From assembly GCF_009914755.1 (NCBI RefSeq), contig NC_060933.1: a stretch of DNA of 64,000 bases; one strand, given 5' to 3'. The DNA is from the human T2T-CHM13v2.0 reference genome, Homo sapiens. Made by a program: the position numbers and the translations under genes. How positions within the stretch are numbered: position 1 is the stretch's first letter; every line of letters starts with the position of its first letter. This document shows, piece by piece, positions 1-64,000 of this stretch. The notes beneath the pieces were generated by a model. It was not told where the DNA came from. It saw nothing but the letters and a program-made list of their open reading frames with translations, and made no database searches.

Positions 1-17149: not shown

Positions 17150-17240
17150 TCTCTGTGTTTCTATGGGTTTTGTGAGGATCAGTTGAGATAATGAATATAA
17201 AAGTAACTTGGAAACTGTGAATTGTTCTGCAAGTGTGTAT
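17150..17240 (+). mobile_element. MIR 3' fragment
   Basis: GGGTTTTGTGAGGATCAGTTGAGATAATG. Confidence 0.5.
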
Positions 17241-18044
17241 TGTTGGCGATGTTATATTCCAAATTTGAAGTCCTTCAAGAGTTAAGACTATTTCTCTGTC
17301 CATTACATTGCATTGCAGCTGTGTAAAAATATTTTCTTCATTTGGAAAGCACCCCTAAATCCCTTTTACAAGTTAGAAAAAAAGCACAACACATTTCCTT
17401 CACACCTCAAATATCACAGATGGAAAACTGTCATTTTGCCTCACTATTTCCTGTGCTAAAATGATAAAAAAAAATAATGTGGCAAATGGCTAATCTATGC
17501 CTTAAGAAAATTTAAAATTTTAACTATTTCTGCTTGTAAGTGACTATTTGTGAATGAATTAATTTTTGCCCAGTAACAATTTCTTAATGAATTGAATGTG
17601 CAAATGTCAATGAAAGTTTATCTACAATTAACAGCAAGACTTGGTGTGACTGATTTATGTAGTGCCTGTTCCTAAAGAAGTCAATGTGTAGTGTTCTGAA
17701 TGGAGAACCCACAGTCGACCCACAATAGTTTAGACTGATAATACAAACAGCTTGAAATTACATAATAATTTCTCATGTCATTTTCTGATATGTAAATCTA
17801 AAAGTAAACAAAGAAGTAAAAATATCCTTTTAAAGTTTTATGATGATTTTAGTATGACTACATGATCCATACGATCAATAATGCATAATCAATAATGCAG
17901 GCATGTAACTACAAACAAGACACCAAGGTAAATTTTAAAACTCTCTATTTCAGATATTAGAATTTATGAAATGCACATAAGTAATATTGGTTTCCAACTC
18001 TTCAGTAGATATCGATGTTTTTATTATTATAAGTAAATAATGAA

Positions 18045-18507
18045 ACAAGTTCAGTGCGCACTGGTTAGTAGCTTGTCTAAGTCCTGTGAGACAGAACACC
18101 CATGCACACAACAGGTTACATGAACTGGGCTTACTACTTACAGATAGACAGCAAGGGAGAATAAAAGCCTAGGATTCATTGCAAGCTGATACTCAAGGAT
18201 CAAGAAAGCTGCCCAAAGGGGATGGAGTCTCAAGTACGGGTGCCCTACTTGTACTACAGCTGAGGGACCATGGAAAGCAGTCTACTCTGGATTTTATGCA
18301 CCAGAGGTGACATTACTTGCTGGGATAAAGCATTGAAGAACATCCTGTTTCTTGGGAGGATAAAACAGAGCCCAGGCTGTTCCAGCAAGTTCCCTCTTAT
18401 CTCAAGGTGTTGCTTTCTTAGAACATTCTACAGTTATTCTTGAGAACTACAAGCAGAAAAGAGGGAGAAGTGATTTGGTCCCAGGCCACCTGGAGAACAA
18501 TAATGCA
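18045..18507 (-). mobile_element. ERVL solo LTR (MER70-like, family tentative)
   Basis: ACAGAGCCCAGGCTGTTCC..CATTCTACAGTTATTCTTGAGAACTACAAGC..GGCCACCTGGAGAAC. Confidence 0.6.
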
Positions 18508-19544
18508 TAAATATTATCATATCTTAGCTGGTTAATTCAAATTCAAAAACACTTCTGAAAAAATCATGAGCTATTTGAAGTTATTTTGTCTGCTAATTTT
18601 AATTGTGCTTTATTGTTCCTACTATCATCATTCAGTTCTGTTACTGGATGTGTCCACCAATCTTCTATTGCATCCCATGTTTTTTCAATAGTAGCTTTTG
18701 CTACCCTTAAAAAAGTGAAGTTGCAAAGTTATCCTGCCTGGGAATCTGCATCCATAGACTTGGTACTTCCAGCATGTGCAAAATAGCATGCAGGTTTTGG
18801 GAGGTCCATAGGTATCAGTTAGTAATGGAGTCCTACATCCAAGTACCAAAATTGGTATCACTGTAAAAAGATTTTCTTGTTAAATAAAATAGCAGTATAG
18901 ATTAATTTCTGCAAAATATAACTAAGATAAAATTATTTAAAATAACAATATAAAAGAAAATGAAGACAATATAAAATATGTAATTTTTCCAAATAAACAG
19001 TCATTCGTCATTTCTTAAAATCAATCCTGACTCATTAAAGACTGTCCAGACGTCATGACATTCTGGAATTTTGTGCTTTAGAGTACCTGATGACTTGCAG
19101 TGTAGCTTCTACTTGCTTGTCTAATAATGGGATAATTGCAGGAACTTAAAAGATAACATGGGGATTTTTCTCTAAGTGGTGGCCTTACCAAGGCAGAAAC
19201 TGAACCCTTAACCCTGATTCCTAATAAGCCCAGGAACCTAGATTCTTAAAAGCTGAGTTCTTCTTGGTAAAATGGACCTTCCAGATATGACTGTCTTTAT
19301 TTCCTTCTTTCTTTTTGCTCAAACTCTCTGTAGAGAGACAAACACAAGGTTTGGTAGACACTGGTGATATCCATATCTGTACCTTAGATTCTTTCCTTTT
19401 GGCGCACCAAACCTGTATCCAAATGGCCAGCTATAATTTATCAACTGTATAACACACAGGAACTGAAAATGTTTAAAAACAAACTCATGATAGTCCTCTA
19501 CCAAACCTCCATCTATTCTGATATTATGTTAGAAGTTTTAGGGT

Positions 19545-19710
19545 CACGGTAAATATCTCAATTTTTCAAACTTCAATATCCTCATTTGTAAAATGCTGAC
19601 AATTAATATTTTTCTCTTTATAGAGAATTATGAGGCTTAAATGGAATATGGATGTAAAGAGCTTAGCATAGTGCCTGGTACAGTGTTAGCTCTTAGTACG
19701 CATTACATAG
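19545..19710 (+). mobile_element. MIR SINE
   Basis: CCTCATTTGTAAAATG..TGTAAAGAGCTTAGCATAGTGCCTGGTACAG. Confidence 0.75.
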
Positions 19711-19969
19711 TGGAAATAGTGGTGGAGGTTGGTGATCTCCATATCTTCTATTTTTTTTTCAAATCGTTTTCTGCTTCTTTATTTGCTTCTGAATCTAGAA
19801 TGTGAACCCACATATACAAGAAACCTATTGTAGTCATCTTTATTCCTGGCATAGTGATTATCTGCTGTTTGTTGAATGGCTGGATTCATAAAAATTGCCT
19901 ACTTTTATTGTACTCTATAACCATACACATTTGATATCAAACTTCTTCTTTTATGCTCTTTATTTTGAG

Positions 19970-20125
19970 CTTGACAACTATCCTGTGAGTCAAGTAAAGC
20001 AGATATTACCATCTTCAATATCCAAGGAGAGAAGATGAGAGGTTAAGTGACTTGCCTAAGCTTACATAACAAGTAAATGGTGGGTGTTGAAAATAATTTC
20101 TGAATCTGAGTATATTATGTGTTCC
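19970..20125 (-). mobile_element. MIR SINE
   Basis: GAGAGGTTAAGTGACTTGCCTAAG..ACAAGTAAATGGTGG. Confidence 0.7.
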
Positions 20126-22167
20126 TCATAGCATTAAAAACACAATCATCTTTCTGCCAATTATACCTTTATTTAATTCAAATTGGATCTATATATAAGG
20201 ACATGAGAGAAACAGCTGGAACAGAAATAAGAGTGAGTGTACTTTTAGAAAGATACAGTTAATGATTTCCTCAATAATGATTTTATCTTAAGTCCAAATG
20301 GGCTGTGTTCGTCCATAAAAATTGGCTTGCCATGAAAACTGAGCTCCATACAAAGTGAAAAGACTGCCAAAGCCTTCTAGGTTGATGACTGATCTCCTTC
20401 AGAGCCAGTATAAATTATTTTAAGCTCCAAGAGCATGATTATATAATAATGTTCCCACTTGTCAAAGCTACATACATGTATGTCTCTCATAAAGGAAATT
20501 AAAAATGAGAGTTTTGAGTAGATCAGAGAATTTAGTAATCTGCCTCTGATTTTTTAATGTAACGATGCCCTCTGGGTTAGATGAGACTGACCTGGTTCTG
20601 GCCTGGTTCTGTGATGGGAAATGATTGGGCCTGAGAGAAGCTGAAAAGGGTTCAGTGGAACCCCCATGTACCCCTACCAAACACACCAAGTACAGAGAGG
20701 CAAGGAACTTGAATCTTTCCACAACAGGGAGTTCCAGGTAGCTCCATGTTCTGGCACGTATTCATGTTTTACTTTGGGTATATAGGAAGGATCAGAAGAG
20801 AGCAGATAGTTCATCTTTTCCAAAGAGCCTGTAACACATTCCTGGCATGGCTTCCACTGATAACTGTACCCAAGGGATGTATGCTGTCATCTTATGTTTG
20901 GAAATATATCAGAAAATAAATGTGCCAAGAGCTCACAGGGAAACCACAGATTATAGATTATAAAGTGGAAGATTGGAGCCTCTAGCAGGGTAGGCAAAAG
21001 ACCACCGCTGCAAACACAGTGGGGTGAATAACTTATAAACTGTAGATAATGGCAATGAGACAACAACAGAAATGAATATTGTTGAGCGATCTGATACGAA
21101 AGAAAAATAGCTTTCTCCTTTGATGAGGAAGGTTTAAAAGAATATTAGCACAAACCATTCTAATGAAATGGTGGGAGCTGTGAGAGCATATGTGTCTTCC
21201 TACCTTCTTTTTCAAATGATTTTCTTGTTGGAAGCACAAAGGAAAAAAAAAATGAATGTTGAAGCTTTGGGGAATTTCCATTAATATGACAGAGTGGATG
21301 CGCCCAGTGTCCCATGATCTTATTTTTTGACAAGTTTCTCTGAGACATGCAGTCATGTTGTCAGGTTACGCTTTTTAACAATGGAAAGCATTCCCATTTC
21401 CTTGCAAATGTCAAGCATATTGAAGAAGTAGATAGAGACCACTATCTGGTTCTAATGTGAATCCTTCCCATCCCACTTCCCTCCCATCACAGAAAAATCC
21501 TGCTGTTCCTTTTGGAGATGACAAGCTAGGATTGATTAGAGGGTGTGCACACTGATACATGAATGTGCAACAATTTAGACTACCCCGGTTCCATTTTCAC
21601 TTTCGTGTTTGAAGTTCAGACTTTGTATGGATTGAATGTAAATTAGAATAGGACACTCAGCTGATTGGAGTCCACACCTCTCATGCTGCATAACATTCTA
21701 TGGCTGGTCTCTGCATAGCCTTTTAATGTTTTTCTCTTACCCCACTCAGTTTATATTTAATTATCTTTACAATTAAAAGCTTTATTAAGTAAAAATACTT
21801 TGCACTTTCAGGGCAACCTGAAATCTTCACCTTTCTACTGCTCATTGTGAAATGGTAACATTTTTAAAACGTTGCCGTCATGTCATTTAGAATGAACTTA
21901 TGACTCCCTTGTGTTTCAAGGGTGTGGAAATACTTCTTCACAAACCTAGAAATTCTTTAGGAGGCTCTCCTTCATTTTTTGGCTGTCAAAAGACAGCCTA
22001 AAATACGTGGTCTTTTTTGTAACTGTCCACCATAGGACGGTAATGTAAAAAGGGGGCACAAATTGACTCAGAAAGAAGGAACCATATAAAGTACACTGTA
22101 CTGTGTCATACATTTATCGAATATGTTGTTTTCATAACTGTCATTCGATTGGGAAAAATATAAGGTT

Positions 22168-22631
22168 GTGTATTAGTCAGATTTTACTGGGTGAAGCTAT
22201 GGTAACAAAAAAATCCCCAAACTGTGGTGGCTTATAAAAACAAAGGCTATTCCTCACACATTACAAGCTCTTTATGGTACAACTGTGGTTGTGGTTCTGC
22301 TGGGTTCCTCAAGACATGTTTTCTTCAATCTGAGATCCACACAGAAGGATCAGCCTCTACCTGGTTGTACTATTCTCATGAAAGAGAGAAAAGAGCAAGA
22401 GTTTGAACAGAAACTCCTGATCCTCTTTAAGCTTCCGCTCTCCATTGGCCAACTACTTTGGCTCAGATTTCACTGGCCAGGAGCCCGGGCATTCCAGGCC
22501 TGATATCAGTGAGGTGCGAAAGTATAGCTCTCCACTGAAAGACTCTGTAAGTCACATGGCAACAAGCAGGTCATACAATCCTCTTATTGAATCAGGGTGC
22601 AGGTAATTGAAATAAATATAAAATCTACTAT
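22168..22631 (-). mobile_element. Old MLT1 MaLR LTR (I/J/K group)
   Basis: TGTGTATTAGTCAG..GGTAACAAAAAATCCCCAAACTGTGGTGGCTTA; terminal AATCTACTATA. Confidence 0.6.
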
Positions 22632-22669
22632 AGCCTCATACAAGAAAAAGATTATTCTTCATCCCAACT

Positions 22670-22810
22670 CTCTCTATATATACATAAAAGTATATAATAC
22701 ATATTCACTCTATATGTGTACATATATATGTGTGTATATGTATGTGTGTATGTATGTATGTACACATTGGATATGTATATGTCATATATATACACACACA
22801 TATATGTATA
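22670..22810. repeat. Low-complexity (TA/TG/TATG)n tract
   Basis: Read directly. Confidence 0.85.
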
Positions 22811-23164
22811 ATTTTCTCTTCTAATTAGTCTTCTTCTACAAACAGAAGTAATACAGTTTTATTGCCACTATACCTTCAAGCTATATTATAATTGTTTATT
22901 AAATATTTATTTGAGTGCTTATAAGATGCTAAACAAAAAGTGTGCACAGGAAAACAGCATGATTCCTACTTGGGGTGAAGAAGGAAGAAAACTATTCTAA
23001 TACTTTATAGAAGCTACACGGTATATTGAAAATGTTAGAGTCATGGGAAGAGAAAGTTTAGGTCATGTATTTTGCTAGGAACAATGAGAAAATGCAGACA
23101 AAACTAAGGTGAACCCCTTCACCATTCCCAGGACTACTGTGCAGTCAACATTTACCTAACGGAT

Positions 23165-26120
23165 GAATCAGTTAGCTTTTGTTGCATGATAAACTATCCC
23201 CAAACAGTGATGTAAAACAGCAGCAGTTGATTTAGATAATGACCCAGCGGGTTGACTGAGCCGTTCTTCTGGTCCGAGCTGACTTACCTGCTCTTGGCTG
23301 TACTTGCTCCTGCATATGTGGTCAGCTGGTTGTTCAGTAGCCAGCTAGGTGATCTAGGATGGTCTTACCCACATAACTGTGGTTGGACAGGGTGTCAGGA
23401 GCAACTGAGCACATGAAGCTTAGCATTCAGCTGGCAAGCCTGAGTGCCTTAGTTTGTTTTCTGTTGCTAAAACAGAATACCACAGACTGGGTAATTATAA
23501 AGAAAATAAATGCATTTCTCATAGTTCTGGAGGCTGGGATGTCCAAAAGCATGGTGTCAGCATCTGGCAAGAGTCTGCATGCTGTGTCATCCCAGGGCAG
23601 AAGGTGGAAGGGCAAGAGAGGGCAAGATTGAGACAGTGAGAGGATGGAGACTGAATTCATCCTTTTATCTGGAACCCACTCCCTTTATAACTAACTCACT
23701 CCTGAAATAATGGCATTTTTATCTATCCATCATGGCAGGGCCTTCATAACCTAATCACGTCTTAAGGGTTTCACCTCTTAATACTGTTACAATGGCAATG
23801 GCATTTTAACATGAGTTTTGCATAGCATTCCACCCCTGGCCCTCCAAAATTCATGTCCTTCTCGCATAGAAAATACATACATTTTATTTCAATAGCCCCA
23901 AAAATATTAACTCATTTCAACATCAGCTCAAAATTCCAGAGTCCAGAGCCTAATCTAAATCAGATATGGGTGAAAATCAAGGTACAATTCATCCTGAGGG
24001 AAATTCCTCTCCAGCCGTGAGCCTGTAAAACCAAGATAAATGATGTTCTTCCAAAATAGAATGCTGGATAAGGCATAAGATAGATATTTCTACCCCAAAA
24101 CGGAAAAATAGGCAAGAAGGGTCTCAAGTAAGTCCAAAATCCAAGAGGGGAAACAATGTTAAATCTTACAGCTGGAGGATAATCTCCGTTGACTCCATAT
24201 CCTTAACCCTGGGCATCCCGGGGTGAGGATTGGGCCCTCAAGACTTCAGGTAGTGCTACCTCTATGGCTTTGCTGGCTGAGTCCATCCATCAATTCTCAC
24301 AGGTTAAAGTTTCATGCCTACAGCTTTTTTACTCCCATGGTTCAACTAAGCATTGCTCTTGCAGGGACTCTCTATAGGGGCCCAAATCCTGCATTTCTGT
24401 TTGGTACTGCCTTAGTAGGGGTTCTTTGCAGTGGCCCTGCTGCTAGAACAAGTCTCTGTCTTGGCCCACAGGCTGTTTGCAAAATTCTTTCAAATGTAGG
24501 TGGAGAGAGCCATGTCTCCACAGCTCTTGCATTCCATGTTCCTGCAGAATTACCACCATGTTGATGCTGCCAAGATTTGTGGCTTGTACCTTTTAGACCA
24601 ATGGGTTAAGCTGCATCTGGGTCTGCTTCAGCCATGACTAAAGTGGCCAAGTGTTGTTTTGTTTTTTGTTTTTTGGGGTTTTTTTTGTTTGTTTGTTTTA
24701 TGATTTTTTTTTTTGACTGTAGAATGCAGAGACCTGAAGCAGTTCTGGGCAGAGACTCCATGGAAGATGTGCTAGGTTCCCCAAAACCATTTTGCCCTCC
24801 CAGAGCTCTGGGTTTGTGATGGGAAAGGCAGCCTTAAAGATGTTAGAAATGCCTTTAGCATCATTCTGTAACAGTCTTGATGATCTCTTCTAATCCTAAT
24901 CATCTCCTAGTAAACCACAACTTGGCCACATCCTTGGTTTGCTCTCCTAAACAGGTGTTTTTCATACTTTAAATGGCCAGGCTGCAATTTTTCAAAATAT
25001 TTTTATTCTGCTTCTCTTTTAATTAGAAATTTTGCCTTTAAGTCACTTTTCCTTTTGCATCTTACTGTATGCAGTTAAAAGTAGCCACACATAAACCTGA
25101 TGCTTTCCTGCTTAGATATTTCTTATGCCAGATATCCTAGTACATCACTTTTTAACTTGTGCATTTTATAAAGTCCCAGAACACAAACACAATTCCATCA
25201 GTTCTTGCCAATTGTATAAGAAGGATGGTCTTTACTCCAGTTTCCAATACCTGGTTCCTCAGTTCTGTCTTAGACCTCATCAAAATGGTCTCTACTTCCC
25301 ATATTTCTACCAACATTCTGGTTATAACTATTTGAGTAATCTCTAAGAATATTCAGGTTTTTCCCTATAGCTCTGCTCTTCTTCTAAGCTTTCACCAGGT
25401 TTGCTTATAATGCTCCTTTTATGGCAATATAGGCATTTTCTAGCCTTCTCCTCCGAATTCTTCTAGCTTCTATTAATTATCTAGTTCCAAACCAAAGCCA
25501 TTTCCATATTTTTAGGTATCTGTTATAGCAATAGTTCCATTTGTTGGTACCAATTTTCTTTCTTAGTCAGTTTTCTGCTGTTAGAACAGAACATCCCAAA
25601 CTGGGTAATTTATAAAGAAAAGAAATTTATTTCTCACAGTTCTGGAGGCTGGGAAGTCCAAAAGCATGGTGTCAACATCTGGCAAGGAACTTTGTGTTTC
25701 ATCACCTCATGATGGAAGATGTAAAGGCAAATGTGAAACAGAGGAGGGAGGGGCAAACTTTATCCTTTTATCAGGAACCCATAATTGCAATAACTAAGCC
25801 ACTCCCTCAATAACACCATTAATCACCTCACATCTTAAATACTACATCTCTTAATATTGTCACAACGGCAATTAAATTTCAACATGAGTTTTGAAGGGGA
25901 CATTTAAACCACAGCATTGAGTTTGTTCACATTGTGTTATCCAGGAACATCAAGAGAATAAGCTTTAAATCTTCTTGAAACTTAAGCGGAGAACTCACAT
26001 GACACCTTCCACATCACATTGGTCAAAGCAAGGTGTCAGGTCAGCTTTGGGAAGTCCCAATGGAGGGAATCCCCAGATTCAAGGGAAGCAAAACGGTGTG
26101 GTATTTTTCTTAATTTACCA
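23165..26120 (-). mobile_element. MLT1H-like LTR split by the MST provirus (23165-23444 and 25917-26120)
   Basis: TCAGTTAGCTTTTGTTGCATGATAAACTATCCCCAAA on the left; TTGGTCAAAGCAAG..CCCAGATTCAAGGG on the right. Confidence 0.55.
23445..25916 (-). mobile_element. Complete MST-family MaLR provirus (MSTC/MSTD-like): LTR 23445-23828, internal region, LTR about 25559-25916
   Basis: Two homologous LTRs, MaLR internal sequence and a 5-bp TSD CTGAG/TTGAG. Confidence 0.9.
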
Positions 26121-26831
26121 CTACTGAGAACATTAGCCTCACTTTATCCTGTCCCTAGATTAAAATACAATTAAAATTCCAATTGTCTTTTAGTGATCAA
26201 GGAAATTAAACTTTCTCTTCCTATACTCATCCTCATCTGTGTTTCCATTATATTCTTGTCAGACAGAAGCCTTACCACCATTTCTAAAATGAAAATTCTC
26301 AGCCAAAACAAAGCATGATTTTGGTTTTAAAGTAACCATTCCCACAAAGCTAAGATTTGAATTTTTAAGTTCTAACTGGCCTGTTCCATAAAAAGGAAAA
26401 ATCTATTTTGTCTTGGTTCTTCCTCTTAGTATCCCTGCTTTTCAAGAACATAATTATACTTCATTCTTTTGTTGACAAGCTTTGGACATTAACTTGCAAA
26501 CTCAAGAATGTAATTATCCTTCATTCTTCAGCTTGCAAGTTAACAATCCAATGTTTTAAGTTATGAATGCATGGATTTTCTTTAGAGACTTATGAAAAGA
26601 GAGTTAAGTTTGCAACATAGTAGTTCCCATTCATACTCACTGTGCATCTGAGTATAAATAATCCTGTTAAGAAATGTTGAAGGTGAGTGTGTGTATTTGT
26701 TTCTGTGTGTTTGTGTGTGTGTGCATAGAAGGACAGGGCAGGCTAAGTTATGCTGTCCTGTGTTCAGAGAGGAGTAATAAATAAATCCAGAGAAAGCTAA
26801 CTTGTGAGAAGCAAAAGCAGAGAGATTTTTC

Positions 26832-27141
<310 letters not shown>

Positions 27142-27349
27142 GCAGAGAAATTTTTCAAAGGATACATCTGCACTACTTCCTGCCCCATTCCTGCAGCTGC
27201 TCCATTGCTGGAAGAGCAAATGAAAATTCCCAAAGGCCCCTATATAAATCCCTTTCATTCTGGGGTCATCCATCAGTCTCTGCAACCCAGGAGAAGCCAC
27301 CACTGGCTGCTCGCTGTGTGCTTCTGTTTATATGAGTTTTTATCCTGTT

Positions 27350-28450
27350 GCTGAGAACCCTGTCAGATGACGAGCAAGCCACATTTACCTGTAACAGCCT
27401 TACACTAGCTTGTGATGCCTAATCTCTTTTATTGATCCTACTTGCTGGTTTCTGGAGACCATCAATTTTCCTGGCTGTCAGTCTGTGGCCTTGCCTCCTT
27501 AATGTTTATTTAGACCAGCCTCCATAAATTGCTTCTGGTACGAAGGGTGAGGAAGGCAGCAGGAGGTCAGGGGTGCGTGTATACCTGTCCATAAATATAA
27601 ATCACAGCTTTTGTTCTTTGCTGTTGTTTGTGAACACTGTTTGCGAGGTGAATAAAAAACGGAAGTATTCCACTAAAACGTGGGAAGCCATTACAATTTC
27701 CCCTGTGACTGTCTTTTTTTTTTTGTTTATTGCAGTCTAGGTTTTCAATTTTCTGTATCTTAATGGTACCTCTTGTTGTCTACTCAAACATGTAATGTTT
27801 CTTTTTGTTAAAGTGGAGGAAGAAAAGAGCGAAGGCATTGCTTGTTTGCCAGCACAGAGCTGTACTTTGAATGCAGGTGGGTTGGTTTCTCCTTCCCCCC
27901 GACCCAAATTGCTTTTTGTCAACACAAGCATGTATATTCATCAATTTCAGTCTTCCAGAAAAGAGAAAGACTTTTCTCAGTGCTGGAGTTGACAGCACCT
28001 TGCTGAACAATTGAACCAGCACTTCTCTTCATTATGAAGCTTATAGAACTATCTATTTAGACAAAGTCCATGGCTGTAGTGGAATAGAACTTTTAAGGTG
28101 TGTGGCAGCTCACTGTCAGCACTGTTCTAATAGGGGGTTGAAGGGTGCAATGCAGAGTGCTACTGTACTCGCGATGCCACTGACAAGACCGACTGAACAC
28201 AAGACAAAATGGAAAATAGTCGCAAGCAGGTGGCTGCTCTGTTATAAATAATTCAAGGGCAAGTCCTGCAAAATCCAAGGGAAAAGCCCCACAGCTCATT
28301 ATAACAGTGAGTTGGTAGACTGCTAGATCCTTAAATCACTGGAAAATGTTTTGCAACAGCTAAGAATTTTTTCTCCTCTGCAGTAGTAGATATCATAGTC
28401 ACTATGAGGTGACAAGTGGTTCCCCTGAGGCCAGGAGGACAGCAATCAAT
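27350..28450. promoter_or_regulatory. Candidate enhancer: repeat-free island with MEIS/TGIF, HOX/CDX and ETS motifs
   Basis: TGACAG/CTGTCA x4, CCATAAA x2, CGGAAGT; motif evidence only. Confidence 0.35.
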
Positions 28451-28892
28451 AGAGGAGGGTAGCCTGGGCCACGACTCTCTCAGTTGATACAGAAGCATTG
28501 TGTACAGATACAATGCTCAGAATAAATCATCAGGAAAAAGAGAAGCCTCTTCAAGACAGGAAAAGAAGTACCTTCCAGAAAACATCTTATGGAACAGTTA
28601 GTTTGATTTAGTTGTCTCTGTTTTAACTTAGCTTTTTCATATTAGTTAATAGTCCGGGTCCGCTCTACTTATATAGCCTTGCTTCCAGATCCTTCCCTAA
28701 GAATGCTTCTGTTTTCTCACTTTATCACCTGTAGCCCTCACGTGGGCTCCACAATTTTATGTGCTCTTCTCATTTTCTACCTTTCAAATCTTTTATTAAT
28801 TTTTATTATTAATGCAGATGTCTTTCCATTCTTCGGAAATCTTACAGCACATTTAGTGCATACCAGAGTATGGTTACTTATATTTGGTGCCT

Positions 28893-29165
28893 GCATCAGC
28901 AAAGACAAGCTCATTCTCCCTGCAGTAACAGATAAACCCCATATCACAGTTCTTAAACAAATAAAGACATATTTCTTGCTCACAGAACAGTGTGAATCTG
29001 GACCTCTCCCTAGCAGCTTCCTTTCTAGCAGTGGCTCAAGGACCCAGGCTCCTTCTGGCTTACAGTGATATACACAGCCTACCCAACAGGTACAGAGAAG
29101 AGAGAGTATGGACTATCACACAGTGGTTTTATAACTAGATCTGAAGACAGCACATTTCTACTTTA
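28893..29165 (-). mobile_element. MLT1K/L-like LTR fragment
   Basis: TGCAGTAACAGATAAACCCCATATCACAG..TATTTCTTGCTCAC..CTCAAGGACCCAGGCT. Confidence 0.55.
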
Positions 29166-29209
29166 GAAAATAATTCTTTTTAAATATTTGGCTATTTCTT
29201 TAATCTGAA

Positions 29210-30480
29210 ATAATTGTGCCCCTAACCCATCAACTCTCAGATAAATTCCAAGTTTATCAATGATCCACACATAAAAACTTCAGAATTATAAAATATTAGA
29301 GGAATATTGCTTTTTGAATAGGAAAGTCTTTTTGAGGCAATGCAAACAAAGCCAGAAGTTATAAGAGAAAAGACTGATAGATTGACTACCCCAAAATTTT
29401 GGAAATCAATTAGGTAAAGTCACCACAATTAAGGTTAAAAAAAATGGCACATGAGAAGAGAATACGGGTAATATATAACACATATGAAACATTAATATTG
29501 CTTAAATAAAAAGAGCTCTTACAAATCGGTAAAGTACCAAACAGACTAATGGAAAAAAATGCACAAAAGTCACAACTTAGCCAGTCAAATAAGAAGAATC
29601 AACAAAAATAGAAAAATATGCCTAATATTTCTATTGTTTAGGATGGTGCAAATTAAAATAGTAATGAGATATACATTTTTTACTTTATACCATATACCAT
29701 CAAAAGTTTAAAAATAATATGGCTGCTAAGATTATGTGAAAAAGGCTCTGGGACATGCAATTGATAAGGTTGTAAATCCAAACAAGCTTTTTTTTTTTTT
29801 TTTTTTTTTTTGAGACGGAGTCTCGCTCTGTCGCCCAGGCCAGACTGCGGACTGCAGTGGCGCAATCTCTCCTGCCTCAGCCTCCCGAGTAGCTGGGACT
29901 ACAGGCGCCCGCCACCGCGCCCGGCTAATTTTTTGTATTTTTAGTAGAGACGGGGTTTCACCTTGTTAGCCAGGATGGTCTCGATCTCCTGACCTCATGA
30001 TCCACCCGCCTCGGCCTCCCAAAGTGCTGGGATTACAGGCGTGAACCACCGCGCCCGGCCCAAACAAGCTTTTAAAAGTGTAATTTGGTAGTGACAATCC
30101 AAATTAAAGTGTACATATCTGTCAAGCCATCAATCCAGCCTCTAGGAATCTATTTTACTGTAACTCATGCACAAATGGTACATGATGACACGCAATGATC
30201 ACAGCTTCATGTCATAGCCAGAAAAAAAAAAAGGGAGAAAACCTACAGGAAATGTCAAATAATTATAGTATTTCTATACTATAGGGTACTATGCAATACT
30301 AAACAATTTATATAGACCCATTTGCACTGATGTAATAGAATGTCCGTGAATATTACTGGATAAGAAAGTAAAAGATTCTGAGGAAAAAAAGCACGTATAA
30401 AAAAAAAGTCAGTAAAATAATTTGTGTAGGGTAGTTTGTGTATATAGGGAAAAATCTGGTAGGATAAATACTAAATTGGT
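29210..30480 (+). mobile_element. Highly degenerate L1ME-type ORF2 end and 3'UTR (host of the AluYb8)
   Basis: TGCAAATTAAAATAGTAATGAGATATACATTT, CCTCTAGGAATCTATT. Confidence 0.6.
29788..30060 (-). mobile_element. AluYb8 with a 39-bp right-arm deletion
   Basis: Yb8 diagnostics (GGGTGGATCATGAGG, AACAAGGTG, 7-bp duplication GCAGTCCGCAGTC); 24-nt pure tail; TSD CAAACAAGCTTTT at 29779-29791 and 30061-30073. Confidence 0.97.
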
Positions 30481-30520
30481 CTTGGGCCTTACAATCCAGC
30501 AGAGGATTGAGGTGGCCGTA

Positions 30521-30541
30521 CTGCTGCTGCTGCTGCTGCTG
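30521..30541. repeat. (CTG)7 trinucleotide repeat
   Basis: Read directly. Confidence 0.95.
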
Positions 30542-30569
30542 TTACTGCCACAGCCACTACCCCTGCTGG

Positions 30570-30690
30570 CTCACATGTGCCAGTGAGGCTCTACATCGTC
30601 TACCTGTTAACTCATCTAATTCCCATACCATTTCTATTTCACAGATGAAGACACTGAGGGCTGAAGGGTATTAATACTCTGGCACAACAA
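30570..30690 (-). mobile_element. MIR fragment
   Basis: ATTTCACAGATGAAGACACTGAGG core. Confidence 0.55.
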
Positions 30691-30759
30691 AGGCAGAAAA
30701 TTCAGTTTACACTGCATACATTTCTCCTCGTGACCTCTCACTCAAACCTCCACAAAGCT

Positions 30760-31212
30760 GCTTAGCATGATCATGTTAAAACTGAAAATCAGATCAGGTT
30801 ACTCCTCTGCACAAACCCCTTCTTTGTCTTTTCCTCTCTAAGAATGAAGTCTGACATCCTTGCTAGGGCCTGCAGGACCCTGGGTTCTGCTCCCACTTGG
30901 ACTTCATCACCTAACAAGTAACCCCATTTCTTTCCTCATTCTTCCCGGCTTGTTATGCTAGTAGATCACATTATTTAAGCCCTTCTCAAATATCTGGCCT
31001 CCCGCAGGTTGATCTTCTATCTCATCCCTTTTGAACTCCTTATGCTTATTACATATTTATTAATATTAAGGCGCTTATTATCTGTTTTTCCGTGCTAGAA
31101 TGTAAACTCCATGAAGGTATGGACTTTGTTTTATTCCAATATCCTAAATGCCTAGAAAGGATATGTGATACCTAGTAGGTGTTCATTAAATATTTATTGA
31201 ATAAATAAATGG
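30760..31212 (+). mobile_element. L2a 3' end
   Basis: CTAGAATGTAAACTCCATGAAGG..TAGTAGGTGTTCATTAAATATTTATTGAATAAATAAATG. Confidence 0.8.
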
Positions 31213-31487
31213 CTGCTTAAAATAATACTAATGTGAGTTACAGCAAGAATATGTTACAATTAAGAAGATTAAATAGTATGAGACTATGTGTGGGAGTATA
31301 TGCATATGTAAAAATAAAAAAAAGAGAGTGACAGATAAAGGGAAGCAGTCTATATGGAGCTAGTTCTACTTATAAAGAGGTCCACTGTAACCTGGAATAA
31401 TCTTTATTTTTCACCAACAGTCCCATGATCCTGCACCCACCTGCCTCAACTACCGCATGTTCACGCAAATAAAAATATGTTACTGAG

Positions 31488-31541
31488 TAAATGAACTGTA
31501 TCTGGGCGAATAAATGAACTGTATCTGGGCAAATAAATGAA
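31488..31541. repeat. 23-bp tandem duplication (about 2.3 copies)
   Basis: TAAATGAACTGTATCTGGGC(G/A)AA twice, then TAAATGAA. Confidence 0.95.
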
Positions 31542-32342
31542 TCAAATACTTATAAAAGAACATGATTCCTGATCTCATTTAATAATGAAGTTAATTTCAA
31601 CAACTACATTATTTTTAGCTCTACAACGCTGTAATTCTAACTAATCTAAGAAAATCACTTACATATTCCTCATGTTTCAAAGGCTGCATTGATCACTCAT
31701 GGTTTGGTTAAGAAAATGGAATCAGGTCTATGTATTCCAGTTACAAAGGGTTTTAGTATAAGAGACAAGAGGTTTAGGAAAAGCTTAGAAAGCAAAAGTG
31801 TGTGAAGCCACTACTGATTTACTCAGCCTGAAGCTCTGAATCATGTGGTTCTCATGGATGTCCCAGGAAGCTGTTGCAATTCTCAAAAATTGCTGGGAAA
31901 TTCCCACCAACGATTTCAGTCTGTGGCAGCAAAAGGGTGGTTGTCAAGAGCTTACCAAAAAGTCCCCATGAATCAAATCCCACATGTCTGGATAGACCTT
32001 CCGGAGAATAATGACCTCTCTTTCCCTTCTGCTCTAAGCCTCATGCAAGTGCCTCTCATCGGCAAACACTATGTTTCATGGAGGGTGTTTGGAAATTATT
32101 GCTCCTGCCTCTCCTCCAAAATAGAGAAGAAATCTTCGAGGGAGATGGTGGTGATGCTGATTTGACAATGAGTAGTCTGTCTGATGGGCTGCTTTTAATG
32201 GCACATATTTTTATGAGTGAGAGATGAAAACATCAACTAGTTACCTCTTCTGAATAAGATCCTTCCAGCTACTTGAAAATTTATAAATACCTTCATCATT
32301 TTTCTCTAAGTGTATACACATGTGTTTGTGCAGGTACTAGGT

Positions 32343-32661
32343 CAGAAGTTATAAACTAGCTAGGTACTATGATTTTTCTTTTTATGACTTACACACAATC
32401 TTTTTTTTTTTGGTCATTTGAGCTGATATTTACAAATTGGAAAATCTTGCTTGTAAATCTGGATTTATGGCTTTTCCTAAAAAAATTGGAAATCAGCCAT
32501 GATGTTTGGATTTAAATATCCATTGTTCTTTAGACACAGCTTGCGCTCACACGTTTTTCCCAGCTCGTCACCTCTCAGAATGTTTTTTGCACCTAGTTCC
32601 GTTTGCTCATTGACATCACGACCTCCCTAGGCCCTAGAGACTTTAGAGTTTGTAACCTCTG
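32343..32661. mobile_element. hAT-Charlie MITE (MER102-like)
   Basis: Terminal inverted repeats CAGAAGTTATAAACT / AGTTTGTAACCTCTG (13/15) and CTAG-centred flanks. Confidence 0.65.
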
Positions 32662-34689
32662 CTCTAGAATGTGAAGGAGAAAATAATCAAGACTTTCATG
32701 TAGTTTCAATATGCTTAATGCTTTGTCAGGAAATATTTTTATGAGCTATTAGCTATGTCTGAAGCACATTTTCCCCCAAAGTCATGTTTCCTATGCATAT
32801 TGTCACCCCATAAGTTAGGAACATTTTCAGTAACATTTTACAGTGTTGAATTTCATATATTTTTTAAAAATTAAATTTTTTTGACAAAAGTAGCTGTACA
32901 CCCCATAAACTAAAAAACCGTAACAGTCCTATTGATAGTGAGGTTGTTCATTACACTTGTGACCCATGCCACTTAAATTCATGGTTTAGCAAAATACCAG
33001 TTACTGTAGATCATGGACATTTTGTGTCACTGAAAAGTAGACAAAATCATGACAGTTACATGTACAAAAGTCAAAAGGTACACATGTACTTTTTTATGTG
33101 TCTCTTCATGTTTATAAACATGTCGTTACATCACAGACACAAACGCACACACACACACACACACACGCACATATTTCTCATATCCTTTTCCCACTCCCTC
33201 ACATATAACAAAAATTAGTTCTAGGTGATAATAAACTGAAAGTCACCCTGACATTTTGAACTTCCAAGAAAAATCAGAAATCAATGCAATCATAAGGCAA
33301 CTTGCTATGAAAATAATACAAAAATAAGCTTTAGAGATATGTGCTAAATAGGAAATAAGCAAACAAATAAAGGAAGCTAATTGCCTCAGCAGGAGAGGTA
33401 TAAATTAAACTTTGAGCTTCATGTTCTGAGAGTCAGGCCTGGGTTGAAGTCAGGTGAAAAAATACCTTGTCACCAAAAGTGATTATAGACTATTCAGGTA
33501 ATTTGGAAGCCTGAAGTCAGAGGGCTGGAAATGTACATATTCAAAAATACTTAAACTTTGGAAAGTTTTATAAATAACATGCAGCTGTCCAGCAATATGT
33601 ATAATGTCTGCCAACTATATAAAGTCTCCACGAATTCTGTTTTGGTTTGGCATTCAGTATAGAAAAATAATATATCTGTTCCTTGTTTTCCACTTGTAGG
33701 CGACTACATTTGAGTGTTCTATATACAAGTCCTTGTTCTTCCCCATGACTGACATTCAAATACCAGAAATGACAAGTTATTGGCGATTGTGGAGAATAAA
33801 AATTCATTTATGTCTATAAATATCCAAGAGTTGTTTAGTTAGGAGGAAACAGATGACCTAACAGAAGACTAAATCTTGGCAAGTTGACTTTCATTGGCTG
33901 AACTCTGCCAATTTCATTCTAGCCAGCTGGTTTCCTCTAATCCTCTCCTGTTCCTTCTGTTTGAGTGATTTCGTAGGGTTTTTTTATGCCACATGCATCC
34001 ATCACCACCTCCAAACAAAGAGCATGCTGGGTGAGAACAAAGCACAAATGAGAAGTATGAGGGGTTCACTCTACTGGAGATGAGGCCAAGGAAACTCAGC
34101 AAGAAATTCACACATTCATAACTACAAGTTAGTGACAATACAGAAAATTAAATTTAAGAGGGAGCCCCAGATCCTTTATTCTTGCAGTTTAGTTAACTGG
34201 ACAGCTGGAAGCTCTCCAAATGACCTTTAGTTCAACCTAAATTATGTCATTCTTTCTGTGCTCAGAGAATCAGAGCTGAGGGGCAAGGAGTCCACAGAGG
34301 AAGACTTGTAGAGTGACAGGAAGCTTGCCCAGTTTGCATAAGGCAGTGAATTAGTTTGAGTCAATTAAGTTCATAATTTATTTCTTTTTAAGGATTCCAT
34401 TTTTTTTTTCAAAATAGCCCTTTCCTTTAAATTTCATTCTAATGAAACATTCAAGTAAAGGTTTGATTACAATTAAAGTTTTCCTTCTAAGGGCTATTAT
34501 TTGAGAGTGCCTTCTCAAATAAAGTTGGTGGGGTGAGACTGGAGGAAGAAAGAGAGAGGGAGGCACATGGGAAAACCCAACCCAGGTGCAGGATGAAGCC
34601 GAGGACCTAAAGAAAACCTGGAAGCACTATGAAGCAGGTATAAATCCAGCCTGTCTGTTCTAATTCCTGAGAAGGAAGGGCCAAAAGAA

Positions 34690-34960
34690 CGGAGAGAAAA
34701 CAGAAACAGTTATTTGATGGATGTTATACATTTAGGTTCTGTAATTACATGGGAAGTTGATTTATCACGGTGTCCTTGCATCAGTGAAACGTCAGAGGCG
34801 AGACACATGTGTGGCCTCATCAGAGGAGAAATTGTTTTTAGGAAGCTCTGGCTTTGCAATCTGGAAACGACAAGAATAACATGAGGTTAACGTTATTACT
34901 TTCTGAGAACTTTCAAAGCAATTAATGCATGAAATTAGACATGTAAAGAAGTGGAGAAAG
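34690..34960. promoter_or_regulatory. Candidate enhancer with paired PBX-HOX-type sites
   Basis: TGATGGAT, TGTAATTACA, TGATTTAT and ACACATGTGT within 100 bp; motif evidence only. Confidence 0.3.
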
Positions 34961-35042
34961 GGAGAAATTCAAGTACGATAAGCAAAACTGGCAACTTGGA
35001 GAATCAAAATAATCTGTAAGTGTTTCTGAGACTGTTTTTGCT

Positions 35043-35093
35043 TAACTCAGAGGCCAAACATTCTTGCTAACTCAGAGGCCAAACATTCTTGCT
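35043..35093. repeat. Perfect 25-bp tandem duplication
   Basis: TAACTCAGAGGCCAAACATTCTTGC x2. Confidence 0.97.
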
Positions 35094-36096
35094 TTCACTC
35101 TACTAATACACAGTAGGCTTTCTCATCTGGCATATGTTCACTCCATGTACCACAGATAAAGATTCTTAAAATGTTTCATGATTTTTCTTGTCCTTCACAA
35201 GATGTTAATGCCTGGACTCTCTTGCTTTTAATTATTGTTCATATTAGAAAATTAAAATATTTATCAAGACCTATACAATCAAGTTAAGCCAAGTTGTCTG
35301 TGTAAACAAAGCTTTAACAAACAAATCGTCTTTAGACAAAAATATCTTGAAAAATATACAAACAACTTTGAAAGTAAACAAGTAGCCTCAACTAATATTA
35401 AAAACCTCCATTTCTTTGCTTGAAAAATACAAATAGAAAACACATACATACACTTATATACACATGCTTATGCACCCATGTGGATACACACAGAGATGTG
35501 ATAAGTGTTTAGATAGAGCTGAATATCAAAGGCTACAGATTGACCTCTGTCTCCCTCTGCTCCCCTTGCATTATTCTCAGGCTGAATACTGCATTATTTT
35601 GATGGCTTATGGACATTTTAATCAGTGTCAGATCATTCAGCCAATGATATAGGCATGGAGGACGTAGTCATAGTGTCTTATTTTCATTAGGAATCTAATG
35701 ATTTTGAGCGCATGATGTTTCAAATCTCAATGAGAATGATGATAAGCTAAGGGCTACTTCTATGTTTTTTTGCATCAGAATGAAAATGCCCTGGGAAATA
35801 ACGTAATATCCACCTTTGATGACTTCATTACAGTTGATTCTAAAGCCATAGTTAAGTAATAATGATTGGGTCATATATTATTAGTAGTAGTAGCAGTATT
35901 ATGATTGTCCCCCTAAAAGCATTTTTCAAAGGCCAGAGAACAATGACTGTCAAGTTAGCCAAAATTCATTCAAGTTGATTTCATTTGAGGATTACCAGCA
36001 AAGTAAATTTTGAAACCTTTGCTATTAATTGATAAAACTTAATTCTAATGAGCAAGGAGTAGCACCTAGCCTCAGCTAATTACACAAGGCTTTTTA

Positions 36097-36523
36097 CAGT
36101 GGTGTGCTAATGCCAGTTCACAGCAGCTCCCTTGAAAAAGCAATTGCTAAAGTTTTCATAAATTTTGAGAAACAGTTCTTTTAAAATTTAAATTATATAA
36201 ACTTACAAGCAAATAAGTTATATTAAAACAATAAATTCTCAAAATGTATTGCTTACTAATTCACTACATTTTACTATTGTCTGTGCTTTTGGGGTCATCT
36301 CTATCTGCACACATAATTTATGTTTACATCTGAATGGAGGAAATATTATGTAATATGCTGCATAACATCTCCTCCCAGCTCTGTATTCAGTGAAGTCCCA
36401 TTAGTATGTTGAAGGTGGCCATGGTGGTATTTACATTAAGGAAAGGACAATGGCACCAATCACGGTTTTTTACTTTTTATATTCTTTTGGAGGTCAAGCT
36501 ATTAAACATTTATCACATCACTT
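36097..36523 (+). mobile_element. MER63-like hAT-Blackjack element
   Basis: CAGTGGTGTGCT start, AAATTATATAAACTTACAA internally, TTAAACATTTATCACATCACT end. Confidence 0.7.
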
Positions 36524-37919
36524 ATTTGAGTGTCTCTAATATACATATAGACCCTTCTTCTTTTTAATATTCTTGTCTATTTGGGGCTTTTAACTTGTGG
36601 AAGTTAAATTGTTCACTTTGTATTTATTTATCCTTGTTTTCTAACTCTGTCTTTTCTCTAATACCTGACTGCAGTGTTATAGGACAAATAATGAAGTGTG
36701 GGATAATAGAATAGCATGTCTACCCTAGATGAGGCAGTGAGAAGTTTTGCCCGTTCAAGTCATTTTCCACCTCTCTTCTGTTTGCAGTGCCCAGAGGTTG
36801 TTGCAAATGAAAGTTATGTTTTCACTGTTGGAAAACTGGTTGACAAAATCACTTCAGGCCCCCGCTGTTTGCAATACACACTCTGACAAATATGCTGGTT
36901 AAGAAAAGAATTATTTCCAACTTACTCCCTTTGGCAGGTAAAAACAAAGACGAAAGTTGGCGTCTAACTACATATGTGTTTCTATGTTTTGTTTGTTTGC
37001 TTGTTGTGGTAATGTGAAACTAGAAGTTGATTCATTTGCATTTCCTTTAGATCTCAATAGAAGGCATCTGAATAAATTATTTGATAAAATAAATCAAATA
37101 ATACATAAAATATGGCACTCTGGGCCATGGATACATCCTCTTCCCCTTGTCAAACTTGCAAAACACCTACAACTGTTGTTAGTAGCCAATAAAAAAAAAA
37201 CTGGCTGATTTTGACAGGAAAAAACAGTTAAAAATGACTGAATTGCTCTCAGAATCACCAGGAGGGTTGGAGGACTCGCCACAGGGATACAAAGCCAGGA
37301 AAAGAAATATACCTGAACATACTCCATGTGCACAACCAAATGCTATTTGCTATTGGTTTTTTTGTTGACACCTTGAGCATTAAACACTGGATGTTATGCT
37401 TAGTACCACTATCATCATCCTTATTAACCACCACCATGACTAGAACAATCCATTGTGTTCCTTGTTTCTTTTCCCTGTTGGATCCTGGTTACACATTTGG
37501 AAATGTGCATTTAATTGATACAACTTAACAAATGCCCAATTTCAGTCATGAAGGAGGCTAGAAAATGTGGTATTTGGCCTTCTCAGCATCTATAGAGGGA
37601 TATCTTCATAATATGCGAAGTTACTCCAGCATAGATAAACAGCAGAGATACTGAGTTGTCAAAAAATTTGCAATCGTCCACAGCATTCTCTTAATTCTTC
37701 TGCTACATGGAGAAGCTCAGATCATTTCAATCCCATCTTTTTTATACCTGCTGTTTTGTTCCCTGCTATATGGCATATGGTGGAAACCAATTCCAAGAGC
37801 CCTGGAGACATTGCACCTGCACGTCCTGCACCTAAGTGATGTTTTTACTCTTGAGAAGAAAGAGCAATGTTCTAGCATGCACAGAACATATGCTAATCAG
37901 CTGCACTCTTCAGGCACAA

Positions 37920-38440
37920 ATGAGGATAATGTGTTCATTGTTTAGACACTGGAATTGTTCATTACAAAATGACACAGTGTTTGCCAATTTTGTCTTCATT
38001 ATAAATGTAAATATTAACTGGCGATATGCAAAAGAATACAAAAAGTCAACAGCAATTAATTGGCTTCTGTAGTAATTAGCAACTGTAAGGCAAACACTTA
38101 GGAGCCGTTGTAATTGTCTGCATTAGGAATACACCTCCTGTACAGATCTAATTAGCAATTTAAATAGTTCAGAAATTATATGCCTCTTGCCTTTACACTC
38201 CCTGAAGTACTGTTTGTTCATTAATGGGGGAAAAAATTGCTAGTAAATGTCATTTGCATTGTCTTGCGTTAAGGGCTCTACATCAAAGCCTCTGTTACTG
38301 CCTCATACTGAATAATTCTAAGCCGTGGCTCATGGACCAATACAGCTGTAATTAGGCAATGACGCCTTTGTAAACATGAGGCACGAAACTGATGGGAGCT
38401 TATTTTGCTGTGAGATATTTCCTCCATGATTTATGCTCTA
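37920..38440. promoter_or_regulatory. Candidate conserved non-coding element / homeodomain-rich enhancer
   Basis: Repeat-free; dense TAATTA/TAATTG, FOX, SOX, POU and PBX-HOX motifs; motif evidence only. Confidence 0.45.
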
Positions 38441-38959
38441 AATAATAGGAACTATAATAGGGCCATAGCTAAAACAAGAGATTGAAACTGAGAAATATTG
38501 ACTCTTTGTGGGCCATTGAAGTGGTTGTAAAAAGTAATATCTAAAAGACTCTTCAGAAAGCTTTAGTTGGTTATGTGATTTTAGCAATGAAGTTGATCCA
38601 GATACTGCTAACTGGAGAGACTGTCTTGGTCAAAATTGTGGTCTAAAGATTATGCTATTGGCTGATGGCAAAGTGGGTTTTTATGAAATTTGTGTTATGT
38701 AGTGAGAATTACATATAACACAGGTCCACAATGAAAGTCTAGTATCTAACTCAGGGGTATTAAATTGCAGAGATGCCTCAGTCAAACCTGAGATCTCTGG
38801 TTACCAAAATTTTGATTTGTGCCATTCACATGGTTCCAAGTGAATTCACATAGTTCTGTTGTGGAAGTTGTAAAACAGTAAAAAATAAAATGTCTGGTTG
38901 AGACCTTGGAATTGCAGAGATTGATTTTAGATTCAATTAAAAACTCTTAAAATTGTTTA

Positions 38960-39560
38960 ATCAATTACTTGGAATAATTAAAACATGAATGATTATTAAA
39001 ATTTAACTGGGGATAATGAACAGATCTGAAGTTGGTTTCAAAACAGAAGATAGGAATAAGACTGATGATCTTATAAAAAATAAATGCCTTATAAAAGCCA
39101 CAGTGTGACATGCTTGACAAAAGAAGATAATAAAGTTTTGAGGTATATTAATAGGAATATAGTATACATAAAAAGTTGGATAATAGTCTCATGAATTTGT
39201 CATTGGCTAGATTGTACATTGTAATCAAGTCTGGGTGCCATATATTAACAGGGACAGAAACTAATTGAAACATGTCAAAGAAGGTCAAGCAGAACATAGC
39301 ATCTGAAGACATGTCTCATGTAAAATGGTTGACATTTGTGATGCCATGTGTGAAAAATAACACTTTGATATCTACAGGGCTTCTATATAGAATGGTCATA
39401 GAATTTTTCTGCATGGCCTCACAAGATAGACCTGAGATTAATACAGAAATATCATTTGATGATTTTAGCTTAATATATAAAGAAAAATTTAAACAATTAG
39501 AGTTGTTAGACAGTAAGAATGAGTTGCCTTTTAGATTGTATTCCCCTCGTCCCCTGCTGT
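38960..39560 (+). mobile_element. L3/CR1 LINE fragment
   Basis: AGCCACAGTGTGACATG..TCTGGGTGCCATATATTAACAGGGACA..AACAATTAGAGTTGTT..GAATGAGTTGCCT. Confidence 0.7.
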
Positions 39561-40319
39561 AACTATTTGTTAGTAAAATTTTGCACTGTTACAACCATTA
39601 CTTACAATGGTCTCCAACTATGATAAAGAAAATGTAGGAGGAATACTCATTGCCACCTATTGGTAAAAACAGAGAACTAAAAAGAATTGATTTTTTTTTT
39701 TAATTCTGAAGTCAGAATTTATAAGCAAACAGATAATATTTAGTGCTTATTTTGATAGCTATAAATTAAAATCTGTGAATGGGAGATGTGTTTATATTGC
39801 ACAAGTGACATTTGGATAGAAAGGTCCCTACTTTAAAAATGAAATAAATGTAAATATAAAGACAGGATAACTGTTATATTTAAAAGAATATGATCAACTG
39901 CAACAAAGACCAAAAATGTTAGTAACATATACATCGATCTTTAAGATATAAAACAGTATAAATGGTTATATCATGTCTGTGTACTGTGTAAGATTTTTCA
40001 TTGTTTATTTGTAACATCATAAAAGCACAATATTTTTAAGCTAAAATATTTAGGAACCATCAAAAGATTTTATGAGATGAGTAATGATAGCACTAAAATT
40101 TAATTTCATATTATATAGTCGTTTTGTGATATATTAAAACAAATTAGTTTTGTGCTTATAATTAAATACAAAATATAAGATTTGCTTGTTGTGATTATTA
40201 GATGCGAGTAGAGATGATCTCTGGGAATTTAGCTATGGGACATATTAAATTATGGTATTAATGGACTATTCTATATCAAAAACACAATGGAAATATACAA
40301 ACCTCTTCATAAATATATC

Positions 40320-41410
40320 TTTCATTTTTTTCTCTTATCAACAATTTAGCAAGCACTTGCTATGTGACAGGAACTTGCTAGGAATGGATAATATAGCAGG
40401 CAGTAGATTAAGGTCTAGATCCTGTCTCTTGAGGCTTGCAGTCTAATAAGGAGGTGAGATAGGTGTGAATATTAAACCTGGACAATAAACATAGAAACTG
40501 AATCATTTCAAATAAATGCAAATGTTATTTAAGTAGGGTCATTTAGATAGAGAGTAATAGAGCTGAAAATTTTTGGATTGGGTGGTCTAGGAAAGCCTTT
40601 TGTTCAAAGATAGTATTTGACAAAAGTTGTGTTGAGGAGAAGCCAGCTGTTCAAAAAATCTGGGAGAAGACCATCCCATTCAGAGTAACGAACTGATATG
40701 TAGGCTTTATGTTGACAATAAGCTCCTGTTCAAACAATTGGGAAGAAAAAGAGAAATATGTATGTGCCCAGAATATGAAGTGGATGGAAGAAGAATTTGG
40801 GGAGATAGGCAGTGTAAAGTCTTGTAAAATCTTGTGGGTCAGGCTTAAGAACTTGTGTTTCATTCTAAGGACAATGGGAATTCATTGGTGAATCTTAAAC
40901 TAGATTAAGAATGAGCCAAATTTGTCACCAACCTGCTTTCATAATAAAGTTATATCAAAATAAAGTTACACATATCTGTTTACATTCATCTATTGTCTAT
41001 GGCTGCTTTCATCCTAGTTGGGCACAGTTGAGTACTTGCAACAAAGACCAGATGGCCTATACAGCTTAAAGTGTTTAACTATTTGGTCCTTTGCAAAAAA
41101 AAGTATGCCCACTTCTGAGCTCAAGAGTGATATCTTTTGTACATTTGGGAGTCATATGGTCTGTGCAGAAGGTCTATAGGGGGATATAAAATGATGTCAG
41201 GAGGTTATTAGTAGTCTCTAGGACAGTATTGTATTTTCGACCAGGCTAGAAATAGTGATAACGGGAGAGATGAAGTTATGTGAGAAATGTTAAGGAGATA
41301 GGGCTGAAGATACTTTATAATGGTTTGCATACATAGGTAAAAATAGGAGAGAAAACATAAACAACTCCCAGATTTGGGGCTTGAATACCTGCATGGAGGT
41401 TGATTTATTA
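40320..41410 (-). mobile_element. L2 LINE 3' region
   Basis: TCAACAATTTAGCAAGCACTTGCTATGTGACAGG..ACTCCCAGATTTGGGGCTTGAA. Confidence 0.75.
40905..41120 (+). mobile_element. MER58A-like element inserted in L2
   Basis: TATTGTCTATGGCTGCTTTC..GTTGAGTACTTGCAACAAAGACC..TATTTGGTCCTTTGCAAAAAAA. Confidence 0.7.
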
Positions 41411-41852
41411 TATAAATTATCAATAATTTATAAAACCCTTAGGAATAAGAATTACACTCTACGGGTATGCAAAAAAATGTAGGAAAATAGTTTTTGCATC
41501 ATAATTAATGATAGACAGAAGGGTAGATAGACACACACATTACACACACATATATATTTATATATATATATATTTGTAGTTAAAAGTATATGATGTTGGA
41601 GTTAGATAACACCTGTTAAGCCAAATATTAGCTGAAGGATCTTGCAATAGCTACTTACCATCTCTGAGATGTTTTTAAAAATTAATATACAAAATTAATA
41701 ATAATAATTATAGAGACATAAGATTGTTTTTATAGCTTTATTCTTTATTTTTTAAATAAGATATATATCATAAAATATACTACTTTAACCATTTTAAGTA
41801 TACAGTTCAGTGGCATTAAATACATCTACATTGTTGTACAATCATCACAACT

Positions 41853-42857
41853 AGTGAATTCTTATAATTTTATGTAGCCTCAGCCTCCATTTTGAGTATA
41901 AGCTTGACTTTTTATCACATCAGAAGCAGGGCTTTGTCACCGTTGACACAAGTCCCAATCTCTGCCTCCTCTAGTTCCTCAGGTGCTTGACCTGGAGATC
42001 TACTTTATGAATCTGTCTCCTGGTGACAACCTTCCTCCTTGTATCAAGCAGCTAGATGCAATCTAGTTGACTTGCTCTGCTGACCCCAGCACTCCACGTG
42101 GACGGCATAGATTTACAGCAGTGACCACCTTTCAGTCACTGTGTGACTATAGGAAACTCGTGCCTACTTTTTGTAAACCCACCGATTCCAACTGCCTGCA
42201 GAAAACCTGCTTGGGTAACTTTATTGGGACCCCAATAAAGACTTTGGCAAACAGGTCTCTCTCTCTCTGCCTCCCTCCCTCCCTCCCTCCCTCCCTCTCT
42301 CTCTCTCTCTCTGTCTCTCTCCGCCTCTCCCTCTCTCTCTCCCTCTCTCTCTCTCTCCCTCTTTCTCTCTCCCTCTCCCCACCCACTGATCACATATGCA
42401 AGTCCCAGATGCTTTCCCCCTTCCCATTGGCCCTGTGAGGCATGTTGCTCTCTTACCTCTGGGATCTGTAAGTGATACTCTGCTTCTGTTATCCCAAATG
42501 TTTTGTTTTGTTTTGTTTCATTTTATTTTGTTTGTTTTGTTGTCTCCGATGATACCCAAACCTAACTTCTGTTCTGATCAGCGTTCTCCTATACAGTGGC
42601 TGTCTTGGTAGGAATAAACTGGGCATAGGTCACACAAGAGCCACAAGGGTGTCTGTCAGTTTAAACAGGTTTCCTGTGAGAGGGACACATGATGACAGGT
42701 TGGACATGTAGGCATTGGGCCATTCACCATGATTAAAAAAAAAAAAAACTATCCCATGAAAGACAACCACACACCTGGAGTCCCATCAGGGCAGGGCTAG
42801 AGTTTATAGCCACTCTCTCTAGACAGACTTCAAGACCAAACTAGAGGAAAACCCAAC
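41853..42857 (+). mobile_element. MER54A-like ERVL solo LTR
   Basis: GTGAATTCTTATAATTTTATGT..CAGAAGCAGGGCT..GACCCCAATAAAG..CAAACTAGAGGAAAA. Confidence 0.8.
42256..42382. repeat. CT-rich polypyrimidine microsatellite
   Basis: (CT)n/(CCCT)n, about 125 bp. Confidence 0.95.
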
Positions 42858-43460
42858 CACCACCAAACATCTAGGGAAATTTTTTTCTTTTCCCAAACTT
42901 AAACTGTGTACCCATTAAACAATAATTCTCCACTTCCCCTTTCCTGTAGTCCCTGCCAACCACCATTCTCATCTCCATCTCCAAAAATCTGAGTACTCTA
43001 GGTACTTTATATAAGCAAAATCATATAGTATTTGTATTTTTGTAATTGACTTATTTCACTAAGCAAAAGTCCCTGGAGGTTCATTTATGTTGCAGCATAT
43101 GCCGGAATTTCTTTTCTTTTTAAGGCTGAACAATATTCCATTGTATTTATATATTGCATTTCATTTATCCATTCATCTGTTGATGGACACTAGAGTCAAT
43201 TTTACCATTGGCTCTTGTGAATAATGCTGCTATGAACTCAATTGTACAAATATCAGTGTGAGTCCCTGCTTTTAATTATTTTGGGTCTATATCCAGAAGT
43301 GGAATTACAGGGTTACAAAGTAATTCCATTTTTTTATTTTTGAGGACCCACTATCCTGTTTCTCATAGTGTCTGAACCATTTTCACATTCTCACCAACAG
43401 TGCACAAGGGTTTCAATTTATCCATATCCCCAACCAACACTTATTATTTCCAATTCTTTT

Positions 43461-50110
<6,650 letters not shown>

Positions 50111-50233
50111 CAGTTTCCCTTTGATCACTGCCTTTAAGAAAAGCTCTTCCTACCTGTCAATAATAATCTCAGCTAATAACTCTAAACTTACAAATATAGT
50201 AATATATCAACTATGAAATTAAAAAAGACACAC

Positions 50234-50682
50234 TGGGGTAGGCCAACTTATGCTCCCCACAAAGATGTCCACATCCTAATCTTCAGAATCTGTGAATATG
50301 TTATTTTCCATAGCAAAAGGGACTTTGCGGATGTGCTTAAATTAAGGATCCTGAAATGCAGAGATAATTTATTCTGGATTATGTGTGTGTGCTCAATGTA
50401 ATCTCAAGGGTCTTTATAAGAGGGAGGCAGCAGCATCACAGGCGGCATAGGTGTTGTGACAATGAAAGCAGAAATTGGAGGGATGCCGTCAAAAGCCAAG
50501 GTTGTTGTCTGCCTTGAGAAGCTGAAAATGCAAGGAAAAGAACCAGATTTATTGACACTGTTTTTAACCCCATGAGATTCCTTTTAGACTTATAAACTCT
50601 AGAACCGAAAGAAAATAAATTTTTGTTGTTTTTTTCACTACATTTGTGGTAATTTGTTACACCAGAAATAGAAAACAACCTG
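50234..50682 (+). mobile_element. MLT1D LTR
   Basis: AAAGATGTCCACATCCTAATC..TGTGAATATGTTA..AAAAGGGACTTTGC..TTTGTGGTAATTTGTTACA. Confidence 0.85.
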
Positions 50683-51999
50683 TCTTTCAGCACCCATATA
50701 TCCAAAGCCAAGGTCCATATACTCACCCTTATATATTCAGTGTGGTCAGGGGAGTAATACAGCCCCTTGCTAGTTTGAATCATGTACCTTCATTTGTAAT
50801 GTACAGAAGGTGAATTGGAGATAGACAACACACAGCAGCCCCTAAGAAGTGGTTGTTCATTGGATTCGACATTGAATTACTCATAAAAAAGTGACAAATA
50901 GGATTTCAAAATATATAAAAACAACAGGCATCTACTACTTTCCACACATTGTTTGCATAGAATGCACATTCACCTACCTTCTCTTATATACAGTTGAAAA
51001 ATATTATCACATAATGCAGTGCAACTATTTCTTAAGAAGCTAAAATGTACACAACTCTTCACCAGAATAGACAGTCTCTTTTAGTTGCTGCTTCTAGTCT
51101 CAAATCTAATATCCCTGGGTGATTTACATTTCTCTTGGCCAGAAATGAAGTTGAAATTTCATCACCCCAAATAAGTAATTTAACTCTCAACAACAAAAGA
51201 AAATATAAAATATTAGAAGAAAATTAAAAAAAATAAAAATTTCCCTAATAAAAAAACGAGAAAAGAAACAACCTGTTATGTAGAGCAATTCATATTGCAT
51301 GTGAATTGACATGTGCCCTCACTTGACAGTGAGGGCAAAGGCTCTGAGTTTTGACAGCGAAGTGAGCTCCTTTTGCCCACCCAATCTGCCCTGCATTCTG
51401 TTGCTGCTTGGATGTGTGCTCATTACTGATACACATAGAGGGGTTTATAAAGTGACTACGTTAATTAGGCAGTCTAGTTTTTATTTTAGTCTGGTAGGAC
51501 ACAGATTCTGAAATTGACTTAAAGATTGAACAATTGTAAATTTTGACTGGCTTAAAAATTGAAAATTATAATTTCTATTTTAAAATATTTCAAAACCTAA
51601 ATATATTTTAAAGAGAGGTTGGCTGCCAGTCTATTTGAATTCCGAAAATTGCATTAGGTTATCAAATTACAATGACAGAAATATTATGCAGTTATATTCT
51701 TGGATTGAGTTTTTTTTTTTTTTTTTTTAAAAAAAAGGTCTTTGCAATCCAAGAAATTACATGAGTTTCTGACTCTTAACCATCTTGAATTGTTGGCTAC
51801 AGGCAGAAAGACACTGTTAGGAAGGTTGAATCTTCTTTTAACGATCAAGTGGGCTTTGGTCTGTATCTTGGAAGTAATCCCAGAAGACTTCCTATCCAAT
51901 TTTCTGTATCAAATTTCTTGAAGTTCTCATGTTATTATACAATGGTCTTAGTCCTAAAACACAGTAAGTGACAGTTTAACCAATTTCTTTATTGACATT

Positions 52000-53200
52000 A
52001 AAAGCAGTTACTGACTTATCAGTTAAAGATGCAGGATTCTTCAATGTTTCTCATGATGCATAATGTTTTTTTATAGAAACTCTATCAGATTGAGGAAGTT
52101 TTCTTTCATTCCTAGTATGCTGCTAGTTTTTATCATAAATGGGCATTGGAGTTTCAAAAATTTTTTTGTTGACATATAATCATATAATTTCTCACCTTTA
52201 TTAGTAAGATCAAATTACACTGGTAAATTTTTAAACGTAAAAATGAACCTCGAATTCCCAGGACAAACCCTATGTGGACTTTATGTATTATCCTTTTAAA
52301 CAATGCTGGAGTCAAAGTACTCATACAAGTTACTAACACTTTGTTTCATATATATATGAACATATATATGCTAAGTATACATATGGTAATTAAATTCAAA
52401 TGAGGTCATATAGTTGGGGTCCTAATCCAAGAGGATTGGTGGCCTCACAAAAAGAGAAAGAAAGAGAGATCTTGGTCTTTCTACAACACACACAGAAGGG
52501 GCATGAGAGCACACAGTCTACAAGCCAAGAAAAGTAGCCTCAGAATAAAACCCACCTTGCCAGGACCTTGATCTTGGACTTGCCAGTGGTTAGAACCGTG
52601 TGAAGTAAATTTCTGTTATTGAAGTAACCCACTCTATGGTATGTTATTATGACACGTCGAGTAAACTAATACAGTCAGAAAACATACTCCATATAATTTC
52701 AATTCCTTAAATGGATTGAAACTTATGACTCAGTCTAAAGTTTATCTTGGTGAACATACCATACATACTTGAAAATAATGTGATTCTATAGTTATTCCAT
52801 GTAGGGGTCTGTAGATGCCAATTAAGTCAAGGTGGCTTATATTGTTGTTTATGTCATCCAACCTTACTGATATCTTTCATGTCTACTTGTTTTCCTAATT
52901 ACTGAGTGTGGATTGTTAAAAAATATCCTTCCATTTCCTCCTTTAATTCTGTCAAATTTGCTTCATCCATTTTGAAGTTCTATAAATTAGATTCATACAC
53001 ATTTAGCAGTGTTATATCATTTTGATATATTGATGCCCTTATCGTTATGAAATGCCCTTTATTCAATAGTAATTCTCTTTGTCTTTATTGTCAATATCAT
53101 AAGATATAACTTTTTCCAAGTGAATTTCCAATTGATTGAGCACCATTTATTGAAAAAGCCATTCTTTCCCCATTGCATTATGATTTGAAAAAGCCAAAAA
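52000..53200 (-). mobile_element. Old L1M ORF2 fragments
   Basis: ATCAGATTGAGGAAGTT..TTCCTAGT; TTGAGCACCATTTATTGAAAA. Confidence 0.6.
52384..52672 (+). mobile_element. MLT1A-like LTR (3' part)
   Basis: AAATGAGGTCATA..CCTTGATCTTGGACTT..CTATGGTAT..AACTAATACA. Confidence 0.7.
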
Positions 53201-53399
53201 TCCTTTAATAAGAAGTATCCCTGTGGTCAAAATACACTTTGCAGGATTATCTATATTAGAAATCAAATTTTGTGGGAGTAGATGTGACCTGGCTAACGAT
53301 ATAGTCAAATAAGAAAAACATCATCATAATTAGAGCCAATTTTTATTGAGCTTTTAAATAGGCTAATGTCATCCATGAATCATTTTTATATTATTTATT

Positions 53400-54280
53400 T
53401 ATTTTTTTATTTTTTTCTGTTTTATTATAAATTGGCAAATGATAATTGTGTATATTTAGGGATTATAAAATGTTATATGTATACAATGTGAAATGGTTAA
53501 ATCAATCTAATTAACATATCAATCACCTTAAATATTTGTCATTTTTTGCAATGAGAACATTTGAAATATACTTTCTTAGCAATTTTGAAATATACAATAT
53601 ATTAACTGTAGTCAATATGCTGTGTCATAGATCTTAAAAGACATATTTCTTATGTCTAACTGAAACTTTGACCAACACATCCCCACTCCCCACAACCCTC
53701 CATCTCTGACAAACATCATTCTTCTCTGTGATTCTCAGTCCAATTGTTGTAGGTACCACATATAAGCAAGATCATGCAGTCATTTGTTCTGACTTATGTT
53801 ACTTAGCATAATGTCCTCCAGATTCATCCATATTGTCAGAAATGATGGAATTTCAGTTTTTAAGGCCGAATAATATTCTATTGTGTATATATGCTATTTT
53901 TACTTTGTTCATTTGTTGATTAACACTTAGGCTGTTTTCATGTTTTAGCTATTGTGAATAATGCTGCAAAGAACACAGAAGTGTAGACATTTCTTTGACA
54001 TACTGATTTAAAATCCTTTGGCTATATATCCAGAAGTGGGACTGCTGGATCATATGGTAACTCAATTTTTAGTTTTTAAAGAAACCTCCATACTGTTTCC
54101 TAAAGTGGCTGTACAAATTTACATTCCTACTAATGATGTACAAGGGTTCCTTTATCTTTACATTGTCACCAACACTTGTTACCTTCTGTCATTTTCAATA
54201 ACAGCCATTCTGACAGGTATGAGATGATATCTTATTGTGGTTTTAATTTGCATTTCCTTAATGATTAGTTATGTTAACAT
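53400..54280 (-). mobile_element. L1MA (MA9/10-like) 3' end
   Basis: AATGAGAACATTTGAAATATACTTTCTTAGCAATTTTGAAATATACAATA..CCAGAAGTGGGACTGCTGGATCATATGG. Confidence 0.8.
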
Positions 54281-54289
54281 ATATAAAAT

Positions 54290-55000
54290 TTTAAATAAAC
54301 ACTTTATTATAGACTACCTATAGGTTTACAGAAGAGTCATAAAGTAGTGAAGAGTCCCCATATCCACCACAGCCAGTATCCTCTATTATTACCTTACATT
54401 AGTATAGTATATTTGTTGCAATTAATGAACCAATATTAAGATGTTATTATTTACTAAAGTCCATATTTTATTCAGATTTCCTCAGTTTTTACCTAATATT
54501 CTCTTTTTCATTATTGCTACAGGTCTTTTCCAGTATAATACATTGCAGTTGGTTGTCACGTCTCTTCACACTACCCTTGGCAGTGATGGTTTCTCAGAGT
54601 TTCCTTCTCTTTAATGACTTTCACAATTATGAGGGGTACTGGCAAGGTGTTTTATAGAATGGCCCTCAGTTGAAATTTTTCGGATGTTTGTCTCATGATT
54701 AGATTAGGATTATGGGTTTTGGGGGGAGGAACATGGAAGCACCATTTTCAGCACATCATTTCAAGGATATATGCTATCAGCATGACTTATCACTGTTGAT
54801 GCTAACCTTGAGCACCTGCATGAGACAGTGTCTGTCAGATTTCAATACAAATACTACTGCCTCCCCTTTTCTATACTGTATTCTTTGGAAGGAACACACT
54901 ATGCCACCTCACACTTAAATGGTGGGGAGTTATGCTCCCCTTTTTGAAAGGGATGTACCTATGTATAATGTGTGGAATTGTTATGCATAAGGTATCTGTA
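54290..55000 (-). mobile_element. L1MC-type 3'UTR
   Basis: TTTGTTGCAATTAATGAACCAATATT..CTAAAGTCCATATTTTATTCAGATTTCCTCAGTTTTTACC. Confidence 0.65.
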
Positions 55001-55059
55001 TATTTTTGCTTGGCATAATTTATTTTCAATCCTCAGAAAAATCATATTTTGTCCTCAAA

Positions 55060-56113
55060 AAATAAAATTCTTGGAAATAAACTTAATCAAGGAGGCGAAA
55101 GCCTTGCACTCTTAAGACTACAAACCGTTTTTGAAAGAAATTAAAAAGGACATCATGAAGTGAAAAGATATCCTGTGTTCATGGATTGGAAGACAATTAA
55201 GATATAAATACTACACAAAGTAATGCAGATTCAATTCAATTCCTATCAAAGTCCCAATGACATTTTTTGCAAAAATAGAAAATCCATCCTAGCACTGATG
55301 TGGAGTCTAAAGGGATTCCAAATGACCAAAATAATCTTCAAAAAAAGAGCAACTCAAAACTTACTACAAAACTGCAGTAATCAAAACAGTGTGGTACCAC
55401 CATAAAGATAAAGATATATATCAATAGAATAGAATAAAGATGCCAGAAATAAACCCTCACATACGTGGCCAAGTGATTTTAGAGAAGGATGCCAAGACCA
55501 TTCAATGGGAAAAGAACAGTCTTTTCAACAAATTGTGTTGAGAAGGGTGGATATTTGCATGCAGAAGAATGAAGTTGGGCCCTTACCTTACACCATATAT
55601 GCAGAATCACTCAAAATTTATCAAAGACCTAAATGTAAAACCTAAAACTATAAAACTTTTAGAAGAAAACATAGAGAAGAAGCTTCAAGACACTAAATTT
55701 AGAAATGATTTCTTGGCTATGACCAAAGGAAAAAAAAAAAAAAAAAAAAAAGCACAGGCAACAAAAGTAAAAATAGACAAAATTGACTGCATTAAAAAAA
55801 AAAAAAAACTTTGAACGTCAAAAGACACTATCAACAGAGTTAAAAGGCAACCCATAGAATAGGCTGCAAATTATATATCTCGTAAGGAGCTAATATTCAG
55901 AATAAACAAAAATTCCTTCAAATCATCATCAAGAAAAATCAAACAACCCAATTAAAAATGGACAAAGAAATTGAATAGACATTTCTCCAGAGAAGATGTA
56001 TAGATGGCCAATAAGCATACAAAAGAAATGCTGAACATCATAAAATAATTAGGGAAATGCAAATTAAGCTTACAATGAGACACAACTTTATACCCATTAG
56101 GATGGCTATTACT
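55060..56113 (+). mobile_element. L1MB-type ORF2 segment (5' half of the element at 41745-43444)
   Basis: ORF2 relic (MKLGPYLTPY..) ending at CCCATTAGGATGGCTATTACT, the point where the minus-strand L1MB half begins. Confidence 0.85.
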
Positions 56114-59100
56114 AAAAGATTTGGAAATAGGATTTTCAGGGAGGGGCCAAGATGGCTGATTAGAAGCAGCTACAGCCCATGGCACGCATGGAGAGGAAGA
56201 AAACCAGCAAGGGAATTCAGTACCTTAAACTGAAATGTCCAGGTTGTTGCATTAGGACTGACTAGGCAAATAACTCATGGAGAATAAAGAAAAGCATAGC
56301 GGGGCAATGACCCACCCAGGAGTGGCACACAGCCAAAGGAACCCACAAACACAGCTGAGAGAAGCACTTTCACTCATGATACCATCAGATGCAGGAGGGA
56401 CCAAGTTGACTAGGGTCTGGAGTGTACCTTAAGCAAACCACAGCCCTTTGGAAAAGTGGCTTGCTAGTGAAAAGAAAAACAAACAAAAATAACAATGACA
56501 ACATAAACAAACAAAAAAAGACCCCACAAAAACCCCATTCAAAGGTCAGCAACCTCAAAGATTGAAGGTAGATAAGCCCACAAACATGAGACGTAATCAA
56601 CACAAAAATGCTAAAAACTCAAAAAGAGAGTGCCTCTTCTCCTTCAAATGATGGCAACACCTCTGCAGCAACGGCATGGAACCGGACTGAGGCTGAGATG
56701 GCTGAACTGATAGAAATAAGCTTTAGAAGGTGGGTAATAATGAACTTTGCTTAAAGGAGTATGGTGTAACCCAATGCAAATAAGCTAAGAATCATAATAG
56801 AACAATACAGAAGTGTTAGCCAGAACAGCCCATTTAGAGAGGAACATAGCTAACCTGATGGAGCTGAAAATACAACACAAAAACTTCACAATGCAATTAT
56901 AAGTATCAGTAGCAGAATAGACCAAGCAGAGGAAAGAATCTCAGAGCTTGAAGACTATATTCCTGAAACAACACATGCAGACAAGACTAGAGGAAAAAAG
57001 AATGAAAAAAAATAAACAAAACCTCCAAGAAATATGAGATTATTTACAGAGACTGAAACTATGACTGATTGATATACCTGAAAGAGATGAGGAGAATGGA
57101 ACCAAGTCAGAAAACATATTTCAGGATATCAGCCAGGAGAACTTCCCCAACATAGCAAGACATGCCGGCATTAACATTCAGGAAATGCAGGGAACCCAAT
57201 TAAGTTACTCCACAAGAATGTCAACCCCAAGACAAAAAATTATTAAATTCTCCAGGGTAAAAATAAAAGAAAAAATGTTGAGAGCAGACAGAGAGAAAGG
57301 CTAGGTAACCCAGAAAGAAAAGCCCATCAGACCAACAGCAGACCTCTCCGTGGAAACCCTACAAGCCAGAAGAGATTGGGGGCCATATTCAACATTCTAA
57401 AAGAAAAGAATTTCCAACCCAGAATTTAATATCTGGCCAAACTAAGCTTCATAAGCAAAGGAGAAATAAGATCCTCTTAAGACAAGCAAATGCTGAGGGA
57501 ATTTATCACCAATGGCCTGCCTTGAAAGAGCTCCTGAAGGAAGCACTAAATATAGAAAGAAAAAAAAAAAGTTACCAGCTACTACAAAACACACTGAAGT
57601 ACATAGACCAGTGACATTACGAAGGAACCACCTGAACAAGTCTGCCAAATAACAAGCTAGCATCATGATGACAGGATCAAATTTACACATAACAATACTA
57701 ACTTTAAATATAAATTGGCTAAATGCCCAAATTAATAGACACAGAATGGCAACCTGGATAAAGAGCCAAGACCAAATGGTATGCTGTCTTCAGGAGACCC
57801 ATCTCACTTGCAAAGACATACGTATGCTTGGGATAGAGGGATGGAGGAAAATATACCAAGCAAATGGAAAACAGAAAAAAGCAGGGGTTGCAATCCTAGT
57901 TTCTGACAAAACAGTCTTTAAACCAACAAAGAACAAAAAAAGACAAAGAAGGGCATTACATAATGGTAAAGGGTTCAATTCAAGAAGAAGAGCTAACTAT
58001 CCTAAATATATATGCACCCTATACAGGAGCATCCAGATTTATAAAGCAAGTTCTTAGAGACCAATAAAGAGACTTAGACTACCACACAATAATAGTGGGA
58101 GACCTTAACAGCACACTGACAATACTAGATCATCAAGACAGAAAATTAGCAAAGATATTCAGGACTTGAACTTGGCTCTGGATAACAGGACTTGACAGAT
58201 ATCTACAGAACTCTCCACCAAAATTCAAGAGAATATACATTATTCTCAGTGCCATATGGCAGTTAATCTAAAATTGACCACTTAATAAGAAATAAAACAC
58301 TCTTCAGCAAATGCAAAAGAACTAGAATGATAATAGTCTGTCAGACTACAGCACAATCAAATTAGAATTCAAGATTAAGAAATTCATTCAAAATCACACA
58401 ACTACATGAAAATTGAACAATGTGCTCCTGAATGACTCTTGGGTAAATAATGAAATTAAGGCAGGAATTGAGATGTTCATTGAAAGTAATGAGAACAAAG
58501 GAACAATGTACCAGAATCTTTGGGATGCAGCTAATTAGTATTAAGAGGGAAATTTATAGCACTAAATGTCCACATCAAAAAGCTAGAAAGATCTCAAGTT
58601 AACAATCTAACATCTCAACTGAAAGAACTAGAGAACCAAGAGAAAAAAAAAAAAACTCAAAGGCAGCAGAAGACAAGAAGTAATCAAGATCTGGGCTGAA
58701 CTGAAGGAGTTAGAGACACAAAAAAGACCTTCAAAAGATCAATTAATTCAGGAGCTGTTTTTCTGAAAAAAATTAATAGGATAAATCACTAGCTAGACTG
58801 ATTAAAAAAAGAGAAAAGAATCATAAAAACACAATCAGAAGTGATGATGGGAATATCACCATGGACCCCACAGAAATGCAAACGTCAGAGAATACTATAA
58901 ATGCCATTATGCACATAAACTAGAAAATCTAGAAGAAATGGATCAATTCCTGGATGCATACACCCTTCCAAGAGTGAACCAGGAAAAAATTGAATCCCTG
59001 AATAGACCAATAAAGAGTTCTGAAATAGAGGCAGTAATGAATAGCCTACCAACATAAAAAACGCCAGGACCAAATGGATTCACACCTGAATTCTACCAGA

Positions 59101-60500
59101 GGTACAAAGAAGAGCTGACGCCATTTCTACTGAAACTTTTCCAAAAAACTGAAAAGGAGGGACTCCTCCCCAACACATTCTATGAGTTCAGCATCATCCT
59201 GACACCAAAACCCAGAAGAAATACAACAAAACAAGAAAACTTCAGGCTAATATCCATGATGAACATTGATGAAAAAATCCTCAGTAAAATACTAGCAAAC
59301 TGAATCCAACAGCACATCAAAAAGCTTATCCAACATGATCAAGTTGGCTTCATCCCCAGGATGCCAGGTTGGTTCAACATACACAAACCAATAAATGTGG
59401 TTTCATCACATAAACAGAACTAAAGACAAAAACCACATGATTATATCAATTGATGCAGGAAAGACCATCAATAAAATGCAACATCACTTCATGTTAAAAA
59501 ACTCTCAATAAACTAGATATGGAAGGAACATAACTCAAAATAACAAGAGTCACATATGACAGACCCATAGCTAATATCATACTGAATGAGCAAAAGCTGG
59601 AAACATTCCCCTTGAAAACCAGCACAAGACAAGGATGCCCTTTCTCACCACTCCTATTCAACATAGTATTGGAATTTCTGGCCAGGACTATCAGGCAAGA
59701 GAAAGAAATAAAGGGTATTTAAATAGGAACCAAGGAAGTCAAATTATCTTTGTTTGCAGATGACCTGATCCTCTATCTAGAAAACCCCATCGTCTCAGTT
59801 CAAAAGCTTCTTAAGCTGATAAGAAACTTCAGCAAAATCTCTGGATACAAAATCAATGTGCAAAAATACCTAGCATCCCTATACACCAACAATAGACAAG
59901 CAGAGAGTCCCATGAATGAACTTATATTCAAAATTGCTACAAAAAGCATAAAATACCTTGAAATAAAGCTAACAAGGGAAGTGAAGGACCTCTTCAAAGG
60001 TACTACAAACCAGTCCTCAACTCAGAAAAGACAGAAACAAATGAAGAAACATTCCATGCTTATGGATAGGAAGAATCAGCATCATGAAAATGGCCATACT
60101 GCCCAAAATAATTAATAGGTTCAATGCTATTTCTATTAAACTACCATTAACGTTCTTCAAAGAATTAGAAAAAAAAATTAAAATTTATATGGAACCAAAA
60201 ATGTGTCTGAATAGCCAAGACAATCCTAAGCAAAAAGAACAAAGCTGGAGGCATCATGCTACCCAACTTCAAACTATACTACAAGGCTATAGTAACCAAA
60301 ACAGCATGGTACTGATAGTAGAACAGACACATAGACCAAATGAAACAGAATAGAGAACTCAGAAATAAGACTGCACACCTACAATCATCTGATCTTTGAC
60401 AATTGACAAAAATTAGCAATGGGGAAGGGACTTTGTATTTAATAAATAATGCTAGGAATGCTGGCTAGCCATAAGCAGAAAATTGAAACTGGACCTTTTC

Positions 60501-63385
60501 TGTATTAGTTTGTTTTTGTGCTGCTGATAAAGACATAACTGAAACTGAGAAGAAAAAGAGGTTTAATTGGACTTACACTTCCACATGGATGGGGAGGCCT
60601 AAGAATCATGGCAAGAGGTGAAAGGCACTTCTTACATGGCAGCAGCAAGAGAAAATGAGGAAGATGCAAAAGCAGAAACCCCTTATAAACCCATCAGATC
60701 TCATGAGACTTATTCACTAACATGAGAATAAAGACAGGCCTCCATGATTCAATGACCTTCCCCTGGGTTCCTTCCACAATACGTGGGAATTCTGGGTGAT
60801 ACAATTCAAGTTGAGATTTGAGTGGGGACACAGCCAAACCATATCATTCCACCCCAGGCCCCTCCAAATCTTATGTCCTCACATTTCAAACCAATCATGC
60901 CTTCGCAACAGTCCCCCAAAGTCTCAACTCATTTCAGCATTAACCCAAAAGTCCACAGTCTAAAGTCTTATCTGAGACAAGGCAAGTTCCTTCCACCTAT
61001 GAGCCTGCAAAATCAAAAGAGAGCTAGTTACTTCCTAGATACAATGAGGGTACAGGTATTGGGTAAATATAGCCATTTCAAATGGGAGAAATTGGCCAAA
61101 CCAAAGGGGTTACAGGGCCTATGCAAGTCTGAAATCCAGCAGGGCAGTCACATTTTAAAGCTCCAAAATGATTTCCTTTGACTCCATGTCTCACATCCAG
61201 GTTATGCTGATGCAAGAAGTGGGTTCCCATGGTCTTGGGTAGCTCCACCCCTGTGGCTTTGCAGGGTTCAGCCTTCCTCCTGGCTACTTTCATGGACTGG
61301 CATCGAGTGTCTGTAGCTTTTCCAGGTGCACGGTGCAAGCTGTTGGTGGATCCGCCCTTCTGGGGTCTGGAGGATGGTGGCCCTCTTCTCACAGCTCCAC
61401 TAGGCAGTGCTCCAGTAGGGACTCTGTGTGGCAGCTCCAACCACACATTTTCCTTCTGCATGGCCCTACCAGTGGTTCTCCATGAGGGCCCCATCCTTGC
61501 AACAAACTTTGGGTGGGCATCCAGGAGTTTCCATATATCTTCTGAAATCTAGGCAGAGGTTCCCAAACCCCAATTCTTGACTACTGGGCAACCACAGGCT
61601 CAACACCACATGGAAGCTGCCAATGCTTGGGGCTTCCACCGTCTGAAGCCACAGCCTGAGCTCTATGTTGGCCTCTTTCAGCCACAGCTGGAGTGGCTGG
61701 GACACAGGACACCAAGTCCCTAGGCTGCATACAGCATGGGGACCCTGGGCCCAGCCCACCAGACCACTTTTTCTTTCTGTGCCTCTGGGCCTGTGATGGG
61801 AGAGGCTGCCGTGAAGGTCTCTGACATGGCCTGGAGATATTTTCCTCATGGTCTTGGGGATTAACATTAGGCTCCTTGCCACTTATGCAAACTTCTGCAG
61901 CCAGCTTGAATTTCTCCTCAAAAAAAAAAAGTTTTTTTCTTTTCTATTGCATCATCAGGCTGCAAATGTTCTGAACTTTTATCCTCTGTTTCCCTTTTAA
62001 AATGGAATGCTTTTAATAGCACCCAAGTCACCTTTTGAATGCTTTGCTGCTTAGAAATTTCTTCCATACCAGGTACCCCAAATCATCTCAAGTTCAAAGT
62101 TCCACAAATCTCTAGGGCAGGGGCAAAGTGCTGCCAGTCTCTTTGCTAAAATATAACAAGAGTCACCTTTACTCCAGGTCCCAACAAATTCTTCATCTCC
62201 ATCTGAGATCACCTTGGCCTGGACCTTATTGTTCATATCACTATCAGCATTTTTGTCAAAGCCATTCAACAAGTCTCTAGGAGGTTCCAAACTTTCCGAC
62301 ATTTTCCTGTCTTCTTCTGAGTCCTCCAAACTGTTCCAACCTCTGTCTGTTACCCAGTTCCAAAGTCATGTCCACATTTTCATGTATCTTTTCAGCAACA
62401 CCCCACTCTACTGGTACCAATTTACTGTATTAGTTCTTTTCACGCTGCTGATAAAGACATACCCGAGACTGGGAAGAAAAAAATGTTTCATTGGACTTAC
62501 AGTTCCACATGGCTGGAGAGGCCTTAGAATCATGGTGGGAGGTGAAAGGCACTTCTTTCATGGTGGCAGCAAGAGAAAAATGAGGAAGAATCCCTGAATA
62601 GACCAATAACAGGTTCTAAAATTGAGGCAATAATTAATAGCCTACCAATCAAAAAAGTCGCAGACCAGACGGATTCACAGTTGAATTCTGCCAGAGGTAC
62701 AAAGAGGAGCTGGTACCATTCCTTCTGAAACTGTTCCAATCAATAGAAAAAGAGGGAATCCTCCCTAACTCATTTTATGAGGCCAGCATCATCCTGATAC
62801 CAAAGCCTGGCAGAGACACAACAAAAAAAGATAATCTTAGACCAATATCCCTGATGAACATCGATGCAAAAATCCTCAAGTCTCTAGGAGGTTCCAAACT
62901 TTCCAACATGTTCCTGTCTTCTTCTGAGCCCTTCAAACTGTTCCAACCTCTGCCTGTTATCCAGTTCCAAAGTCATATCCACATTTTCAGGAATCTTTTC
63001 AGCAACACCCCACTCTGCTGGTACCAATGTACTGTATTAGTTCATTTTCATGCTGCTGATAAAGACATACCCGAGACTGGGAAGAAAAAAAGGTTTAATT
63101 GGACGTACAGTTCCACATGGCTAGAGAGGCCTTAGAATCATGGCGGGAGGCAAAAGGCACTTCTTACATGGCCACAGCAAGAGAAAATGAGCAAGATGCA
63201 AAAGCAGAAACCCCTGATAAACCCCTCAGATTTCATGAGACTTATTCACTAGCATGAGAATAGCATGGGAAAGACCAGCACCCATGATTTTATTACCTTC
63301 CCTTGGGTCTCTTGCACAACACGTGTGAATTCTGGGAGATACAATTCAAGTTGAGATTTTGGTGGGGACACAGCCAACCATATCA
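60501..63385 (-). mobile_element. THE1A MaLR provirus: LTR 60501-60846, internal region, partial LTR 62426-62589, LTR 63033-63385
   Basis: THE1A-type LTR (AAGAAAAAGAGGTTTAATTGGAC, GAGGAAGATGCAAAAGC) and THE1 internal sequence; the host L1 is contiguous across it (flanks TTTTC/CCTTC). Confidence 0.93.
62588..62879 (+). mobile_element. Internal L1PA (PA5-7-like) ORF2 fragment, no tail
   Basis: GAATCCCTGAATAGACCAATAACAGG..GATGAACATCGATGCAAAAATCCTCAA. Confidence 0.92.
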
Positions 63386-64000
63386 CCTTCCTTACACCTT
63401 ATACAAAAATTAAGATGGATTAAAGACTTTAATGTTATACCCAAAACTATAAAAATTCTAGAAGAAAATCTAGGCAATATCATTCAGAACCTCAGCATGG
63501 GCAAAGATTTCATGAGTAAAAACACCAAGAGCAATTGCAACAAAAGCAAAAATTGAAAAATGGGATCTAATTAAACTAGAGATATTCTGCACAGCAAAAG
63601 ACACTATCATCAGAGTGAATAGGCAGCCTACACAATGGGAGAAAATTTGTGCAATCCATCTATCTATCCGACAAAGGTATAATATCCAGAGTCTACAAGG
63701 AACTTAAACAAATTTACAAGAAAAAACAAACAACCCCATTAAAAAGTGGGGAAAGACATGAGCTGAGTCTTCTCAAGACACATATGTGGCCAAAAAACAT
63801 GAAAAAGAAGTTTAACATCACTGATCATTAGACAAATGCAAATCAAAACCACAATGAGATAACATCTCACACCAGTCAGAATGGCTATATTTAAAAAGCC
63901 AAAATACAACATATGCTGGTGAGATTGCAGAGAAAATGGATGCTTTTACACTGTTGGTGGGAGTGTAAATTAGTCCAACCATTCTGGAAGACAGTGTGGT

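What the first reader, a model, noticed from the sequence alone, without database searches (positions are those of the whole stretch)
41745..64000. Cryptic inversion by recombination between two inverted L1s, shown by a swapped TSD and a broken L1MB
Seen in sequence: the 16-mer AAAAGATTTGGAAATA (56114-56129, + strand) sits just before the 5' end of the right L1. Its 15/16 partner AAAAGAATTGGAAATA (43445-43460, - strand) sits just after the tail of the LEFT L1. The sequences outside these 16-mers are two L1MB pieces in opposite orientation (55060-56113 +, 41745-43444 -). They join without a gap into one L1 ORF2 sequence: GGATGGCTATTACT-AAAAGA(A/T)TTGGAAATA-ATAAGTGTTGG. Established: a TSD flanks both ends of one insertion in direct orientation, and recombination between inverted repeats inverts the intervening DNA and swaps 5' flanks. 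Inference: one L1 inserted in the L1MB and then recombined with an inverted neighbour. Both L1s are now chimeras, and at least the roughly 6 kb between them (50110-56130) is flipped. The two L1s are visibly diverged from each other, so the event is probably old.
Basis: partly seen in the sequence, partly recalled or inferred. Interest (0 to 1): 0.9.

Follow-up and report, generated by a model that had tools for sequence, protein, structure and literature searches.

The report
Ancient inversion between two inverted L1s
At least 6 kb of a gene-poor part of human chromosome 9 was flipped long ago, most likely by recombination between two oppositely oriented L1 retrotransposons; this is a well-known kind of event, so it is a clean but ordinary example.

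Summary
AAAAGATTTGGAAATA (56114-56129, +) abuts the 5' end of a full-length L1. Its 15/16 copy (43445-43460, -) abuts the A-tail of a second, inverted, full-length L1. The sequences outside the two 16-mers are two halves of one old L1M ORF2. They are in the same reading frame and overlap by exactly these 16 bases when aligned to five uninterrupted L1 copies and to three unrelated L1M copies. One L1 insertion has therefore had its two ends separated and turned against each other. The segment 50111-56129 at least is inverted.

The best mechanism is ectopic homologous recombination between two inverted L1s of the same family, now about 82% identical (retrotransposon recombination-mediated inversion, a described class).

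Not shown:
- Chimerism and the crossover point cannot be seen. Twenty related L1 copies show no subfamily structure, and both L1s carry equal mutation loads.
- Orientation in other primates could not be tested.

A retrotransposition-coupled reciprocal inversion remains a minor rival. No gene is annotated in the window. Interest is low to moderate: a new member of a known kind.

The parts
41745..43444 (-). 3' part of an old L1M-type element (ORF2 end, 3' UTR, own 3' end near 41745). About 1.1 kb (41852-42956) does not align to L1M references and includes a GA-rich simple repeat.
   Evidence: 43460-42957 aligns at 66-71% to three third-party L1M copies, and 41851-41769 at 75% to the 3' end of one of them.
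43445..43460 (-). TSD copy AAAAGAATTGGAAATA, directly after the A-tail of the left L1. It is also the first 16 bases of the L1M 3' part.
43461..50110 (-). Left L1: full length, dead (no long ORF). The 5' end is near 50110. The 3' end carries 30 non-family bases (43461-43490) that end in AATAAA plus an A run.
   Evidence: RVT_1 in 45797-46123 (-), E 1.8e-9.
48660..49019 (-). Alu inserted in the 5' UTR of the left L1.
   Evidence: matches to three other Alu-sized repeats in the window; sequence read.
50111..55049 (.). Intervening DNA that is inverted together with the L1M 5' part. The 125 bases next to the left L1 are single copy. It holds an unrelated L1M fragment at 53706-54277 (-).
55050..56113 (+). 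5' part of the same old L1M-type element (ORF2).
   Evidence: 72.7-73.3% to the same three third-party L1M copies; translation.
56114..56129 (+). TSD copy AAAAGATTTGGAAATA, directly before the right L1. It is also the last 16 bases of the L1M 5' part. The TACT|AAAA boundary fits an L1 endonuclease site (TTTT/A on the other strand; this motif is recalled, not tested).
56130..64000 (+). Right L1: full length, dead, runs off the window. The L1 body ends 564 bases beyond the window, followed by a purine-rich tract of about 125 bases. There are 9 non-family bases (56130-56138) before the family's 5' start. About 700 bases of the 5' UTR are missing relative to the left L1 and relatives.
   Evidence: Exo_endo_phos in 57653-58057, E 1.8e-5; RVT_1 in 59723-60115, below the curated cut-off.
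60497..63391 (+). Insertion of 2.9 kb inside the right L1, bounded by direct repeats of about 350 bases (60500-60846 and 63032-63385, 85.6% identical), LTR-like. It is not part of the inversion mechanism.

Best explanation
An L1 ('Y') inserted into an old L1M element and made the 16-base TSD AAAAGA(A/T)TTGGAAATA. A second full-length L1 of the same family ('X') lay about 5 kb away in the opposite orientation.

Ectopic homologous recombination between the two inverted L1s then flipped everything between the crossover points. Y's tail, one TSD copy and the L1M 3' half stayed where they were (now 41745-43460 plus the 3' part of the left L1). Y's 5' end, the other TSD copy and the L1M 5' half were turned round (now 55050-56129 plus the 5' part of the right L1).

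Shown: the split, inverted TSD and the split, inverted L1M; two full-length inverted L1s of one family. Inferred: that the exchange was homologous and lay inside the L1 bodies, so both L1s are chimeras, and that it happened early, while the L1s were still very similar. They are now about 82% identical, and each carries 6-7% private substitutions. At commonly used neutral rates (recalled) that suggests some tens of millions of years.

The inverted segment is at least 50111-56129 (6.0 kb). At most it spans both L1s (about 21 kb). No functional effect is evident.
For: - TSD pair at the exact L1 ends, on opposite strands.
- The two L1M halves overlap by exactly the 16-mer in alignment with 5 of 5 uninterrupted L1 copies. 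In one of 3 third-party L1M copies (L056) they align exactly contiguously; the other 2 show 13 and 33 extra bases.
- Same reading frame: RMAITKRFGN and KRIGNNKCW against [14 protein letters not shown].
- Neither L1 has the missing L1M half on its other side.
- The L1s are inverted and overlap over more than 5 kb of L1 coordinates: 81.7% over 4073 columns and 82.6% over 1195.
- Both have the family's 5' start and share 14 of the listed 5' UTR relatives.
- Equal private substitution loads, 318 and 356 of 5072 sites, fit two copies of similar age.
- Weak support for chimerism: the 9 extra bases at the right L1 5' end and the 30 extra bases at the left L1 3' end share GATTTTC. Chance is 0.7-1.3% and the finding is post hoc. 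This is expected if both came from one transcript carrying its source's TSD. The left 5' end and right 3' end lack it.
- The mechanism and TSD criterion are described in PMC2603318 (passages read). Polymorphic human inversions flanked by inverted L1 pairs have a median size of 5.6 kb, and 21 of 22 pairs are more than 90% identical (bioRxiv 10.1101/2021.12.20.472354, passages read).
Against: - The reciprocal TSD (left L1 5' flank against right L1 3' flank) was not found. The best local alignment scored 18, reached by 21.9% of 2000 shuffles and 16.2% of 2000 random genomic 46-mers. Nothing beat chance in 8.4 kb downstream.
- Both of these flanks are single copy, so no second broken repeat confirms the other junction.
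- No sign of chimerism or of a crossover. Private loads do not flip along the length. There is no subfamily structure among 20 relatives (9 discriminating sites against a mean of 6.2 in random splits).
- The one tract of higher left-right identity (z -2.96, simulated p 0.024) is matched or exceeded in 1 of 11 left-versus-relative controls, and 3 more are close.
- A 10-mer of the TSD (ATTGGAAATA) lies 690 bases past the window end, behind the right L1. There are 11 such chance sites in 73 kb, so about 3% for that flank, and no L1M follows it.
- No orthologous sequence was examined.
Confidence: 0.72

Rival explanations
1. Retrotransposition-coupled reciprocal inversion. Two L1 insertions took place at the same time at two breaks about 5-12 kb apart. 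Their cDNAs were joined in trans, so each L1 bridges one inversion junction, and the target-site duplication of one site is split between the two junctions. The L1s would then not be chimeras.
For: This gives the same architecture for the L1M site. Reciprocal inversions with L1 bridges and split target-site duplications ('heteroduplication') are reported in tumours (bioRxiv 10.1101/2024.08.27.596794, passages read). Both L1s belong to one family and have equal loads. The lack of a second TSD is easier to accept if the second break was not made by the endonuclease.
Against: It needs two full-length insertions at once within a few kb. The example bridge quoted in the passages read is built of 5'-truncated L1 pieces. 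The GATTTTC word is shared by the right 5' end and the left 3' end but not by the other two ends. This fits one transcript split between two L1s better than two whole transcripts. The left-right mismatch (0.150) is no lower than between any two relatives (0.156), so nothing points to a common source.
Confidence: 0.12
2. Non-homologous inversion. The two L1s once lay head to tail. One break fell exactly between the left tail and the right 5' end. The other was a 16-base staggered break in the L1M, and filling it in duplicated the 16-mer.
For: Topologically possible. The A/G-rich tract after the right L1 could be left over from an insertion into an older A-tail.
Against: It needs a break exactly at an L1/L1 junction. 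It also needs a staggered break that happens to look like an L1 endonuclease site and has typical TSD length. No TSD supports the tandem arrangement either.
Confidence: 0.04
3. No inversion. Two independent L1M fragments happen to end and begin at the same ORF2 position, and the 16-mer is shared through family homology.
For: The 16-mer lies in L1 ORF2 sequence, so any two L1M copies share some similarity there.
Against: The two copies match at 15 of 16 bases. The other L1 copies in the same columns differ much more, and whole L1M copies are only about 66-73% alike. The ends coincide to the base with an L1 tail and an L1 5' end. The missing halves are not on the far sides of the L1s.
Confidence: 0.02

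Closest known systems
L1 recombination-mediated inversion (RRMI / L1-RMI; Lee et al. 2008, PMC2603318, passages read)
   Same: Two inverted L1s span the breakpoints. The elements become chimeric and their TSDs no longer match. TSD analysis is used to tell the ancestral state.
   Different: Those 49 events are human- or chimpanzee-specific and were confirmed against orthologues; the L1s involved were described as young L1PA. Here the L1s are about 82% identical, the event is undated, only one of the two swapped TSD pairs is visible, and a broken older L1M stands in for the missing orthologue.
Polymorphic human inversions flanked by inverted L1 pairs (Porubsky et al., bioRxiv 10.1101/2021.12.20.472354, passages read)
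   Same: Inverted L1 pair; inverted segment of a few kb (median 5.6 kb there, at least 6.0 kb here); attributed to non-allelic homologous recombination.
   Different: There, 21 of 22 L1 pairs are more than 90% identical (median 97.2%) and the inversions segregate in people. This pair is far more diverged, so the event is probably old and fixed. That was not tested.
Reciprocal inversions bridged by synchronous L1 insertions in tumours (bioRxiv 10.1101/2024.08.27.596794, passages read)
   Same: L1 at both junctions, with a target-site duplication split between the two junctions.
   Different: Those are somatic and megabase-scale, and the example bridge read is built of truncated or twin-primed L1 pieces. 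This case is germline and fixed in the assembly, spans a few kb, and has two full-length L1s with normal 5' ends.
Twin-priming 5' inversion within a single L1 insertion
   Same: Inverted L1 sequence associated with one insertion and one TSD.
   Different: In twin priming the TSD copies stay in direct orientation and only L1 sequence is inverted. Here the TSD copies and the flanking L1M halves are inverted, 5 kb of non-L1 DNA lies between them, and both L1s are full length. A true twin-primed L1 lies just past the window end.

Membership tests
Retrotransposon recombination-mediated inversion (L1-RMI) | Two elements of the same family in inverted orientation at the two ends of the inverted segment | tested here: met
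   81.7% over 4073 columns and 82.6% over 1195 columns, inverted; both have the family's 5' start.
Retrotransposon recombination-mediated inversion (L1-RMI) | TSDs swapped: the TSD at the 5' end of one element matches the TSD at the 3' end of the other, in inverted orientation | tested here: met
   15 of 16 bases; the 16-mer is the overlap of two halves of one older L1M.
Retrotransposon recombination-mediated inversion (L1-RMI) | The reciprocal TSD pair is swapped in the same way | tested here: not met
   no match beyond chance; both flanks are single copy, so no other test is possible. A short or lost TSD is not excluded.
Retrotransposon recombination-mediated inversion (L1-RMI) | Both elements are chimeras of the two pre-recombination elements | tested here: inconclusive
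   20 relatives give no subfamily markers, loads are equal, and no distinctive tract appears; a shared 7-mer at the right 5' end and left 3' end is a weak hint (p about 0.01, post hoc).
Retrotransposon recombination-mediated inversion (L1-RMI) | Un-inverted state in an orthologous genome | not testable with these tools
   Only this one genome of the species was readable. No other primate or mammal sequence is held.
Full-length LINE-1 element (both copies) | Family 5' UTR start, endonuclease and reverse-transcriptase coding remnants, 3' end with A-rich tail | tested here: met
   (5' starts). RVT_1 and Exo_endo_phos fragments in 3 of 15 translated ORFs. (3' ends); no intact ORF, so both are dead.
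Twin-priming 5' inversion | TSD copies in direct orientation around one insertion whose 5' part alone is inverted | tested here: not met
   TSD copies on opposite strands; 5 kb of non-L1 DNA and the L1M flank are inverted too.

The most novel reading that the evidence does not exclude
The inversion was not a later recombination between resident repeats. It was made in one step in the germline by two simultaneous full-length L1 insertions whose cDNAs were joined in trans. That would make it an ancient, fixed, germline example of the L1-bridged reciprocal inversions so far reported only in tumour genomes.
Probability: 0.1. Interest if true: 0.55.

Novelty: new member of a known kind. Interest (0 to 1): 0.25.

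Why it matters
The case shows that a fixed, repeat-masked inversion can be read from a single genome. An older repeat broken by the insertion stands in for the missing orthologue. Once dated, the event would be a rare genomic change usable as a primate clade marker. It adds one instance to the count of L1-driven rearrangements. It lies in a stretch with no annotated gene in the window, and nothing suggests a functional consequence.

Tried and rejected
1. Reciprocal TSD. Nothing beat chance. A gapped AAAGG...AAGGGAA resemblance and a 10-mer TCAAAGGGAA about 810 bases past the window end were set aside. The first is purine-rich low complexity. The second lies inside a repeat family whose copies elsewhere cover it.
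2. Third TSD-like word ATTGGAAATA behind the right L1: judged chance.
3. Chimerism or crossover, using 20 full-length relatives fetched from the same genome. I tried private-load profiles, panel polymorphisms (mostly parallel CpG decay), a split by 5' UTR structure and a scan for a conversion tract. None was informative.
4. Shared derived sites. The left-right pair ranks 1 of 134 pairs (69 of 4957 sites, 1.39%, against a median of 0.48%). The alignment is anchored on the left L1, and the overall left-right mismatch equals that of the panel. I therefore draw nothing from this.
5. Source locus of the 30 extra bases at the left L1 tail. A 23-base pattern with up to 3 mismatches gave 21 other hits against 9 for the reversed control. 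None of the 20 fetched is preceded by an L1 3' end. One hit with the same matched string as another was not fetched.
6. Second broken repeat at the other junction: both flanks are single copy.
8. Not done: repeat-library naming (L1MB, L1PA subfamily), cross-species alignment, look-up in human inversion call sets. I made no search for this locus in print. The three literature searches were for the mechanism only.
Full report
**Observation**

The 16-mer AAAAGATTTGGAAATA is at 56114-56129 on the + strand. A 15/16 copy, AAAAGAATTGGAAATA, is at 43445-43460 on the - strand. These are the only two matches in the window at up to 2 mismatches. Shuffles give 0.31 on average, and 5 of 100 give 2 or more.

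The + copy is followed by GGATTTTCA and then the conserved 5' start of an L1. The - copy is preceded by ...CTGAATAAAAAAAA, the tail of another L1 read on the - strand.

**The two L1s**

A self-comparison shows two inverted L1 copies:
- 44692-48659 matches 60496-56471 at 81.7% over 4073 columns.
- 43508-44686 matches 64564-63392 at 82.6% over 1195 columns. Coordinates above 64000 continue the window into the adjoining DNA fetched.

The left L1 (43461 to about 50110, -) holds an Alu at about 48660-49019. The right L1 (56130 onward, +) holds a 2.9 kb LTR-like insertion at 60497-63391. It lacks about 700 bases of 5' UTR present in the left copy and in relatives.

Genome searches with both 5' ends found 39 other copies each, 14 of them in both lists.
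- For the right L1, 36 of 39 begin to align at window 56135 or later.
- For the left L1, all 39 begin at 50104-50088.
- An alignment with five relatives places both L1 starts about 8-12 bases before CCAAGATGG.

Both are thus full-length members of one family. One search lists no ORF longer than 164 aa (stop to stop) in 43461-64000. Pfam finds only RVT_1 and Exo_endo_phos fragments, in 3 of 15 translated ORFs, plus one spurious weak hit.

**The broken older element**

Measured against the L1 at 5454-9429, the + piece ends where the - piece begins. Window 56117 corresponds to 6181, and 43451 to 6175. Both 16-mers therefore map to 6169-6184.

In an alignment with five L1 copies that cross this point without interruption, the two pieces occupy the same 16 columns and nothing else in common. 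The five copies are the mid-region L1M fragment, the L1 at about 6.2 kb, the left L1, the right L1 and the L1 just past the window.

The frame is continuous:
- ...IREMQIKLTMRHNFIPIRMAITKRFGN (5' piece)
- KRIGNNKCWLGIWIN*... (3' piece)
- ...[36 protein letters not shown]... (intact L1 in the window)

Three L1M copies from other chromosomes align to both pieces: 72.7-73.3% for the 5' piece and 66.3-71.1% for the 3' piece. In one (L056) the two alignments are exactly contiguous. In the other two they are 13 and 33 bases further apart than expected. The - piece runs on to its own 3' end near 41745, with about 1.1 kb of other sequence inside it.

Neither L1 has the missing L1M half on its far side. 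A third L1M fragment at 53706-54277 crosses the junction region uninterrupted and is a separate element.

**What follows**

A TSD flanks one insertion in direct orientation. Here its two copies, and the two halves of the target, face each other across 12.7 kb. One copy sits at an L1 tail and the other at an L1 5' end.

The simplest history is an L1 (Y) inserted in the L1M, an inverted L1 (X) nearby, and an exchange between them that inverted the DNA between the crossover points. The inverted segment is at least 50111-56129 and at most about 21 kb.

The TACT|AAAA boundary and the 16-base length fit L1 endonuclease target sites. That motif is recalled, not tested.

I read 9 kb past the window end. 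The right L1 body ends 564 bases past the window. A purine-rich tract of about 125 bases follows, then about 65-115 bases of single-copy DNA, a 60-base piece of a common repeat, and a younger twin-primed L1.

The refuting outcome, its own 16-mer followed by L1M, is absent. The predicted reciprocal TSD is absent as well.
- The best local alignment between the left L1 5' flank and the right L1 3' flank scores 18. That score is reached by 21.9% of 2000 shuffles and 16.2% of 2000 random genomic 46-mers.
- No ungapped match in the next 8.4 kb beats random 71-mers.
- Both flanks are single copy in the genome, so no second broken repeat can confirm the other junction.
- A 10-mer of the TSD lies behind the right L1. 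Such 10-mers occur at 11 other places in 73 kb, and no L1M follows it.

**Chimerism**

I fetched 20 full-length relatives and projected them onto the left L1.

Over the 5072 classified sites, the left L1 has 318 private substitutions and the right L1 has 356. There are 81 shared derived sites. The ratio does not flip along the length.

The 228 sites polymorphic in the panel are mostly parallel CpG decay. Splitting the panel by 5' UTR structure gives 9 discriminating sites, against a mean of 6.2 and a maximum of 17 in 200 random splits.

The left-right mismatch (0.150) equals that of panel pairs (0.156). The most similar 1000-site tract has z -2.96 and a simulated p of 0.024. It is matched or exceeded in 1 of 11 left-versus-relative controls, and 3 more are close.

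The left-right pair has the most shared derived sites of 134 pairs. The alignment is anchored on the left L1, so I draw nothing from this. The crossover cannot be located with this genome alone.

There is one weak hint. The 9 non-family bases at the right L1 5' end and the 30 at the left L1 3' end share GATTTTC, at the inner edge of each. The chance is 0.7% against random genomic words and 1.3% against shuffles, and the finding is post hoc. This would follow if both were carried by one transcript from a source L1 flanked by that word. The source was not found: 0 of 20 fetched hits of 21 is next to an L1 3' end.

**Mechanism and rivals**

Recombination between inverted retrotransposons, with chimeric elements and mismatched TSDs, is a described class. 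Lee et al. 2008 report 49 such events between human and chimpanzee and use TSD analysis to find the ancestral state (PMC2603318, passages read).

Among polymorphic human inversions, 22 are flanked by inverted L1 pairs. Their median size is 5.6 kb, and 21 of 22 pairs are more than 90% identical (bioRxiv 10.1101/2021.12.20.472354, passages read). The present pair is only about 82% identical. This argues that the exchange took place soon after insertion. At 6-7% private substitutions per copy, and at commonly used neutral rates (recalled), that suggests some tens of millions of years. This is an estimate, not a dating.

The main rival is a one-step, retrotransposition-coupled reciprocal inversion, as reported in tumours (bioRxiv 10.1101/2024.08.27.596794, passages read). 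It gives the same picture at the L1M site and tolerates a missing second TSD. It needs two simultaneous full-length insertions, and it does not explain the GATTTTC hint.

A non-homologous inversion with a staggered break needs several coincidences. So does a reading with two independent L1M fragments.

**Verdict**

The homologous L1-L1 exchange is the most likely mechanism, but it is not proven. This is a new instance of a known kind of event, in a window with no annotated gene, so interest is low to moderate.

Noticed in passing
window 5454-9429 (-), and 816-3215 bases past the window end (+; L009:816-3215): A second, younger inverted L1 pair brackets the whole region about 55 kb apart, 93.8% identical over 850 columns. 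The downstream copy has its first 340 bases inverted (twin priming). No matching TSD was seen at its two ends when read by eye.
   Followed up: partly
window 62270-63196: Inside the LTR-like insertion in the right L1, a 290-base L1 fragment (62590-62876, 91% to the L1 at 7920-8221) is flanked by direct repeats of 320 bases that are 91.9% identical (62270-62589 and 62877-63196). This is an unusually long duplication around a short L1 piece.
   Followed up: no
window 56366-56409, against 49136-49880: The right L1 lacks about 700 bases of 5' UTR that the left L1 and all 39 listed relatives have. It is a private deletion.
   Followed up: partly
window 56130-56138 and 43461-43490: Non-family bases at the right L1 5' end (GGATTTTCA) and the left L1 3' end (GATTTTCTAC...AATAAA plus A run) share GATTTTC. 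This may be 5' and 3' transduction of a source element's TSD. The source was not found.
   Followed up: yes
689-699 bases past the window end (L009:689-699): GATTGGAAATA, resembling the last 11-12 bases of the TSD, lies behind the right L1 but is not followed by L1M. It is judged chance, about 3% for a flank of that size.
   Followed up: yes
window 42286-42400: A long GA/GGGA-rich simple repeat lies inside the 1.1 kb of non-L1M sequence that interrupts the L1M 3' part.
   Followed up: no
window 53706-54277 (-): An independent old L1M fragment covers the same ORF2 region as the broken one, 68.5% identical to the 3' piece. It could be mistaken for the missing half but crosses the junction uninterrupted.
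   Followed up: yes
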